Assembly: GCA_965207065.1 (NCBI GenBank) | Contig: OZ242260.1 | Coordinates: forward strand, 1,312,001-1,376,000 | Source: a bacterium | Lineage (GTDB): Bacteria; UBA8248 | Length of the DNA: 64,000 nt | Direction: 5' to 3' | Part shown: piece after piece, positions 1 through 64,000 of the stretch | Numbering within the stretch: the first letter of the stretch is position 1 | How the letters are laid out: each line of letters opens with the position of its first letter | Made by a program: the position numbers and the translations under genes | Notes under the pieces: model-generated | Database searches by the model: none | The model's input: the letters and a program-made list of their open reading frames with translations, nothing else | What the model was told of the DNA's origin: nothing

Positions 1-74
1 TAAAACATGAAATCAGGACTTTTTCATCAAGAAACCCCGCCCCGCCCGGAAGAATTCCTCGCTCCTCGCCCGGA

Positions 75-520
75 ATTCACCCCGCATTTCCGCGCATTTA
101 CGGTTATCGCCCGGCGTCGGGGTGCGGCAGAATCTCACGCCAGTAGCGCAGAGGAGATATTCTCATGGACGCGAGGAACCCGGAAAAGGGAAAGCGGCGG
201 CAGGCCCCTCACCAGGGAAGACCGGCCGGCTCCGTTGGGCCGGCAATCCTTATCCCGGCGATCGGGACCGCTCTTTCGCGCCCGGGGATCGGCCGTGAAG
301 AACGCGCCGCGAATTTCGATAAAATACCGAACAATACGATAAATACAGATAAATTCACGGGGTTTTTCGATAAAAAAAGAAAGCGGGAGAATATTGTAAC
401 GCATTGTAATAAAATGATTTGTTTCATATATCTGGGCGCGGGCGACTCAAATATGAGCGCAAATTTATTTCGCGCGCCGCATTTGCGATGAATTGCGCGG
501 CTCTCCCCGCATTTGCCCGC
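75..520. repeat. Dispersed non-coding element, copy A (inverted relative to the copy at 42880-43330)
   Basis: 340-374 is the exact reverse complement of 43021-43055 (35 bp). GTAAC 396-400, TTGTAAT 404-410 and ACTCAAATAT 445-454 map ungapped to 42995-42999, 42985-42991 and 42941-42950. Outer limits approximate. Confidence 0.8.
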
Positions 521-671
521 AACCGCCCGCCGCCGAAGCCGGGTCGTTCAATAGCCTCCAGGGGGGAGTGACTGCATCGTTCCCTGCCAGGCCCGGACCC
601 TCCTCCCACACGGTCGGGACATGTATGTAATTCCCGTTTATTTTCACGGGCTTTTTATGTAGGCTCCCTCC

Positions 672-950
672 ATGCCGAAACTATCCCTGAACCGCTTGAT
701 CCACGACATCCAGCCGCTCGATAAGCGCGAGGCGTTCCTGCGCGACCCGCACGAGTTCGCGCGGGGGTATGACTTGAGCGACGCCGAACTGGCGGCGGTC
801 CGCGATTCCGACATGCGTGCGCTGTGGAGCTTCGGCGCGAACCCCTACCTGCTGCGGGTGCTGCAGATGCGATCAGGCATATCGGATGAAGACTTCCGGG
901 CGGCGCTGGCGGGCCTCTCCTATCCGAGGCCTGATGAGGGGGAAATATAA
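672..950 (+). CDS. LigA-like small subunit of an extradiol aromatic ring-opening dioxygenase
   Basis: 92 aa with REAFLRDP..YDLSDAELAAV..D..AL..GANPY pattern; directly upstream of a LigB-type gene. Confidence 0.75.
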   Translation: MPKLSLNRLIHDIQPLDKREAFLRDPHEFARGYDLSDAELAAVRDSDMRALWSFGANPYLLRVLQMRSGISDEDFRAALAGLSYPRPDEGEI

Positions 951-951
951 G

Positions 952-1779
952 GTGGCGGAGATCGTCGGGGTCTTCGCGGCCAGCCACACGCCCCTGTTCC
1001 TGCTGCGGCACGATGCGCCCGCAGAAGACGTGAGAGAAGAGGTTTTCTCCGCCTACCGCAGGATGGCGCGGGAGATCGTGGCGCGGGGCGCCGAAGCGCT
1101 GGTGCTTCTGGGAAACGACCATCTGCACGCCTTTTCCATGGACAGATACCCCGCCCTGGCAATCGGCGCGGGGCCTCGCTTCGGGCCGGTCGAGACGGAA
1201 CCTTTCCTGCCGAGCGATGTATACGAAGGGGCTGAGGAGCTGGCTTCCCACCTGGCGCGCGGTCTGCTGGCGAACGGCTTCGACCCCCTGGTTTGCCGGG
1301 AATTGCCGCTCGATCATTCCTTCGTCTCGCCACTGGCGCTCATGGGCGATACGGGTCTCCCCATCGTGCCTGTGCTTCAAAACACGGTGGCCCCGCCCCT
1401 GCCGCCCGCCGCGCGGTCTTATGAACTCGGCGTATCGCTCAGGCGATTGATAGAGGGCTATGCGGGACACGAGCGCGTGGCCGTCGTGGCGACGGGCGCG
1501 CCTTCGCACTGGATAGGGACCCCCGAGCAGGGGGAAATCGACGAGGCGTGGGACCGCGATGTGATCGACTTGCTGCGCGGCGCGGACGCGAAGGGTCTTT
1601 CCGCGTGGCCGCAGGCCAGAATCGATGAGGGCGGCAACGGGGGCAATGAGATCAGGACGTGGATATCCGCCGCCGCCATGAGCGGGGACACGGAGGCGAA
1701 TCTTTGGGTATACCGGATAGAACCCCTGTGGTTTCTGGGGGTGACGGTAATCGAGTGGCCCATCGGGCCTGCTCTTTGA
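952..1779 (+). CDS. LigB-family (class III) extradiol ring-cleavage dioxygenase, catalytic subunit
   Basis: GTG start 1 nt after the upstream stop; motifs ASHTP, NDHL, LDHS, SHW, GNEIRTW. Confidence 0.85.
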   Translation: MAEIVGVFAASHTPLFLLRHDAPAEDVREEVFSAYRRMAREIVARGAEALVLLGNDHLHAFSMDRYPALAIGAGPRFGPVETEPFLPSDVYEGAEELASHLARGLLANGFDPLVCRELPLDHSFVSPLALMGDTGLPIVPVLQNTVAPPLPPAARSYELGVSLRRLIEGYAGHERVAVVATGAPSHWIGTPEQGEIDEAWDRDVIDLLRGADAKGLSAWPQARIDEGGNGGNEIRTWISAAAMSGDTEANLWVYRIEPLWFLGVTVIEWPIGPAL

Positions 1780-1803
1780 GCGACAACAAAGGAGGATGAG
1801 GGA

Positions 1804-2793
1804 ATGCCGAAAGCGGTACTTTTTGACGAACTCGGTGGTGCGGACGTGCTCCGCGTGGCGGAGGTTCCGGAGCTCGAGCCGGGAGAGGGCGAGGTGCGCA
1901 TCAAAGTTGAGACGATAGGACTCAACCGGGCGGAGATTCTCTTCCGCCATGGCCGCTACCACGACAAGCCCGAGTTCCCCTCCCGTATCGGTTACGAGGC
2001 TTGCGGGGCGATAGACGCCGTGGGTCCGGGCGTGGAGGACCTTGCGTTGGGCGATCGCGTAAGTACGATTCCCTGCTTCTCGATGGTGGAGCACGGCGTG
2101 TGCGGTGAGCAGGCGGTCGTGCCGGCGTTCGCCGCCGCCCGCTATCCGGACAGACTGACGCCCGCCGAGGGCGCTTCCATCTGGATGCAGTATTTCACCG
2201 CATACGGCGCGCTCATCGAGTTCGGGAAGGTGGGGGAAGGCGACACCGTGTTGCTCACCGCGGCGAGCAGCAGCGTCGGGGTCGCGGCGATCCAGATTGC
2301 GAAATCAGTGGGCGCGCGCGTCATCGCCACGACGCGCGGAGCGGGAAAGAAGGATTTTCTTCTGAACATCGGTGCTGATCGCGTTGTCGTGACGGATGAG
2401 GAGGATCTGGCCGAGCGGGTGATGGAGATCACGGGCGGCGCGGGCGCCGACGTCATCTTCGACCCCGTCGTCGGGTCTACGCTGCCGAAACTCGCCGATG
2501 CGGCGGCATACCAGGGCTCGATTTTCCTCTATGGCCGACTCTCACCCGAGCCTGCGGAAATTCCACTGTTCCCGGCTCTCCGGAGAGGGCTGACCTTCCG
2601 GTGCTATACGATCATGGAGATCACCAAATTCCCGGAAAAAAGAGAGCGTGGGAAGAAATTCATCTACGACGGCCTCGAATCGGGCGCGCTCAAGCCCATC
2701 ATCGCCAAGACGTTTCCGCTTGACGAGGCGGCGGGGGCGTACGAGTACATGGCGTCGAACCAGCAGATGGGCAAGATAGTCGTCGAGGTGTAG
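1804..2793 (+). CDS. MDR-family NADPH:quinone oxidoreductase
   Basis: GLNRAE, GYEACG, TAASSSVG, C-terminal GKIVV; GGAGG RBS. Confidence 0.9.
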   Translation: MPKAVLFDELGGADVLRVAEVPELEPGEGEVRIKVETIGLNRAEILFRHGRYHDKPEFPSRIGYEACGAIDAVGPGVEDLALGDRVSTIPCFSMVEHGVCGEQAVVPAFAAARYPDRLTPAEGASIWMQYFTAYGALIEFGKVGEGDTVLLTAASSSVGVAAIQIAKSVGARVIATTRGAGKKDFLLNIGADRVVVTDEEDLAERVMEITGGAGADVIFDPVVGSTLPKLADAAAYQGSIFLYGRLSPEPAEIPLFPALRRGLTFRCYTIMEITKFPEKRERGKKFIYDGLESGALKPIIAKTFPLDEAAGAYEYMASNQQMGKIVVEV

Positions 2794-2799
2794 GCTGGT

Positions 2800-4455
2800 C
2801 TACCCGAACGGACGGGGGTGGGAGTAGCCCATCTCCTCGCTCGTGATGAACTCGAGCAGAGCGGGCGTTCCCTCTTCGGTTTTTATTCTCGCCTCTATGA
2901 ACGCTGCGCCGACCTCACCAGGCTCCTCCACGCGCTTCGCCCAGCCGCCCAGCGCTCTGGCAATGTCGGCATATTCGCCGCCCACGTCGCGCGTGCCGTA
3001 TTTCTCGTGAGAAAGCGCCATGTGGCTGGTCTCGACCGCCATGGTGGAGTTTTTGAGCACCACCGTGCAGATGGGGAGGTTCTCGCGCACGGCGGTCTCG
3101 AAATCGAGCCCGGTCATGCCGAACGCCGCATCGCCCATGAAGTTCACGCAGAACTTATCGGGCGCAGCCAGCTTGGCGCCCATGGCGAGGCCGAGCCCGG
3201 TGCCGAGCTGGTGGGATTTCCCCCAGCCAAGGTAAGACCTCGGCGTGTCGCACAGATACATGGGCAGCATCTCGTACCGCGGGTTCCCCGAATCGTGGGT
3301 GGCGATGGCTTCTGCGGGCGGGATGTTCTGCATCAACTCCCAGATGACGCGATAAGGGTTGATGGGTTTTTCGTTTGAGGTGAGCTTGGGCGCCCATTCA
3401 TCGAGCCAGGCCTTTCGCGCATTCGCCACCTGCGCCTGCACACCTTCGCGCTCGCTTCTTTCTGTTCCCTTCACCTGCTCGGCGCAACAGTCGATGAACT
3501 GGCGCAGCACGAGCTTCGCATCGCCGAGCACGGGATGATCGGCAGCGTAGTTCTTGTTGATGTCGACGGGGTCGTTCGTCGCGTGGATGATGGTTTTTCC
3601 GCCGGGCACGCGCGTGGCGAGGCCGTGGTCGGTTAGACTCGTGCCGACGGCGAATACGAGGTCCGCGTCTTTTAGAAAATGATAGGCGGGACCCGCCATG
3701 ACGCTCGAGCCGACGCCGAGGGCGAGGGGATGGTTCCTCTCCGAAATGGCGCTTTTGCCCTCCATGGTGGTCAACACGGGAATCTGGAGGAATTCCGCCA
3801 GCTCACGCAGCTCATCGGTGGCCTCGGCGTAGAGCACGCCCGCGCCCGCCAGGATCACCGGACGCTCGGCCACCAGCAGCGCTTGGATTGCGCTCTCGAC
3901 GTCCTTTGGGTCGCCCTGTGCGCGCGTTCGCTTCACGGGTTTGTAGCCGTTTAGCATATCTTCCGAGACTTCCGCGCCGGCCACGTCTTCCGGCAACTCC
4001 ACGAGCACGGGGCCGGGACGTCCGTTCCTCATCGCATGAAAGGCGCGGCGCATGGCGTCCGCTGCCCGTTCGGGCACGATAATCTGCTCGGCTGATTTCG
4101 TCACCGAGGCGTAGGAGTCGACGGAACTGAACATGGGGAACACGCGGTCGCGCCCCCTGGCGTGGCCCAGGGGGAGCAGCAGCATGGGTGTGGAATCCGA
4201 ATACGCGGTGGAGATGCCTGGAAAGGCGTTTTCCGCCCCCGGCCCGTACTGCATGGTGAACACCGAAGGCGCTGCGCCGTTGGTGACGCGGGCGAAGCCG
4301 TCCGCGATGCCCACCCCCACGCGCTCCTGGCGGCAGACGATAGGGCGGATTCCGACCGCGGCGGCCGCTTCGATCTGGACGGTGGTAGGGTAGCAGTTCA
4401 GATGTTCCGCCCCTTCGCGCTTCAGGATTCCGGCGATGACGTCGACGACGCGCAT
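2800..4455 (-). CDS. Thiamine diphosphate-dependent enzyme (acetolactate synthase large subunit-like)
   Basis: RQER catalytic Glu, GPGAEN, GRPGPV, GDAAF...N ThDP motif; AGGAG RBS before MRVVDV. Confidence 0.9.
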   Translation of the reverse strand: MRVVDVIAGILKREGAEHLNCYPTTVQIEAAAAVGIRPIVCRQERVGVGIADGFARVTNGAAPSVFTMQYGPGAENAFPGISTAYSDSTPMLLLPLGHARGRDRVFPMFSSVDSYASVTKSAEQIIVPERAADAMRRAFHAMRNGRPGPVLVELPEDVAGAEVSEDMLNGYKPVKRTRAQGDPKDVESAIQALLVAERPVILAGAGVLYAEATDELRELAEFLQIPVLTTMEGKSAISERNHPLALGVGSSVMAGPAYHFLKDADLVFAVGTSLTDHGLATRVPGGKTIIHATNDPVDINKNYAADHPVLGDAKLVLRQFIDCCAEQVKGTERSEREGVQAQVANARKAWLDEWAPKLTSNEKPINPYRVIWELMQNIPPAEAIATHDSGNPRYEMLPMYLCDTPRSYLGWGKSHQLGTGLGLAMGAKLAAPDKFCVNFMGDAAFGMTGLDFETAVRENLPICTVVLKNSTMAVETSHMALSHEKYGTRDVGGEYADIARALGGWAKRVEEPGEVGAAFIEARIKTEEGTPALLEFITSEEMGYSHPRPFG

Positions 4456-4636
4456 GTGGCTTCTCCTATCGGTTCGGTGGGTGTGTCTCGTCCGGTGGGT
4501 CGAGTTTCTCACAAGTTGTGCTTTAAGGAAATTTCCGCGCACGGGAGCGCGCACGGGCGGATTTCGCTACAATGCGTGTCCATCTTGTGAAAATTCACGG
4601 AGCGATAGCGACATTTCAGCAAAAGGAAACCCGGCC

Positions 4637-5404
4637 ATGGTGAATCGAGAAGCAACCACGTATGAAGTGAAAAACCACGTCGCGTATCTCACCCTGAACA
4701 GGCCCGAGAAGAAAAACGCCATCAACTACGCCATGCGCAAGGAGGTGCAGGACGCCTACGTGGACATCAAGCACAACCCGGACATCTGGGTGGCCATCAT
4801 CACGGCGGCGGGAGACGTTTTCTGCTCGGGCAAGGACATCGTGGAGAAGATGCCCGAGAGCGATGCTCAAGTGATGTCGAACGATGAGCTCTATCTTTAT
4901 CTCCGGTATCTCTACAAGCCCGTCATCTGCGCGATCAACGGCCCCTGCCTGGCCCAGGGGGCGGGCTTTGCGCTGAACTCCGACATCCTGATTTTTTCAG
5001 AGCGCGGCTCCATGGGCTGGCCGCAGGTGCTGAGGGGGATATCTTCCGTGAGCGGCCCCGCCATGTGCGCGCACGCGATTCCCTGGACGCAGGCGATGAG
5101 CTACCTGATGCGCGGGAAGTTCATCCCTGCGGATGAGTGCCTTCGCCTGGGCATAGCCACCGAGGTGGTACCGCACGAGGAGCTTCTGCCGACGGCTGTG
5201 CGCTACGCGCACGAAATCCTGGAAGCCGCGCCCATGGCGGTTTGCGCCATTAAGGAGGCGGCGCGCCGGGGCGAGGACCTGGGCTATAAGGACAGGGTCT
5301 ACATGTCGCGCGACGTGGCGGACCGCATCCTGAACACGGAGGATTCGAAAGAGGGAATCCTCGCCTTCCGCGAGAAGAGAAAGCCCGAATGGCGCGGTAG
5401 ATAG
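4637..5404 (+). CDS. Enoyl-CoA hydratase/isomerase (crotonase family)
   Basis: LNRPEKKNA, FCSGKD, KPVICAINGPC, EGILAFREKRKP. Confidence 0.9.
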   Translation: MVNREATTYEVKNHVAYLTLNRPEKKNAINYAMRKEVQDAYVDIKHNPDIWVAIITAAGDVFCSGKDIVEKMPESDAQVMSNDELYLYLRYLYKPVICAINGPCLAQGAGFALNSDILIFSERGSMGWPQVLRGISSVSGPAMCAHAIPWTQAMSYLMRGKFIPADECLRLGIATEVVPHEELLPTAVRYAHEILEAAPMAVCAIKEAARRGEDLGYKDRVYMSRDVADRILNTEDSKEGILAFREKRKPEWRGR

Positions 5405-5466
5405 GCTGCAATTTCCCATATTTTTCTCAATACAGACAAGAACGAATGAAATGGAGATGAAAGCGG

Positions 5467-6468
5467 ATGAGCGATAAACCCGTGGTCTGGGTGGGAACCC
5501 CATTTATCCTGAATTTCGATGACCCGATGGAGATTTTTGAGCCCCTGGTGGAGGAGGGGCTGGAGGTTCGCCTGGACGAGTGCCGGGGCTACATGCCCGA
5601 GGAAGACGTGATCGCGGCCCTGCCGGACGTCACGGCCGTCATCGCGGGGGCGGAGCCTTATACGGCCAAAGTGATGGACAACGCGCCCGAGGTGAGATTC
5701 ATCGTGCGCGCCGGCGTGGGCCTGAACAACGTCGACATCCCGGCGGCCACCGAGCGGGGCATTCTCGTCGCGAACTCGGCGGGACAGAACTCCCAGTCCG
5801 TGGCGGAGCACCTCTTCGGCCTGCTGCTCTGCGCCGTCCGGCGCATCGGCTGGCTGGACGTGAACATCCGCAAGGGCCTCTGGCGGGAGATTCAGCCGCC
5901 CATGCGCCCTTTGAACGGAATGACCATGGGGATACTGGGATTCGGGAACATCGGCAAGCAGGTGGCGAAACGGGCCGTCGCCTTCGACATGAACGTGATC
6001 GCCCACGACATCGTGCAAGATGAGGAGACGGCGAATGCGCTGGGCGTGCGCTTCGTGAGCCTGGAAGAACTGGCGAGGGAATCGGACTACCTCACCTGCC
6101 ACGTGCCGCTGACGCCCGAGACGACGCACATCATAAACCGTGAGATTTTAAGCCTCATGAAGCCCGATGCCTACGTCTTCAACACTTCTCGGGGTCCCGT
6201 CTTCGACCTGGACGCTGTTACGGAGGCTCTGCAAGAGGGTGTCATCCGGGGCGCAGGAATCGACGTGTTCCCCGAGGAGCCGCCCGATTATTCGCATCCC
6301 GTATTCGCGCTCGAGAATGCCGTGCTCGCCCCCCACTTGGGCGGCCGGGGCGAGGATGCGATTCGCAACACGCTCCACCACGCGACCAGGTGCGTGCTCG
6401 CCTACTTCCGGGGCGAGCGGCCTTCCACCCTCGTAAACCCCGAAGCCTACGGGGTGCGGGGGAGGTGA
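5467..6468 (+). CDS. D-isomer-specific 2-hydroxyacid (phosphoglycerate-like) dehydrogenase
   Basis: GFGNIG, HVPLTPET, NTSRG, DVFPEEP, PHLGG. Confidence 0.9.
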   Translation: MSDKPVVWVGTPFILNFDDPMEIFEPLVEEGLEVRLDECRGYMPEEDVIAALPDVTAVIAGAEPYTAKVMDNAPEVRFIVRAGVGLNNVDIPAATERGILVANSAGQNSQSVAEHLFGLLLCAVRRIGWLDVNIRKGLWREIQPPMRPLNGMTMGILGFGNIGKQVAKRAVAFDMNVIAHDIVQDEETANALGVRFVSLEELARESDYLTCHVPLTPETTHIINREILSLMKPDAYVFNTSRGPVFDLDAVTEALQEGVIRGAGIDVFPEEPPDYSHPVFALENAVLAPHLGGRGEDAIRNTLHHATRCVLAYFRGERPSTLVNPEAYGVRGR

Positions 6469-6474
6469 GGCCTG

Positions 6475-6933
6475 CTACAAAGTGCCGTTGATGGCGTAGT
6501 TCAGTATGCGCACCACCTGTTCGGGCTCTTCGGCCACGGCCATGGCGGCAGCATCGACTTCCTTGAGCGCGTGGGTGTGGCCCGGGTCGTGCAGAGTGAT
6601 GACGGCTTTTCCCAGAGCCGCCGCGTAGCCCGCATCGAAAGCGGCGTTCCACTGCCTGTATTTCTCACCGAAGCGCACGACCACGACGTCGGCCTTCTCG
6701 ATGAGCGTACGGGTTCTGATGGCGTTCACACCCGCGCCCTTGCGGTCTTTCCAGAACGGTTTTTCCTCATCTCCGAGGATGGACACGCCGCAATCGTCAC
6801 TCGCGTCGTGGTCAGTTACGGGGGCGAGAAAGGTTACCGGCAGACCCGCCTTTTCCGCGCCCTCGGTGATCCGCTCGCGCCAGTCGGTGTGCACTTCTCC
6901 CGAAAGATAGACCGTCCAACTTGTCTGAGACAT
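6475..6933 (-). CDS. YtoQ family protein
   Basis: VYLSGEVHTDWRE, FGEKYRQWNAAFDAG, HALKE. Confidence 0.85.
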   Translation of the reverse strand: MSQTSWTVYLSGEVHTDWRERITEGAEKAGLPVTFLAPVTDHDASDDCGVSILGDEEKPFWKDRKGAGVNAIRTRTLIEKADVVVVRFGEKYRQWNAAFDAGYAAALGKAVITLHDPGHTHALKEVDAAAMAVAEEPEQVVRILNYAINGTL

Positions 6934-7002
6934 GGAACGCGCTCCTTTATGCTTTGAATTAAATGATGTGAAAGATGAAGGTTTCTCGTTTATTGAAGAA
7001 GT

Positions 7003-7036
7003 GAAAAACCCCGGCCCTCGCGGACCGGGGTTTCCC
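7003..7036 (-). terminator. Intrinsic terminator-like hairpin
   Basis: AAACCCCGG...CCGGGGTTT stem followed by a T run on the minus strand. Confidence 0.6.
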
Positions 7037-7108
7037 ATCGTTCGGTGGTCTGGTGGGGATTCGCCTGGGCGAAGATGAACCCGGTGAATCTCCTCAGGGC
7101 TCTCTCCC

Positions 7109-7147
7109 CTAGGCTCCAGCCACCTCGTCCCTACAGTCTATTTTCAT
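7109..7147 (-). CDS. Putative 12-aa small ORF MKIDCRDEVAGA with a very long Shine-Dalgarno
   Basis: Minus strand reads AGAAAGGAGGTGATCC-TAAT-ATG...TAG. Confidence 0.4.
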   Translation of the reverse strand: MKIDCRDEVAGA

Positions 7148-7306
7148 ATTAGGATCACCTCCTTTCTGACGTACCTGGGATCATCGAAAAAGTGAGCGGA
7201 AAAGTCAAGGCGCGATCTTGGCGGCGGACTGACAGGCCCGCGCCGTCCGTGATATACAAACCACCGCGTGGCCAATTCGCGCTTTCACGCCACGGCCCCA
7301 CCCCGC

Positions 7307-7401
<95 letters not shown>

Positions 7402-7530
7402 TCGATTCTTTCAGCCTGATATACGAACGGTGCATACTTATATCTAATTATATTTATTATGTTTATTCTTTTTTGTGTTTTGTTTGAAATCTACTGACCG
7501 ATGCTTGTAATCAAAGCGAATGCGGATTGA

Positions 7531-7755
7531 TTATAATTTACGCGTATCCCAGAGGCGCTCAGCGCCTCCGGACACCACGCCCCAGGAGGTGACTGCCCGG
7601 ATCGTGAGGCCCCTGTCCCCGGAGCCTGCGGAGTAAAAGAGCGTGGCGCTCACGCCCCATTCCTCATAGTATGCCTGTTCGTGCGCGATGAGACCGCGCG
7701 CGCCCATCTCCACCGTGAGGCCGGTGGGATTCGAGTAGCGGAACCCGAGGCGAAG
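7531..7755 (-). pseudogene. Fragment of an autotransporter-like C-terminal beta-barrel
   Basis: GLTVEMGARGLIAHEQAYYEEWGVSA...GDRGL...SWG..SGGAERLW; no N-terminus. Confidence 0.55.
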
Positions 7756-7844
7756 CCCGTGCGCACCACCCGCCTGTCCGCGATCAACGCGAGCGTCGGT
7801 GTGCCGCCGGAAGTGTCCATCACGACCGCCGCCGAGAACGTCAC

Positions 7845-8169
7845 CGTCGCCTGGGCCTCGACCGTGCATGCCTTCCAGGGCCGGACGGTCGATACCGTCA
7901 TCGCCGCCATGGAGGCCAACCATCCCAACCTCACCAACCAGAAGACACTCTACGTCGAGATCAGCCGCGCCCGGGCGGAACTCGTGACCGACGATACGAA
8001 GGCCCTACGCGAACGGCTCGAAGCCGCGACGGGGGAGCGGGTCGCGGCGCTAGAGTCGTTCGGCGACAGGCAGCAATACTTGGTGAAATCGAACGAGACG
8101 GCGCAACCCGTGGAGCGGCAGAATCTGGAGACAGGGAAGGTCCGCTATGAACGCGGGATGGAGATGTAG
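7845..8169 (+). pseudogene. C-terminal fragment of a TrwC/TraI (MOBF) relaxase-helicase
   Basis: AWASTVHAFQGRTVD...LYVEISRAR helicase motifs V/VI; rest of gene absent. Confidence 0.7.
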
Positions 8170-8658
8170 GAAATACGCTAACGAAATTTTCGTACCAAAT
8201 TGCTAATCGTATTTCGCCCGTTTAGAGATTGTGGGGGATTTCCAGCGGGCTTGGAATTGCGTTATCTCATTGACATTATTGGGAAAGGTTCCTTATTTCC
8301 GATCTTGTTCGTGACCCGTCTTTAGCGATAAGTAATCAAATCGAAAGCGGACGAATTAAAACTCGTGCGTATTCCGACGCGTCGGCGTCGTATCCGTCCA
8401 TACATGTTCAATCGTGGAGTGAAAACGTACTGGAATGTACAGGCCAAACTGACTACGTCGTGTAATATCAAAAACTGTCTTGGAACAGGCGAAAATTTCA
8501 CCCGACGCCTGAACCATTACGCAAGAGTTGGTTCGTGGTGTGGCGGACGGGCCGATACCAGAGATTGAGGATATGTATCCCGTCGCTGGCCGGCTTTCGT
8601 GAGTCATAAGGCAAAGACAGAAACTACCTCAGGCCAACGCTGACGTCGCCCCTTCTTA

Positions 8659-8720
8659 AAAATTCCCTTAGGAATTGCGAAAAATTTCACCAAATCTCCC
8701 CATATATAGGGAAGCGAAGA
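8659..8720 (+). promoter_or_regulatory. Duplicated regulatory module, copy 1
   Basis: 48/62 identity, ungapped, with 11259-11320. Confidence 0.6.
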
Positions 8721-10063
8721 AACGTGCAATTTTCTATACTTTAATTATTGTCAGATTGTTTGGACACGCAGAATTGAAATGGACCGAAACGATTGCACCG
8801 GACGACATAACAGGTGATTTGTGTTTCTTATCCTAGGTGGAATCTGCATACTATTGCGTAGCGTTGGGCGAAGCTGCCTGATTGTGGAGGGCTCCCTTTC
8901 ATACGCGCGTATAGTGTGGCGGAAGAAATCAGAGTACGGCGCGTTAGTATGCATGGGAGCACATCGACTATGATGGTGGATGAAGGCGGAAGAGCCGGAA
9001 ATAGTACGTGGCTAGTTGAATTTTTAGAAGGATATATCTCAATCAGGATTCAGGCGATGCGGAAGAGTTCCCTAATCCGCGTTTTGCTCGCCGCTTTATA
9101 CACCTCCATGAATTATTTTACAGTTTCGTTGCGGAATCCTGATTCAGCACTTGCCCAGTTGCGCAATCCGCATGGCGAAGCGTTGGTCATCGGCAAAAAG
9201 CACTACAGCCGCCGAATTATTCCCGACGTTACGTTCGCTTGCCAAACTACGATGCTTTTCGGCTGTATGTGGAAAACGATCTCGGCTTTCATCCGAAAAA
9301 CATCAATAAACATCGAGAAGCGAGCGCAGTTATTCTGCACTTTCGGTCGAAATCAAGGCAAGGTGAGCGATCTTCTGGTGAGACTTCTCCCGGACAGTGA
9401 TCGGAAAGTTGTTCTCTACAAGCCAGGTCACGGGACACCGAGCTTGAGAGACGGAAACGGCCGCCTCCTTCCGGCGGATATCTCTCCTCGCAAGACGCAG
9501 GAAGAGGGATTGCCGCTCGAACTTCTACGTTCTGCACCAGGGGATCTCTCGAACACAAAACGTTTACAGCTGAACCAGAGCGTATGTTTCTCGGGGGCGG
9601 GTGATGGGGGCCGACTCGTGCGCAGTGCAAGTCATGTGATTGTGCGCCCGGCATTGCCAAGGGGTCTGGCGGGAAAGGTGTCGGCGTCCGCACTGGATTG
9701 CCGGGATGCAACCGCGTTGTCGGCTTACATATGGAGTCGTTCCGCTGTAGGGAGCGTAATTCTTCCGTATGAGCGCCGGCACAGCGAAGTGAGTTGCCAC
9801 CTGCCGTCGATGCGCACGTTTCAGGATATTCAATTTCCGGTGGCGCCGTTCGTGATCGCTTCCGGAGCAATACTTGTCGAGTCCCGGCGGCGTGCGTATC
9901 ACGGCGCCCATGTCGCCTGGCGGCATATGCAACTGTTTGCTCTGGCTTCGGCGAGCTCGGGGTCCATGATCGCAAGGGGGCATATGGTCAATAAAAGAGC
10001 GCCCTCGCCGCTCGATACGATGGGATACGGACTGGCCGGGCTTCCCCAGGGGAGGATGCGAGC

Positions 10064-11230
10064 ATGACAAAACGGGAGGCGTACGAGCGCATTCTGGCAT
10101 CGTTGCACGAGGCGGCGCTGGACGATACCCGCTGGTCGAATGTCTCGAAGCTGCTCGACGATACCCTCGGCGTGTACGGCAACACTATTGGGATTGGCGA
10201 CATACACTCCGGGGAGGACATCGATTACTACTACACGGGGATGTTCTTCCACGGACAACGGGACCTCGACTTAGAGCGCGAGTACTTCGACGTGTACTAC
10301 CCCCGGGACGAACGGGTCCCCCTCGTGCGGCAACTCCCCGACGGCCAATCGGCCCATATTTCCGATCTCTACACCAAAGAGGAGTTACGGACCTCCGTTG
10401 TATACAATGAATTTTTGAACCGTGCGCACGCCCAGAACTGCATCAGCTATCGCCTCGACGGACCCATGGGCTCATCCATCGCCTGGTTTATCCACGACCC
10501 CCTCGTAAGTGACGACTGGTCGTCCGCCCAACTCGACTTGATCCGGCGTCTTCTGCCCCATATACGCCAATATGTGCGCGTGCGTCAGTCGCTGGTGGGC
10601 GCCGGCGCGCTGGGTGCGTCCCTCACGGGATTGCTCGATTCGATCGGGGTGGGCGTCATCCAGCTCGACCGCCGTGGGCGGATTCTGGAAATGAATGACC
10701 ACGCCCGGGATTTGTTGCGCTCCGGAGACGGTCTATTCGACGAGCGCGGGTTCCTGTTCGCCCGAAGGCCGGAGGACGACACGCAACTCCAGCGTTTGCT
10801 GAAGCGGGCGCTGCCGCCGTTCAGGTTCCAGGGCGTCAGCGGCTCGACGACGGTGAGGCGAGCATCGGACTTCCCGCTGATGCTGCACGTCAACCCGTTG
10901 GGCGGACAAGAGAGGGACTTCCGCGTATGGCCGGTCGCGGCGCTCGTGCTGGTCGTGGACCTGGCGAGCCGTCTCCGCATCGATCCGGCCGTGGCCGAGT
11001 CGGTCCTCGGCTTGACGAAGATGCAGAGCCGGGTGGCGGTCCTTTTGGCCGAAGGCATGAGCGTCCCTGAAATCGCCGCGGCGATGGAACGAAAGCCAAG
11101 CACGATCCGCACTCACGTGAAGAACATGTCGGCGAAGCACGGTCTCTCGCGCCAGGCCGAACTGGTGGGGCTTGTACTGCAATTGGCGAACGCTCCAGAA
11201 AGTCGAGACAGAAGGCGGAAGCAGTCCTAA
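10064..11230 (+). CDS. LuxR-family transcriptional regulator with sensory (PAS-like) region
   Basis: C-terminal HTH LTKMQSRVAVLLAEGMSVPEIA...TIRTHVKN...RQAELV; GGAGG RBS. Confidence 0.85.
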   Translation: MTKREAYERILASLHEAALDDTRWSNVSKLLDDTLGVYGNTIGIGDIHSGEDIDYYYTGMFFHGQRDLDLEREYFDVYYPRDERVPLVRQLPDGQSAHISDLYTKEELRTSVVYNEFLNRAHAQNCISYRLDGPMGSSIAWFIHDPLVSDDWSSAQLDLIRRLLPHIRQYVRVRQSLVGAGALGASLTGLLDSIGVGVIQLDRRGRILEMNDHARDLLRSGDGLFDERGFLFARRPEDDTQLQRLLKRALPPFRFQGVSGSTTVRRASDFPLMLHVNPLGGQERDFRVWPVAALVLVVDLASRLRIDPAVAESVLGLTKMQSRVAVLLAEGMSVPEIAAAMERKPSTIRTHVKNMSAKHGLSRQAELVGLVLQLANAPESRDRRRKQS

Positions 11231-11258
11231 ATCAGCGCCGATGTCGTTCGTTATTCCG

Positions 11259-11320
11259 AAAATTCCCTGGTTAATTGATTAAAATTTCGCAATATCTCCC
11301 CAGATCTGGGTAAGCGAAGA
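11259..11320 (+). promoter_or_regulatory. Duplicated regulatory module, copy 2, with CCCAGATCTGGG palindrome
   Basis: 12-bp perfect palindrome at 11299-11310, between the LuxR gene and the lipoprotein. Confidence 0.6.
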
Positions 11321-11627
11321 CGTGTGTGAATTTTTTATAATTCAAACATCTCATCATCGACGTTGGAAAGGAGCCGGCGTGAAACTTCGTGGTGTTTGTG
11401 AGGATGTGCTCGCACTCTTGGCGGTTTCAGGTATCAACGGATCCGAGGATTGCGGATTGCAGCAGACGGGAACAAAGCAGCCGTTAAAATATTTATCGTT
11501 TTCAAAAATTCGTTCTCGCTGCTGCGCCTCGTTGTCATGGCAGCCTTCTTGACGACCTACACCCGAGATCAGTTGCGATCAACAACCGTTAGCAATACTG
11601 GATATGACCTTTGATTGGAGGTTAATT

Positions 11628-12431
11628 ATGAAAACAAGAAACATTATCTTGGTTATTTTCCTGTCCATGATTTTGTCGGCATGTTCCGGTTCATCGAATA
11701 TGTCTGCTCCGGAGGAGCCGGCGATTGACCCCTCATCAGGTTTATATAAAGTCGTCGCTCTTTCCAATTCATTAAAAACGACTAATCTATATTTTAATGG
11801 TAATCAGATTCCGCTTGAAAGTTGCGGCGGGTCAATTTGTACTGCCGAGGGCGATATTAATATACCAGTCACATTGGCAGCGAGACGTCTTGCAGATCAC
11901 GGCTTTGAAACAGAAGCGGAAATTGGCGGGGTTGAAATTGTCAGAACGGATATAGGTGATAACTGGGCGTTGCTCGGTGGATGGATGGATTATTCCGCAT
12001 TCTTTGTCGTAAAAGATTTGTTTAGAAACGATAGTTTCTTGGTTTTTTCTCAATCTATAGGTCGGTTTTATTCGATTGACGATGCTCCTTTGCCCGTAGA
12101 AGGAAGTGCTTCTTATGAAGGCGGGATGGTAGGCACAAACATCATGACAGCTGATCGCTATACAGGACAATCATCCTTGACTGCAAATTTCGGAGAAACC
12201 CCCACTATTGATATTCATTTCACCAACGTTATGAACCTGAATACTGGTGTGGCTCACTCCGATATATCATATGAGGGTGCTCCAATAAGCGAAAGGAAGG
12301 GGATTTTTAGCCAACCTTCAGACAGAAGTTATGTGAATGGTGAATTTATGGGACCGGATAACGAGGAAGTAGTCGGAGTATTTGAGCATGAAGACCTTGT
12401 CGGAGCATTTGGGGCCAAGCGCACGGAATAG
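11628..12431 (+). CDS. Lipoprotein with a transferrin-binding-protein-like C-terminal barrel
   Basis: Lipobox LSAC; GSASYEGGMVG, GEFMGPDNEEVVGVF, LVGAFGAKR; GGAGG RBS; visibly AT-rich. Confidence 0.75.
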   Translation: MKTRNIILVIFLSMILSACSGSSNMSAPEEPAIDPSSGLYKVVALSNSLKTTNLYFNGNQIPLESCGGSICTAEGDINIPVTLAARRLADHGFETEAEIGGVEIVRTDIGDNWALLGGWMDYSAFFVVKDLFRNDSFLVFSQSIGRFYSIDDAPLPVEGSASYEGGMVGTNIMTADRYTGQSSLTANFGETPTIDIHFTNVMNLNTGVAHSDISYEGAPISERKGIFSQPSDRSYVNGEFMGPDNEEVVGVFEHEDLVGAFGAKRTE

Positions 12432-12658
12432 AGCGTGTCAGCGATAAATACCAAGTGTGGCCTTTAATTAATGCCACATTCTTAATTTTCACGACACATT
12501 TTGCGGGTGGTGAATCCGCTACAGAATTATCAGACACATGAGTTGCAACGCGAAGCTTCGGAGCAGCACGAGCAGCGACGTTGATTCTGATTGGCCCGCT
12601 CATCGGTTCTTACTTGCATGTCGCACTTCAAATTTGAAGAAACGACTACGAGCAGGAG

Positions 12659-12904
12659 ATGAAAATGAGCGAAATAAAGCTTCGTCTTCTGCTCATCGCG
12701 TTGTTCTTGATGGCGGCCATTGTCACATCCGGATGCCGTAGCCGTGGCGTTGGTCTCAACGCCACGATGCCAAGTGGTGACGCCGCGCCTCCACAAGCGG
12801 TAACGCTTCCAGTTTTTAGTGAAAGTCCTACAGCCAGTACAACAATAGCGGAGCCGAATGGGTTCGCTGAATACGGCAATGCGCCGAAGCCGACGCCGCC
12901 TTAA
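12659..12904 (+). CDS. Short or truncated lipoprotein
   Basis: Basic N-terminus, hydrophobic stretch, TSGC lipobox, AGGAG RBS; only 81 aa. Confidence 0.4.
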   Translation: MKMSEIKLRLLLIALFLMAAIVTSGCRSRGVGLNATMPSGDAAPPQAVTLPVFSESPTASTTIAEPNGFAEYGNAPKPTPP

Positions 12905-13074
12905 AGATAGACTTAAACCCGCCTGCTACCCGAACAACACCGGGCCCGAATCTTCCCATGATCGGTCTGGATACAAGCCCCGGCGCCTCAGATGAACGTC
13001 TTGCGGTGCGAGAAGATTCCTTGTTAACCGGAGGCGCCACCCCGAGTGGTACGAGACCTGGCGGCCGGCGCCTG

Positions 13075-13215
13075 GACATTCTACTGAGCGGTTCGCCGCG
13101 CCTCGTGGTTCTGGGTTCTGAATTCCGGTTGGGAATCGGATATGCGGACATCCTTGCGGTCGAAACCTCCGGCCGTCCCGCGATCATCGAGGGGAAGCTG
13201 GAGCGCAACCCCGAC
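13075..13215 (+). pseudogene. Fragment of a PD-(D/E)xK (NucS-like) endonuclease
   Basis: LVVLGSEFRLGIGYADILAVETSGRPAIIEGK resembles the E..D..ExK core; flanks unrelated. Confidence 0.5.
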
Positions 13216-13453
13216 ATAGACTGGCGCCATGCCGGGAAACAAACCGCCTGGAACTTTGCGCCCCGGTGTGAGACAGATTCGTCAACGGATCCTGGGCGTT
13301 GCCGTAGGGTGTAGCCGGACGACAAGTCATCGCCCCGAAAAAAATGTTGAGTCGGCTTTTGAATGCGCTATATGATGAATGAGTACTTCAACGACATCAT
13401 AGCGGCATGGAGATGTGTTTAATAAGGAAGATCCGTACCCGGAGGATGACTCG

Positions 13454-16400
13454 ATGAGCACAGGCGGAAATTTCCGTTCTTCCGAACTACCGCAAACCGG
13501 CGCGCAGGCGTCTTCCCGGCCCGGAGAACCCATAGCCATCGTGGGCATGGCGTGCCGGTTTCCCAACGCCGTCGGTCTCCCGGCCTTCTGGCGTCTGCTC
13601 GAGGCCGGCGAGAACGCCGTGACCAGGGGAGATCCGGGTTCGGGCGTGGGGCGCGTGGGCGTGCTTTTCCCCGACGCCGAAATCCAGAGTGAGGCCTGCC
13701 GTTTCGGCGCCTATCTCGAAGATATCGACCAGTTCGACGCCGCGTTCTTCCGCATATCGCCCGTCGAGGCCCAACTCCTGGACCCCCAGCAGCGGCTCAT
13801 GCTGGAGACGAGCTGGCGCGCGCTCGAGGACGCAGGCATGGACCCGGAGCGCCTCAGGGGCAGCCGCACCGGTGTGTACGGAGGCGTCAGCAACAACGAA
13901 TACCGAAACCTGATAATGGACGTCAGCGATACCGCGGAGCCCGCCACGAGCCTGTATACGGTCAGCGGCACCTCCTTCAATACGGCCGTCGGGCGGGTCT
14001 CCTTCGCGCTGGGCTTCGAGGGACCGGCGATTGCGCTCGATACCGCCTGTTCCTCATCGCTTGTCGCGATTCACCAGGCTGTGGCGGGCTTACAAAGGCG
14101 CGAAGCCGATCTGGCCCTGGCCGGAGGCGTGCACACGATCCTCTCGGGCCGACTGCTGGAGTTGCGCGGCAACGCCGGGATGCTCTCGCCCGAGGGGCGA
14201 TGCGCGACGTTCGACGCCGCCGCGAACGGGTACGTGCGGGGCGAGGGCTGCGGAATCGTTGTGCTCAAGCGTCTCGCCGAGGCGGAGGCGGACGGCGACC
14301 GCATCTGGGGCGTGATTCGCGGGTCGGCCATCAACCAGGACGGCGCGAGCCCGGGACTGACGGTGCCGAGCGGCGCGGCGCAGGAGCGGGTGATCGCGGA
14401 GGCGCTCTCGCGGGCCGGAATCAGGCCCCATGAAGTGGATTACCTCGAAGCGCACGGGACGGGTACGGAGGTGGGCGACCCGATTGAGCTGGAAGCGGCG
14501 GCGGCGGCATACGGCAAGGGACGCGCGGCGGACCGCCCGCTATTAATCGGTTCGGTCAAGACCAACATCGGACATCTCGAGTCCTCAGCCGGAGTCGCCG
14601 GCCTGATCAAGGCGACGCTGGCCCTGAAGCAGGGGGTGATCCCCAAACACCTGCACTTCCGGGAGCCTACTCCGGCGGTGGACTGGACGCGAATGTCCTT
14701 GCGAGTAACGGCGGAGGCGACGCAGTGGCCGCGCCATCCCGAACATCCCCCTCGGGCGGGCGTAAGCGGGTTCGGATGGTCGGGCACGAACGCCCACGTG
14801 ATCGTGGAGAGATACGAAACGCAGGAGGGGGATTCCACCGTCGGTGCGATGAATGAACCCGTGGGTTCCGCACTGCCTGTCGCCGTTTCCCCGCCCGAGC
14901 CTGCGGCGGACCCGCCTAAGGCGAGTGATGGGCTCTTAAAGCGCAAAGCACGGATTCTTCCGCTCTCGGGCAAATCGGAGGCTGCGCTTCGCGACCTTGC
15001 GGGGCGGTATCTCTCCTGGCTCGATGAGCGCGAAGAAGCACTCGCTCCCGAAAGCGCCGCGTCGGAGCCGCTGCTCTCGAACATGGCGTGGACGACCGCG
15101 GTGGGGCGGAGCCATTTCACGCACCGCGCGGGTCTCCTCTTCGGCGACGCCGCGCGGCTGCGCGAGGGGTTGAACGCTCTGGCCGAAGGCGGCGAAGCGC
15201 CGGAAGTGCGGACGGCGACCAGGGTAGCGTTCCTCTTCACCGGTCAGGGCAGCCAGTGGGTCGGCATGGGAGGAGACTTGTACGAGACGGAACCGGTGGC
15301 GCGGGCGGTTCTCGATCGTTGCGAGGAAGTCGTTCGCGAGCAAAGGGGCGCCTCGCTGCTGGATGTCATGTTCGGGCGCAGTGAGGGGAATCTGAACGAC
15401 ACCGTCTGGGCGCAGCCGGCCATCTACGCGATCGAGTGCGCCGTCACGGCGCTTTGGGCAAGCCTGGGGGTACGCCCGGACGTGGTGGTGGGACACAGCG
15501 TTGGCGAGTTCGGGGCGGCGCATGCGGCGGGGGTGTTCGGGCTCGAAGACGGAATGCGGGCCGTCATGGGGCGGAGCGAAATTCTGGCGTCGGCGCCGGA
15601 GGCCGGGACGATGGCGGCCGTATTCGCTTCTTACCCGGCAGTTGAAGCGGCGGTGCGCGAATACAACGAGTCGGCCGGGAGCGAGAGGCTTGCGATTGCG
15701 GCGAGAAACGGGGCGCACCAAGTGTTGAGCGGTCAGGTTTCCGCTGTCGAGGCGGTCTCGGAGCGCTTCGAGGCCGAAGAAGTACGGGTGAGGCCGATCA
15801 ACACGAGCCAGGCGTTCCACAGCCCTCTGGTGGAGCCGGGCCTGGATGCACTGGAAGCGCTTTTCGAGAGCGTACGGATAGCGCCTCCCTCGCTCGCCAC
15901 GCTGGTGAGCAACGTGACGGGCCGTGTGGTGGAGCCGGACGAGGTGCTCGGCGGAGGATACTGGCGCCGGCACGCCCGCGAGGCGGTGGCCTTCGACCGC
16001 GGCGTCCGCACGCTGGCGAACCTGGGCGTCGACCTGGTGGTGGAAGTCGGCCCGCACGCGGTGCTGGGACCGATGCTGTCTCTCGCCTGGCCGGGGCCGG
16101 ATGAGGGAGGGGATGACCTTGTCGGGGATGTCGAGGCTCCCCGTGTGTTGGCGAGTCTGCAAAGACCCTCGCAAGACGAGGAGAAACCGGCGGACGAGAT
16201 GGAAACAAGTTTCCCGGGCGCGGTGGCGGGGGCCTATGAGGCGGGGCTCGACCTCTCTTTCCAGGGATTGTTCGCCGGTGAAGAGCGGCGCCGCATCTCG
16301 CTGCCGGGCTATCCCTTCCAGCGCGAACGCTACTGGGTCGAGGCGCCGAAGCGGCGGCGGCGGAGCGTAGGCCTTCCCCTGCTGGGCGAGCGGCATGAAT

Positions 16401-19400
16401 CCGCCAGCGGCGAGATCACGTTCGAGACCGAAGTGCTCCCCTCGGACCCGCCGTGGATGACGGATCACCGGGTGTTCGGCCGGGTCATCGCACCGGGCGC
16501 GCTTTATGGAGCCATGGCGATCTCGGCATCCACCGCCGAGGGAAGCGGTTCGATGCTGGTCGAGGACATGCAATTCCACAACGCGTTGATCTTCGGTGAG
16601 GAGGATTCAGAGGGCGGCGGCGCGGGGCGGGAAGTGCAGGTTCTGCTCGATGCTCCGGGGGATGAGCCCTCGCGCCTCGTGCGGATATTCAGCAAAGGAG
16701 AGGCCGGGGAGGATTGGACGCTGCACGCGGAGTGTCGCGCGCCCTCGGGTGCGAACGCGCAACAGGCCACGGAGCAAGTGGACCTGGAAAGCATGAAGGC
16801 CGGTTTGACACCGGAGGACGTGCCGGCGTTTTACCGCGCCAAGGCGGGTGTGGGGATCGATCTCGGCCCGTCGTTCCGCACGCTGGGGCGTGTGTGGTCG
16901 CGGCAGGGCGAGGCGCTGGGCGAGGTGTACTTCCCCGAGGCGTTAGGCGCGAACGCTCTCGACGTGCACCCCCTCCTGCTCGACGGCTGTTTCCAGGTGA
17001 TGGGCGCGGCGCGCAATCCGGGCGGCGCCGAAGACGGCATCACCTACCTGCCGTTCGGCTGGGAGCGGCTGTGGCTGGCGGACCGGCTGCCGGATCGGCT
17101 TTTGTGCCACGTGCGTATGAGAGAGGCTCCGACGAGCCAGGAGCCGAGCGCCGAAACCGGTGTGGGGCCAGAAGTCTTCGTCGGCGATTTCCGTCTTTAT
17201 GATACGACCGGCGTGCTGGTCGGCGAGTTGAGCGGTTTCATGGTGAAGCGCGCGACGCGGGCGGCGCTGCTCTCGGCGTTGGAAGGCTTGGACGATCTTC
17301 TCTACGAAGTGGTTTGGCGCGAAAGCGCACTTGCGCCCGGTATGCTGCCTGCGGATTTCTTCCCGAGTCCGGGGGAGATAGCCGAGCGCTGGGGGCCGTT
17401 CTCCGACTACCTGGCGGCGGAAGGGGTCGACGCCTCATTGAGGCCCGCATTGCTGACGGACCTCTCGTGCATGGCGCGGCATTTTGCGCTCTCGGCCCTG
17501 GAGAAGCTCGGATGGGAACGGAAGGCGGGCGCTGTAGTGGACACAGAAGATCTGCGCTGGCGCCTGGGGGTCAAGGATGAACACGGCAAACTGTTCCGCC
17601 GGATGCTCGAGATATTGGCGGGGGCCGGCGTTCTGGAGGCGGCGGGTGATGGTTTCGTCGTCGCCGTAGGGGCCGGAGCGCCATTGCCGGAAGGAATTCC
17701 CGGCGATCCAGAAGAATTCGCGGCCGGGGTGAGCGAGCGTTATTCGTATGCTTCGAACGAGATCGGGCTGTTTCGAAGAAGCGCGGGCGCCCTCGCCGAA
17801 GTGCTTCGCGGCGAGGAGGACCCGCTGTCGCTCCTGTTCGGCAGCGGAGAACCGAGCGCCGCGGACCTCTACTTCAAGGCGCCGGTATGGCGTGCGGCGA
17901 ACCGGATGCTGGGAGACGCGGTACGCACCCTCGTCGCCGGGTTGCCCGAAGGACGCCGCCTGCGGGTGATCGAAGTCGGCGCGGGCACGGGGTCGGCGAC
18001 CGAATCCGTCCTGCCCGAGCTTCCCGAGGGGCGCTTCGACTACACCTACACCGACATCTCGGCGGGCTTCTTCGCGCAGGCGGAAGGGCTGTTCAGCGAC
18101 GGCGGCGGGTGCATCGATTACCGGGTGTTGGATATCGAAAAAGACCCGGTGGCGCAGGGCTTCGACTTCCATGGCTATGACCTGGTGATTGCCTCGAACG
18201 TGCTTCACGCCACGCGGTACCTGGAGGAGACGCTCACGCACTGCCGGGCGCTTCTCGCGCCGTCGGGACATCTCGTGGCGCTCGAGAACCTTTGCGGCCA
18301 GGATTGGCTGGATATGACTTTTGGACAACTGGACGGCTGGTGGCGGTTCGCCGACGAGCGCCGCCCCACCTACGCCTTGGCGGGGCCGGACGTTTGGCGG
18401 CATTCCCTTGATGCCGCGGGTTTCGAGGGAATGGAGATTCTGGGGCTGGGCGGGTCCGATTCCGCCGAGATGCCGGACAGGGGTGTGATACTGGCGCAAC
18501 TGCCCGAGGAGGTGGCCGAGCGTCCCGGCGTATGGGTTCTGGCGGCGGACCGCGGCGGCGAAGCCGAACAACTGGCGGCGGAATTAGCGTCGCGCAACCA
18601 GACGGTCGTGCTGGCGAGCGAGGCGGGCTCGACGAACGGGAGTGCTGCGGACGAAAAACCCGGAGTCATCCATACGTCTGTGGAGATGGATAGCCGCGAG
18701 TCCTGGGGAGTGCTGCTGGAGGGCCTGCCCGGAGATGCGCCGCTCAGCGGCGTCGTGCACCTCGCGGCGCTCGACGGCCACGGCCCCGGTGCGACGACCG
18801 AGGAGATGGCGGAGGATGTGAAACGGGTGGGCGCGAGCGCATTGGCCCTGGCGCAGGGGCTCCTGGACGTCGACGCGGCGCCCGGGAAGGGATTTTGGTT
18901 CCTCACGCGGGGCGCGCAGGTGCTGGAGCGCGAACGCGGTGGTGAGCTTGCCGGCGCGACGCTATGGGGTTTCGCTAAAGTGGTGGCCCGGGAAGCGTCC
19001 CACATGGAGCCGAAGTTGATCGATCTGGACCCTGAGCCGACTGCTCCGCCGACGGATATCGCCAATGAACTGCTCTATCCCGATACGGAAAATCAAATCG
19101 TCCACCGCGGCAACAGGCGCCGAGTGGCCCGTCTGGTCCGGACCGGCGAGGGAGCGGAGCGGCTGGCCTTCCCCGAAGAGACGGGCTGGCTGCTGGGTGT
19201 CGGCGAAGAAGGCGCGCTCGACGGCCTGCAGGCGCCGCCGCCGCCGCTCGAGCCGCGAGAAGTCCGCGTGGCCGTCGAGGCCGCCGGGCTCAACTTCTGG
19301 GACGTGTTCGCGGCGCTCGGCCTGATTGACGAAAAATTCCTGGGCACGGAGATGTGCGGCCATATCCTCGAGGTCGGCTCCGAGGTGTCGAGCGCCTCTG

Positions 19401-22400
19401 TGGGCGACCGCGTGGTGGGCGTGAAGCGCGGCGCGCGCGGTATGTTTGGGCCGGAATCCGTGACGCATGAGGATTTGGTGGCGCCCGCGCCGGCGGATTT
19501 ATCGGCCACGGCGCTCGCCACGATACCGACGGTGTTCCTGTCCGCAGCGCTGTCTTATGAACTCGCGGGGCTGAAAGCAGGCGATCGGGTGCTGATTCAC
19601 GCGGGCGCGGGCGGCGTGGGGCTTGCGGCCATCCAGTTGGCGCAGGCGGCGGGAGCGGAAGTGTTCGCGACGGCGAGCGCGCCGAAACAGGGTTACCTCC
19701 GCTCGCTGGGTGTGGAGCACGTATTCGACAGCCGCCAGACGAAATTCGGGGAAGAAATCCTGGAAGCCACGGGCGGCGAAGGCGTCGACCTTATCCTGAA
19801 CAGCCTGACGGCGGAGGGCTTCATCGACGCGTGCCTGTCGTGCCTGGCGGAAGGGGGCCGGTTCGTGGAACTGGCGGCGCGCGACATTCTGAGCGAGGAG
19901 GAGATGGCGGCGGTACGGCCGGACGTGGCCTATTACATCGTGAAGCTCGACGCCATGAAAGAAGATGAGCCGGAGCGGCCGGGGGCCTTGCTGAGAGAGG
20001 TCATGGAGCGGGTGGCGGCGGGAGGACTGAAGCCGCTCGTCCACACCAGGTGGCCGATGGCCGAGGCGAGGCAGGCCGTAGAGTTCATGCGCGACGGACG
20101 CCATATCGGAAAAATCGTCTTTGCGAATTCGCCGCTCACCAGGGGCCGCTTGCGGGAGGACAGGACCTACCTCGTCACCGGAGGCCTGGGCGGCATCGGG
20201 TGCGCCGTGGCCGGCTGGCTCGCCGAAAGGGGTGCCGGGGCTATCGTGCTAAATGGCCGGCGGCCCCCGGACCCGGAAGTCGAGGAAGCGGTCGAATTGT
20301 TGCGCAAGCGCGGGTTCACGGTGCAGGTGCAGCTCGCGGACGTGACGGACCCGGATGCGGTGGACGAGATGCTCGTGCGGATGGATGCGGAGTTGCCGCC
20401 CCTCGGCGGCGTGATCCACAGCGTGGGGGTGCTCTCTGACGGCGCGCTCGGGAACCAGAGCTGGGAGAAGTTCGAGCAGGTGCTTTGGCCCAAAGTGCTG
20501 GGCGCATGGCGCCTACACCGCGCGACGATGACTCGCGATCTGGACATGTTCGTCCTCTTCTCGAGCGCGGCCGGCGTGTTGGGCAACCCGGGCCAGGCGA
20601 ACCACGCGGCGGCCAACGCGTTCCTGGATCAACTCGCCGTCCACCGCCGGGCGCTGGGACTCCCGGGCCAGGCCATCGCCTGGGGCGCGTGGTCGGAGAT
20701 TGGCGAAGCCGAGGAGCAGCGGGAGAGAATCTCCAGAAGTATCGAAGTAACGGGAGTCGGCTGGATGACACCGCAGCAGGGGCTCAGGGCATTCGACCGA
20801 CTGGTTCGCGAGGACGCCGCGAATTCCATGGTTCTGGCGAGGGATTGGTCCGTATTCGAAAAGACTCTGGATAACATTCCCCCGTTTTTCGAAGACCTGC
20901 TTTCCTTCACTCAAGACGCAGAGTCCGACTCGCCCGCCCTGGCGGAAGACCTGTTGTCCCGACTGGCGGAGACGCCCGCTGCGGAGCGCGAGGCCCTGCT
21001 GGTGTCGTTCCTGCAGCAGGAACTCCAGGCGGTGCTGCGGCTGCCGAGCACGCCCGAACCCACGGTGGGATTTTTTGATCTCGGCATGGACTCGCTCATG
21101 GCCGTGGAACTTCGAAACCGGCTGAACCGCGCGTTCACGGACGCCTATACGGCCCCGAACACCGTGGTGTTCGACTATCCAGACATCGCGGTGCTCGCCC
21201 GTCATCTGGCCGGCGAACTCGGCGACCTCGGCCCCGCGCCCGCCCCTCAGGCGCAACCCGAGCCGGAGCGTCGGCCCGCCGCGCCGCGCAAGGAGGAGCA
21301 GATCGCGGTCGTCGGCATGGCGTGCCGCTTCCCGGGCGCGCCCGACATTTCCGCCTTCTGGCGTTTGCTCGAAGCGGGCGTCGACGCGGTGACGGACGGG
21401 CGGCGCGATTCCGGCCCCTGGAGCGGCGTCGCCGGAGACCCCGAAGCCGAGGAAGCCGTCTACCGTCGAGGCGGGTTCATCGAAGGAATCGACTTATTCG
21501 ACGCACGTTTCTTCGGCATCAAGCCGATCGAGGCGTGGATGATGGACCCGCGCCAGAGGATGTTGCTGGAAACGAGCTGGGAGGCGCTCGAGGACGCAGG
21601 CATCGACCCCGCACCGCTCAAGGGTACTCGCGCAGGAGTATATGTCGGGCTGGGCGGCAGCGAGTACCGGGACCTGGTAACGGCCAGCGGCCTGGAGGAC
21701 AGCTATCTCGGCACCGCCCCGAGCGTCACCATCGGGCGGGTCGCCTTCGCCCTCGGTCTGATGGGGCCTGCGGTGCCGCTGGACATGACCTGCGCATCGT
21801 CGCTTGTGGCGGTGCACCAGGCGGCCGCAGCCCTCCGGCGAGGCGAGGTGGACCTGGCTCTTTCCGGAGGGGTAAACGCAGTGCTGTCCCTCCCGATTAC
21901 GAAATTCATGGCGGAGTTCGGCATGTTGTCGCCGAGCGGTCTGTGCCGGACCTTCGATGCGACTGCGGACGGCTTCGTTCGCGGCGAGGGCTGCGGCATC
22001 GTGGTGATGAAGCGGTTGAGCGACGCGGAGGCGGACGGCGACCGCATCTGGGGCCTGGTGCGGGGATCGGCTGTCAACCAGAACGGCGCGAGCGCCGCGC
22101 TGACGGTGCCCAACGGTACGGCGCAGGAACAAGTGCTCGAAGATGCGCTCGCCCGGTCCGGTTTTCCGCCCTCGGAAGTGGATTATCTGGAAGCGCATGC
22201 GACGGGGTCGCAACTGGGCGATCCGATTGAGGTGCGCGCATCGGCGGCGGTGTACGGGCGAGGACGCACGGCGGACCGCCCGCTCCTGCTCGGCACGGCG
22301 AAGACGAACATCGGCCATCTGGAGTCGGCCGCGGGAATCGCCGGCCTGATCAAGGTATTGCTGGCGATGAAGCATGGAGTCATTCCCAAACACCTGCATT

Positions 22401-23842
22401 TCGATAACCCGAATCCGCACATGGAGTGGGACGCGCTACCGGTTCGGGTGACTTCTGAAGCAATGGAATGGCCGGCTGCCGCCGCTCACCCGCACCGCGC
22501 GGGGGTGAGCGCATTCGCCCTTTCGGGGACGAACGCGCACGTCCTGGTGGAGGGGTATGGCGCGCCGGAGAGCGACCCCGCGGCAGGTGCCGGGCGGGGT
22601 TCCCCTGCGGGTTCAGCGCAGCCTGTCGCCGTAATGCTGCCGGAGTTGGTCCCGGAATCGCCGACGGCGGAGGGGTTACGCCCGCGCCGGATGCGGATGC
22701 TTCCGCTATCGGGCAAATCGGGCGATGCGCTTCGTAAACTGGCGGAACGGTATCTCTCCTGGATGGACGAGCGCGCTGAGGAGCTTTCCGCCGAAGACGC
22801 CATGCAGTCCGTATTGCCGGACATGGCATGGACGGCGTCCGTGGGGCGGAGCCATTTCGCGCACCGCGCGGGCGTCGTATTCGAGGACGCAACGTCGTTG
22901 CGGGAAGGATTGAGAGCGCTTGCGGAGTCAGACGAGTTCCCGAAGCCGCGGGCTGCGGCGCGGGTGGCCTTCGCATACGCCGGAGAAGACGGCATTCAGG
23001 TCGGCTTGGGTGAGGCGTTGTATGAGAGCGATCCGGTGGCGCGTGCGGTTCTGGACCACTGCGACGATGTGCTCCGGGTGGAGCGCGGCGCTTCGCTGCT
23101 GGACGTGATGTTCGGCCGCACTGGAGAACTGGACGACCCGGGGTGGGCGCAGCCGGCGGCCTTTGCGCTCGAATGTGCGCTCACGGCGCTTTGGGCGAGC
23201 GTCGGGATTCGGCCGAACGTGGTGTTCGGGGCAGGCGCGGGAGAGATAGCGGCGGCGCATGCGGCGGGCGTGTTCAGCCTGGAGGAGGGCTTGCGTTTCG
23301 CCGCAAGGCGCGGTGCGCTGATGGAGGCGCTCACGGGAGGCGAAGGACAGGAAGCGGCGCTCGACGAACTGGAAACGGCGCTCGAGGGCGTCGTAACGGC
23401 GTTGCCTTCACTTACGCTGGTGAACCAGGTGACAGGCCAGGCCCTCGGCCCGGGCGAAACGATGGATGCGGCGTACTGGCGACGACAAGCGCGTGAGCCA
23501 GCGGCGTTCGAGGGATGTGTGGGGACGCTCACGGAGTTGGGGGTGGAGGTCGTCGTGGAGATCGCCGTGGACTCGATATTGACGCAGCGGGTGGCATCGG
23601 CCTTGCCAGGGCCTGGAGGCGACGAAGGAGCGAGCGGGAATGGCGCCGCGCCGCCGGTGGTGTTTTCGAGCATAAGGCAATCGTCTGTAAGTGAGCACGG
23701 TTTCGTCGAGGCGGTAGCGCGGGCGTATGAGGCGGGACTCTCGATCGATTTTGCTTGGCTGTTCGCCGGAGAGGAGAGGCGGCGGATCTCGTTGCCGGGC
23801 TACCCGTTCCAACGCCTGCGCTTCTGGTTCGATGCAACTTAA
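13454..23842 (+). CDS. supA: SupA-type type I PKS: KS-AT-DH-MT-ER-KR-ACP-KS-AT(degenerate)
   Basis: KS1 [84 protein letters not shown]2 DMTCASS/HATGS/NIGH; GGAGG RBS at 13441; followed by ACP, PPTase, hydrolase and permease as in sponge-symbiont sup clusters. Confidence 0.92.
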
Positions 23843-23847
23843 AAAAC

Positions 23848-23875
23848 TTGACAAGCATGTCCGGTGGGCTATGAT
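23848..23875 (+). promoter_or_regulatory. Sigma70-type promoter upstream of the ACP gene
   Basis: TTGACA-N16-TATGAT. Confidence 0.65.
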
Positions 23876-23931
23876 CTGACTTCATTTTCAATCACCGTCC
23901 TGTGCTTTTTCTAAAGAAAGGAAACGCGACT

Positions 23932-24153
23932 ATGGCGTCAATTGAAGAACGTGTAGGAGATCTTGCAGAGAAACATCTGGGCATTTCGGATCGGGCGATG
24001 CTGGATGCAAGCGTCGGCGAACTCGGTATTAATTCGATGGATGCCGTGAATTTTCTCAAGACTGTCAATCAGGAATTCGGGGTCGATATTTCTCCCGACG
24101 AAGCCGCAGGTTTCAACAACTTCAGAGACTTGATCAACCATCTTGGAGGTTGA
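23932..24153 (+). CDS. supB: Free-standing acyl carrier protein
   Basis: 73 aa, acidic, LGINSMD Ppant motif, EFGVDI. Confidence 0.88.
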   Translation: MASIEERVGDLAEKHLGISDRAMLDASVGELGINSMDAVNFLKTVNQEFGVDISPDEAAGFNNFRDLINHLGG

Positions 24154-24314
24154 AACCGAACCCTGTTGTGCATGGCCCTTCACTTGGGCGAAAAACACAG
24201 GATTTCGGAGATCATTTCGTTTCATACGGGAACCGGGGCCAGTCCCGCGAGTCTGGCTCCGGTTTTGAGACGCATAGGTGACGACTCCGGCGCTCGCGGA
24301 AAGATTGAAAGACC

Positions 24315-25055
24315 ATGTCTGCTGACGCCCTCGATTCCTGGTTCCGAACGTTTCATGAAATGGATGACATTCTCGTCGTGCATGTCGACCTGACGCCTCA
24401 TGAGGCTCGCGAGGCGCACGCTTTTGCCTGGCTTGACGAGAAAGAACGGGCTCGCTGGCGCCGATACCGATATAACCGCCCCCGGGGCGAATTCACCCTG
24501 TGCCGCGGGGCGCTGCGCTCCATACTTTGCTCCCGGCTCGGGTGCAAGAACGAACGTCTCTCGTTCGACGTATTGAAGCATGGGAAACCGTTCGCGCTGG
24601 TGGACGGAATTGCGGCTCCCGTCAGCTTCAACGTCAGTCACGGCGGCAAATATGGATTGATAGCGCTTGCGCCGCAGGGGCGGCTCGGCGTGGACGTGGA
24701 GGAGCGCGTCGCTCGCTTCGATCTCGATGGAATGAGCGAGTTCGTGTTCAGCCCAGGCGAGCAAGCCGACTTCGCAGCGGTGCGTGGACAAGTAAAATTT
24801 CATTTGTTCTTCACGCTCTGGACGCTCAAAGAGGCGCTCATCAAGGCCCTCGGAACGGGGTTTTCCCTGGATCCGTCCCGGTTTGAAATTCCATCGGCCA
24901 TGCGGCGAGGCGCAAGAAAGGGCATGTTCCGATTCCCCCACATACCGGATGTCGGGTGGAGACTCGAAAATCTGGGCAATCCGGATTTCGCCGCCGCCAT
25001 CGCCTATGAAGCGGATCTAGCTCTCGTTCGGGGGGCGAGCGAGGGGTCTCGATGA
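24315..25055 (+). CDS. supC: Sfp-type 4'-phosphopantetheinyl transferase
   Basis: HGKP, FNVSH, LGVDVE, WTLKEALIKALG. Confidence 0.92.
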   Translation: MSADALDSWFRTFHEMDDILVVHVDLTPHEAREAHAFAWLDEKERARWRRYRYNRPRGEFTLCRGALRSILCSRLGCKNERLSFDVLKHGKPFALVDGIAAPVSFNVSHGGKYGLIALAPQGRLGVDVEERVARFDLDGMSEFVFSPGEQADFAAVRGQVKFHLFFTLWTLKEALIKALGTGFSLDPSRFEIPSAMRRGARKGMFRFPHIPDVGWRLENLGNPDFAAAIAYEADLALVRGASEGSR

Positions 25056-25966
25056 CGAATTCGGAAAAAATATGGGAGATCCCCGAACCGCTCTCCGTTC
25101 ACGAAATTCAGATGGAAGACGAGACCGTCATCATCCTGCGGTGCCACGGGAATCCGGCGGGCCCCAGGCTCGTTCTGAGCCACGGCAACGGTCTCGCGAC
25201 CGATCTCTACTACCCCTTCTGGTCATTGCTCACTGAGGAATTCGATCTGATCCTGTATGACCTGAGGAACCATGGCTGGAACCCCGTCGGTCCGCAAAGA
25301 GGACATAACCTCCCTTCCTTCGTCGATGACCACGACCGCATTCTCGAAGAAATCGACTCAGAGTACGGTGAGAAGCCGAAAATCGGCGTGTTTCACTCCG
25401 TTTCGGCGTTGACTTCGCTTCTCTCGCCCACCCATGGCAGCGGGTTCGCGGCGCGCGTTCTGTTCGATCCACCGGTGTGCAAGCCCGATGATTACCCCGA
25501 AGAGTTCGACGTGGCCACCAGGCGAATTTTCGAGATGACCCTGCGCCGCACCGAAAAATTCAGTTCCATCGAAGAATGCGCGGATTTCCTGCGCTACATG
25601 CCAGCATTCAGCCGCGTCGTTCCTGGAATTCGTAATCTCTTTGCAAGGACGACGCTTCGTGAATCCGCAAACGGGCGGGGTTATGAACTAAGGTGTCCCC
25701 GCGAGTACGAAGCGCAGATCATCAACCACGCCAGGGCTTTCGCCGTATGGGTGGATTTGGATTCGCTTCACTGCCCGACGAAAGTCATCGGCGCCGACCC
25801 CATCCTGCCGTACTCGTTCCTGCCGACTTTCGACCTGAGTCATATATCGAGCGTGGACTATGATTTCCTGCCCGATGCGACGCATTTTCTTCAAATCGAA
25901 CAACCCGAGGAATGCGTAGAAGTTGTGCGGGAGTTTCTCGAGTTTCACGACCTCCTGAATCCGTGA
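25052..25966 (+). CDS. supD: Alpha/beta hydrolase
   Basis: SHGNG, YDLRNHG, FHSVS nucleophile elbow, THFLQIE; ATGA overlap with the PPTase. Confidence 0.85.
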   Translation: MTNSEKIWEIPEPLSVHEIQMEDETVIILRCHGNPAGPRLVLSHGNGLATDLYYPFWSLLTEEFDLILYDLRNHGWNPVGPQRGHNLPSFVDDHDRILEEIDSEYGEKPKIGVFHSVSALTSLLSPTHGSGFAARVLFDPPVCKPDDYPEEFDVATRRIFEMTLRRTEKFSSIEECADFLRYMPAFSRVVPGIRNLFARTTLRESANGRGYELRCPREYEAQIINHARAFAVWVDLDSLHCPTKVIGADPILPYSFLPTFDLSHISSVDYDFLPDATHFLQIEQPEECVEVVREFLEFHDLLNP

Positions 25967-26030
25967 ATCCACAGATGAGAATGACAAATGTGGTCACGAA
26001 GAACCTCCAATACCTGACATCGGTCGCGCC

Positions 26031-27761
26031 ATGAGTTCGAAAGATTCGGGCCTCCGCTATCAGGCCGACGAAAAACCACCGGTAACACTCGCCTTCGGCC
26101 TGGGTCTGCAGCTCACCGCTCTCAGCGTATCCGCTACGATATTGATTACGACAGTCATCATGCGGGCCGCCGGCCAAAGCGAAGCCTATCTGGCATGGGC
26201 CGTGTTCACCGCCGTCGCGATCGGAGGCGCCGCCACGATGCTCCAGGCGCACCGGCTCGGTAGATTCGGCATGGGACACGTGCTCATGATGGGCAGTTCA
26301 GCGGCCTTCATCGCGGTCGGCATCGAGGCGCTTACGAAGGGCGGTCCCACCACCCTCGCCACACTGGTAATCGCCTCGGGGCTCTTCCAGCTCGTCATAT
26401 CCGACAGACTCTCGTTGTTTCGGCGGATCCTGACACCGGCCGTCTCGGGAACGGTGCTCATGCTGATACCGGTTTCGGTGATGTCGGCAGTTTTCAATCT
26501 GCTGAAGGACGTCCCGCAGGGAAGCCCGGTTATCGGCGCTCCGCTGAGCGCGCTGGCGACTGTGCTCGTCATATGCGGCCTCACGCTCAAGGCGAGTGGA
26601 ACGCTTCGCCTCTGGGCGCCTGTCATCGGCGTTCTCGCAGGCTCGCTCGCCGCCGTCTTTTTCGGTATTTACGACACGGCGCGCGTCGTAGAAGCCTCGT
26701 GGGCCGGTTTGCCCCCGGTCGAATGGCCGGGCTTCAATCTGCGATTCGGGCCGGTTTTCTGGTCGCTTCTTCCGGGGTTCCTGCTGGCGGCCACCATCGG
26801 CTCCATCCGGACGATCAGCAGCGCCGCCGCCGCTCAACGCGTCTCCTGGCGCGGGCCCCGGGCGGTGGATTTCCGGGACGTGCAAGGCGCTGTGGCCGCT
26901 GACGGTCTGAGCAATCTACTCTCCGGCCTCGCGGGAACGGCGCCGAACACATCCTACACGACTGGCGCATCCCTGGCCCAACTCACCGGAGTCGCGAGCC
27001 GACACGTCGGGATAGCCGCAGGCGCGGTGTTCCTGGCGCTGGCGTTTCTGCCGAAGGCGCTCGCACTGATGCTGGCGATACCGGGGCCGGTCTTCGCCGC
27101 TTTTCTTCTCATCATGATCGCTATGCTCTTCATGGTCGGTGTGCAGATGATTCTTCAGGACGGGGTCGACTACCGCAAGAGCCTGATCGTCGGCGTCTCG
27201 TTCTGGCTCGGCGTGGCTTTTCAGAGCGGCGTCATTTTCCCGGAGTTTTTCTCGAAATTCGCGGGCGGCCTCATGAACAACGGCATGACGGCCGGCGGCA
27301 TCGTCGCCATCCTCATGACCCTGTTCGTGGAGATCACCGAACCCCGCCCCAGCCGAATGGAAGCGCCGCTCGACACCTCGTCCCTACCGGGGTTCAGGGA
27401 GTTTCTCGGCCAGTTCGCCACCAAAGGCGGCTGGGACGAGGCGATGTCGAAACGCCTGGGCGGCGTCTGCGAGGAGATTCTGCTGACGCTGCTCGGGCCG
27501 GACGAGGGAGAGGAGCAAAATGGAGGGTGGCTGGTGTTGCTCGCGAAAAAAGACGGCGCCGCAGCGGTTCTCGAGTTTATCGCCGCGGCGGGTGAGGCGG
27601 GGAATCTCGAGGATCGAGTCGCGCTGCTCGGTGAGCAGGCGGAAGATACCCATTTGGAGGAAGAAGTATCTCTGCGGCTTTTGCACCATCACTCGGCTTC
27701 GGTTCGCCACCAGCAATACCACGGGGTGGACATCGTGACCGTCCGCGTGGAAGCGCCATAG
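26031..27761 (+). CDS. supE: Xanthine/uracil/vitamin C (NCS2) permease-like protein with soluble C-terminal domain
   Basis: Many TM segments; Y..DEKPP N-terminus, ADGLSNLLSGLAGT, LTGVASR; position in the sup cluster. Confidence 0.82.
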   Translation: MSSKDSGLRYQADEKPPVTLAFGLGLQLTALSVSATILITTVIMRAAGQSEAYLAWAVFTAVAIGGAATMLQAHRLGRFGMGHVLMMGSSAAFIAVGIEALTKGGPTTLATLVIASGLFQLVISDRLSLFRRILTPAVSGTVLMLIPVSVMSAVFNLLKDVPQGSPVIGAPLSALATVLVICGLTLKASGTLRLWAPVIGVLAGSLAAVFFGIYDTARVVEASWAGLPPVEWPGFNLRFGPVFWSLLPGFLLAATIGSIRTISSAAAAQRVSWRGPRAVDFRDVQGAVAADGLSNLLSGLAGTAPNTSYTTGASLAQLTGVASRHVGIAAGAVFLALAFLPKALALMLAIPGPVFAAFLLIMIAMLFMVGVQMILQDGVDYRKSLIVGVSFWLGVAFQSGVIFPEFFSKFAGGLMNNGMTAGGIVAILMTLFVEITEPRPSRMEAPLDTSSLPGFREFLGQFATKGGWDEAMSKRLGGVCEEILLTLLGPDEGEEQNGGWLVLLAKKDGAAAVLEFIAAAGEAGNLEDRVALLGEQAEDTHLEEEVSLRLLHHHSASVRHQQYHGVDIVTVRVEAP

Positions 27762-28060
27762 CCGGTCGTTCGCGCACAAACGAGAAGAATCATATACATG
27801 GCTCGCAGCGGGATTCCGGGCTTTGGATTCTACAGAGAACGACGTATCACTTCCTCTTGTCGTGAACCTTCCTGGCGCGGGCGGCCACCGTCGCGCCATG
27901 CCGCTATCATCGATGCGGGTGGCGGGACGACCCGCAATCTTCGGGGTCCGCGGGCTTGTCGGAATGCGGATGCTTTACCTATAATTGCGATATGGGTTTC
28001 GCGACACACGACCGCTTCAGAATCTTGCGTTTGCGACCACCGGGAAAGGGATACACATTC

Positions 28061-28288
28061 ATGTCGACAACACAGACCCGCATCAAACAAATCGTTGCGC
28101 ACACTCTCGACCTCGACCATGAGCTGGATTTCAATGCCCAGCTCAGCGAATCAGAAGTTACCTCAATGGAGGCGGTCGCTTTCTTCAAACTGGTCGACAA
28201 GCAGTTCGGCCTTGAGTTGGCCATAGAGGACTTCGCGAAGTTCCAGACCCTGCAGGATATCGTAGAACATATCGACGCACGCGGCTGA
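28061..28288 (+). CDS. Second free-standing acyl carrier protein
   Basis: 75 aa, VTSMEAV Ser motif, QFGLEL, FQTLQDIVEHI; similar to the ACP at 23932. Confidence 0.82.
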   Translation: MSTTQTRIKQIVAHTLDLDHELDFNAQLSESEVTSMEAVAFFKLVDKQFGLELAIEDFAKFQTLQDIVEHIDARG

Positions 28289-28329
28289 TCGGCGTTCCTC
28301 GACGCTCGGGCGCAGCCAAGCCGCCGGAT

Positions 28330-28470
28330 ATGCCGAAAGAAGCGCATTGGACGATACCCGATCCTGTTTCGACATGCGAAGTCCGACTCGACGAACATGC
28401 TGCAACCACGGTGCGGCGACACGGCAATCCGGCCGGTTCCCGGCTCGTCCTGACCCACGGCAACGGTTTC
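28330..28470 (+). pseudogene. 5' fragment of a second SupD-like hydrolase
   Basis: WTIPDP..EVRLD..HGNPAGSRLVLTHGNG matches the N-terminus of 25052-25966, then similarity stops. Confidence 0.75.
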
Positions 28471-28679
28471 TCTGACATCAAGTTCAACAGTCTGCGGGAC
28501 ATCCCCCGTCGAGGGCAGGCCAGGAGCCAAGGGGTTGGTTTTATGGGGTTTCCCTCTCAAGGGGGTTGCCTTGACCCACTCAATAGCTATTTCAACAGCC
28601 CCGACAAGGGGGATTGGGGTCGAACGCGACCGGGGAGGGAGCGTTCGCTCCCTCGACAAAGGCCTGTTCAACAACCTCG

Positions 28680-29855
28680 TCAGGAGCTGTCTGCGGTCGT
28701 GGCGTCCCGCGCGGCCAACCTCTTGTCGACTATCTCCTGAAACACCATCAAGAGCCCTTCCTCGAGACCCAGCATGTGGGTTTCGTTGACTCCGTTCATC
28801 AGGTTGGCCTGAACCCGTTCCGCCATCGTGTAATCTTCGTCGTCTAAAAAGACCTCCGTGTAGAGGAGGCGGTTGCGCAACGCTTTCTCCCCCGACTCCC
28901 CGACGTATTTATCGGGAAGATAGAGCAGTTCCTGCGACCAGAGCGTTCTATCCGGAGCCAGCGGCAGGAACCTGGTGATTAAAATATTGTCATCGTGCAC
29001 CATGATGATCGTGTTGGGGAACAGAACATAAAAAAGCACTGCGAAGTCGAGCAGCTTTTTCTGTTTCTCCGGGACGTTTTCCGCATCCAGCAAGTTTGTT
29101 TTTCCGCCCATAACGCGCAGATGAGGCCCCTCCGCGTCGAAAGAAAGAAAACCTTCGCGGAAATACGGAGCCAAGGTTCCTTTGTGCAGATGCGCAACGT
29201 GGTAGCCTTCCAGGTTCATATGAACAAGAAGCTTCCAGTTGGCCTTTTTCTCCGTCACGACCCTTTCGTAGCTGACGAAACGCTCAATATGGAACTCCGC
29301 GAAATCTTCCGCGTAAGCGCCCAGATACTGAGCCGGATCGAACGGTTCATGCCGAGTCGGGTGAACCCATACGAATCCCGCGCTCTCCGCCACCGAACAC
29401 TCTTTCAGGCCGTAGTCCCGTTTGTCGAGGCAAGGAAAGGCGAATGACCTCGGAATTCCGCGCAGCGCGCCGTCCAGGCCATATGTCCACCCGTGAAACG
29501 GGCAAACCAACGCCCGTAACGGTTCGTCGTTCTCCCTGACAATAAGCGGCGCCCCCCGATGGCGGCAGGTGTTAAGAAATGCCCGAAGCACGCCGTCTTC
29601 GCCCCGGACGACGAAATACGGCTGGCGCGTCCAGTCGCTGAGCATGTAAGAACCAGGCTCACGAACGCTGTCCACGTGCCCGGCCATTAACGGGCTGTCG
29701 AAAAACAGCGTCTCGAGCTCGCGTTCGAAGATCTCCTGGCTGGTATAGACGTCCAGGGGCAGACGCAAGACCTTGTCGCTAATGAACTGGTCTTCGCGTC
29801 GCTTGCGTAGTTCAACCATTCTGTCGAGCAACGCCATCTGACGCTCGCGTTTCAT
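28680..29855 (-). CDS. Rieske non-heme iron oxygenase alpha subunit
   Basis: CRH...CPFHGW Rieske ligands; ANWK, EGYHVAHLH and EDY mononuclear Fe site. Confidence 0.92.
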   Translation of the reverse strand: MKRERQMALLDRMVELRKRREDQFISDKVLRLPLDVYTSQEIFERELETLFFDSPLMAGHVDSVREPGSYMLSDWTRQPYFVVRGEDGVLRAFLNTCRHRGAPLIVRENDEPLRALVCPFHGWTYGLDGALRGIPRSFAFPCLDKRDYGLKECSVAESAGFVWVHPTRHEPFDPAQYLGAYAEDFAEFHIERFVSYERVVTEKKANWKLLVHMNLEGYHVAHLHKGTLAPYFREGFLSFDAEGPHLRVMGGKTNLLDAENVPEKQKKLLDFAVLFYVLFPNTIIMVHDDNILITRFLPLAPDRTLWSQELLYLPDKYVGESGEKALRNRLLYTEVFLDDEDYTMAERVQANLMNGVNETHMLGLEEGLLMVFQEIVDKRLAARDATTADSS

Positions 29856-30318
29856 CGTTCCACGCGCTCCTTTGGTTGAGGTCGAAAGTCTCGTTCGTGC
29901 ACTCCAGCCCGTTTTGTTCACGGCGCGTGTCGTATCCTGGAGGCCGTTCAGCCGCAGATCATCGCAATGGCATGGTAATTTTATACCAAATATTCTTATA
30001 TTACCAGTAATAAATGCGCTACGCGACTATGATTCACAATAGTTTTCTCCCGTTCGCTCTGCAACCCGTCAAACGAAAGACGGCGAACTCCGATCCCGGG
30101 GGTGGCCCGATCTTTCCGCGCAGCGACCGGATTCTGGTTCGCGGGGTGTAGGCTCGGAATGGGCGTGGCAGCGGATCGAAGAGAGGCAAGGTGTCCGGGG
30201 TGCGCGATTCGATGGATGGTGAGCACGGCGCCGGGAGGGCTGTCGAGGAAGTTTGGGGCGAAGCGTCCACACGAGCGTTGCCCTTCAATCGCGCCGGAGC
30301 AGTTGCTTCAAGCGGTCT

Positions 30319-31296
30319 TCAACCGGCCCGGGGAGAGCGTTCGCGCCGGATCGTACGACGGTCGCGGTCGTCGAAAAAGGCGCATTCCGCGAGAAGGTCG
30401 CCGTCGCGCGCGCCGGCTTCCGCGATCTCGATATGCTGCCGGGTGAACGGTTTATACGGGAAGAACCCCTTCCCGTACTTTTCCACGGGGTATTCGAGGT
30501 TTTTCGCCCGCTTGAGGTCGTAGTGCGAGCCCGCATCAATGAAGCGCATCACGTAGGCCGCGCGCCTGGGAAGCGCTCCCTCACCGAGCATGATGCTCCG
30601 GTGGACGACCATTTTGTTGAACAGGAGCACGTCGCCGGGCTGGAAATCGTCTTCGACCTGGTGACTCTCGAATATCTCGCACATGGTCGGTGAATTGAGG
30701 ATGCCGATACGCAGGGCGAAGTAATCATTTATGCTCGTCCTGACTCCGGCTTGCTCCTTGGCCTTCAGCGTCGAGACAATCGCCGGCTCCAGCTGGTTGT
30801 AGACGAAATCGGACGATACGACGTTCTGGGGGACATAAGCCATCCCGCCCCTTTGGCCCTTCGTATCCACGGGATGCAGCGGCGCCCACAGCGTGGACGC
30901 GAATTCCTCAGCGAACTGATAGCCGAAACTCTCCACGCCGACATGCCAGGGAAGCCCCTTGTTGACGTTCTTTTCGATCTCGAAGCACAGTTCGGTGATC
31001 AGGAAGAGGTCGCGTTCGGCCAGATCTGTCAGAGCCCGCCGGAAGTAAGGGCGCGCCATCAGTTCATAGACTTCCGATTTATCCGTCTCGAAGTCATACT
31101 TCGCTCGGGTGAAGAGTTTCTCGACCTTGAAATTTTCGGGGGCGCCCCGGTTCATTTCGACTTCGATACGCTCAAGCAGCGCCTCGACCACGTCGGCGTT
31201 CAGGAACCCTTCCAGTTTGACGAAGCCGTCGCGCTGAAACTTCTCCTTCTGCTCGGGGGTGATGTGGAACTCGGTGTCAAATGGATGACTGGTCAT
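30319..31296 (-). CDS. PhyH-fold Fe(II)/2-oxoglutarate enzyme, halogenase-type HxG motif
   Basis: FQRDGFVKL; PWHVG; PGDVLLF..VVHRS; RRAAY. Confidence 0.8.
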   Translation of the reverse strand: MTSHPFDTEFHITPEQKEKFQRDGFVKLEGFLNADVVEALLERIEVEMNRGAPENFKVEKLFTRAKYDFETDKSEVYELMARPYFRRALTDLAERDLFLITELCFEIEKNVNKGLPWHVGVESFGYQFAEEFASTLWAPLHPVDTKGQRGGMAYVPQNVVSSDFVYNQLEPAIVSTLKAKEQAGVRTSINDYFALRIGILNSPTMCEIFESHQVEDDFQPGDVLLFNKMVVHRSIMLGEGALPRRAAYVMRFIDAGSHYDLKRAKNLEYPVEKYGKGFFPYKPFTRQHIEIAEAGARDGDLLAECAFFDDRDRRTIRRERSPRAG

Positions 31297-31911
31297 GTTT
31301 GAGTCCTCTTTCGTGATATGCATTTTGAGTAAATCCGGTCGAGCAGAATCAAATTAGCACAACAAGGCGGCGAGGGGATAGTTCTTTGTGAGCCGGGGCG
31401 GGAAGGGTCTTTCCGCTGCGATTCGCCGGATGACCGAGCGGCACGGGAGCATCCGTTGCGAGCGATTCGAGGCGTGGTGAGCGCGGCGAGAAAGCAAGAG
31501 CGCCGTGCGGCGTCCCCCCGTCGAACCTCGCGGCCTCGCGTCGTGCGGAGGCCGCGCTGGTTCCAGGGACGCCGTTCATGGGTAAGGTGGCTTCGGGGGG
31601 GATTCGGACGCGGGACGCCGAATCAGGGATGAATGATTCCGTCGAAGCAGGCAGTCCCTCTTGCCGCCACGATATCCAGATTGTCGGCGGATGACCGGAA
31701 TTCCGCTGGTCATTCCATGCGGATATCACTGGCCACATATTGAATTTGACCGACCTCTTTTCATGGGCCGCACCGAAACACCGAGCACATGGCATCGCGA
31801 TGTAGCGCTATACATGCTCGGGAAATTCTTGCAATATAGAACCATGGCATGCAGTCCACCGGGACGACGACCGACGTAAACGGTCGAGTAGACCGGAAAG
31901 CTGCATGGTAA

Positions 31912-34395
31912 TTGCGCGACGAGAAAAATGCCGTGACAAGGGTAATGAACCGGTTCGATGATGGGTGGTACGGTGCCCGCGCCGCGTTCACGCTGAACCG
32001 GGCCTCGATCTGCGCAATCGTCCTTTGCGCCATGTTCGTCCTCACGAACTGCGGGGGCGGAGGAGGTGGGTCGAGAGTACAGCCGCAAGCCGCGGTGATG
32101 CCCGAACCGCAGCCGCAGACCTGTCCGCCGGGGCAGGTCGGAACGCCTCCAAACTGCACCGCTCCGCCTCCCCCGCCGCCGCCAAAAAATTGCATTTCTC
32201 TTCACGACGGGACTTGTTCACCATTCGGAAGTTTCAACACCCGAGCGCAGCAGCTTGCCGGGGAATACCGTCTCAAGGACGGCTTCAAGAACCAGTGGGG
32301 TCTGGCGACCATCGGCGCAGATTCGGCCTACGCCCACGTTAATCTGCTCAAGGGTGAAAACACTGCGCCTGGCGCCGGCGTGACAATCGGCTTCATCGAC
32401 TCGGGCATCGATACGTTACACTCAATGTTCGCGGGTAAGACTGTTACCGAAGTGTTCATGAGCGGCGCCAAGGACGAGACGGGTCTGCCGCGGTCTTCTC
32501 ACGGCACGTCCGTCGCGAGCGTTGCCGCAGGCGTTTACTCATCCGTTAACTCATTCAGCCCGCAAGGCATCGCCCAGGGCGCCGACATCGCCATGTTCGC
32601 GGTTCCCGTAGGAAGCGGAAGCGGCAATTACAACCCCATATCGCTCACGGGATTGGGGAATCGAGACGCCACGTGGGCGCAAGAGTTCAATCAGGTCTTT
32701 GGGTGGCGAAACGGCCAAAAGCACGTTGACATACTGAACATGAGCATCGGCCACAAAGGTCTCATCAACTTCTACAGCGAAACCGATCTCCGCGCCAACT
32801 TCGCCCAGGCGATCACCGCGTTGGCGCAGGCTGGAGCCACCGAGAAGGCGATTATCGTCTGGGCGGCCGGCAACGCTCATGGAAAACCGTGCGATCCTGC
32901 CGTCGTGACAAGCCACTGCGTAGGTGGCTCGGTGGATCCACCTGCTCTCGGAACCGTCGACGCCGTATCGGTCGATGTTCTGCCGGGCCTCGCCGCGCGC
33001 ATCGCTGAGCTTAGAGGACATACCGTCGCCGTCGTGGCGCTCAGATCGAACGATGAGCGGATCACCGGCTTCTCCAACCGCTGCGGCATCGCGGCGGATT
33101 ACTGCATCGCGGCACCGGGACAAGAAATTCGCACCGCTTATTTCGGGCCCGATCGTAACGACGACACCAAGGTTGTCCGAGGCATCGCCCAGAACATCAA
33201 CGGAACGTCCGTCGCCGCGCCGTTCGTGACCGGCGGGCTCGCAATCATGAAACAACTCTTCCGGGATCAGCTCTCGAATACCGAACTGGTGACGCGCCTC
33301 TTTGAAACCGCTGACAACAGTGGCGTGTACGCGAACAGCGCCATCTACGGCCGGGGCAAGCTCGACCTCGCCGCCGCCACGCACCCTGTGGGCGTTCTGG
33401 AAGTTCCGGTCGCGAACGTGAACCGGGTCGGGAACAGCCTGCACGCCACGCGACTGGGTCTCGGGGCTCCGCTCGGCGACGGGCTCGCCCGCTCGTTCGC
33501 AAACCGCGAAATCATGGTCTTGGACGATTTGAGCGCGCCGTTCTGGTACAGGTTGGGTGATTTCGTGGCGACGGCGAAGGGCCCGCCGGTGGACGCGAGA
33601 GTCCGGGGTTTTCTAGCGGGTGCGGATGTGTTCGCAGAGGACGCTGCAAGATCGAATAGCGACGTATCGAGATGGTCTGGGGTGAGGGTTCAGAATTCTT
33701 CGACGAAAACTGGAGGCGGCCACCTCGCACTGGCCGAGGGGGGAATGATGGCGACCCTCAAAGGCCGGGCGGGTCTTTCCGCCTCGGTGTTCGGTACCAA
33801 CCACGAGCATGACGCGGTGGGCGGGACGCTGGGCTGGCGGCCGGGTGGCTCGCCGCTCGGCCTTAGCATCGGTTGGATAACCGAGGATGAGACCATTTTA
33901 GGAGGTGAGGGCCAGGGAGCCTTCGGTTCGCTGGCGGCGGATACCGCCTTCATCCGCATCGAGGGAGACGTTAGGCTCGGCGCGTGGCGTGTCGGAGCAG
34001 ACGCGGAATGGGGGAGTGTGCGCCCGCAGGCCCGAGGCGGGATCATCGAGGAGGTCTCGCCGATTTCGACCAGCGCGTTCGCACTCCACGCCCGCGCCGC
34101 CATTACGAATGAGGATACTCTGCATTTTTCCCTCTCACAGCCCTTGCGCGTCGAGGACGGCCGTGCGTCGCTTACGCTTCCGGTGGCGCGAACCAAGGAC
34201 GGGCGGGTGCTGCGTAGCTCCATCGCGTCGCCTCTCGCGCCCGATGAGCGTCAGGTCGACGTCGCCGCTAGTTGGGAGAGACCGCTCGCAGACGGACGGC
34301 TCCGCCTCGGCGTCATCTGGAGCCATAATCCCGGCCACAGCAACTCCGCCGAACCGCTGCTGACGTTTCTCGCCGGCTGGCGGCGGAGATTCTGA
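31912..34395 (+). CDS. S8 subtilisin-like serine protease, lipoprotein-like N-terminus and C-terminal beta-barrel
   Basis: Triad FIDSG, SHGT, GTSVAAP; AAGN; LTNC-GGGG; terminal Phe. Start uncertain (31933 or 31945 possible). Confidence 0.85.
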   Translation: MRDEKNAVTRVMNRFDDGWYGARAAFTLNRASICAIVLCAMFVLTNCGGGGGGSRVQPQAAVMPEPQPQTCPPGQVGTPPNCTAPPPPPPPKNCISLHDGTCSPFGSFNTRAQQLAGEYRLKDGFKNQWGLATIGADSAYAHVNLLKGENTAPGAGVTIGFIDSGIDTLHSMFAGKTVTEVFMSGAKDETGLPRSSHGTSVASVAAGVYSSVNSFSPQGIAQGADIAMFAVPVGSGSGNYNPISLTGLGNRDATWAQEFNQVFGWRNGQKHVDILNMSIGHKGLINFYSETDLRANFAQAITALAQAGATEKAIIVWAAGNAHGKPCDPAVVTSHCVGGSVDPPALGTVDAVSVDVLPGLAARIAELRGHTVAVVALRSNDERITGFSNRCGIAADYCIAAPGQEIRTAYFGPDRNDDTKVVRGIAQNINGTSVAAPFVTGGLAIMKQLFRDQLSNTELVTRLFETADNSGVYANSAIYGRGKLDLAAATHPVGVLEVPVANVNRVGNSLHATRLGLGAPLGDGLARSFANREIMVLDDLSAPFWYRLGDFVATAKGPPVDARVRGFLAGADVFAEDAARSNSDVSRWSGVRVQNSSTKTGGGHLALAEGGMMATLKGRAGLSASVFGTNHEHDAVGGTLGWRPGGSPLGLSIGWITEDETILGGEGQGAFGSLAADTAFIRIEGDVRLGAWRVGADAEWGSVRPQARGGIIEEVSPISTSAFALHARAAITNEDTLHFSLSQPLRVEDGRASLTLPVARTKDGRVLRSSIASPLAPDERQVDVAASWERPLADGRLRLGVIWSHNPGHSNSAEPLLTFLAGWRRRF

Positions 34396-34582
34396 GCGGC
34401 GCCACCTGAAACTGAAAATCGTCGAAAAAAAGCAGGTGCAGGAGTCTTGAGGTTTCACCCCGTGTGTGTCCTCACACTGGCGCGGCGAATCTTCCTCGCT
34501 GAATCGCGGCAGCCGGGCGGTGTTTTCCCGCAATGAGTATAGCCACCGCCCCTCCTTGTGATATAGAATGGCGGCCCTTCGC

Positions 34583-34674
34583 GGAGAGATGGCCGAGTGG
34601 CTGAAGGCGCTCGCCTGCTAAGCGAGTAGGCTGGGAAACCGGCCTCGAGGGTTCGAATCCCTCTCTCTCCGCCA
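34583..34674 (+). tRNA. tRNA-Ser(GCT)
   Basis: Acceptor GGAGAGA/TCTCTCC-G-CCA; anticodon arm CTCGC-CTGCTAA-GCGAG; long variable arm. Confidence 0.97.
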
Positions 34675-34792
34675 CTCGCAAGCCCGCCTGATGTTACCCT
34701 AGCTCCCGGCACATCACCGGCGCCGCCTTGTTCTTCCCGGTGCTTCGGAAGAAGACGATGTTCACCCCGGAACCGGCAATTGGGAGAATACG

Positions 34793-35263
34793 ATGCGGCG
34801 CAACTTCTTTCGCCTGAACGCAACCCAGCAATTTCCCATCGAACTGGACGCCGCCTGGGATTTTTTCTCCAATCCCCGGAATTTGAAGGAGATTACGCCT
34901 CCTGAACTTCATCTGGTCGTCGAAAACGAGTTGCCGTCAAAGATGCACACCGGCGCCCTCATCTGCTACCGGGTGCGGCCCCTTCTGGGGATTCCGGTTC
35001 ACTGGGTCACGGAGATCACGCACGTGGAAGAGGGCCGTCTCTTCGTGGACGAGCAGCGCTTCGGCCCCTATCGCTTCTGGCACCACCAGCACCATTTTCA
35101 ACCGATCAAAGGGGGTGTGGAGATGCGTGACATCATCCATTACAAGCTACCGCTGGGGCCCTTCTCGTTCCTCGCCGACAGCTTCGTAGTAAGCCGGCAA
35201 TTGCGCCGCATCTTCTCCTACCGGGAAGAGGTACTCGTGCAGCGCTTCGGCCAGCTGAATTGA
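34793..35263 (+). CDS. SRPBCC/cyclase family protein
   Basis: WDFFSNPRNL..ITPP, FVDEQRFGPYRFWHHQH. Confidence 0.85.
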   Translation: MRRNFFRLNATQQFPIELDAAWDFFSNPRNLKEITPPELHLVVENELPSKMHTGALICYRVRPLLGIPVHWVTEITHVEEGRLFVDEQRFGPYRFWHHQHHFQPIKGGVEMRDIIHYKLPLGPFSFLADSFVVSRQLRRIFSYREEVLVQRFGQLN

Positions 35264-35394
35264 ATCGCCCCATTCTATAGACTTGGAGCACGACACACTA
35301 TAGAACATGAACCACCCGACCGGACTCACCTCAACCGAGTTGCCCGGGAAGATGGGAAAACGCACCTTTTCACGCAACCACCCGGAGAAACACA

Positions 35395-36225
35395 ATGAAA
35401 ATCATACTCGCAATCGCCCTCTCGCTCTTCATGACTTCAGCCTCTTTCGCGCAGGAGATCGTAAAGGAAAAGCCCTCCAACCCGGTTCTTTTGATGAAGA
35501 CGAATTTCGGCGACCTCTACATCGAGATGTTCCCCGAGGAAGCGCCCAAGACGGTGGCCAACTTCATGGACCTCGCCACGGGCAAGCGCGCTTTCGTTGA
35601 CCACAAGACCAGCAAGAAAGTGAAACGCCCGTTCTATGACGGTCTGAAGTTTCACCGCGTCATCAAGGAGTTCATGATCCAGGGAGGCGACCCCAAGGGA
35701 AACGGCACCGGAGGTCCCGGCTACAACTTCGAGGATGAGATCAACGCCGAAGCCCTGGGTCTCCATAAACAAAAGGCTTTGAAGGACGGCCGCCCCCATG
35801 CTTATTTGCCCATCAGGAACCAGAGCGATTTTCAGCGCACCTTGGTGCAGCCCCTGTTACAGAAGATGGGCATCCGCTCCCAGGCCGATCTCGACAAGCG
35901 CAGGGAAGAAGTGAAGAAGCGCATCAACGAGCTCACGCTCAAGGATGCATATGAGAACATGGGCTATCGCTTCAACGAGAAATTCAAATCACGCCCGCCC
36001 CAAAAGGGCGTGCTCGCGATGGCGAACTCGGGCCCCAACACAAATGGATCGCAGTTTTTCATCAACCTGATCGACACGCCCTGGCTCACCGGCAAACACA
36101 CGGTATTCGGAAGAGTGGTGAAAGGGATGGATGTGGTGGAGAAAATCGGCGAAACACCCGTAGGGGCGGGAAGCATGCCCCAGGAAGAGGTGAAAATCAT
36201 CTCGATCCGGCTTCACACTCCCTGA
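35395..36225 (+). CDS. Exported cyclophilin-type peptidyl-prolyl isomerase
   Basis: Signal peptide; FHRVIKEFMIQGGDP, AMANSGPNTNGSQFFI, WLTGKHTVFG. Confidence 0.93.
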   Translation: MKIILAIALSLFMTSASFAQEIVKEKPSNPVLLMKTNFGDLYIEMFPEEAPKTVANFMDLATGKRAFVDHKTSKKVKRPFYDGLKFHRVIKEFMIQGGDPKGNGTGGPGYNFEDEINAEALGLHKQKALKDGRPHAYLPIRNQSDFQRTLVQPLLQKMGIRSQADLDKRREEVKKRINELTLKDAYENMGYRFNEKFKSRPPQKGVLAMANSGPNTNGSQFFINLIDTPWLTGKHTVFGRVVKGMDVVEKIGETPVGAGSMPQEEVKIISIRLHTP

Positions 36226-36281
36226 TTTCCAGGTGCAAGAGCAGGAGCGACGCGCTCACCAGGCAGCGCCCTCGCTTAAGG

Positions 36282-36890
36282 CTACATCTCGCGGCGGCCC
36301 TCTAGCGATCGGGTGAGCGTCATTTCGTCCGCGTATTCGAGATGACTGCCCATGGGCAAGCCGTGGGCCAGCTGGGTGACGCGCACACCGAGCGGCTTGA
36401 GCACCTGGGCGAGATAAAGAGCAGTCCCCTCGCCCGCCATGTTGGGATTCAGAGCAAGAATCACCTCTTTCACCTCGCCCGTCTTCACCCGCTCGATGAG
36501 TTTGGCGATGGTGAGGTCTTCGGGTTCCACCCCGTCCAGAGGAGAAATGACGCCCATCAGCACGTGGTAGCGGCCCTTCACGCCTCCCGCACGCTCCACG
36601 GCAAACACGTCGGCAGGTTCTTCCACTACGCAGATGACGCCGGGGTTGCGCGCGCCACAGACCGAGCAGTCAACGCCGCCTGCTTCACCCTCCACGAGCA
36701 TTGAACACGTGCCGCACAGGCCCACTTTTTCATGAAGCGCCTCGCACGAAGCGGCAATTTTTCCGGCGGCTTCTGGGTCCTTGCCCAGAAGGTGAAAGAC
36801 GAACCGCTGCGCGCTCTTCGGCCCCACCCCCGGAAGGCGGCGAAACGCATCGATGCACTCTTCAATGGCGGGAAACCGGCTCAACTGCAT
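36282..36890 (-). CDS. recR: Recombination mediator RecR
   Basis: LPGVGPKSAQR HhH, C4 finger, CVVE, YHVL, Toprim. Confidence 0.95.
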   Translation of the reverse strand: MQLSRFPAIEECIDAFRRLPGVGPKSAQRFVFHLLGKDPEAAGKIAASCEALHEKVGLCGTCSMLVEGEAGGVDCSVCGARNPGVICVVEEPADVFAVERAGGVKGRYHVLMGVISPLDGVEPEDLTIAKLIERVKTGEVKEVILALNPNMAGEGTALYLAQVLKPLGVRVTQLAHGLPMGSHLEYADEMTLTRSLEGRREM

Positions 36891-36970
36891 GGCGTTTTCT
36901 CACTCGCGTTTCAAGCAGCGGCCAGAAACGACGAAGAAAACGATGAGCGGCGCAAAGGCCGCGCATCGAC

Positions 36971-37288
36971 TCAGAACATACCGGGTATGGGCAGACCGCC
37001 TGTGAGTTTCTTCATCTCCTCGGACATCATGTCCTTACCTTTTCGGGAAGCCTCGTTGCATGCGGCGCGCACCAGATCCTCGAGCATCTCCACGTCGTCG
37101 GGGTCAACCACCTGCGGGTCTATCTTCACCGAAACTACGTCGCCCGCTCCGTTGGCGATCACGCTCACCATGCCGCCGCCGGCGGAAGCCTCCACGGTCT
37201 TCGTAGCCATCTCTTCCTGGAGCTTGGCCATTTTGTCTTGGATCTGACGCGCCTGTTTCATCAGATTACCGATGCCGCCTTTTAACAT
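36971..37288 (-). CDS. ybaB: YbaB/EbfC nucleoid-associated protein
   Basis: LMKQA, SAGGGMV, DVEMLEDLV; between dnaX and recR. Confidence 0.95.
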   Translation of the reverse strand: MLKGGIGNLMKQARQIQDKMAKLQEEMATKTVEASAGGGMVSVIANGAGDVVSVKIDPQVVDPDDVEMLEDLVRAACNEASRKGKDMMSEEMKKLTGGLPIPGMF

Positions 37289-37319
37289 GAGAATCTCCCC
37301 GAGGTGTTTCCCTCACCAC

Positions 37320-39050
37320 TCAAGCGAATGAATTTCCATCCGATTTTCGCATCCGCCCATGGCGAATGTCGACTATCTTTCCGTTGAACAAATCAACGAT
37401 TTCCTGAATCACCGCTTCTTCTTGCTCATCCAGTTTCTGGCCGCGCGCATTGCTCGTCTCCCCGGCCTCTTGTCCGGGTTGCGATTGCGCTCCATTTTCC
37501 ACGCCCGCAATCTCGACCTTGGCGCTCCAGGGGGAATGCGACCTGAAGAATTCCTCGATTTCGGGCAGGACTTCTTGCGCCATGTGCAGGCCCTGCGCGT
37601 TTCTGTTTTCCCGGGCGAGAACCACGTGGATGATCCCTTCTGTCTCCAGATCGAGTTCGACGCCATGGAAAAGCGGACGCCTCATCGGGCGCAAGGCCTC
37701 CACCGCTCCAGTCCACACCCGGCGCGCCTCTATGGAATCCCACTCCCTCTCTTCTGCCTGTGCGACGGGAGAACTCCCCGAAGCAGGTTCAGTCGCCGGC
37801 GGCGACGTGGCGGGGGCCGTGGTTTCCCGGGTAGCCGGAGGCGACGCGCCGCTGGGGGGTTCGGTCCGCGGCGAGGGGGCGCGGGGAGGATTCGGCGCCG
37901 CTCCCCCGCTTATAGACTCGAGCCTCTCCATTAAAGCGCCCAGTTCCGCTATTGGCTCGATCTGGCACATGCGAAGAATCGCGACCTCGAGCGTCATTCG
38001 GGGATGGTCCGATGTCCTGAGTTCGAACTCTGCACCCTGCAGAATGGAATACGCCTGATGCGCTTCGGCGAAACTCATTTTCGTGGCCACCTGCTTGCGA
38101 TCTTCGATTTCCGAAGCCGCCACCTCAAAGAGTGCTTCGTCGTCACCGGCGGACAGGAGCACCATACAATCGCGCAAATACTCGAGCAGGTTCGCGGAGA
38201 AGAGTTTGAGATCGTGGCCTGCGTCGAAGAGGCCTTTGAGTTCGGTGAGCGCCTTGTTGCCGTCGCGCGCGATCACCGCCTCGACCAATGCTTTGTGGAT
38301 GCTGCCCGAGGGCACCCCGAGCACTTTTTCCACTTCTACGCTCGATACCGGATCCTCGGCGGCAAAAGCCAGCACCTGATCAAGCAGAGACTGCGCATCG
38401 CGGATGCTCCCCTCTCCCATCCGTGCCAGCAACTTGACGGCCGCCTCGTCCATCTTCCTCCCCTGCGCATCGACGATTATAGAGAGATGCGCCGCGATGA
38501 CGGAGGTTGTGATCCTCCTGAACTCGAACACCTGGCAGCGGCTCAATATAGTGTCGGGTACGTTTTTGACTTCCGTGGTGGCCAGAATAAAGACGACGTG
38601 GGGTGGTGGTTCCTCGAGCGTTTTCAGCAGAGCGTTGAAGGAGCTTTTAGAGAGCATGTGCACTTCATCGAAAATCACCGTCTTGTAGCGCCCGCGCGCG
38701 GGCTGGTAGCGAAGGCCCTCGCGCAACTCACGCACGTTGTCCACTCCTGTATAGGTGGCGGCGTCGATTTCCAGTATATCGGGATGGCTACCTCTGGTGA
38801 TCTCCTCGCACGATGAACACTCATTGCACGGCTCGGGCAGAGGACCGTCTCCTGATTCGCAATTGAGCGCTTTTGCGAGAATGCGCGCGGTGGTCGTTTT
38901 GCCGACCCCGCGCGTTCCGCTGAACAGATAAGCGGAGGCGACGCGCCCCGATGCGAGCGCGTTTGAGAGCGTTCGCCGGATGTGCTCCTGGCCGATGAGT
39001 TCCTCGAAACGCTGCGGACGCCATTTCCTGGCGCTGCCAATGAAGGCCAT
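37320..39050 (-). CDS. dnaX: DNA polymerase III subunit gamma/tau
   Basis: ARKWRPQ, GTRGVGKTT, DEVHML, NALLKTLEEPP, SRC. Real start MAFIG at 39050; the longer ORF runs into the SRP RNA. Confidence 0.95.
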   Translation of the reverse strand: MAFIGSARKWRPQRFEELIGQEHIRRTLSNALASGRVASAYLFSGTRGVGKTTTARILAKALNCESGDGPLPEPCNECSSCEEITRGSHPDILEIDAATYTGVDNVRELREGLRYQPARGRYKTVIFDEVHMLSKSSFNALLKTLEEPPPHVVFILATTEVKNVPDTILSRCQVFEFRRITTSVIAAHLSIIVDAQGRKMDEAAVKLLARMGEGSIRDAQSLLDQVLAFAAEDPVSSVEVEKVLGVPSGSIHKALVEAVIARDGNKALTELKGLFDAGHDLKLFSANLLEYLRDCMVLLSAGDDEALFEVAASEIEDRKQVATKMSFAEAHQAYSILQGAEFELRTSDHPRMTLEVAILRMCQIEPIAELGALMERLESISGGAAPNPPRAPSPRTEPPSGASPPATRETTAPATSPPATEPASGSSPVAQAEEREWDSIEARRVWTGAVEALRPMRRPLFHGVELDLETEGIIHVVLARENRNAQGLHMAQEVLPEIEEFFRSHSPWSAKVEIAGVENGAQSQPGQEAGETSNARGQKLDEQEEAVIQEIVDLFNGKIVDIRHGRMRKSDGNSFA

Positions 39051-39112
39051 CAAGAATCCATCCCAAGGATTTTCGTCATCAAAGGGCCCCATACCCCATG
39101 AGCAACGCGCAG

Positions 39113-39250
39113 ACCCTGCGATGAAGTCGACCGGCCAGGCGCCCTCGTGGCACCCGGGAGTATCCACTTACCGCTGCTTCCTTCCGGACCTGACGGGGTT
39201 CGCGGGCTCCCGCCGCACGAGACCCAACCGGCCGAATTCATCGCAGGCTC
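39113..39250 (-). ncRNA. ffs: Signal recognition particle RNA (4.5S)
   Basis: Minus strand GTCAGGTCCGGAAGGAAGCAGC in a long hairpin; upstream of dnaX; ends approximate. Confidence 0.92.
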
Positions 39251-39538
39251 TTCAGAAATCCTACCCCGTCCCCCGGCCTTTGGAAAGCGGGGGAGTCGGC
39301 ATTTTGGTGAGGGTGGACTGCATGACGGATAACCTTCCATATAACATGGCGTTAGGGGGTGCCTCCTCCAGGAAGGTGCCGCCCACGGGAGGGAATCAAC
39401 CCTCAGAATAAATGCTGACTTGGATCGCCATTTAGCTCGGAATGGGGTTACAATACAATGTTCAAGCTTCTAACCACGTGATGCCCTCGCGGTACCGTAT
39501 TTTTTTTTCGGGCCGAACACGGAAAGGCCGCCGGACGC

Positions 39539-40402
39539 ATGCCTTACTCGAAAGTCGTCGAACTCACGGAAGGAAAGGTTTACGCCCTCCACAATACTTT
39601 TCCCCTGGACGGGCGGATCAGCGCATATCCCATCAGCGCACGCGGGCACAGCGTCTCGAACTGCTTTCTATTGAAAGATGACTCAGGTGCGCTCCTGCTC
39701 GATACGGGCTACGCCGCCCACGAGGCCGAAATTCTGGCGCAGCTGGAATCTCTCATCGACCCCGATTCGCCCCTGCATCTGCTTCCATTGCGAATCAACG
39801 AATTCATGTCTGTGGGCAACGCCATGGCGATCGCCAAGCGCTTCAACGTGGTGGAGTGCCTCGCCCCGGTGCCGGAAATCAACGAGTGGCTCGAGTTCGA
39901 AGCGCTCGAGCCCGGCGGCGGAAACAACGGCAATCCCATCCTTCCCACCACGATATTGAAACCGCTTCATCCCATCGAAATCGGCGATAGATACATCGAG
40001 GTGATGATCGCGCCGATTCGTCTCATCAGCACCCGCTGGATTTACGATGCGGCCACGCGCACGCTGTTCACCTCGGACATGTTCAGCCATCTTTGGACGG
40101 ATAGGGCGGAAGGTCCCTGGCTGCTGGATGAAGACGAGGTGACGACGACTTCTTTCGTTCGCTCGTTCCTGCTGAACACGCGCTACTGGTGGCTCGAGGG
40201 TGCGAGGACAAATTCCATCCGCAAAGGGGTCGCCGAAGTCTTCGAGCGCTACGATATCGAGACCATCGCTCCGGGCTACGGCGCCATCCTGCGCGGGCGT
40301 CATCTGGTAGAGCAGCAATTCGCCGTGCTGGATGAGGTTCTGGCGGGTTTCGACCGGAGCGTCGTCAAACCAGGGTACGTCGCATTGGGATTAGAGAGAT
40401 AG
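39539..40402 (+). CDS. Metallo-beta-lactamase-fold protein (FprA/ODP-like) with degenerate metal ligands
   Basis: NCFLL..LLDTG, LFTSDMF, IAPGYG. Confidence 0.7.
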   Translation: MPYSKVVELTEGKVYALHNTFPLDGRISAYPISARGHSVSNCFLLKDDSGALLLDTGYAAHEAEILAQLESLIDPDSPLHLLPLRINEFMSVGNAMAIAKRFNVVECLAPVPEINEWLEFEALEPGGGNNGNPILPTTILKPLHPIEIGDRYIEVMIAPIRLISTRWIYDAATRTLFTSDMFSHLWTDRAEGPWLLDEDEVTTTSFVRSFLLNTRYWWLEGARTNSIRKGVAEVFERYDIETIAPGYGAILRGRHLVEQQFAVLDEVLAGFDRSVVKPGYVALGLER

Positions 40403-40410
40403 GAGCGCTC

Positions 40411-41172
40411 ATGAGCTATCCTCTGCCCCGTGAAGTCTCGCCCGGCGTATTCTGGCTCGGCGACTGCCTCGTGCAGCACTCACAAGGCAAAATCTATCAC
40501 TCCTACAACGCGGCCTTCCTCGTCATCGGCTCAGAAGCCTCCATGCTCGTGGAGACGGGACATCCCAAGGATTTTCCCATTATCGAAGGGCAGATGAGAG
40601 ATATACTTGCCAAAGGCGGCGGGCCGCTCAAACACCTTTTCCTCACCCATCAGGAAACGCCCCACTCGGGCGGTCTGGGCCGCGTGCTCGACAGATACCC
40701 CGACCTCACCATCCACGGGGACATGTGCGACTACCATCTGGCGTTTCCCGAGCACGAGGGACGCTTCCAGGAGATGCGCGTGGGAGACGCCATCGACTTA
40801 GGAAATACGCAATTCATGGCCGTGGAGCCCGTGATCAGGGACTTGAGGAGTTCTCTCTGGGGATTCGAAACCAAAGGGCGCGTGCTGTTTCCCGGAGACG
40901 GCTTCGCCTACAGCCACTACCATACCGATGGTCACTGCGGAATGTTCGCCGAGGAGGCCACTTCTCTCGATCTGGTTGATGTGCTGGGCGTTTTCGCCGA
41001 ACGCGCCCTGTTCTGGACCACCTTCACCGACATGAACATCTACGCCGACAAACTCGAAGAACTGATGGCCGAGTTAAACGTCGAAATCGTAGCGCCGACG
41101 CACGGCCTCCCCATACGGGACATCGCGCGCACGATGCCGAAAGTCCGAGAAGGCCTAATCCAGGGCAATTAA
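40411..41172 (+). CDS. Metallo-beta-lactamase-fold protein (FprA/ODP-like)
   Basis: SYNAAFL, VETG, THQETPH, FPGDGF, APTHG. Confidence 0.78.
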   Translation: MSYPLPREVSPGVFWLGDCLVQHSQGKIYHSYNAAFLVIGSEASMLVETGHPKDFPIIEGQMRDILAKGGGPLKHLFLTHQETPHSGGLGRVLDRYPDLTIHGDMCDYHLAFPEHEGRFQEMRVGDAIDLGNTQFMAVEPVIRDLRSSLWGFETKGRVLFPGDGFAYSHYHTDGHCGMFAEEATSLDLVDVLGVFAERALFWTTFTDMNIYADKLEELMAELNVEIVAPTHGLPIRDIARTMPKVREGLIQGN

Positions 41173-41209
41173 AACGGAAGATCTCACCTGGGTCCGCCAA
41201 AAATAAACC

Positions 41210-41608
41210 CTAGACGTCCTCCACCAGCTCCCACAGCGTGCCCATGGTGCTCTTGGGCTTGATGAAGGCGATGAGGTGCCCGCCGAAGCCGGGCCTGGAT
41301 TTCTCATCGATGAGTTCGAAGCCCTGCGCCTTCATGTCAGCCAGCACACCGTCGATGTTCTTCACGTCAAAGGCCACGTGGTGGAGGCCCTCGCCGCGCT
41401 CTTCGATGAACTTGGCGAGAGGGGTGTCCTGCCTGATGGGCGAGATGGGCTCGATGAGGTCGCCGCCCAGGTCCAGCATGGCCAGATCGGTCGCGCCGTC
41501 GGCAGAGGTCTCCCGCGCCAGCAGCTTCGCTCCCATGCCCTCGTATAGGGCGATGGCGGCGTCCATATCCTTCACCGCAACGCCGATGTGATGAAACTTG
41601 TTGAACAT
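41210..41608 (-). CDS. VOC-family protein, methylmalonyl-CoA epimerase-like
   Basis: HHIGVAV, RGEGLHHVAF, AFIKPKSTMGTLWELVE. Confidence 0.85.
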   Translation of the reverse strand: MFNKFHHIGVAVKDMDAAIALYEGMGAKLLARETSADGATDLAMLDLGGDLIEPISPIRQDTPLAKFIEERGEGLHHVAFDVKNIDGVLADMKAQGFELIDEKSRPGFGGHLIAFIKPKSTMGTLWELVEDV

Positions 41609-41820
41609 ATCCGCATTCCTCCCGGCCTCGCGCGGCGGCGGAACGCGCTCCCCTCGCCGCGCCGGCCATTCATAGATTTGGTGACCCCCTGTTTAGCAGG
41701 CTTGGCGCGATTCCTCAATCAAACCCGCCTGGGAAACTATATTTCAGAGAGCGTTTGTCGTATCCTTCGTACATCAACACTATTAAACGAGCCGCATATT
41801 CATCCATGAGGAGAACATCC

Positions 41821-42384
41821 ATGCAAGAAGGCCCCATCGACGGACACAGCACCTCCACCGTGCTGGGCGAGCGCGTCATCGACAAGCCCGAACACCCGGC
41901 CGGAGGACTCTTTACCGACAACACCGTCCACACGGAGATGCACGAGGGCTCCCTGCAGCTCAAACGCGGCGCCGCCGGAAAATTCGAGATATTCTGCGAC
42001 GAGGGCGCGGGAATCGGCGGCACGGCCCAATACCCCACGCCCATGGCCTATCTCGCGATGGCGACGGGGTTCTGACTGCTCACCCAGGTGTCGCGGTACG
42101 CGCACATGATGAAAATGGAAATCAAAGGAGCGAGCGTCTCTGTCCGGTTCCGAAAACTTTTGGGCGGCTCGGTGCTCAAGGGCACCGTGTTCAACAAGTG
42201 GGAGAGCGTGGACACGCACCTGAAAGTCGAATCGGACGAGCCCGCGGACAGGCTCGCCCACCTCATCAAGAACGCCAAGAACGGCTGTTTCGCCGAGGCC
42301 CTCATTTCAGAGCCCGTGCCGCTCAACTCCACCATCGAGGTGAACGGCGAGCCCTTCAAGATAGAGGGCGTGACGGCGGATTAA
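41821..42384 (+). CDS. OsmC/Ohr-like peroxidase, predicted selenoprotein (Sec85, TGA 42073-42075)
   Basis: AGGAG RBS; DEG..IGG....PTP..YL..GF-TGA-LLTQ reads in frame into the 42088-42384 ORF with second Cys (NGCF); hairpin after the TGA. Confidence 0.88.
42085..42108 (+). promoter_or_regulatory. Bacterial SECIS-like hairpin (OsmC-like gene)
   Basis: GTG-(bulged T)-CGCG-GTA-CGCG-CAC beginning 13 nt after the TGA. Confidence 0.75.
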
Positions 42385-42406
42385 CATCAATACATGGAGT
42401 TTATGG

Positions 42407-42859
42407 ATGGAATATTTCAACGCATCGGACGACATATCCTTCGGCTCGCAGCCCGAGCCCGCGGACCTCGAAGCCCTCGCCGCAAGAGGGGTCAAGACCA
42501 TCATCAACACGCGCTTTCCCGAGGAAGACCAGGGCGATTTGCCTCCCGAGCGCGCCAGGGCCGAGGCCGAGGCGCTGGGCATGCGCTACGTGAACATCCC
42601 CGTCTCGCCGGTCGAGTTCACTCCTGCCTCGCTGGCCGAGGTGAGCCGCGCGCTCGCTGAAGCCAAGGCCCGCGGCCCCGCCTTCGTCCACTGAAAGGCC
42701 ACGGGGCGGGCCGGGATTTGCTCGCTGAACCATCTGGCGGATGAGAACGACTGGACGGCGCGGGAGATGGAGGGGGCCGCCGACGCCACCGGCTTCGACT
42801 GGCGCGACGCGCCGCTCGCGCCCAAGTACCGCGAGTTCTTCTCCCGGAGGCCCGGCTAG
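42407..42859 (+). CDS. DUF442/Blh-type phosphatase-fold sulfurtransferase, predicted selenoprotein (Sec96, TGA 42692-42694)
   Basis: SQP..DL..LA..GVKTIIN.R..E, GMRYVNIPV, then FVH-TGA-KATGRA (C-x4-R loop); frame stays open 54 more codons to TAG. Confidence 0.82.
42705..42726 (+). promoter_or_regulatory. Bacterial SECIS-like hairpin (DUF442-like gene)
   Basis: GGCGGGC/GCTCGCT 7-bp stem with two G-U pairs, loop CGGGATTT, beginning 11 nt after the TGA. Confidence 0.62.
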
Positions 42860-42879
42860 GCGCACGCCGGATGCGCATC

Positions 42880-43330
42880 GCGCGCAAATGCGGGCTGTAG
42901 CGGGCAGATGCGCGGGAATCGAAAATCTTTTTTTGTCGCTATATTTGAGTGAGCCACACTCAGATTTAATAAGTAATCTTTTTGATTACAACCGGTTACG
43001 AGGCAGGCGCTTTTCATCAATTTATCGAAAAACCCCGTGAATTTATCTGTATTTACAGAAAATATGATTATTTGTATTGTTGGCTGATCTTCGCTCGCCT
43101 CCCTCCAAAGGCCGTGTTCCCGCGCGATGTCCAGACGAGCACCCACGGGCGCGGGCGAGGGATGGGCGTTTGCGCTTCCCGGAGCAGTTGAGGATCGTCC
43201 CGCCTCCTGCCGATCCGCCTGATTCATTTTCCCCCTCCCCGTATCGATGCAGAGACTGCCTTTCGCGCGGGAAATTCTCGCCCACGCGCGCGAAAACCCG
43301 GCCACGGCAAATGCGGGCAAATGCGCGCGC
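42880..43330. repeat. Dispersed non-coding element, copy B
   Basis: Inverted copy of 75-520; core 43021-43055 identical. Confidence 0.8.
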
Positions 43331-43393
43331 GTTTTTTGTCGGTAGGTTTCGGGCCCGCGCCCGATTGAAAAGGAAGGGAAGCGGTTTTCGTTC

Positions 43394-43419
43394 GTCATTC
43401 CAGCGAAAGCCGGAATCCA
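43394..43419. repeat. REP-like palindrome
   Basis: GTCATTCCAGCGAAAGCCGGAATCCA resembles the GTCATTCCCGCGAAAGCGGGAATCC repeat class. Confidence 0.55.
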
Positions 43420-43531
43420 TTTGCTTTGCCTTTGTTTTTATTTTCTGACTGGTTCCCGAAATGACGGCTGTGGTTAATTCCGAGTGATGAGGAGTTTTTC
43501 ATCGGGCTTTCCTCTCGGGAAGCCCGACGCC

Positions 43532-44332
43532 TCAGGAGGCGCTCGTCCCGGACCCCCCGGGGCCGCGCTTTAAGACGCCGGCGGCGTCGAAGCCGCCGTC
43601 CACCGGCAGCGTCACGCCGTTGATGTAGCCCGATTCCGGCAGCGCCAGGTAGAGGGCCGCGGCCGCCACCTCCTCGGGCGCCCCGTAGCGGTTCACCGGA
43701 ACGCGATCGAGATAGGAGCGGCGGGTCTCCTCGTCGTGCATTCGCTTCACCAGCGCGGTTTCGACGGGTCCCGGGGCCAGGGTGTTGACCGTCACGCCGA
43801 ACGGCGCCCACTCGGCCGCCATCACCCGCGTCAACGCAGCGACGCCGCCCTTGGAAGCGCCGTAGGCAGCGCGCCCCGTCCCGCCCCGCAGCCCCGCCAC
43901 CGAGGACATCGAGATTATCCGCCCGTACCCCGCCTCGACCATCACGGCGCCGGCGGCCTGCATCATCAGGAAGCTCCCCGTGAGGTTTACGGCGATGATA
44001 CGGTTCCATTCCGCGAGCGTGGTCTCCAGCGCGAGTATCTCCTTCCCGACCCCTGCGAAATGCATCAGGATCTCAAGCGAGCCGAACCGCTCCGTAACCG
44101 CCGCAATCAGCGCTTCCACGTCTCTCGCCTCGGCCACGTCGGTCCTGACGAACTGCGCCTGGGCGCCTCGATCTTTCAACGCCTCCGCCACCCCCGCGCC
44201 CGCCTCCTCGTTCAGGTCGGCGATGACGACGGCCGCGCCCGCATCCGCCAGCGTATGCGCCGTGGCGAGTCCGATGCCGCTCGCGCCGCCCGTGACGACC
44301 GCCGCATGTCCTTCGAGCTTGAAGGCGCACAT
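43532..44332 (-). CDS. Short-chain dehydrogenase/reductase
   Basis: TGGASGIG, YGASK, VNTLAPG, VDGG; TAATG overlap with the kbl stop. Confidence 0.92.
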   Translation of the reverse strand: MCAFKLEGHAAVVTGGASGIGLATAHTLADAGAAVVIADLNEEAGAGVAEALKDRGAQAQFVRTDVAEARDVEALIAAVTERFGSLEILMHFAGVGKEILALETTLAEWNRIIAVNLTGSFLMMQAAGAVMVEAGYGRIISMSSVAGLRGGTGRAAYGASKGGVAALTRVMAAEWAPFGVTVNTLAPGPVETALVKRMHDEETRRSYLDRVPVNRYGAPEEVAAAALYLALPESGYINGVTLPVDGGFDAAGVLKRGPGGSGTSAS

Positions 44333-45522
44333 TACGCGATGACTCCGAGTCCCCGGCCCACCTCGGCGAAGGCGTCGATGGCGCGGTCGAGATCCGCTGG
44401 ATCGTGGGCCGCCGACATCTGCGTGCGGATCCGGTCCCCCCCGCGCGGGACGACGGGAAACGAAAACGCGGTGACGAGGACGCCCTTCTCGCGAAGTCCG
44501 GCGGCGAAGTTCTGGGCCAGCTTCGGGTCGCGCAGCATCAGGGGAATGATGGGGTGCTCCCCGGCCAGCAGTTCGAAGCCCAGGCCGGTCATTTCGGCGC
44601 GGAAGCGCTTCGTGTTGCGCCAGAGCCTGTCTCTCAGTTCCGTGGAGCCTGCGAGTAAATCCAGCGCCGCCAGGCCGGTCTGGGCGATGACGGGCGCCGG
44701 CGTGTTGGAGAAGATGTAGGGGCGCGCGCTCTGGCGCAGCCATTCCACGACCACGCGGCGGGCCGAGACGTAGCCCCCGGCCGCGCCCCCCAGCGCCTTG
44801 CCGAGCGTCCCCGTCAGGATGTCGACCCGGCCCGTGACGCCCAGGCGCTCGGGCGTGCCCCGCCCGGTGGCGCCGACGAAGCCGACGGCATGGCTGTCGT
44901 CGACCATCACCATGGCGTCGTGTCTTTCCGCCAGGTCGCAGATGGCGGGCAAGTCGGCCAGATAGCCGTCCATCGAAAATACCCCGTCCGTGGCGATCAG
45001 GCGGTAGCGCGCGCCGGCCGCTTCGGTCAGTCTGGCTTCCAGGTCCGCCATGTCGTTGTTGGCGTAACGAAACCGCTTCGCGCGGCAAAGGCGCACGCCG
45101 TCGATGATCGATGCGTGGTTCAGCGCATCGGATATGATCGCGTCCTCCTCGCCCAGAAGGCTCTCGAACAGCCCCGCGTTGGCGTCGAAACAACTGGGGA
45201 AGAGGATGGTGTCCTCGGTTTCCAGAAACGCGCTCAGGCGCTCCTCCAGCAGCTTGTGGGGAACCTGCGTGCCGCAGATGAACCGGACGGAAGACATCCC
45301 GAAACCGTAGCGGGTGAGAGCGTCCCTCGCCGCCTCGACGAGGCGGGGGTGATTGGAGAGGCCCAGGTAGTTGTTGGCGCACAGGTTGATGCAGTCAGCG
45401 CCCGTCTCGAGGGTGACCTCGCCCTGCTGCGGCGAAGCGATGACCTGCTCCTGCTTGAACAGGCCGTCGGCCTTGAGCGTTTCGATCCGGCCGGCTAAAT
45501 CGTCGAGGAACGCATCGGTCAT
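44332..45522 (-). CDS. kbl: Glycine C-acetyltransferase (2-amino-3-ketobutyrate CoA ligase)
   Basis: [47 protein letters not shown]. Confidence 0.93.
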
Positions 45523-46021
45523 GGGGCGGCCCTCGAGGCCCGAAGGCCGGGCGGCGCGGGGAGCGGCGTGATATGGCCCATACCGGGGTTCACTCCGAAG
45601 ATCGCCGCGAACCGTATTGATTCGGCCCCCGGTTCGCGCGCGACGGATATCATCAGCGGGGCCGACGGCGGAACTTTGGTTCTTTCTCGAACAAGGTACC
45701 CTCATTATGCCGCATCAAGGCGGAGTACGCCAGATGGGGGATAATGGGGCGACGCCCCTCCCTTATCCCGAGTAGGCGCGTTCGCGCGCCGTATCGAGGG
45801 ACGAGGGAAAACAACCTTCCGACCCCTCTCTGCCGTGAACCCTCAACCCCCCGCTCGTGAAAATTTCTTGACATCGATCCGGCGATTTGTAGGATGGCAT
45901 ATACGGATTTCACGGGGCGGCGAGTAAGAGCGCACGGCTGCCGTGCGGTTTGGTTTGTTGTTGCCAGCATTCGCGCCCATGTCCAATACCGTCTGAGTCT
46001 CCAGATGAAGGATTTCCGGTG

Positions 46022-47158
46022 ATGATAGAATGGCTCGGCATCGCCCACCTTTTCGAACTTTCACGCTCTGAGGCGATTTGGGGGTTTTTCACCCCGTTGA
46101 TCGTATTCGCCGCCTTTTTCGTGACGCAGCTCATTCTGCCGGGAAGATGGGTTCCCGGCTACGTCGTCGACGTCGAGACGGGCGAGCCCCGCCGATACCG
46201 GTTGAACGGTCTCGTGGTGTTCATCGTCGCCGAGATCGTCTGGGCTTTCGAACTCACCGGAATGCCGCGCGACTGGTTCTACCGCTCCTCGATCTACGCT
46301 GTGGCCGGTGGAACGGTCTTCACCACCATTTTCGCCGTCATCGCCGTGTACAGCCAGCCTGTGGGGGAGGAGAAGAATCCGCTCCTGGCGCTGTGGGACG
46401 GGCGGGCGCAGGAGTTTTCGTTTTTCAACAATCGCTTCGACGTGAAGATGTATTTCTACGTCGTCGGCGGGACGATGCTCTCGCTGAACGCCCTCTCGGG
46501 CGCCGCGTACCACTACGAGCGCTTCGGCGCGGACTTCAACCCGGGCGTTTTCGTGTATGCGGCGTTCTTCACGTTCTACGTGCTGGACTACTTCATCTTC
46601 GAGCGCGTCCAGCTCTACACCTACGACCTGATCCACGAGAACGTCGGCTTCAAGCTGTTCTGGGGCGGCCTTGTGGTCTACGGGTGGATGTTCATCCTCC
46701 CGCTCTGGGGCATGGCCGCCTACCCGGACCCGGGATTCTCGCCGGGGTGGAAGAACTTCTGGCTCATCGGAACGCCCGCGCTGTTCCTGCTCGGGTGGGG
46801 TATCGGGCGTGGCGCCAACCTGCAGAAATACACTTTCAAAAGGTGGCCCGAGCGCAAGTTTCTGGGCATCGAGCCGGTATACATCCAGGCCGGCGACCGC
46901 AAGATCCTCTGCAGCGGTCTGTGGGGCGTCGCCCGCCACTTCAACTACATGGGCGAGGGGTTCCTCGCCCTCTCCATCGCCCTGGTGTTCGGTCATTTCA
47001 CGAATCCCTGGGCCTGGACCTACTTCGTCTTCATCGTCTCGTTCTTCACCTGCCGCCAGCGTTATGACGAAGCCTACTGCGCCGAGAAATACGGCCCCGA
47101 GAAGTGGGCGGAGTACCAGGCGCGGGTGAAATACCGGATCTGTCCCGGCATTTATTGA
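46022..47158 (+). CDS. ERG4/ERG24 family sterol reductase-like membrane protein
   Basis: GYV..YRLNGL, DLIHENVGF, SGLWGVARHFNYMGE, R..DE..C.EKYG..W.EY...V.YRI.PGIY. Confidence 0.88.
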   Translation: MIEWLGIAHLFELSRSEAIWGFFTPLIVFAAFFVTQLILPGRWVPGYVVDVETGEPRRYRLNGLVVFIVAEIVWAFELTGMPRDWFYRSSIYAVAGGTVFTTIFAVIAVYSQPVGEEKNPLLALWDGRAQEFSFFNNRFDVKMYFYVVGGTMLSLNALSGAAYHYERFGADFNPGVFVYAAFFTFYVLDYFIFERVQLYTYDLIHENVGFKLFWGGLVVYGWMFILPLWGMAAYPDPGFSPGWKNFWLIGTPALFLLGWGIGRGANLQKYTFKRWPERKFLGIEPVYIQAGDRKILCSGLWGVARHFNYMGEGFLALSIALVFGHFTNPWAWTYFVFIVSFFTCRQRYDEAYCAEKYGPEKWAEYQARVKYRICPGIY

Positions 47159-47343
47159 TAGCGTTCCGCGCGCATGTTGGTAATTTTTTGCTCCCTGAGT
47201 GCGCTGTCGACTACCGCGGTTTCTTCCCCATCAAGCCTGAGTAGTCGCGGTTCGTAATTCATTCCCCTCAAGGGGGGGGTGAATTCTGATTTAAGCAAGA
47301 GAAATTGTATCTTTGCGAATGAGGAAAAACATAGATTCACCCC

Positions 47344-48216
47344 TCACTCCCCGATCTTCCAGACGCCCTTCTCCCGAAATGCGGGGATGGTCTGGCGGCG
47401 GGCGGCGTTGGTGGTGGCGGGAGCCGAGAGGCCTCTCTTACGTATGTAGTCGGATAGCCGCACGACCGATTCTCCCCGCAGGTAGGTCACTCGCTTGTGG
47501 AGCGATTCCAGAAGCGCCAGCGACAGGATGTTCTCCATCGTCCTAGTCGTCCGGCGGTCACGATAGTCGTTGAACGCCTGGTAATAACGCTCCTTGTCCG
47601 AATTGCGGATGATGATGCGCGGCAGGCCGAATTGTAAAAGCTGAAAGTTGATGATGACCCGCCCGATGCGGCCGTTTCCGTCGCAGAAGGGATGAATCGT
47701 CTCGAAGTCCAGGTGGAAACGGGCTACCTTGTCGAGACAGTAGGAATCCAGATCGCTCGAATACTCGATGAGGATGTTCTCCATCATGCGCTCCACGTGC
47801 TCGGGCGCCGGCGCGATGTGCGTGCCCACGCGCACATACTCCCCCTGCCTACGGAACCGGCCCGCGATGGCGTCGTCGATGCCGCCGATGAGCATCCGGT
47901 GGAGCAGCAGTATCAACTCCTCATTCAGTTCGCTGTCCTCCGTCCGCGCGCGCATGTATTCGGTGACGCGGGCCAGATTCTTGGCTTCAAAGACCTCCCG
48001 CACGCTAACCTCGCGCGCGAGGGATTGCTCCAGCAGGATTCTTTCGGTCTCATCGAGGGTGAGTGTGGAATTCTCAATCGCGTTCGAGTTGTAGACGCTC
48101 TCGGGTGCTTCCACTTCGTCGATCATCGCCAGGAGCGATTCCTTGCCCCGGCGCAAGGCGTCGTACTCTCTCTTAAGAGTCCCTACGCGTTCTCTTGCCG
48201 GTCCTGTGGTAGCCAT
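47344..48216 (-). CDS. Fic family protein with C-terminal putative DNA-binding domain
   Basis: HPFCDGNGRIGR; N-terminal inhibitory motif SNAIEN. Confidence 0.92.
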   Translation of the reverse strand: MATTGPARERVGTLKREYDALRRGKESLLAMIDEVEAPESVYNSNAIENSTLTLDETERILLEQSLAREVSVREVFEAKNLARVTEYMRARTEDSELNEELILLLHRMLIGGIDDAIAGRFRRQGEYVRVGTHIAPAPEHVERMMENILIEYSSDLDSYCLDKVARFHLDFETIHPFCDGNGRIGRVIINFQLLQFGLPRIIIRNSDKERYYQAFNDYRDRRTTRTMENILSLALLESLHKRVTYLRGESVVRLSDYIRKRGLSAPATTNAARRQTIPAFREKGVWKIGE

Positions 48217-48232
48217 GCCTTCAATATATCTC

Positions 48233-48315
48233 ATTCACGAAAAAATAACAATACTACGTGAATAGACCCCATATAATGCAATTTATTCACGATATATCAT
48301 CCAAATAACGTGAAT
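48233..48315. promoter_or_regulatory. Tandem palindromic operators
   Basis: ATTCACG-N17-CGTGAAT at 48233-48263 and 48285-48315. Confidence 0.7.
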
Positions 48316-48616
48316 ATATTTTCTTGTTGATACTCATTCCCGATCGAGGCCGGTGGGCTGAAGTTCTCTAAATCACTCCCACCCTGATGATGCGCATCCG
48401 CCCCAAGTGGAGAGTTCCGTCATGGATTCCCCCCTTCCAAAGAAGCATGATGTAAAATGATTCCTCATCCAGCATGTATGAAAGGCGTCAAACAGTCTTG
48501 ATTCGTCCGGATTGACGGATACGCTGGAAGGGGCTCTCGCCGTAGCCGCACGGATTCGGTGCCACGCTCTTGAGAGATTCCGCCGATCCGGATGCACGCA
48601 CAGGAGGGCATGAAAC

Positions 48617-49696
48617 ATGTTGAAAAAAGAAATCGGAGTCGCCGTAATCGGGTCGGGCCGCATCGGGACGCTTCGCGCCAATATGGCCTCGCGTCACCCG
48701 TCCGTCCGGTTCCTCGCCATTTCAGACAAGGAGCCCGAGCGTGCGGATATGCTGGCCGAAAGCGTCGCGGCGCATCTCTCCTCGGGAGACAACTACGAGA
48801 TCATCTCACACCCCGAAGTGGACACCGTCATCGTCTCGACACCCGAGCACGATCATGCCGAAGCCATCCTTCAGGCCCTGGAGTTGGGCAAGCCCGTATT
48901 TGTCGAAAAACCCCTGACCCTGACCCTCGAAGATGCGGACAAGGTCGTGGAGGCGGTGGAAAGAACGGGTGTCGAACTCCGGATCGGATACTCCCGTCGC
49001 CATGATCGCCGCTGGATGCTGGCCCGGGAGCAGGTGGCCCGGGGACGACTCGGTCAGATACTGGGAATCAATTCCCGCATATACTCCTCGAGAGCCCAGA
49101 TTGCCGAGCCCCTGAAGCGCTCACCGAACGCAACGCCGGTCCTCGACGTTCTCACTTACTATGTGGACATGGCCTGCTGGTTTCTGGAGGGTAACCGCCC
49201 GGTGGAAGTGTTCGCCAGGGGGAACGCGAAAATCTTCAAATCATGGGGCTACTCCGCCCACGACGTTACCTGGTCCATCATTACCTTCGAGGACGGCACG
49301 GTCGTAAACCTCGGTGTATGTTGCGCCCTTCCCGCAAAATATCCAACCTATGGACAGAGCGCCCGCTTCGAGGTGCTCGGGGAGGACGGAGCCATCCTCC
49401 TGGATGTCGACAACAAAGACAGTTTATTGTTCACCGACAAGGGCGTGCCCCACGCCTACGTTCCCGATCATCATGTGAATTTGCTCTTCATGCAGAGCAA
49501 CTCGTCCGGCGACTGGGCCATGGGCGACTATTGGGGGCCTATCGCGAACGAGACGCGCTCCTGGCTCGACCACCTCGCGACCGGCTCCCCTTGCGTTCAT
49601 ACGACCGCCATCGAGGGCCGGCAGACGCTGGCGCTCACATTGGCCATTGAAGAATCGGCAAGAACCGGCGAGATAATTTCCTTGCCTCCCCACTAA
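48617..49696 (+). CDS. Gfo/Idh/MocA family oxidoreductase
   Basis: IGSGRIG, STPEHDH, VEKP. Confidence 0.9.
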   Translation: MLKKEIGVAVIGSGRIGTLRANMASRHPSVRFLAISDKEPERADMLAESVAAHLSSGDNYEIISHPEVDTVIVSTPEHDHAEAILQALELGKPVFVEKPLTLTLEDADKVVEAVERTGVELRIGYSRRHDRRWMLAREQVARGRLGQILGINSRIYSSRAQIAEPLKRSPNATPVLDVLTYYVDMACWFLEGNRPVEVFARGNAKIFKSWGYSAHDVTWSIITFEDGTVVNLGVCCALPAKYPTYGQSARFEVLGEDGAILLDVDNKDSLLFTDKGVPHAYVPDHHVNLLFMQSNSSGDWAMGDYWGPIANETRSWLDHLATGSPCVHTTAIEGRQTLALTLAIEESARTGEIISLPPH

Positions 49697-49987
49697 CCCG
49701 AAACCGGGCTCTGCACTCTATCCATTGTGGAAATATCAAGGCGAACCGGAGTGCGCCACTTATTGCGGAGGGGTTCTCTCGAAGCCCCGATACGGCCACA
49801 GGGAAAGAGTGATTTCGACTGATGCAATACGGGTTTCCCGCCAATCAGAGAGGGACTGCGCTGTCTTCAATCCCACCTTCATCAGTCGGTATAGGCCATT
49901 CTTCTTGACACTCACCTTGCCCCTCGCTAGGTTGATTGAGGATTCAAGAAAGTCTCGCGCCAACGCCGCCGGTCCGGGAGAGGGACT

Positions 49988-51670
49988 ATGGCCATCGCAT
50001 CGGATGTTGATATCGCGCAGGGGGCGAAACTCAGGCCCATCGCCGAGGTTGCCGAAGAACTCGGTCTCGGGGCTGATGAGATAGAACCCTACGGCGCGCA
50101 CAAGGCCAAGGTCGGCCTGGACGCGCTGGAGCGCCGTAAAAACGACCCCGACGGCAAGCTCATCCTCGTCACCGCCATGACGCCCACCCCGCTGGGCGAG
50201 GGCAAGACGCTCACCACGGTGGGGCTCGGCCAGGCGCTCGCGCGGCTCGGCAAAAAGAGCGTCATCTGCGTGCGCGAGCCCTCACTCGGCCCGGTGTTCG
50301 GCATCAAGGGGGGCGCGGCAGGCGGCGGCATGTCCCAGGTGCTGCCGATGGAGGACATCAACTTACACTTCACGGGCGACATCCACGCGGTCACCTCCGC
50401 CCACAACCTGCTCTCCACCCTCATGGACGCGCACGTATTTCACGGCAACGAACTTGCGCTGGACGTGAACCGCGTCACCTGGAAGCGCGTGCTGGACATG
50501 AACGACCGCGCGCTGCGCCACGTGCTCGTTGGCCTCGGCGGCAGGACGCACGGCGTGCCGAGGGAAGAGGGCTTCATGATCACGGCGGCGTCCGAGGTCA
50601 TGGCCGTACTCTGCCTCGCGAGCGATCCCCAGGACATGAAGGAGCGCATCGCGCGCATCGTGGTCGGCTACACCAGAAAGGGCGCGCCTATCACCGCGGG
50701 CGATCTGAACGCTGCGGGCGCCATGGCCCTGCTCCTGAAAGACGCGATCAAGCCCAACCTGGTGCAGACGCTCGAGGGCTCGCCCGCCTTCGTCCACGGG
50801 GGGCCGTTCGGCAACATCGCGCACGGGACGAACTCGCTCATCGCGGACAAGCTCGCGCTCAAGCTGGGCGACGTGATGGTGGTGGAGGCGGGTTTCGGCT
50901 CCGATCTGGGCGCCGAGAAATTCTTCAACATCACCGCGCGCACGGGTGGCCTGAGCGTGGACGCGGTGGTGCTCGTCGCCACCGTCCGCGCGCTCAAGCT
51001 TCACGGGGGCGTTCCCTTCGACAAAGACGCCCTGGCGGAGGAGAACGTGGATGCCCTCACGGAGGGCTTCGCGAACCTTCGCACCCATATCGAGAATATC
51101 AAGAGTTTCGGCGCGCCCGTGGTGGTGGCCGTGAACCGTTTTGCTTCGGATACGGATGTGGAGATAGAGCGCGTGAAGGAGCTTTGCACCGAGGCGGGGG
51201 CGCCCTGCCAAGCGCACGAACTCCACGCAAGAGGCGGCGAGGGAGGAGCCGAACTCGCCGAGACGGCGTATGGCCTGGCCGCCGCGAACGATGTGCCCTA
51301 CTCGCCGCTATATCCGCTCGATATGCCGCTCAAGGAGAAAATCGAGACCATCGCGACGCGCATCTACCGCGCGGGGGCGGTGCGCTTCGAGCCGGCTGCG
51401 GCGCGCAGCCTGCGCTCCCTGACGAGGTTGGGCTACGGCGAGCTTCCGGTCTGCATCGCCAAGACGCAGGCCTCCCTGTCGGACGACCCCAAGAAGCCGG
51501 GCGCGCCCGAGGGCTTTATCCTGAACGTGCGCGAGGTGTACGTGTCGGCAGGGGCGGGGTTCGTCGTCGCCATCGCCGGAAACATCATGCAGATGCCCGG
51601 CCTCGCCAAGACCCCCGCCTCGGCGGGCATGGACGTCACCGCCGACGGGAAGATCACGGGGTTGTTTTAG
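49988..51670 (+). CDS. fhs: Formate-tetrahydrofolate ligase
   Basis: TPTPLGEGKT, IKGGAAGGG, HGGPFGNIAHG, EAGFGSDLGAEKF, AKTQ, MPGL. Confidence 0.97.
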   Translation: MAIASDVDIAQGAKLRPIAEVAEELGLGADEIEPYGAHKAKVGLDALERRKNDPDGKLILVTAMTPTPLGEGKTLTTVGLGQALARLGKKSVICVREPSLGPVFGIKGGAAGGGMSQVLPMEDINLHFTGDIHAVTSAHNLLSTLMDAHVFHGNELALDVNRVTWKRVLDMNDRALRHVLVGLGGRTHGVPREEGFMITAASEVMAVLCLASDPQDMKERIARIVVGYTRKGAPITAGDLNAAGAMALLLKDAIKPNLVQTLEGSPAFVHGGPFGNIAHGTNSLIADKLALKLGDVMVVEAGFGSDLGAEKFFNITARTGGLSVDAVVLVATVRALKLHGGVPFDKDALAEENVDALTEGFANLRTHIENIKSFGAPVVVAVNRFASDTDVEIERVKELCTEAGAPCQAHELHARGGEGGAELAETAYGLAAANDVPYSPLYPLDMPLKEKIETIATRIYRAGAVRFEPAAARSLRSLTRLGYGELPVCIAKTQASLSDDPKKPGAPEGFILNVREVYVSAGAGFVVAIAGNIMQMPGLAKTPASAGMDVTADGKITGLF

Positions 51671-51703
51671 GCAGCACGGCGCCCGGCTTCACTTTAGTCC
51701 AAA

Positions 51704-51904
51704 CTATGCCTGACTTTCACTCACGCGATTCCACAATCGATCTATGTGATCTTTCAATTCCTCCGTTTGGTCAGAAAGATTGTCCATCCTCTCCGTAATT
51801 CTTCTGACGTATACAAAGCCGGCAATAGCGATCAGGGAAGGCAAAGCCACGCCGATGACCGCCATGAGTATGGAAATAATCTGCAATTGAAGTTCAATAT
51901 TCAC
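51704..51904 (-). CDS. Small membrane protein (one TM plus coiled coil)
   Basis: GTG start overlaps the upstream stop (GTGA), GGAGG RBS. Confidence 0.5.
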   Translation of the reverse strand: MNIELQLQIISILMAVIGVALPSLIAIAGFVYVRRITERMDNLSDQTEELKDHIDRLWNRVSESQA

Positions 51905-52137
51905 TTGGCCGACCTCCCCATCAAGCTCATTCTTGTGGGGTTGCCCCATCGCGCCTGTTCGCTCTCCCATACGAGAGCTTCGTCCATCGTGGTCGCGCTG
52001 CCCACCTGCTTGATGTAGCCGTCTTCCCCGAACTCCTGTTTGAGTTCGCGCTCGCGCTTTTCGAGATCTTTGGTGATGCCGGAATACAAGGTCTTCTTGC
52101 CCATCTTGAAGTGATACTTGTAGGTCTTTCTCGCCAT
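51901..52137 (-). CDS. Small GIY-YIG-like protein
   Basis: TYKY...LYSGITKDLEKRERE...ALVWE; GGAGG RBS. Confidence 0.65.
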   Translation of the reverse strand: MARKTYKYHFKMGKKTLYSGITKDLEKRERELKQEFGEDGYIKQVGSATTMDEALVWESEQARWGNPTRMSLMGRSAK

Positions 52138-52212
52138 TTTTCAGGCCTCCATGATTATCTCGTGGAGTAGCACCTCATCGTATCGGTAAACCCTGCATCC
52201 GGCAACGGCCTG

Positions 52213-52623
52213 TTATTCCCCGCTTAGTTCATCCAGCTTTCTCTCGAGCCGGTCGACCACTTCGGCGGCGTCGTCCGCCGGGTTGTAGTCCTGCGCCAGG
52301 TCGCCGTCGCCGCAGGGGCTTTTCACGACGAAGAACACGGACTTCTCACCGATGGTGCGCCCGCCGTGGCGCGTGTTCCGGGGGATGTGGACGAGGTCGC
52401 CCGGCTCGACGATGCGCTCCTCATCGCCCACGATCACGTAGCGCCTGCCCTCCAAAACGAGGTAGAACTGCTCCTCGTTGGGGTGGTAGTGCGGCGTCGC
52501 GCCCTCGCCCTCGAGGTAAGTCACGACGCCCACCTTCATCAGTTCGCCGGGCACCGTCTTGGCGGTCGCGGGCGATATCGCGGCGCGAACCTCTTCCATC
52601 TCGGAAATCTTGTAAAACGGCAT
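52213..52623 (-). CDS. Cupin domain protein
   Basis: PHYHPNEEQ...HIPRNTRHG. Confidence 0.88.
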   Translation of the reverse strand: MPFYKISEMEEVRAAISPATAKTVPGELMKVGVVTYLEGEGATPHYHPNEEQFYLVLEGRRYVIVGDEERIVEPGDLVHIPRNTRHGGRTIGEKSVFFVVKSPCGDGDLAQDYNPADDAAEVVDRLERKLDELSGE

Positions 52624-52711
52624 TCTCGCTTCCTCCCTCATATGTATTCGTGATTTTTCTCATTCAAGAGACCGCCGGCCGCTCGGGAAAATGAACGTCC
52701 GAACGGCCCCG

Positions 52712-53116
52712 TTACATGAATTCGCGCAGCTTTTCCTCCAGGCGGCGGACGATCGCTTCTGCGTCTTCCGCATCGTTGTGATCCTGATCGAGGCTGCCGT
52801 CGCCCGAGGGACTCTTGGCGGTGAACATGCGCACCTCGTCGATGATGACGCCGCCGTGCTTCGCTCCCCGGGGGATGTGGACGAGGTCGCCCGCGACGAC
52901 CAGGCCCTCCTCATCGCCTACGATCATCCACTGCCTGCCCTCCAGGATGAAGAGGAACTGCTCCTCGTTCGGGTGGTAGTGGGGCCGCGACATCTTGCCC
53001 TGGGGATAGGTGACGAAGCCCACCTTCATCAACTCCCCCGCCAGACCCTTGAAGCGGCCCATGGGCTGGGCGGCCACGTGCGATTCGGCCATCTCGGATA
53101 CTCTGTAAAACGGCAT
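52712..53116 (-). CDS. Cupin domain protein, paralog of the neighbour
   Basis: PHYHPNEEQ...HIPRGAKHG. Confidence 0.88.
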   Translation of the reverse strand: MPFYRVSEMAESHVAAQPMGRFKGLAGELMKVGFVTYPQGKMSRPHYHPNEEQFLFILEGRQWMIVGDEEGLVVAGDLVHIPRGAKHGGVIIDEVRMFTAKSPSGDGSLDQDHNDAEDAEAIVRRLEEKLREFM

Positions 53117-53374
53117 TTGATACTCCTCCTTCCGTATTTTCCCCCGACACAGCGTAGAGAATGCGCGGGGCGACCCTTCCAGTCAGGAACAGCCGGAATG
53201 TTCTGGAACCCTTGTCACAGGCAACGCCGGATTTCGCCCATTCTATAGAATCCGCCCGCTTTTCGCACGGGAAAGCCCGAGCGCGCTCTCGGGCGAATCG
53301 ACGGTTCAAGATTGTGGTATTATTCATTTCGTAAGATGCCGCTTGACTCAAGAGTTCCCGGAGGAATTTCCGCC

Positions 53375-53944
53375 ATGCCTCGCCGCACCGTCAGCGGGCT
53401 CAGACGCTTCATCTCACTCACGCTCGTTCTCATTCTATCCGGCTGCGCGGTCCAGACGTTCCCCACCCTGGGTGTTTTGAGGGAGGGATTGGCCTCCATG
53501 GTGGGCGCGCCCGTTGAGGCGCTCGTCGAGAAGATAGGCTACCCGGAGAGCGACGTCGCCCTCGGCGGCCGCAAGGTCTACACCTGGGACCACAGGAAAG
53601 CCTTCACCTACCTGGTGCCGGAGACCGTATGCCGGGATGAGATCGTGTTCCACCCCCGGGGCCGCCGCGAAGTGAGGAGAGTGTGCGAAACGCATCAGGT
53701 GGAGAGAACGGTGCTCCACCACTGCACGATCAAGGCGGAAGCCGACGAGGATGAGACGATCACCGGATACAGCTTCGACGGCAACGCGGACGGATGCGAG
53801 CGCTTCGCCGTGTTTTTCCGGAATCTCCCCTATGAGGCGTGCATCCAGAAACTCTCCGGCCTCAAGTTCGCGGTGAACATCGGGACGGAGCCGCAGGAGA
53901 AGCTGTCCGCGGCGATTGCGCGGTGCGAGCGATTGCACCGCTAG
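53375..53944 (+). CDS. Hypothetical Cys-rich lipoprotein
   Basis: LSGC lipobox; GGAGG RBS. Confidence 0.6.
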   Translation: MPRRTVSGLRRFISLTLVLILSGCAVQTFPTLGVLREGLASMVGAPVEALVEKIGYPESDVALGGRKVYTWDHRKAFTYLVPETVCRDEIVFHPRGRREVRRVCETHQVERTVLHHCTIKAEADEDETITGYSFDGNADGCERFAVFFRNLPYEACIQKLSGLKFAVNIGTEPQEKLSAAIARCERLHR

Positions 53945-53975
53945 GCCCCGAGTCGTTACGAAGACTCCGGGGTTC

Positions 53976-55370
53976 TCATGCCGTCCGGCCCACGGGCTGC
54001 TCCCGCGCGCCCGCCCCGCCCAGAAGCGCCATCAGGGAATCGATTTCGGGCTGCGTCTCGAAAGATTCCAGAAGCGCGAGCACTTCCTCGTATTCATCGG
54101 CCGCGAGAGTGGTTTTCGCGCAATCGCGGAACTTGGAGCGTATCTTCGCATCCTCCATCGGCCAGAGCGCGCAGCCGCGCGAGACGTCCGTTCTCTTTTT
54201 GAGGACGCGCCCGTCGTTCAGGCAAACGCGCACCTCGCTCGGGCGGCGCTCTCCGGGCCGCCACCCCATGTCGTCCGCCGTGACGTGGATTTTCTTCATC
54301 CAGTCCTGGAGCAGGGGTTCGCGCACCGCCTCGTCCGTGAAGGTCTCGAGGCGCAGGTCCCTATCCAGGAGCATGCGCGCCAGGCAGTATTCGATGGAGA
54401 ACTTCCCCTCCAGCCCCGTCTGCGGCGTGTGGTAGCGGAGCACCTGGGTCGAGATTTCGAGCAGGGAGACCTCGATGCGCGCGACGTCCGCCGCCGTGAC
54501 GCCCGCCTCCTCCACCAGGTCGTAGAGCGCGTCCACCGCCGGGTGGGTCGAGAGGCAGCACGGGTAGGGCTTCATGTTCATGCCGGGATCGGCGAGTGAA
54601 TAGGGTCTTCCCAGGCTTTGGGCGATCTCATCGGGGTTCGGCGCGCCGCCCCCGGCGTATACTTGCAGGAATCCGCGCGGGGCTTCCAGTATCGTCGTGT
54701 TCGCCGTGAGGCCTGCCGCCGCGAGTTCCGCCGCGCGAAGTCCCGCCTCGGGCGCGAGGCCCGCGTGCAAGGGCTTCGTCATCGTGCCGAAGTTGGCGTG
54801 AACGCCCGAAGCGTGCGACGCCGCGATGCCGAGCGCGTGGCGCGTTGTTTCCACGTCGAACCCCCGCAGGTGGGCCGCGGCCGCCGCAGCGCCCAGCGTG
54901 CCGAGCGTGCAGGTGGAATGCCAGCCCGCGCCGTAGTGTTCGGGATTCATCCCCAGCCCCAGCTTGGTCGATATCTCGTAGCCGATGACAAAGGCTTCCA
55001 GCACCTCGCGGCCCGACGCGCCCTGCTTCTCCCCTTGCGCCAGTACGGCGGGCAGGACGACCACGCTCGGGTGGCCGCTCAGCAGGTAGCTCGAATCGTC
55101 GAAGTCGAGCGCGTGGCCCATGGCCCCGTTGACGAGGGCGGCCAGAGGCGCCGCGGCGCGCTCGCCTGAGCCGATGATGCTCGCCTCGGGCGCGCCGCCC
55201 ATTTTGCGCGCGAAATCGGCCACGATTCGCCCCACGGGCTCGTTCACGCCCGCGAGCGTCACGCCCACGGTGTCGACCGCCGCCTTCTTCGCGCGCTCGA
55301 TCGCAAGCGCCGGAAAATCCGCCCACTTCGTCTCGACGATGAATTCCGCCATCCGTTCGGTAACACCCAT
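53976..55370 (-). CDS. MmgE/PrpD family protein
   Basis: HALDFDD, HPS, GWHST, TKPLHAG, KPYPCC..TH, KFS. Confidence 0.92.
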   Translation of the reverse strand: MGVTERMAEFIVETKWADFPALAIERAKKAAVDTVGVTLAGVNEPVGRIVADFARKMGGAPEASIIGSGERAAAPLAALVNGAMGHALDFDDSSYLLSGHPSVVVLPAVLAQGEKQGASGREVLEAFVIGYEISTKLGLGMNPEHYGAGWHSTCTLGTLGAAAAAAHLRGFDVETTRHALGIAASHASGVHANFGTMTKPLHAGLAPEAGLRAAELAAAGLTANTTILEAPRGFLQVYAGGGAPNPDEIAQSLGRPYSLADPGMNMKPYPCCLSTHPAVDALYDLVEEAGVTAADVARIEVSLLEISTQVLRYHTPQTGLEGKFSIEYCLARMLLDRDLRLETFTDEAVREPLLQDWMKKIHVTADDMGWRPGERRPSEVRVCLNDGRVLKKRTDVSRGCALWPMEDAKIRSKFRDCAKTTLAADEYEEVLALLESFETQPEIDSLMALLGGAGAREQPVGRTA

Positions 55371-55434
55371 GTCGCGTCTCCTCGTTCAGGAACTTCAGGC
55401 CCATTCAACTCTTAAGAAAGTTTTCCTGGCGCCT

Positions 55435-56532
55435 TTATGACAAAGAACTACCTTTAATCGCGTTGATCGAGGCGGGATCGATCGAAACGTAAACGCTCGC
55501 GCCTGATTCGAGCAGCGGCAGCCGGTGTCCGTGCACGCGGATTTTCTGGTCGGCGGCGTTCAGCCAAAGCTCCAGCACGCCGCCCATATACACTGCCTTC
55601 TCAACGCTGCACTCGATGACGTTCGGTGTCCCCTCGGGAGGCGCCTCCAGGCTCGCAACGCAATCCTCGGGCCGGATCGAGAGCAGCACCTTTGAGCCTT
55701 CCGATACGCCTGTGCTCTTGCAGAGCAGCGGCACCTCGCCGACCTTCACCGCCGTCTGGGCATTGCCCGCGCCTGCGGCGACGACCTCGCCTTCCAGGAA
55801 GTTCGAGATGCCGACGAAACCGGCGACGAACTGGTTGGCGGGGTGCTGGTAGATGTCGCTCGGCGAACCCATCTGTTCGATGCGCCCCTCGTTCATCACC
55901 ACGATGATGTCGCTCATCACCATCGCCTCTACCTGGTCGTGTGTGACGAATATGGTGGTGATGCCGGATTCGGTTTGCAGTTCCTTGAGCTCCAGGCGCA
56001 TTTCCTCGCGCAGCGCCGCATCGAGGTTCGAGAGGGGTTCGTCGAGGAGCAGCACGTCGGGCTCGTACACCAGCGCGCGGGCGAAGGCGACGCGCTGCTG
56101 CTGGCCGCCGGAGAGCTGCGAGGGGTAGCGCTCCCCCAGGCCGTCGAGCCGCACCAGGCCCAGGGCGCGCTCCACGGCGCCTGCGATTTCGTTTTTGGGC
56201 GTATTCCGCATCTGCAGGCCGAAGGCGACGTTGTCACGCACCCGCAGGTGCGGCCAAAGCCCGTAGGATTGAAATACCATGCCCAGGTTTCGCTTGTGGG
56301 CGGGCACCAGCACGCTTTCAGACGCGCTCGATATCAGCCGCTCGCCGACATGCACGTCGCCGTCGTCGGGGGTTTCGAAACCGGCGATGATGTTCAGGGT
56401 GGTCGTCTTGCCGCAGCCGCTCGGCCCCAGCAGGGTCAGCAGCTTGCCCTTGGGCACCTCGAAGGAAATCCCGGCGACGGCGACCACCTCGCCGAATCTC
56501 TTCACCAGTTTCTCGACCCGTACGTTCTGCAT
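55435..56532 (-). CDS. ABC transporter ATP-binding protein (Fe3+/polyamine class)
   Basis: GPSGCGKT, LSGGQQQR, LLLDEP, C-terminal TOBE-like region. Confidence 0.93.
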   Translation of the reverse strand: MQNVRVEKLVKRFGEVVAVAGISFEVPKGKLLTLLGPSGCGKTTTLNIIAGFETPDDGDVHVGERLISSASESVLVPAHKRNLGMVFQSYGLWPHLRVRDNVAFGLQMRNTPKNEIAGAVERALGLVRLDGLGERYPSQLSGGQQQRVAFARALVYEPDVLLLDEPLSNLDAALREEMRLELKELQTESGITTIFVTHDQVEAMVMSDIIVVMNEGRIEQMGSPSDIYQHPANQFVAGFVGISNFLEGEVVAAGAGNAQTAVKVGEVPLLCKSTGVSEGSKVLLSIRPEDCVASLEAPPEGTPNVIECSVEKAVYMGGVLELWLNAADQKIRVHGHRLPLLESGASVYVSIDPASINAIKGSSLS

Positions 56533-58256
56533 CAGGTGAGGCCCTCCACGTCTTTTTGTTTCGTGAGCCAGCGCACCATCGCCACCGAACCCAGCGACAG
56601 GATAACAATGATGAGCGAGAGGATGCACACGTGCGAGAAGAGCCCCTCGTCGTAGAGCTGGATGAGGATCGTGCTGATCACCTCCTTGTTCGAGCTGAAC
56701 AGCATGATCGAGGCGGAGAGTTCGCGCATCATCGATACGAAAAGAATGATCCAGCCGGCGACGATGCCCGGCATGGCCAGGGGCACGAGGATCTTCCAGA
56801 AGACGACGCCCCAGTTCGCGCCGCTCACGGCGGCGGCCCGCTCCAGCTCCTCATGGATCTGCGTGATGGAATTCGAAACCGACCGCACGCCGAAGGGCAG
56901 GAAGCGCGTGATGTATGCGATCAGGATGATCCACAGCGTGTGGTACAGGTTGAACGGCTCGCGGATGTAGGCCCAGAGCATGGCGAGGGCGATGACCGCG
57001 CCCGGAATCGCCACCGGAATGAGCGCCAGAAAATCGAGCGTTCCCCGGCCCTTCCAGGTGCTGCGGACCACGAAATAGGCGACCACGGCGGAGAGCGCGA
57101 TGCCGATAGTCGCGCCCATGAAACTCAGGAACAGGCTGTTCTGGATGGAGCGCAGGATGACCGCGCCCCCGTCGCCGGTGATGATCTCATGGATGTGGCC
57201 CAGCGTGAGGTATTCAAAGGTCGGCGGGCGTCCGCGGTTGGAGATGAACGTGCCGTAGATCAGCGTCAGCACGGGCAGGATCGCCGAAACCAGAAGGTAG
57301 AAGGAGGCGAAGGCCAGCGCGACGTATTTCCACGGCCCCAGTTCCACGAGCCGCGGCCGGAAGCTCTTGCCCGCGACCGTGGTGTATCTGGCGCTTCGGC
57401 CCAGCGCCCTGGTCTGGCCCCAAAGCGCCAGCCCGCAAACCAGCAGGATGGGGATCGACATGGCTGCGGCGTGCGAGAAGTTCGGCGGGATGCCGAGCAT
57501 CATGCGCCATAGCTGGGTTGAGAACACGTATATGCCGCCCGAGACGCCGATGGTCGCCGGTATGGCGAAGACCTCCAGCGACTGGATGAACGTGAGCAGC
57601 GCGCCGGAGAGGATGGCCGGCGCCGCCATCGGCAGCGTGATCCGGAGCGTCGTCTTCCACTGGTTCGCGCCGCTCACGTGGGCGGCATTCTCAAGCGTCG
57701 GGTCCATGTTCTTGAACGCCGTGACCGTGAAGATGAACACGTAGGGCGCTAAGGAGAGCGCCATCACGAAGATGAGTCCGCCCATGGTGAATATGTCGAA
57801 CAGCGGCTCCTTCGTGCCGGCCAGCCACTTCCAGAACAGATTGACGAAGCCGACGCGCGGCGTGCCGAGATAGGCCCAGGCCACCGCCACAACGACGGGC
57901 GGCATGATGAAGGGCAGAATCGCTATCATGTTGATGTAGTTTCTGAGCGGCGTGTCGGTGCGCCCGACGATCCAGGCGAGCGGAACGCCGATGAGCACGG
58001 ACAGACTCGTCACCCCGGCCGACATGACGGCGGTGTTCCAAAGCACCTCGCCCATGTACTCCGCCTCGAAGATGGCGAAGTAGGCGTCGAGGGTGAAGTC
58101 CGAGCTTATCGGGTCGGGTCTGAAGCTGCCCAGCACCAGCCAGAACAGCGGGTACAGCACGACGAAGCCGATGACGAGAAGACATCCCCATTCGAGTACC
58201 CGAACGGTGCTCGGCAGCCTGAACATGGCAAACGAACGGGGACGCATCTCAGTCAT
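56532..58256 (-). CDS. ABC transporter permease, FbpB-like duplicated domain
   Basis: Two EAA loops (LENAAHVSGA, LERAAAVSGA). Confidence 0.92.
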   Translation of the reverse strand: MTEMRPRSFAMFRLPSTVRVLEWGCLLVIGFVVLYPLFWLVLGSFRPDPISSDFTLDAYFAIFEAEYMGEVLWNTAVMSAGVTSLSVLIGVPLAWIVGRTDTPLRNYINMIAILPFIMPPVVVAVAWAYLGTPRVGFVNLFWKWLAGTKEPLFDIFTMGGLIFVMALSLAPYVFIFTVTAFKNMDPTLENAAHVSGANQWKTTLRITLPMAAPAILSGALLTFIQSLEVFAIPATIGVSGGIYVFSTQLWRMMLGIPPNFSHAAAMSIPILLVCGLALWGQTRALGRSARYTTVAGKSFRPRLVELGPWKYVALAFASFYLLVSAILPVLTLIYGTFISNRGRPPTFEYLTLGHIHEIITGDGGAVILRSIQNSLFLSFMGATIGIALSAVVAYFVVRSTWKGRGTLDFLALIPVAIPGAVIALAMLWAYIREPFNLYHTLWIILIAYITRFLPFGVRSVSNSITQIHEELERAAAVSGANWGVVFWKILVPLAMPGIVAGWIILFVSMMRELSASIMLFSSNKEVISTILIQLYDEGLFSHVCILSLIIVILSLGSVAMVRWLTKQKDVEGLT

Positions 58257-58274
58257 CGACCGGTCAGAAACCGG

Positions 58275-59285
58275 TTATTTCTTTCTCTTCGCTTCACGAA
58301 TGTGCTTGGTCATGAAGGAGCGGTATTTCTTCTGGTCCTTGAACACCTTCTCCCAGTTCGCATACAGCGGCGTGAAGGGAAAGGGGATGCCCTTCACGTG
58401 CGGCACGTCCGAGCGCGCGGAGTTGATTTTCACGTTCTGGGTGATGACCGTCTGGCCTTCCTTGGAAAGGATCCAGCGGTACACCCGCTCCGCGTTCTTG
58501 GGGTTCGGGCCGTCTTTCACCATGCCGAATGAAGCCGGGATGACCGGCGTGCCTTCTTTCATCTTGGCGATCTTGATCTTGGCGCCCTTGTTGATGCGCC
58601 GGATGGCGATGTATTCGAACACCATCGTCACGTCGCGCTCGCCCGTGGCGACGCGCTCTGTCGAGGCGCCCATGCGCGACTGCACCAGCGCGCCGTTATA
58701 GAGCAGGCCCTTGATGTATTTCTCGCCGAAACCATCCGCGCCGTAGAAGAAATCCCACAGACCGGCGGACTGGAACGGGTCGACCAGCACGAGTCGGTTC
58801 TTCCATTTGGGCCCCGTCAGTTCGGCAAAGCTCGTCGGCGCCTCGCCGGGCTTCACGTTGTCGGTGTTGTAGATGACCTGCAGCGTCGGCGCGCGCAGCC
58901 CGACCCACTGGGCTTTTTCGTCCTTGCCCCAGGCCGGGAACTTCTTGGCCTCGGGGAACTGCGTGACGTTCTTCACGTAGCCTCTCTTGGCGAGGTCGTA
59001 CCAGCCCGGCGTGTAGCTGAAGTGCAGCAGATCGATCTTGCCCTTGCCGACTGAACGCTCCGCTACGAAGCGCTGGTAGAGGCTCACGCCGCCCGCGGTG
59101 ATGGACTGCACCTTGATGTCCGGGAATTTCTTTTCGATTCCCTTCACCAGCGTCGCCTGCGCAGCCGTGGTGAGCGAGGAGTAGAAGATGAGGTTGGCTT
59201 TTTGCGCCACGGCCGCCTGGGACGTGAACGCCACGAACCCGGCAATGAGCAAAATCACGAGAATCGACTTGCTGTATCGTTTCAT
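58275..59285 (-). CDS. ABC transporter substrate-binding protein
   Basis: Signal peptide; IYNT, P.SFAEL..PKWK, PNPKNA. Confidence 0.88.
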   Translation of the reverse strand: MKRYSKSILVILLIAGFVAFTSQAAVAQKANLIFYSSLTTAAQATLVKGIEKKFPDIKVQSITAGGVSLYQRFVAERSVGKGKIDLLHFSYTPGWYDLAKRGYVKNVTQFPEAKKFPAWGKDEKAQWVGLRAPTLQVIYNTDNVKPGEAPTSFAELTGPKWKNRLVLVDPFQSAGLWDFFYGADGFGEKYIKGLLYNGALVQSRMGASTERVATGERDVTMVFEYIAIRRINKGAKIKIAKMKEGTPVIPASFGMVKDGPNPKNAERVYRWILSKEGQTVITQNVKINSARSDVPHVKGIPFPFTPLYANWEKVFKDQKKYRSFMTKHIREAKRKK

Positions 59286-59599
59286 GTTCGTCTCTCCTTG
59301 ATGGTGGAACGAATAGCCCTAAGAACAAGTCTGTTGAGAACTCGTTCTCTGCGAATCTTTCCGGCGCGGTTGCGCTGTGGCTACCCCGAATTTTGTATAT
59401 GTGTTCATTAGAGCAGGTTCGGGAGGTCGGGTCAAACGATCTCCGGGCGGGTCGAACGAGGTCGCACCGGGTTAAAGATTGCGTTGTAAATGTCCTTGTC
59501 GGGGGACATCGCCTCTAGCGGGAAGGCCGCTTCCGCACGAACCCCCGACTCTCTTCGTCAGAACCAACCCCCCTTATCAGGGGGCTTTTTCAACAACCC

Positions 59600-61018
59600 C
59601 TACAACTCGGGTTTTCGCTCGCGCAATCCGGGCGTCGCTTCCTCGTATGCGTGGCCGACCCGGAACCCGCGCGCCTCGTCGCCGGGGCGGGTCGTGATCT
59701 GCATCGCCATCGGGAGTCCGTGGACGGAATCGAAGCCAGTCGGCACCATCAGGCCGGGGAAGCCCCAGAAATTCTGCACGCCCGTGAGGTTGCGCCCCAG
59801 GCCGATGAAGTCCATCTCCTTGCCGTTCACGAGCGCCGTGGTCGTCTCGACGGGCGCTGCGAGGCAGGGATAGCCGGGCGAGAGCATGGCGTCGTAAGGG
59901 GCCATAAGGTCGATCATCATGCGCGTCAGCGCCTTGCGGCGGTTGATGGCGTCGATATAGGTCGCCAGCGTGGTTTTCTCGGCGTTCGCGATTCGCTGTT
60001 GCAGACGAATCCCGTAGCCTTCCGGGTCCGCGTGATAACGCTCGCCGTGCACGCGGTAGAACTCCGCGTCCGCGATGGCGCGGCGGTGGGGGTTGATCTC
60101 CCCCGCGAAGGAGCAGGGGACTTCCTCGATTTCAGCGCCCAGCCTGCGCAGCGCGTCGATCGCCGCCTCGAACGCCTCCAGGATGGGCGCATCGATCTCG
60201 ACGTCGATCAAATCAGACGAAATCATGAAGCGCATGCCTTGGACGCCCTTTTCCAGGTTGGCGGAAAAATCGGGCGTTTCGATATCGGCGGAAAATGGAT
60301 CGTCCGGGTCGTAGCCCGCGAGCGCCTGAAACAGCAACGCGCAATCGCGCACCGTCCGCGTCAAGGGTCCCACATGGTCGAGACTCGTCGCATTGGGATA
60401 TACGCCGCGCAGGCTGATCCGCCCGTAGGTCGGCTTTAAGCCCACCACGCCGCAAATCGCTGCCGGTCCCCGAACGGACCCGCCGGTGTCGGTGCCGAGC
60501 GCGCCGGGCGCCATTCTTGCTGCGACCGCGGCGCCCGAGCCGCCGCTCGAGCCCGCGGGCACCCGGGTGAGGTCCCAGGGGTTGCGGCACGCCCCGTGGT
60601 GGGGGTTCTTGGTCGCCGATTCGGCGGCGAACTCCGCCGTGTTGCACTTGCCGAGCATCACGGCGCCCGCCTCGCGGAGCCGCCGGACGCACTCGGCGTC
60701 CTGGGCGGGCACGTTGTCGCGGTAAAAACTCGAACCCTGCGTGGTGCGCACGCCCGCCGTGTCGATGATGTCCTTGACGCCGATAGGAACCCCGTGCAGC
60801 GGCCCCCGGAGCCTGCCCGCCGCGATTTCCTCCTCGGCCGTCATCGCCTCGGCGCGTGCTCTTTCGTGCGCAATGGTCGTAAACGCGTTCACCGCCGGAT
60901 TGAGCGTGTCGATGCGCGAAAGGTGCGCATCGGTCACCTCAACGGGCGATAATTCACCAGCGGCGATTTTTCTCGACAAATCATCAATCGTGAGATCGCA
61001 GATTTCAGTTGCACTCAT
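59600..61018 (-). CDS. Amidase signature family protein
   Basis: GVKD, GSSGGS, GTDTGGSVRGPA; start 61018 or 61024. Confidence 0.92.
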   Translation of the reverse strand: MSATEICDLTIDDLSRKIAAGELSPVEVTDAHLSRIDTLNPAVNAFTTIAHERARAEAMTAEEEIAAGRLRGPLHGVPIGVKDIIDTAGVRTTQGSSFYRDNVPAQDAECVRRLREAGAVMLGKCNTAEFAAESATKNPHHGACRNPWDLTRVPAGSSGGSGAAVAARMAPGALGTDTGGSVRGPAAICGVVGLKPTYGRISLRGVYPNATSLDHVGPLTRTVRDCALLFQALAGYDPDDPFSADIETPDFSANLEKGVQGMRFMISSDLIDVEIDAPILEAFEAAIDALRRLGAEIEEVPCSFAGEINPHRRAIADAEFYRVHGERYHADPEGYGIRLQQRIANAEKTTLATYIDAINRRKALTRMMIDLMAPYDAMLSPGYPCLAAPVETTTALVNGKEMDFIGLGRNLTGVQNFWGFPGLMVPTGFDSVHGLPMAMQITTRPGDEARGFRVGHAYEEATPGLRERKPEL

Positions 61019-61309
61019 TCTCATATCCTCGATTGCGTGTGGATGACCAGATGAGAGGAAAAACCGGGCTTTCGGGCGATTCCATGCATCATGATACGGA
61101 TTGCGCATCCTAACAGGTTTCAGGGGCGGGGCTAAGGGGTGCAATATACCTTCAATGTTTCCTGCAGGCGTCATCTTGCGCAGGAGAGACCTCCCGCGGT
61201 TCGGCGCGCAGACCGAAAGTGCTAGGATGATTTCTCGTTTCCATCAATCTTATAGAGAGCGTCCCCGGCGAAAACCCGGGCGGCCTCGTCATCAGCAAAG
61301 GAGCGCGTC

Positions 61310-62485
61310 ATGCCGGAAGCACCCGCCAACACACGATGGTTCACCTATTTCCCCGAGGATTACCGATGGTCATCGGGCGTCGTGAACTGCCTCTCCGTGG
61401 CCCCCTGGGGCGGGGCCGACATCGGCGAGGTCGATCAGGTGGGCAGACGCCTCAGGAAAGACGTCGGCAACGACGCGCTCTGGTTCCGCGAGTGGGTGCG
61501 CATGGCGAACAAGGTGCGCGATTTGGGCCTGGCGGAGGAGGAGAACAACCACCGCCTGAGCGCCGCCTACCACCACAAGCGCGCGGCGATGTACTTTCAA
61601 ATTGCCGAGCGCTTCCGCACGCCCAAGGACAAGCGGGCGAAAGACGCCTACAAGCTCGCGCTGGACAGCTTCCTGCGCTTCACGAAACTTACCGACGCGC
61701 CCCGCATCGAGCGCGTCGAGGTGCCGTATGAGAACGGCGTGAACCTGCCGGGGTATTTCGTGCACGCCCAGAACACGAAAAAGGCCAGGCCGCCCGTCGT
61801 CGTCTATTTCGACGGCCTGGACATCACGAAGGAGATTCAGTACCTGCGCGGCGTTGAGGAATTCGTGCGGCGCGGGATGAGCTGTCTCGTCATGGACGGG
61901 CCGGGAACCGGGGAGGCCATTCGCTTCCGCGAGCAATACCTCCGCCCCGATTATGAAGTCGCAGGCACCGCCGCGCTCGATTATCTCGAAACGCGCGGGG
62001 ACGTGAACGCCCAAAAAGCCGCCGTCATCGGCATCAGCCTGGGCGGATACTACGCGCCCCGCATCGCCAGCATGGAGAGGCGCTACAAGGCGTGCGTCGC
62101 CTGGGGGGCGTGCTGGGATTACCACGCGACGTGGAAAAAGCGCGTCGCCGCCTCGATGCAGACGGAACTATCCGTTCCCGGCCACCACATCCTGTGGATC
62201 TTCAACACGACGAATTTCGAGGACACCTTCAAGAAGCTGGAGGGTTTCCGGCTCGACGGCGTTGTGCAGAAGATGCGCTGCCCCTTTCTGCTCACCCACG
62301 GAATCGACGACAAGCAGGTGCCCACGCGCGACGCGCGCAAGCTGTTCAACGCCGTGGGCTCCAAGGACAAGACGCTCAAGATATTCACGGTGAAGGAGGG
62401 CGGCTCCCAGCATTGCCAGCGCGACAACCTCTCGCTCGGCGTCACCTACATCGCCGACTGGCTGATGGAGAAGCTCAAGCCTTGA
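61310..62485 (+). CDS. Alpha/beta hydrolase (FrsA / 2,6-dihydroxypseudooxynicotine hydrolase-like)
   Basis: GLD..KE, DGPGTG, GISLGGYYAPR, GGSQHCQ. Confidence 0.85.
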   Translation: MPEAPANTRWFTYFPEDYRWSSGVVNCLSVAPWGGADIGEVDQVGRRLRKDVGNDALWFREWVRMANKVRDLGLAEEENNHRLSAAYHHKRAAMYFQIAERFRTPKDKRAKDAYKLALDSFLRFTKLTDAPRIERVEVPYENGVNLPGYFVHAQNTKKARPPVVVYFDGLDITKEIQYLRGVEEFVRRGMSCLVMDGPGTGEAIRFREQYLRPDYEVAGTAALDYLETRGDVNAQKAAVIGISLGGYYAPRIASMERRYKACVAWGACWDYHATWKKRVAASMQTELSVPGHHILWIFNTTNFEDTFKKLEGFRLDGVVQKMRCPFLLTHGIDDKQVPTRDARKLFNAVGSKDKTLKIFTVKEGGSQHCQRDNLSLGVTYIADWLMEKLKP

Positions 62486-63035
62486 GGATTAATTCCGACC
62501 AATGCGGGAGGAATTAACCGACCGGGGAAGGAGGGTTTGCGGCAATCAGAGAGGGCGGTTTACGCCCCGGCAAGGCGCTCTGCCACCTTCAGGAACCGCG
62601 CGGCAGAAGACCCCGGCCTGCCGCTGAATACAAGAGGCGCTTCCCCGGAAGGCCGAAGCAGGCGGGAGCCCACCTCAGACCTGTTCCTCGTGGATTGTGT
62701 CGCAACCAGCCCGGAACTACGAATTGATCGTATTGCCGCATCCGGCGCTTTTCAAAAAGACTACGAAAGGCCTAATTACGGCCCATAAATACGCGAGGGA
62801 GATGCGAACGCGGCCGGTCACGCAATGCAGTCTCATGGAGGCCTCGAAGCTCTCCGCTCCACCATGCTTCTTCTATCGCAATTCACGTCCCGACATCTTG
62901 TAATCATGTATATTATATGGATAATATTATGAATTAGGTGTGAATAATTCTAGTATTCACATGACTGCAACGCGAATTCTGTGCTCTTTCCGGTAACCGA
63001 TCCGGCCTACCCCCCGCCGGAAGGAGGCAGATGCC

Positions 63036-64000
63036 ATGAGTAATCCTGACGACCGAAAAGTCGCCGAGCAGGGAGAAGAGGCGCGCGATCCAGGTCTGGC
63101 TGCGGCAATGTTGCGCATTGGTGCCAGCCTCGATCTGGATACCGTCCTCAATGAGGTGGTGAAAAGCGCCCGCGAACTGACCGGCGCGCGCTACGGCGCC
63201 ATCGCTACCATCGACGAAACAGGAGCGCCCCTGGATTTCGTCTCCTCAGGTTTTACCGAAGAGGAGCACCGCACCATAGCCGAATTGCCCGACGGCCCGA
63301 ACCTCTTCGAGGTCTTCCGTGACCTGCGGGGGCCGCTGCGCATCGCCGACGTGCAGGCCTACATCCGCTCGCTCGGCTTTTCGACCTTCTTCATGCCGGC
63401 GACGTCGAAGACCTTCCAGGGAACGCCGATGCGTCACCGGGGGGAGCACGTCGGCAATTTCTACCTCGTCGAGAAGGATGGCGGGGAACAGTTTACGGAT
63501 GCGGACGAGGAGGTTCTGCTGCTGTTCGCCGCTCAGGCGGCCGCCGCCATCGCCCATGCCCGCGCCTACCGCGACGAGCGGCGCGCCCGCGCCGACCTCG
63601 AAGCGCTCATCGAGACCTCGCCGGTCGGGGTCGCGGTGTTTGACGCGGCGAGCGGCAATCCGGTTTCGTTAAACCGCGAGGCCAAGCGGATCATGGAAAG
63701 CCTGCGCATACCGGGCCAACCGCCGGAGCAATTGCTTGAGTGCATGATTTGCAGGTTCGCTGACGGGCGCGAGATTGCGCTCGCCGAGTTGCCTTTTGCC
63801 GCGGTGCTGACCAACGCGGAGACGATGCGCGCCGAGGAGATCGAATTCTCTGTTCCCGATGGACGCAGCGTGACCACGCTGATCAACGCCACCCCGATCC
63901 GTGGTGAGGACGGTGCGTTCGTCTCCGTGGTGGTCACGATGCAGGACCTCGCGCCACTCGAGGAACTGGAGCGCATGCGGGCCGGGTTCCTGAGCATGGT
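63036..64000 (+). CDS. GAF-PAS sensor histidine kinase, truncated by the window end (absent from the ORF track)
   Basis: AAGGAGG RBS; SLDLDTVL..ARYGAI, FTDADEEVL..FAAQA, PAS, ends at ERMRAGFLSM (start of HisKA). Confidence 0.85.
   Translation, partial: MSNPDDRKVAEQGEEARDPGLAAAMLRIGASLDLDTVLNEVVKSARELTGARYGAIATIDETGAPLDFVSSGFTEEEHRTIAELPDGPNLFEVFRDLRGPLRIADVQAYIRSLGFSTFFMPATSKTFQGTPMRHRGEHVGNFYLVEKDGGEQFTDADEEVLLLFAAQAAAAIAHARAYRDERRARADLEALIETSPVGVAVFDAASGNPVSLNREAKRIMESLRIPGQPPEQLLECMICRFADGREIALAELPFAAVLTNAETMRAEEIEFSVPDGRSVTTLINATPIRGEDGAFVSVVVTMQDLAPLEELERMRAGFLSM

Follow-up and report, generated by a model that had tools for sequence, protein, structure and literature searches.

Two adjacent genes in the window, i.e. 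the whole stretch of 64,000 nucleotides analysed here, are almost certainly real selenoprotein genes in which an in-frame TGA would direct the insertion of selenocysteine (Sec, U). The evidence comes from conservation of the UGA codons, alternation of Cys and UGA, constraint on the RNA, and the Sec machinery of the genome. As a whole, the observations are best explained, in our view with high confidence, by two genuine bacterial selenoprotein genes, one for a predicted OsmC-type peroxidase and one for a predicted DUF442-type sulfurtransferase. The insertion mechanism and the OsmC half are ordinary; the DUF442-type protein probably represents a new selenoprotein family.

Results

Two neighbouring genes each contain one in-frame TGA

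The two genes, as read from the sequence, lie on the + strand and are separated by 22 nt (42385-42406). The frame of gene 1 starts with ATG at 41821, contains TGA at residue 85 and ends with TAA at 42382-42384; that of gene 2 starts with ATG at 42407, contains TGA at residue 96 and ends with TAG at 42857-42859. These coordinates confirm the arrangement described in an earlier note on this DNA, i.e. two co-oriented neighbours 22 nt apart with one in-frame TGA each. Moreover, as also stated there, both frames continue past the TGA into family-like sequence up to the TAA and TAG stops, and protein homology reaches both C-termini. The features of the locus are as follows.

41810-41813, + strand: likely ribosome-binding site of gene 1 (GGAG), 7 nt 5' of the ATG
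41821-42384, + strand: gene 1, OsmC-related selenoprotein of 187 residues with U85 and the probable resolving Cys156, stop TAA
42073-42075, + strand: predicted Sec codon UGA of gene 1 (U85, in U-L-L-T), TGA in 41/41 relatives and paralogues
42088-42105, + strand: predicted SECIS hairpin of gene 1 (GUG-U-CGCG / GUA / CGCGCAC), supported by comparative alignment and covariation
42286-42288, + strand: codon of Cys156 in gene 1 (probable resolving residue); invariant column, Cys in 3cje
42396-42399, + strand: likely ribosome-binding site of gene 2 (GGAG), 7 nt 5' of the ATG
42407-42859, + strand: gene 2, DUF442/BLH-phosphatase-like (sulfurtransferase-type) selenoprotein of 150 residues with U96 in H-U-x4-R, stop TAG
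42692-42694, + strand: predicted Sec codon UGA of gene 2 (U96), TGA in 39/40 loci
42705-42726, + strand: predicted SECIS hairpin of gene 2 (GGCGGGC / CGGGAUUU / GCUCGCU), supported by complete pairing and frozen codons
42719-42721, + strand: codon of Cys105 (U+9) of gene 2, specific to the Sec clade and located in the 3' arm of the SECIS hairpin

Independent assemblies as well as contigs from RNA libraries match the window sequence at the pair. The RNA-library contigs, one of 165 nt (42308-42472) and one of 2115 nt (41842-42853), span both TGAs and the junction between the genes; this RNA evidence consists of contigs only (runs X15-X17), to which DNA carry-over may have contributed, and parts of the stretch that are uncovered carry no meaning. 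Scanning positions 41400-43600 for promoters and terminators revealed no terminator and, downstream of the pair, a single weak promoter-like site; shuffled sequences yield as much. At gathering thresholds, Rfam models matched nothing over the pair, and the three matches in the window were the SRP RNA and two tRNAs. The composition profile around the pair was unremarkable except for a dip in GC to 0.50 after gene 2.

The genome encodes the Sec machinery and also uses TGA as a stop

All four components that the earlier note had proposed to look for are present in the same genome. The tRNA-Sec scored 75.9 bits (gathering score 47), and SelA (579 bits), SelB (386 bits) and SelD (334 bits) all scored above their curated cut-offs; selB adjoins selA, and selD itself has one in-frame TGA. 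The genome consists of one contig and is 96% complete by marker genes, a figure presumably obtained with the standard code. TGA is also used as an ordinary stop codon, and ends 15 of the 30 ATG-started open reading frames of at least 300 codons in the window. An AIR-synthase-like gene beside one of the OsmC-Sec paralogues was considered as a further link to selenium and dropped as unsupported, its score against the SelD model (97 bits) being below the cut-off.

The TGA columns are conserved and alternate with Cys

Both genes have matches in all 22 other genomes of the same genus and, among the matches listed, those of full length contain one TGA each. For gene 1, the matches with one TGA in these 22/22 genomes comprise 21 clear orthologues; in one genome, which is 79% complete, the orthologues of the window's own copies are incompletely assembled. 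Across relatives that are 36-99% identical, full-length matches cover residues 1-187 of gene 1 and residues 1-148 of the 150 residues of gene 2 with exactly one TGA, and both TGAs are retained in relatives as distant as ~36-42% identity. The column of U85 is TGA in 41/41 relatives and paralogues; the column of U96 is TGA in 39/40 loci, and the remaining locus, which is 33% identical, has TGC. The relatives are phylogenetically close and, therefore, these counts are not independent.

Among the matches listed across the phylum, full-length DUF442-type genes have one TGA each, except for one with two. Of the 41 other genomes belonging to the same family (f1), 34 have such full-length matches listed and a 35th has a partial TGC match only; no such match was among those listed for the nine genomes of the other three families of the phylum.

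The earlier note had placed both TGAs at the position of the catalytic Cys and had suggested that Cys/TGA alternation be searched for at these columns; the protein alignments bear out the former and revealed the latter. Among 148 other proteins, the residue at the U96 column is Cys in 135 and Ser in four, and the column is uncovered in nine. U96 aligns with a Cys in the solved DUF442 proteins 2f46 and 3gxg, and also in TpbA. Moreover, P0037 is a full-length homologue of gene 2 that is 50% identical and has Cys at this position (FVHCKAIGRAG); a metagenome scan for DNA encoding this Cys form gave no match. In the case of gene 1, the solved OsmC-like protein 3cje has Cys at the columns of both U85 and C156.

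Both TGAs are followed by hairpins under comparative constraint

A hairpin of seven pairs with one bulged U and the loop GUA begins 12 nt after the TGA of gene 1, and a hairpin of seven pairs with the loop CGGGAUUU begins 10 nt after that of gene 2. The spacing of 11-13 nt claimed previously thus fits gene 1 and is slightly off for gene 2. In the bSECIS model, the loop has 3-9 nt with a G at position 1 or 2 and the stem has 4-16 bp (PMC13188914), the distance from the UGA to the loop is 16-37 nt, and the minimum free energy is -7.5 or lower (PMC13188914, Fig. 2 legend). With these criteria applied by reading, both hairpins fall within the structural ranges, the UGA-to-loop spacing being 20 nt in gene 1 and 17 nt in gene 2. 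By energy, gene 2 passes with -9.7 kcal/mol for the isolated hairpin (z -2.20); gene 1 is borderline, because the isolated hairpin with -6.7 kcal/mol (z -1.36) misses the limit and the hairpin in context reaches -8.1 kcal/mol.

Single-sequence folds were no better than those of shuffled sequences (z +0.54 for gene 1 and -0.20 for gene 2) and, therefore, the hairpins by themselves are not beyond chance. It is the comparative data that place them above chance. In the helix of gene 1, three of six pairs have changed on both sides (20 cells), and the covariation of 0.228, compared to 0.065 in shuffles, was reached by 0/500 shuffles. In the helix of gene 2, all 217/217 cells from 31 distinct sequences are paired; variation is restricted to changes that keep the pair (G-U/A-U and G-C/G-U), and there is no double compensatory change among these sequences. 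Moreover, among the conserved columns of gene 2, five of seven in the hairpin region have an invariant codon compared to one of 31 elsewhere (Fisher p 2.4e-4). The gene 2 hairpin is thus supported by invariance, to which amino acid conservation could have contributed in part.

Two simpler explanations for the TGAs have to be considered against these data. If the TGAs were plain stops, the locus would consist of two pseudogenes or pairs of short genes, or would contain sequencing errors, and the downstream frames would be decaying or due to chance. Public gene calls, which give gene 2 as a 95-residue protein, and the non-significant single-sequence folds are consistent with this explanation; however, the TGA columns have TGA in 39/40 and 41/41 loci, with relatives as little as 36-42% identical, the proteins are conserved over their full length 3' of the TGA, synonymous sites outside the hairpins vary normally, and independent assemblies as well as RNA-library contigs concur in the sequence. 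The explanation is already contradicted by these observations and we regard it as highly improbable. Even less credible, and equally contradicted, is a genome-wide reassignment of TGA to Trp or Gly (of the code 4 or code 25 type), for which nothing speaks except the open frames: half of the long open reading frames in the window (15/30) stop at TGA, homologues have Cys rather than Trp or Gly at the columns in question, the genome is 96% complete by markers under the assumed standard code, and the Sec machinery is complete.

Gene 1 belongs to a known family of OsmC-related selenoproteins

Gene 1 scored 164.3 bits against the NCBIfam model NF041052, 'OsmC-related (seleno)protein' (cut-off 95), 47.9 bits against Pfam OsmC and 57.1 bits against its solved relative 3cje. 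Its Sec site, U-L-L-T, matches the published UxxT motif, with which OsmC-like selenoproteins (PF02566) are entered in the 2026 catalogue (PMC13188914). The family has been catalogued since 2005 (PMC1088965; PMC13188914, Table 1); this half of the pair is thus not 'hidden', the word used in the earlier note. Like other members of the NF041052 family, gene 1 has U at UxxT, a second conserved Cys and a SECIS directly 3' of the Sec codon, and there is no essential difference. The second Cys, Cys156, is invariant in 22/22 rows of the alignment (A6), and its codon is TGT in six and TGC in six of 12 sequences; both synonymous codons being in use, it is conserved at the protein level. Among the matches listed, the genome has three OsmC-Sec genes including gene 1. 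Judging from its family, the product may act as a hydroperoxide reductase.

Gene 2 is a DUF442-type protein with a predicted Sec in the active-site loop

Gene 2 scored 45.5 bits against Pfam PF04273 (DUF442, BLH_phosphatase; gathering cut-off 26.1), and its profile matched two DUF442 proteins of known structure, 2f46 with 78.6 bits and 3gxg with 65.8 bits. The H-C-x4-R loop is conserved in the 63 rows of the alignment (A5), with H95 in 61, C96 in 62 and R101 in 61 rows. Against the TIGR01244 sulfur transferase subfamily the score was 46.9 bits, below the curated cut-off of 85.85 and, therefore, we file gene 2 as a member of PF04273 only. A Blh-type fusion was rejected: gene 2 scored 55.3 bits against NF040641 (Blh bifunctional sulfur transferase/dioxygenase), far below the cut-off of 625, covers profile positions 3-130 of 423, and is without a dioxygenase domain.

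Standard gene callers truncate the protein, as had been anticipated: 54 of the 65 relatives of gene 2 in databases are exactly 95 amino acids long, and the two of these 54 records that were fetched both end with ...FVH, directly before the TGA. Cys105, nine residues after U96, is present in 8/8 rows formed by the Sec clade and P0037, compared to 0/55 other rows of A5, and its codon is TGC in 16/16 sequences. The codons for Cys-Ser-Leu, which are specific to the clade, form the 3' arm of the predicted SECIS hairpin and base-pair with those encoding the family-wide G-R-A-G loop; the RNA structure and the active-site sequence are therefore locked together. Among the genomes examined, gene 2-type genes are confined to one family of the phylum, where they occur as one copy or two per genome.

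The pairing is a genus-level arrangement

The distance between the two genes is at most 30 nt in 16 and 76-83 nt in two of the 22 other genomes of the genus; three further genomes have gaps of 211 nt, 700 nt and 6.8 kb, respectively, and in one assembly fragmentation precludes an assignment. In eight genomes from other genera of the family with a full-length DUF442-Sec gene, an OsmC-Sec gene was on the same contig in 0/8 among the matches listed; there are 14 OsmC-Sec matches beyond those listed. At other DUF442-Sec loci, ilvD adjoins the gene in 15/19, including the paralogue in this genome, and Transglut_core2 is the upstream neighbour in 12/17 scanned. OsmC-Sec genes are numerous (a single genome has as many as 12 matches) and, among the matches listed, mostly unlinked to DUF442. 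The proposal of a conserved two-gene peroxide/persulfide module is thus not borne out: conservation of the pair holds within the window's own genus (g1; 18/22 within 83 nt) and, among the matches listed, not beyond it, and the pairing is a genus-level arrangement rather than a conserved system.

In the window, the neighbour upstream of the pair is divergent and the neighbour downstream is convergent; together with the gap of 22 nt, this suggests that gene 1 and gene 2 are probably co-transcribed here. Persulfide dioxygenase and SQR are missing both as domains of gene 2 and among its neighbours. An MBL-fold gene (40411-41172) lies two genes upstream, with an opposite-strand gene between it and the pair, and matches Lactamase_B weakly (30.1 bits) and ODP below the cut-off.

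Discussion

In the mechanism that we favour, SelB together with Sec-tRNA(Sec) would decode each UGA as selenocysteine, guided by a stem-loop within the coding sequence 10-12 nt downstream. The product of gene 1 would be of the OsmC-related thiol peroxidase type, in which Sec85 (UxxT) stands in for the peroxidatic Cys, with Cys156 as its probable resolving partner. The product of gene 2 would be a stand-alone protein of the DUF442 (phosphatase-fold, rhodanese-like) sulfurtransferase type, in which Sec96 takes the place of the active-site Cys in H-C-x4-R and may hold sulfane sulfur, or selenium, as an Se-S(Se) adduct; the clade-specific Cys105 could resolve this adduct.

The DUF442 domain of Xylella Blh was experimentally shown to be a sulfurtransferase (PMC5823870), and a DUF442 domain fused to SQR was inactivated by C94S (PMC9163753). 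Gene 2 belongs to the same Pfam family as these domains (the N-terminal domains of Xylella and Agrobacterium Blh, the SQR-fused domain of Cupriavidus, 2f46 and 3gxg) and shares with them the H-C-x4-R-(A/S)-G loop, the catalytic residue in the same column and a length of ~150 residues. In contrast to the Blh and SQR-fused domains, it has Sec instead of Cys, stands alone, has the extra clade-specific Cys at U+9 and scores below the TIGR01244 cut-off. It is only ~30-40% identical to the Cys forms, with P0037 as the exception (50%), and the sulfurtransferase function would be that of relatives only ~30-40% identical. Alternatively, gene 2 could be a real selenoprotein that acts as a phosphatase-fold reductase or phosphatase, similar to arsenate reductases or low-molecular-weight PTPs, with a Sec96-Cys105 selenenylsulfide cycle. 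The fold is that of the Cys-based phosphatase superfamily, TpbA, DUSPs and PTPMT1 are among the profile matches, several PTP-type Pfam families match weakly, the catalogue includes Sec forms of arsenate reductase (PMC13188914, Table 1), and the restriction of Cys105 to the Sec clade and P0037 suggests a two-residue redox couple that is absent from classic DUF442 sulfurtransferases. However, the loop has the C-x4-R spacing of DUF442 rather than the C-x5-R of PTPs, the top solved and Pfam matches are DUF442 proteins, and the DUF442 domains tested so far are sulfurtransferases (PMC5823870; PMC9163753). Moreover, the codon of Cys105 sits in the SECIS stem, and its conservation may thus reflect RNA constraint rather than catalysis. 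We therefore consider a reductase or phosphatase unlikely and prefer the sulfurtransferase type. Similarly doubtful is a dedicated relay that couples the two proteins, e.g. with DUF442-Sec handing sulfane sulfur to, or recycling, OsmC-Sec. The short co-oriented arrangement between divergent and convergent neighbours, the adjacency within 83 nt in most genomes of the genus and the RNA-library contigs that bridge the junction would fit such a relay; the lack of a same-contig OsmC-Sec gene among the matches listed in the other genera, the different neighbours (ilvD and Transglut_core2) of most other DUF442-Sec loci, the many OsmC-Sec genes listed mostly without linkage to DUF442 and the three splits within the genus argue against it.

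No entry for a gene 2-type protein was found in the texts of selenoprotein catalogues covered here, including the 119-family table of the 2026 review (PMC13188914); NCBIfam has no dedicated model for a Sec-form DUF442, and a cluster look-up returned one NCBI label and no further names. Table 1 of the same review has five Sec forms named 'rhodanese-like domain-containing protein' and no form with a phosphatase fold (PMC13188914). As in rhodanese-type selenoproteins, Sec in gene 2 replaces the persulfide-carrying Cys in a sulfur-transfer loop and, therefore, the presumed chemistry is the same. Gene 2 differs from them in having the phosphatase-like fold of PF04273 rather than the rhodanese fold of PF00581, and we do not claim membership. 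On balance, we lean towards the view that gene 2 founds an uncatalogued selenoprotein family, the first with a Cys-phosphatase (DUF442, C-x4-R) fold, with its own U-x8-C signature and a SECIS 3' arm made from Cys-Ser-Leu codons. The known selenoprotein operons in section 9 of that review are grdA-grdB, prdB-prdC, Prx with a SELENOW-like gene, and Prx-like with an AhpD-like gene (PMC13188914); the pair resembles them in consisting of two adjacent co-oriented selenoprotein genes of redox or chalcogen-transfer types. An OsmC/DUF442 pairing is absent from the list in that section, and is conserved here within one genus only.

If true, gene 2 would bring a further fold class to the catalogue of selenoproteins, for which the 2026 review counts 119 families. 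MAGs of the lineage are labelled Nitrospinota, a small, uncultured phylum, and the lineage is probably the one already reported to be selenoprotein-rich. BSepDB is seeded by homology and, as described in PMC13326102, searches with known families only; in resources like this, the selenoproteomes of the lineage would therefore be undercounted, and in public records gene 2 is carried as a 95-residue stub. Gene 2 compared to P0037 and the wider Cys family would form a clean Sec/Cys system for studying what selenium gains in sulfane-sulfur transfer. Finally, gene 2 illustrates how a SECIS can constrain residues near an active site.

Two adjacent genes with one in-frame TGA each

Direct reading of the window confirmed what the earlier note had observed in the sequence, i.e. 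two co-oriented ORFs separated by 22 nt, each with one in-frame TGA followed by a hairpin and ending in TAA or TAG:

41821-42384, + strand: gene 1, OsmC-related; single in-frame TGA at 42073-42075, stop TAA, 187 residues on read-through
42088-42105, + strand: gene 1 hairpin, beginning 12 nt past the TGA
42407-42859, + strand: gene 2, DUF442; single in-frame TGA at 42692-42694, stop TAG, 150 residues on read-through
42705-42726, + strand: gene 2 hairpin, beginning 10 nt past the TGA

In both genes, GGAG lies 7 nt 5' of the ATG. The candidate selenocysteine (Sec, U) of gene 1, U85, lies within G-F-U-L-L-T-Q, and that of gene 2, U96, within F-V-H-U-K-A-T-G-R-A-G.

Gene 1 scored 164.3 bits against the NCBIfam model NF041052 'OsmC-related (seleno)protein' (cut-off 95) and 47.9 bits against Pfam OsmC. 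The solved OsmC-like protein 3cje matched a profile of 22 gene 1 relatives with 57.1 bits, and has Cys at the U85 column as well as at the column of C156, a further Cys of gene 1. Gene 2 scored 45.5 bits against Pfam PF04273 (BLH_phosphatase, formerly DUF442; cut-off 26.1) and remained under the curated cut-offs of TIGR01244 (46.9 vs 85.85) and NF040641, the model for bifunctional Blh proteins (55.3 vs 625); a dedicated gene 2 model was not found in NCBIfam release 20.0. A 63-row gene 2 profile matched solved DUF442 structures, namely 2f46 with 78.6 bits and 3gxg/3gxh with 65.8 bits, and then Cys-based phosphatases; the active-site Cys of these solved matches falls in the U96 column.

Sec machinery and conservation of the TGA codons

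The window's own genome (one contig, 4.48 Mb, 96% complete) contains a complete Sec machinery, i.e. tRNA-Sec (75.9 bits, gathering score 47), selA (579 bits), selB (386 bits), which adjoins selA, and selD (334 bits). A single in-frame TGA is present in selD too, which makes it the Sec-containing SelD type. Otherwise, TGA is a normal stop codon, ending 15 of the 30 ATG-initiated ORFs of at least 300 aa in the window.

Among 61 genomes searched, the window's own included, matches to both genes were present in 22/22 other genomes of the same genus, with exactly one TGA in every full-length match. In one of these (G018, 79% complete) the orthologous copies are incompletely assembled, the best OsmC match being a paralogue and the DUF442 orthologue a fragment of 44 residues at the edge of a contig. 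The TGA is kept in family-level relatives and paralogues down to an identity of ~36% for gene 2 and 39-42% for gene 1, and homology extends past the TGA to span the entire protein in relatives and paralogues of both genes. In a phylum survey of 51 genomes, a full-length DUF442-type match was found in 34 of 41 other genomes of the window's own family, and a partial match without a stop in a 35th (G025); none was found among nine genomes of three other families. Each full-length match listed contains one TGA, except for one match with two. A DUF442-Sec paralogue in G010 (L083) has two TGA codons in its match, which could mean that it has a second Sec, that this copy is decaying, or that its natural stop falls within the matched range.

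At the U85 column, TGA was found in 41/41 loci. At the U96 column it was found in 39/40 loci; the remaining locus, from a relative at 33% identity, has TGC. The Cys/TGA alternation proposed as a check in the earlier note was observed, for gene 1 in the Cys of 3cje and for gene 2 in this locus, in P0037, a full-length Cys homologue (162 aa, 50% identical) that reads FVHCKAIGRAGVCS across the Sec site, and in other proteins: an exhaustive representative search with gene 2 gave 1698 matches at E <= 0.001, and among the best 150 of these (148 besides the query) the column holds Cys in 135, Ser in four and is uncovered in nine. At least three of the nine are stubs of 94-95 residues whose match stops just short of the column. 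In total, these observations strongly support that the TGA codons of both genes encode Sec.

The hairpins as probable SECIS elements

Folded as single sequences, neither hairpin was better than dinucleotide shuffles, and the hairpin claim therefore needed comparative support. For gene 1, 31 distinct sequences were compared. The helix formed by columns 18-23 and 27-32 shows both-sided changes in three of six pairs (e.g. C-G to A-U and G-C to A-U), the remaining three being invariant. Its covariation was 0.228 vs 0.065 in shuffles, was matched by 0/500 shuffles, and collapsed when partner columns were slid. The gene 1 hairpin has a bulged-U register in same-genus sequences.

In the 7-pair helix of gene 2, pairing holds in 217/217 cells. 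Variation is confined to three pairs, each changed on a single side only with pairing always retained (G-U/A-U, G-C/G-U), and no double compensatory change was found in this helix. The stronger RNA signal in gene 2 is synonymous-site constraint. In 16 sequences with mutual identity <80%, positions U+4, +6, +7, +9 and +10 (residues G, A, G, C and S) are always encoded by GGG, GCC, GGG, TGC and TCG, and Arg at U+5 is CGG or CGA only, both pairing with U; elsewhere in the gene, G, A, C, S and R freely use 2-4 codons each. Codons are invariant at 5/7 conserved columns in the hairpin region vs 1/31 outside (Fisher p 2.4e-4, indicative only since the sequences are related); for gene 1 the numbers are 2/4 vs 1/45 (p 0.015). 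By our own measurement, both hairpins have the structural features that the published bSECIS model requires, set out in the available part of PMC13188914, the gene 1 hairpin being borderline for the energy criterion.

Proposed activities

Sec sits at the catalytic column in both proteins, and the recoding signals are conserved. By family membership, gene 1 would encode an OsmC/Ohr-type thiol peroxidase in which Sec85 takes the peroxidatic role and Cys156 that of the resolving residue. In the parts of the reports available, the DUF442 domain of Xylella Blh transfers sulfane sulfur through a loop Cys (PMC5823870), and an SQR-fused DUF442 domain is inactivated by C94S (PMC9163753). The gene 2 protein may likewise transfer sulfane sulfur, with the loop Sec in place of Cys and a Se-S adduct as the putative intermediate. 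Cys105 (U+9) is Cys in 8/8 rows comprising the Sec clade and P0037, and the remaining 55 alignment rows nearly all have a hydrophobic residue here; the Cys105 codon is part of the 3' arm of the gene 2 SECIS. Cys105 may serve as a resolving residue, may be kept by constraint on the RNA, or both.

A known and a probable new selenoprotein family

The OsmC half of the pair belongs to a known selenoprotein family, catalogued as PF02566 with motif UxxT in Table 1 of PMC13188914 and also described in PMC1088965 (both available in part). That table, which covers 119 families and subfamilies, has no PF04273, DUF442 or phosphatase-fold entry, and PF04273, DUF442 and phosphatase are absent from the available text. 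A 2022 review (PMC9312934) mentions neither phosphatase nor sulfur transferase, and its available passages containing 'DUF' do not include DUF442. Among the papers listed as naming PF04273, DUF442 or TIGR01244, none concerns selenoproteins by title or abstract, and no paper joining DUF442 or TIGR01244 with selenocysteine or selenoproteins was found in literature lying largely outside subscription journals and supplements (BSepDB Table S2 among the latter). According to the available part of PMC13326102, BSepDB searches with known families only (111), and places members of the GTDB phylum UBA8248, which carry the label Nitrospinota, among the richest selenoproteomes (48-54 genes). The window's close relatives are MAGs labelled Nitrospinota or Nitrospinaceae, and its lineage is therefore probably this Sec-rich one.

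The expectation that standard gene calling would break such genes was borne out for gene 2, which is a stub in public records: 54/65 relatives have entries with a length of exactly 95 aa, and for one of the relatives the sole name given is 'sulfur transferase domain-containing protein'. Within the literature covered, the DUF442 half probably represents a new family of selenoproteins, a predicted Sec variant of a known enzyme.

Genomic context and paralogues

The two nearest upstream genes are:

40411-41172, + strand: MBL-fold gene
41210-41608, - strand: glyoxalase/VOC gene, divergent from the pair

Downstream lie convergent SDR and class I/II aminotransferase genes. With a divergent neighbour upstream and convergent ones downstream, the pair is probably a two-gene unit of its own. 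In 22 other same-genus genomes, the gap between the genes is <=30 nt in 16, 76-83 nt in two, and, in three further genomes, 211 nt, 700 nt and 6.8 kb, respectively; one assembly is too fragmentary to judge. Beyond the genus, none of eight genomes with a full-length DUF442-Sec match has OsmC-Sec on the same contig among the matches listed. Instead, among 19 fetched DUF442-Sec loci outside the pair, one of them the second copy in the window's own genome (L077), ilvD (dihydroxy-acid dehydratase by Pfam) is the 563-615-residue neighbour in 15, and Transglut_core2 proteins are 12 of 17 scanned upstream neighbours. Of the two-gene peroxide/persulfide module suggested in the earlier note, the adjacency thus holds in most genomes of one genus; since it is genus-deep only and ilvD is the neighbour at most other loci, the module is at best a local arrangement, and a functional pairing of the two genes is unproven.

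The MBL-fold protein scored weakly against Lactamase_B (30.1 bits) and under the cut-off for the ODP family. Its metal motif, by eye, is H-x-E-x-x-H. That of persulfide dioxygenases is H-x-H-x-D-H, and because the motifs differ the protein is probably not a dioxygenase partner of DUF442 as in Blh. The ~0.5 kb 3' of gene 2 (42860-43400) has a GC content of 0.50 vs ~0.61 for the window and contains no Pfam-matching ORF; an ORF at 42856-43398 (- strand, 180 aa) has no family match, and no terminator-like site was found in 42860-43400. The window also contains three ordinary RNA genes, for an SRP RNA (39130-39229, - strand) and two tRNA-Ser (7307-7399 and 34583-34674, + strand; anticodons GGA and GCT).

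Outside the window, the same genome has a second DUF442-Sec gene (L077:3998-4441, - strand), 44% identical to gene 2 with an identical hairpin sequence and with ilvD and a Transglut_core2 gene as neighbours, a context that recurs in other genera. It also has two OsmC-Sec paralogues (L095:3998-4552 and L096:4004-4522), 47-52% identical to gene 1, with one TGA each and the common hairpin core GCGGUACGC; 3' of the L096 copy is an AIR-synthase-type gene (97 bits to the selD model, under cut-off). Certain relatives show strong expansion of OsmC-Sec genes, with as many as 12 matches in a single genome, and G035 has a tandem pair ~25 nt apart (L093:298-852 and L093:877-1428). Among the OsmC-Sec matches listed, most have exactly one TGA and a few contain other stops too.

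RNA-library contigs and possible habitat

Four RNA-library runs were available as contigs only. One of 2115 nt matches the whole of 41842-42853 with no gap but 94 differences, so its source is a relative; a 165-nt contig with zero differences crosses the gene 1-gene 2 junction (42308-42472), and each TGA is spanned by shorter contigs. These contigs give a weak hint of expression and co-transcription, as DNA carry-over is possible and a single transcript is not demonstrable from contigs. Six DNA runs labelled 'sponge metagenome' contain 76% of sampled words of window 41600-43000, and the RNA-library contigs matching this region likewise come from runs with a sponge metagenome label. The run labels of the matching DNA and RNA suggest that the lineage is sponge-associated.

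What the first reader, a model, noticed from the sequence alone, without database searches (positions are those of the whole stretch)
42407..42859. DUF442/phosphatase-fold protein with Sec in the active-site loop (H-U-K-A-T-G-R)
Seen: the 95-aa ORF stops at FVH-TGA; read-through gives HUKATGRAGIC...W..REM..AADATGFD, 150 aa in total, with a Cys 9 residues after U. Established: DUF442 (Blh N-terminal, SQR-fused) domains use an HC-x4-R loop for sulfane-sulfur transfer. Inference: a Sec sulfur/selenium transferase, possibly forming a selenenylsulfide with the nearby Cys. I do not recall it among the commonly listed selenoprotein families.
Basis: partly seen in the sequence, partly recalled or inferred. 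Interest (0 to 1): 0.85.

Follow-up and report, generated by a model that had tools for sequence, protein, structure and literature searches.

The report
New selenocysteine sulfur-transferase (DUF442) gene
This is a real gene whose apparent stop codon almost certainly encodes selenocysteine at the catalytic position of a DUF442 sulfur-transferase-like enzyme, a selenoprotein family absent from the current catalogue and cut short at 95 residues in public databases.

Summary
The ORF starts at ATG 42407 and meets TGA at 42692-42694 (codon 96). Read through, it gives 150 aa ending at TAG 42857-42859, with FVH-U-KATGR and Cys105 nine residues after U.

The read-through protein is a DUF442/PF04273 domain: 45.5 bits against a cut-off of 26.1, aligned across the TGA. 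An AF2 model has pLDDT 96.4, and its best PDB match is 2f46.

Evidence that the TGA encodes Sec:
- Of 78 related genomic loci, 24 have TGA at this column and 54 have Cys.
- All 24 keep the frame open. dN/dS is 0.18 after the TGA and 0.17 before it.
- A 7-bp hairpin with an 8-nt loop, starting 13 nt after the U of UGA, meets the published bacterial SECIS criteria. Its synonymous sites are almost frozen (dS 0.056 against about 0.70).
- The gene immediately upstream is an OsmC-type selenoprotein (NF041052).

The family is not among the 119 families in a May 2026 catalogue. Public gene calls truncate it at 95 aa.

Sulfane-sulfur transfer through a Se-S intermediate is inferred from homology only. 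The proposed U96-C105 selenenylsulfide is untested. The Cys105 codon lies in the hairpin's 3' arm, so RNA pairing may dictate it.

Verdict: a new member of a known kind, of moderate interest.

The parts
42396..42399 (+). GGAG, a ribosome-binding-site-like motif 7 nt before the start codon
   Evidence: Read directly. The gap to the upstream OsmC stop is 22 nt, so the two genes are probably co-transcribed (inference).
42407..42859 (+). Complete coding sequence of the DUF442-family selenoprotein: 150 codons plus the TAG stop
   Evidence: Searches give the ORF and read-through. Pfam PF04273 scores 45.5 bits over residues 7-102. The AF2 model has pLDDT 96.4 over all 150 residues. Foldseek gives 2f46_A with TM 0.76/0.80.
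42692..42694 (+). In-frame TGA, codon 96, read as selenocysteine at the catalytic nucleophile position
   Evidence: TGA in 24 of 24 close loci and Cys in 54 of 54 distant loci at the same column. 54 of 65 database hits are ORFs cut at exactly 95 aa.
42692..42709 (+). P-loop U96-K-A-T-G-R101, the U-x4-R equivalent of the DUF442 C-x4-R loop
   Evidence: Alignment A4: C96 in 56 of 58 and R101 in 56 of 58 Cys forms. The catalytic C94/R99 pair of the SQR-fused DUF442 is described in PMC6441731.
42705..42726 (+). SECIS-like hairpin: 5' arm 42705-42711, 8-nt loop 42712-42719, 3' arm 42720-42726
   Evidence: MFE is -9.7 kcal/mol. All 140 of 140 cells pair across 25 sequences; two pairs vary on one side only (G.U to A-U) and none shows a double change. 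Codons 100-107 have the lowest third-position entropy of all 141 eight-codon windows (0.112 against 0.755 gene-wide; 1 of 100000 random codon sets is as low), and dS is 0.056 against about 0.70. The hairpin meets the four bSECIS criteria quoted in PMC13188914.
42719..42721 (+). Cys105 codon (TGC): candidate resolving cysteine, and also part of the hairpin's 3' arm
   Evidence: Cys is present in 12 of 12 Sec rows but only 1 of 58 Cys-form rows (P0036) at this column. G42720 and C42721 pair with the Ala102 codon (structure).
41806..42384 (+). Upstream neighbour: OsmC-like selenoprotein gene with TGA at 42073-42075. The start codon is uncertain (TTG 41755 or ATG 41806).
   Evidence: Read-through. 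Pfam OsmC. NCBIfam NF041052 OsmC_like_Se scores 164.2 bits against a cut-off of 95. It lies upstream of the DUF442 gene in 20 of 24 loci, with TGA in 20 of 20.

Best explanation
The gene encodes a 150-residue cytoplasmic selenoprotein of the DUF442 (PF04273, Blh-type sulfur transferase, PTP-like fold) family. The catalytic cysteine of the H-C-x4-R loop is replaced by selenocysteine.

How the UGA is read: the UGA at codon 96 is recoded by the bacterial SelB/tRNA-Sec system. That system would be recruited by a 7-bp hairpin with an 8-nt loop, beginning 13 nt after the U of UGA. The hairpin's 5' arm is made of the P-loop codons Gly100-Arg101-Ala102, and its 3' arm of codons Cys105-Ser106-Leu107.

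How the enzyme most likely works: the selenolate, held in the positively charged P-loop cradle, attacks a sulfane-sulfur donor such as a persulfide, polysulfide or thiosulfate. This gives an enzyme Se-S intermediate that passes the sulfur to an acceptor. It probably acts with the co-transcribed OsmC-type selenoperoxidase in handling reactive sulfur or oxygen species.

What is shown: family membership, the fold, the conserved UGA with Cys in homologues, coding selection after the UGA, the conserved hairpin, and the selenoprotein neighbour.

What is inferred: actual Sec insertion, the sulfur-transfer chemistry, and any role of Cys105.
For: Family and fold:
- PF04273 scores 45.5 bits against a cut-off of 26.1, over residues 7-102 and across the TGA.
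- The Blh model NF040641 aligns residues 6-135.
- A family profile hits 2f46 at 6.7e-19 and 3gxg at 8.5e-16.
- The AF2 model has pLDDT 96.4. Helices 100-114, 118-127 and 138-146 come from the part after the TGA.
- Foldseek's top matches are 2f46_A (TM 0.76/0.80) and 3gxg/3gxh.

Sec decoding:
- 24 of 78 loci have TGA and 54 of 78 have Cys at the column.
- 54 of 65 word-index hits are 95-aa ORFs, and all 16 of those aligned in A1 end at His95.
- One full-length Cys homologue, P0036 (50% identity), has FVHCKAIGRAGVCS.
- dN/dS is 0.168 before the TGA and 0.177 after the hairpin.
- Hairpin synonymous sites are frozen. The hairpin keeps 20 of 22 nt in L023, whose gene is only 62% identical at the nucleotide level.
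- The bSECIS criteria are met: loop 8 nt, stem 7 bp, loop begins C-G-G, spacing 17 nt, MFE -9.7.
- TGA is the commonest ordinary stop in the window, at 15 of 32 long ORFs. UGA is therefore not reassigned genome-wide.
- The adjacent OsmC gene matches NF041052 OsmC_like_Se.
- BSepDB lists MAGs named Nitrospinota, Nitrospinaceae or Nitrospinae bacterium, which it files under GTDB phylum UBA8248, with 48-54 selenoprotein genes (passage of PMC13326102). The closest loci here bear such names.

Function:
- DUF442 domains have sulfur-transferase activity, with the loop Cys essential (PMC5823870 and PMC6441731, passages).
- The loop here is U-x4-R-Ala, not the phosphatase C-x5-R-Ser/Thr.
- Among 15 longer relatives scanned, P0069 is Lactamase_B + Rhodanese + DUF442, P0070 is Rhodanese + DUF442, and P0087 is AhpC/TSA + DUF442.
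Against: - There is no direct evidence of selenium incorporation. No tRNA-Sec was found in the window, and sel genes were not looked for; the source genome could not be searched.
- The hairpin shows no compensatory double changes. The shuffle control is uninformative because the stem hardly varies.
- Hairpin stability is not unusual. The z-score is -2.2 for the 22-nt piece and -0.5 to -0.7 for longer pieces. 13 of 54 Cys-form loci have an equally stable 22-nt hairpin at that place.
- Rfam has no matching family.
- The protein does not reach the curated cut-offs of TIGR01244 (46.9 against 85.85) or NF040641 (55.3 against 625). It is therefore a divergent DUF442 subfamily whose substrate may differ.
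- The neighbourhood has no sulfide:quinone oxidoreductase and no clear persulfide dioxygenase. The two MBL-fold neighbours resemble the diiron domain of flavodiiron proteins instead.
- In 4 of 24 loci the OsmC gene is not adjacent.
Confidence: 0.6

Rival explanations
1. It is a genuine selenoprotein of the DUF442 fold that works as a selenol/thiol oxidoreductase, not a sulfur transferase. U96 and Cys105 would cycle through a selenenylsulfide. It might recycle the neighbouring OsmC-type selenoperoxidase, be recycled by it, or reduce an oxyanion bound in the P-loop in the manner of an arsenate reductase.
For: - Cys105 is invariant in the Sec forms (12 of 12 rows in A4; 24 of 24 loci) and almost absent elsewhere (1 of 58).
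- The gene lies 22 nt after an OsmC-type selenoprotein in most loci.
- Two flavodiiron-like diiron proteins lie just upstream, which suggests an oxidative-stress theme.
- A relative is fused to an AhpC/TSA peroxiredoxin domain (P0087).
Against: - Codon 105 is in the hairpin's 3' arm and must be NGC to pair with the Ala102 codon. Cys may therefore be the best-tolerated of Ser/Gly/Arg/Cys at a buried position that is Phe/Leu/Met in Cys forms (inference).
- The U96-C105 distance could not be measured, because no model coordinates are available to scripts.
- No DUF442 member is documented as an oxidoreductase in the papers I read.
Confidence: 0.25
2. The TGA is an ordinary stop. The product would be a 95-residue fragment, or the gene a pseudogene, and the downstream frame would be non-coding.
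For: Public gene callers annotate it that way: 54 of 65 hits are 95-aa ORFs, and one is named 'sulfur transferase domain-containing protein'. TGA is the commonest stop in the window.
Against: - A 95-aa product ends one residue before the catalytic loop and lacks three helices of the domain.
- The TGA and the open downstream frame are kept in 24 of 24 species-level genomes, down to 53% identity.
- dN/dS downstream is 0.18.
- Cys occupies the column in 54 of 54 other loci.
Confidence: 0.03
3. It is a selenocysteine-containing protein phosphatase (tyrosine or dual-specificity type) that forms a Se-phospho-enzyme intermediate.
For: It has a PTP-like fold. Foldseek matches from rank 5 downward are phosphatases such as TpbA, Tk-PTP, PFA-DSP1 and PTPMT1. 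Pfam PTP-NADK scores 27.4 bits against a cut-off of 27.
Against: The loop is U-x4-R followed by Ala, one residue shorter than the phosphatase C-x5-R-Ser/Thr seen in true PTP relatives in the same search (L033, L047). The best sequence and fold matches are the DUF442 proteins, whose tested activity is sulfur transfer.
Confidence: 0.05
4. UGA is read here as another residue, through a variant genetic code or near-cognate read-through as Trp or Cys, without the Sec machinery.
For: None specific. It would also keep the frame open.
Against: - 15 of 32 long ORFs in the window end in TGA.
- With a codon-position GC filter, only two TGA read-through candidates in 64 kb look coding, and both put the TGA at a catalytic Cys column.
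- A conserved hairpin at SECIS distance follows the codon.
- The neighbour belongs to a curated selenoprotein family.
Confidence: 0.02

Closest known systems
DUF442 / Blh-type sulfur-transferase domains (PF04273, TIGR01244): the N-terminal domain of Xylella/Agrobacterium Blh and the DUF442 fused to Cupriavidus SQR; structures 2f46, 3gxg/3gxh
   Same: Same Pfam family, above its cut-off. Same PTP-like fold (TM 0.76/0.80 to 2f46). Same H-nucleophile-x4-R loop followed by Ala/Gly. Similar single-domain size of about 150 aa.
   Different: The nucleophile is Sec, not Cys. The protein is below the TIGR01244 and NF040641 curated cut-offs. It is not fused to, or next to, a persulfide dioxygenase or SQR. 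It carries a clade-specific Cys nine residues after the nucleophile.
Rhodanese-like selenoproteins (PF00581, forms 1-5 in Table 1 of PMC13188914)
   Same: These are sulfur-transferase-type enzymes in which the catalytic Cys is replaced by Sec, so the expected chemistry is analogous (Table 1).
   Different: The fold and family are unrelated, with no PF00581 match. This is a functional analogy only, not membership.
OsmC-like selenoprotein (NF041052, PF02566), the gene immediately upstream
   Same: Same organism and probably the same transcript. Same pattern of Sec at a catalytic Cys column, with a SECIS-like hairpin after the UGA.
   Different: It is a different fold and a catalogued family. Its hairpin differs: a 3-nt GUA loop and one unpaired U in the 5' arm of the stem.
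Cys-based protein tyrosine / dual-specificity phosphatases (C-x5-R-S/T)
   Same: Overall fold, and a P-loop at the N-terminus of a helix.
   Different: The loop here is one residue shorter, and Ala replaces the Ser/Thr after Arg. No phosphatase selenoprotein is listed in the catalogue.

Membership tests
DUF442 / PF04273 (BLH_phosphatase) | Match to the Pfam model above its gathering score | tested here: met
   45.5 bits against 26.1, E 1.1e-11, residues 7-102 on profile positions 6-99 of 110, spanning the TGA.
DUF442 / PF04273 (BLH_phosphatase) | H-C-x4-R active-site loop with the nucleophile at the conserved column | tested here: met
   The loop reads H95-U96-x4-R101. In 58 Cys forms of A4, H is present in 56, C in 56 and R in 56. 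Here the nucleophile is encoded by TGA.
DUF442 / PF04273 (BLH_phosphatase) | PTP-like alpha/beta fold as in 2f46 and 3gxg | tested here: met
   AF2 pLDDT 96.4. Foldseek gives 2f46_A at E 2.8e-8 with TM 0.76/0.80, and 3gxg/3gxh at TM 0.70-0.72.
TIGR01244 sulfur transferase subfamily / NF040641 Blh | Score above NCBIfam's curated cut-off | tested here: not met
   TIGR01244 scores 46.9 against 85.85, and NF040641 scores 55.3 against 625. I therefore file the protein under the Pfam family only, as a divergent subfamily.
DUF442 sulfur transferases | Sulfane-sulfur transfer activity (thiosulfate:cyanide/GSH; GSSH:sulfite) | not testable with these tools
   The activity is known for Blh and the SQR-fused DUF442 (PMC5823870 and PMC6441731, passages). 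It has not been assayed for this protein.
Bacterial selenoproteins | In-frame UGA conserved in orthologues, with the downstream frame kept and under purifying selection | tested here: met
   24 of 24 loci. dN/dS is 0.177 for codons 108-148 against 0.168 for codons 1-95.
Bacterial selenoproteins | Cys-containing homologues with Cys aligned to the UGA | tested here: met
   54 of 54 non-TGA loci (45 TGC, 9 TGT). P0036 is aligned residue by residue.
Bacterial selenoproteins | bSECIS by the consensus model: loop 3-9 nt, upper stem 4-16 bp, G in the first two loop positions, 16-37 nt from UGA to loop, MFE <= -7.5 | tested here: met
   Loop 8 nt beginning C-G-G, stem 7 bp, spacing 17 nt, MFE -9.7 kcal/mol. 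The criteria are quoted from PMC13188914, Fig. 2 legend. Synonymous sites are frozen. There is no compensatory covariation.
Bacterial selenoproteins | Sec machinery (selA, selB, selC, selD) in the same genome | not testable with these tools
   No tRNA-Sec in the 64-kb window. Indirect support comes from the adjacent NF041052 selenoprotein gene and the 48-54 selenoprotein genes reported for similarly named MAGs.
Bacterial selenoproteins | Selenium demonstrated in the protein | not testable with these tools
   This needs 75Se labelling or mass spectrometry.
Protein tyrosine / dual-specificity phosphatases | C-x5-R-(S/T) signature loop | tested here: not met
   The loop is U-K-A-T-G-R-A: four residues between nucleophile and Arg, then Ala. 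True PTP relatives in the same search show C-x5-R-T (L033, L047).
Rhodanese-like selenoproteins (PF00581) | Rhodanese domain match | tested here: not met
   No PF00581 hit at E <= 1.

The most novel reading that the evidence does not exclude
This would be the first selenoenzyme of the PTP-like fold, and one half of a two-selenoprotein module. The DUF442 selenol, with Cys105 as a resolving thiol, would exchange a Se-S (or Se-Se) bond with the co-transcribed OsmC-type selenoperoxidase, or carry persulfide or perselenide for it. That would give these selenoprotein-rich bacteria a selenium-based relay for reactive sulfur, oxygen or selenium species, with no Cys-only counterpart described.
Probability: 0.15. 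Interest if true: 0.7.

Novelty: new member of a known kind. Interest (0 to 1): 0.5.

Why it matters
It adds a fold (PTP-like, DUF442) to the list of enzymes that use selenocysteine. The 119-family table of PMC13188914 does not list it, and NCBIfam release 20.0 returned no selenoprotein-specific model for it.

It corrects a systematic annotation error. At least 54 protein clusters in public collections, and 24 species-level genomes, carry the gene as a 95-residue stub that lacks the active site.

It gives a natural Sec/Cys pair for testing what selenium contributes to sulfane-sulfur transfer.

The gene also shows clearly how a SECIS hairpin and a catalytic loop share the same nucleotides. This may explain clade-specific residues that would otherwise be read as functional.

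Tried and rejected
- The single-sequence PDB search found nothing at E <= 0.01. The family profile was needed.
- Rfam at gathering thresholds found only an SRP RNA and two tRNAs, and nothing at the hairpin.
- Folding energy is not diagnostic. The z-score is -0.72 for 76 nt, -0.49 for 49 nt and -2.2 for the 22-nt hairpin. 13 of 54 Cys-form loci have an equally stable hairpin.
- The covariation test is uninformative: 5 of 7 pairs never vary, 2 vary on one side only, and all 500 shuffles equal the observed value.
- The terminator scan around the gene found none, and found one weak promoter-like site downstream.
- A bulk Pfam scan of 141 TGA read-through candidates failed because there was too much to print, and I did not repeat it. 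Instead, a codon-position GC filter over all read-through candidates with at least 25 codons before and 15 after the TGA left five. These were the OsmC gene, this gene, and three that lie antisense to long ORFs and look spurious. This is a crude filter, not a full selenoprotein survey of the window.
- Neighbours in the four loci without OsmC (L019, L022, L023, L024) gave no common theme. They included dihydroxy-acid dehydratase, ABC transporter parts, amine oxidase, and a molybdopterin oxidoreductase with NarJ-like and 4Fe-4S proteins.
- Literature searches:
  - 'selenoprotein' + 'DUF442' found 0 papers.
  - 'COG3453' found 0 papers.
  - TIGR01244/PF04273/pfam04273 found 9 papers, of which 6 were listed; none of those titles concerns selenoproteins.
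  - 'DUF442' alone found 34 papers, of which 25 were listed; no title concerns selenoproteins.
  - The sponge/Nitrospinota/selenoproteome search turned up no relevant paper.
  - One search was badly designed: 'selenocysteine' + 'selenoprotein' swamped it, so it says nothing.
- The BSepDB supplement (one xlsx, about 4.0 million characters searched) has no PF04273, TIGR01244, 'phosphatase', 'sulfur transferase' or DUF442. It also lacks 'UBA8248', so it may not hold family or taxon names.
- PMC12013261 (Haft and Tolstoy 2025) is not held and was not read.
- The GOS paper PMC2398784 has no DUF442 (passages).
- I considered complex prediction for OsmC with DUF442 and did not run it, because gene adjacency alone does not justify a binding claim.
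Full report
**1. The observation**

The + strand has ATG at 42407, preceded by GGAG 7 nt upstream. The ORF of 95 codons ends ...PAFVH and is followed by TGA at 42692-42694. Reading TGA as U gives 150 residues up to TAG 42857-42859. The coordinates, the length and the Cys nine residues after U are all as described.

**2. Family and fold**

- The read-through protein matches Pfam PF04273 (BLH_phosphatase, formerly DUF442) at 45.5 bits against a gathering score of 26.1. The match covers residues 7-102, so it runs across the TGA.
- NCBIfam gives only sub-threshold matches: TIGR01244 at 46.9 against 85.85, and the Blh model NF040641 at 55.3 against 625. The latter alignment runs over residues 6-135. 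No selenoprotein-specific NCBIfam model matches.
- A single-sequence PDB search found nothing. A profile of 24 family members hits 2f46 (6.7e-19, profile positions 2-133) and 3gxg, 'Putative phosphatase (DUF442)' (8.5e-16). In both, the loop Cys aligns to the U column.
- An AlphaFold2 model from a 70-row alignment has mean pLDDT 96.4. Three of its helices (100-114, 118-127, 138-146) come from the part after the TGA.
- Foldseek against the PDB ranks 2f46_A first (TM 0.76/0.80). The 3gxg/3gxh chains follow, and phosphatases of the PTP/DSP fold come after them.
- A 95-residue product would therefore end one residue before the catalytic loop and lack a third of the domain.

**3. Is the TGA a Sec codon?**

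*Database hits.* The word-index search returned 65 hits:
- 54 are ORFs of exactly 95 aa, at 64-98% identity. One is named 'sulfur transferase domain-containing protein'.
- One is a full-length Cys form (P0036, 162 aa, 50% identity).
- One is a frameshifted 112-aa variant, and one is a 100-aa chimera ending FVH.
- Eight are distant PTP-like proteins.

All 16 fragments aligned in A1 end at His95. P0036 reads FVHCKAIGRAGVCS, with Cys opposite U.

*Genomic loci.* The scan of one genome per species matched 317 stretches. Of these, 270 encode relatives, and the best 80 were kept as 78 loci.
- 24 of the 78 (L001-L024) have TGA at column 96. These are MAGs titled Nitrospinota, Nitrospinaceae or simply 'bacterium', plus one Candidatus Tectomicrobia at 53% identity.
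- The other 54 have Cys (45 TGC, 9 TGT).
- All 24 TGA loci keep the frame open to about residue 148-155.

*Selection.* I used an ungapped codon alignment of 24 sequences, leaving out L023 because of indels:
- dN/dS is 0.168 for codons 1-95 and 0.177 for codons 108-148.
- Translation therefore continues past the TGA.

*Code reassignment.* TGA is not reassigned generally. It ends 15 of the 32 long non-overlapping ORFs in the window.

**4. The hairpin**

From 13 nt after the U of UGA, a stem of seven pairs encloses an 8-nt loop that begins C-G-G (42705-42726). Its MFE is -9.7 kcal/mol. These values meet all four constraints of the consensus bacterial SECIS model quoted in PMC13188914 (section 5, read in full):

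| Criterion | Model | Here |
|---|---|---|
| Apical loop | 3-9 nt | 8 nt |
| Upper stem | 4-16 bp | 7 bp |
| G in the first two loop positions | required | loop begins C-G-G |
| Spacing from UGA to loop | 16-37 nt | 17 nt |
| MFE | <= -7.5 kcal/mol | -9.7 |

Across 25 sequences all 140 of 140 cells pair. The only variation is G.U to A-U at two pairs, with no double change, and the shuffle control cannot discriminate.

The strong evidence is at synonymous sites:
- Codons 100-107 have a mean third-position entropy of 0.112 against 0.755 gene-wide. This is the lowest of all 141 eight-codon windows. Only 1 of 100000 random codon sets is as low.
- dS is 0.056 against about 0.70.
- In L023 the gene is 62% identical at the nucleotide level, but 20 of the 22 hairpin bases are kept.

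Against over-reading this:
- Stability alone is ordinary for this GC content.
- 13 of 54 Cys-form loci have an equally stable hairpin at that place.
- Rfam has no matching family.

**5. Context**

*The upstream gene.* The gene 22 nt upstream (41806-42384) is an OsmC-like protein with TGA at 42073-42075, at the first catalytic Cys column.
- It matches NCBIfam NF041052, 'OsmC-related (seleno)protein', at 164.2 bits against a cut-off of 95.
- It has its own hairpin with a GUA loop.
- It precedes the DUF442 gene in 20 of 24 loci, with TGA in 20 of 20.

*Further upstream.* Two MBL-fold genes (39539-40402 and 40411-41172) resemble the diiron domain of flavodiiron proteins. A methylmalonyl-CoA-epimerase-like gene lies on the other strand.

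*Downstream.* On the other strand are a short-chain dehydrogenase and an aminotransferase-fold gene.

*The lineage.* No tRNA-Sec is in the window. BSepDB reports 48-54 selenoprotein genes in MAGs named Nitrospinota, Nitrospinaceae or Nitrospinae bacterium, which it places in GTDB phylum UBA8248 (passage). Whether the window's organism belongs there was not tested.

*Other read-through candidates.* A crude codon-position GC filter finds only these two genes as credible TGA read-through genes in the 64 kb.

**6. Evolution**

A quick maximum-likelihood tree of 86 rows puts the 25 Sec forms in one clade of 28 rows (SH-aLRT 98). The clade also holds two 95-aa fragments (P0071, P0072) and the Cys form P0036. 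Sec thus seems to have arisen in one subfamily. One Cys member is nested in it or sister to it, and the direction of change cannot be told without a root. A third 95-aa fragment (P0135) lies just outside.

**7. Mechanism**

DUF442 domains are sulfur transferases:
- In the SQR-fused domain of Cupriavidus, Cys94 is the conserved, functionally essential residue. It sits in a positively charged pocket near Arg99, carries the persulfide, and passes the sulfur to sulfite (PMC6441731, passages).

The window protein has the same nucleophile-x4-Arg-Ala loop. It does not have the C-x5-R-Ser/Thr loop of phosphatases, which the true PTP relatives in the same search do show.

Of 15 longer relatives scanned, one is Lactamase_B + Rhodanese + DUF442, one Rhodanese + DUF442, one AhpC/TSA + DUF442 and one DUF442 + YHS. 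Nine of the others show only PTP-like or DUF442 matches, some with two DUF442 stretches, and P0068 matched only DUF6181.

The most likely chemistry is therefore attack of the Sec selenolate on a sulfane-sulfur donor, a Se-S intermediate, and transfer to an acceptor. The setting would be reactive sulfur or oxygen species, shared with the OsmC-type selenoperoxidase. This step is inference.

**8. Cys105**

Cys105 is invariant in the Sec forms and occurs in only 1 of 58 Cys forms (P0036). Elsewhere the column is Phe, Leu or Met. That fits a resolving cysteine.

The hairpin offers another explanation:
- Its 5' arm is made of codons 100-102. In A4, Arg101 is kept in 56 of 58 and Ala102 in 44 of 58 Cys forms, while residue 100 is Gly in 11 of the 12 Sec rows but variable among the Cys forms.
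- Its 3' arm is made of codons 105-107.
- To pair with the Ala codon, codon 105 must be NGC (Ser, Gly, Arg or Cys).
- To pair with the Arg codon, codon 106 must be CCG or UCG (Pro or Ser).

Cys-Ser may simply be the tolerable solution. This is read from the sequence and the structure; it is inference.

**9. Novelty**

- Table 1 of PMC13188914 (May 2026, 119 families and subfamilies, read in full) has five rhodanese-like forms and the OsmC-like family. It has no PF04273, TIGR01244 or PTP-fold entry, and term searches in it were negative.
- The deep-Sep paper's new families do not include it (passages). The GOS paper's table does not either (passages).
- Library searches: 'selenoprotein' + 'DUF442' gave 0 papers, and 'COG3453' gave 0. 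TIGR01244/PF04273 gave 9 papers, and none of the 6 listed titles concerns selenoproteins.
- Haft and Tolstoy 2025 could not be read. The BSepDB website could not be consulted, and its supplement held none of the terms.
- Subscription journals are not covered.

On this evidence it is an uncatalogued selenoprotein family of an otherwise known kind. The Sec-for-Cys replacement, the SECIS position and the Cys homologues are all textbook. Interest is moderate.

Noticed in passing
window 41806-42384 (+), TGA at 42073-42075: An OsmC-like selenoprotein gene lies immediately upstream. It matches NF041052 at 164.2 bits against a cut-off of 95. Standard gene calling splits it into two ORFs (41755-42075 and 42088-42384). 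Its hairpin after the UGA has a 3-nt GUA loop and one unpaired U in the 5' arm of the stem.
   Followed up: yes
window 39539-40402 and 40411-41172 (+): Two tandem MBL-fold genes. The second resembles the diiron domain of flavodiiron proteins (FprA/NorV; PDB 2ohh at 9e-10) but has no flavodoxin domain. The pair is conserved upstream of the selenoprotein pair in 17 of 24 loci.
   Followed up: partly
window 42705-42726 (+): Dual coding: the hairpin's 5' arm is made of the P-loop codons Gly-Arg-Ala, and its 3' arm of codons Cys105-Ser106-Leu107. The clade-specific Cys-Ser may therefore be imposed by RNA pairing, not by catalysis.
   Followed up: partly
proteins P0051, P0058, P0076, P0154: Public gene calls of this family are fragmented in several ways. 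There are 95-aa N-terminal stubs, a 53-aa ORF (P0076) that starts at the Met right after the TGA in the U-M-A-S-G-R variants, and a 30-aa C-terminal piece (P0154). There is also a 112-aa variant (P0051) whose sequence diverges from the family after about residue 69, and a 100-aa piece (P0058) with a short-chain-dehydrogenase-like N-terminus.
   Followed up: partly
proteins P0069, P0070, P0087, P0171: Cys-form relatives occur fused to Lactamase_B + Rhodanese, to Rhodanese, to an AhpC/TSA peroxiredoxin domain and to a YHS domain. The peroxiredoxin fusion parallels the OsmC adjacency seen here.
   Followed up: partly
L019:1456-2622 (+): In this locus the frame of the DUF442 gene is open for 293 codons upstream of the usual ATG. 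Pfam finds only the DUF442 part in that ORF, so this may be chance or an N-terminal extension.
   Followed up: partly
L023:4819-8425 (-): In the Tectomicrobia locus the Sec-DUF442 gene lies next to a molybdopterin oxidoreductase, a NarJ-like chaperone and a 4Fe-4S protein on the other strand. There is no OsmC gene.
   Followed up: no
window 13415-23842 (+), and about 23900-25055 and 27956-28300: A single ORF of 3475 aa. The read-through translations printed show small acyl-carrier-protein-like ORFs and a phosphopantetheinyl-transferase-like ORF beside it. This looks like a large PKS/NRPS-type locus, but it was not checked with any family search.
   Followed up: no
window 39130-39229 (-), 7307-7399 (+), 34583-34674 (+): A bacterial small SRP RNA (74.3 bits) and two tRNA-Ser genes (anticodons GGA and GCT). 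No tRNA-Sec is present in the window.
   Followed up: no
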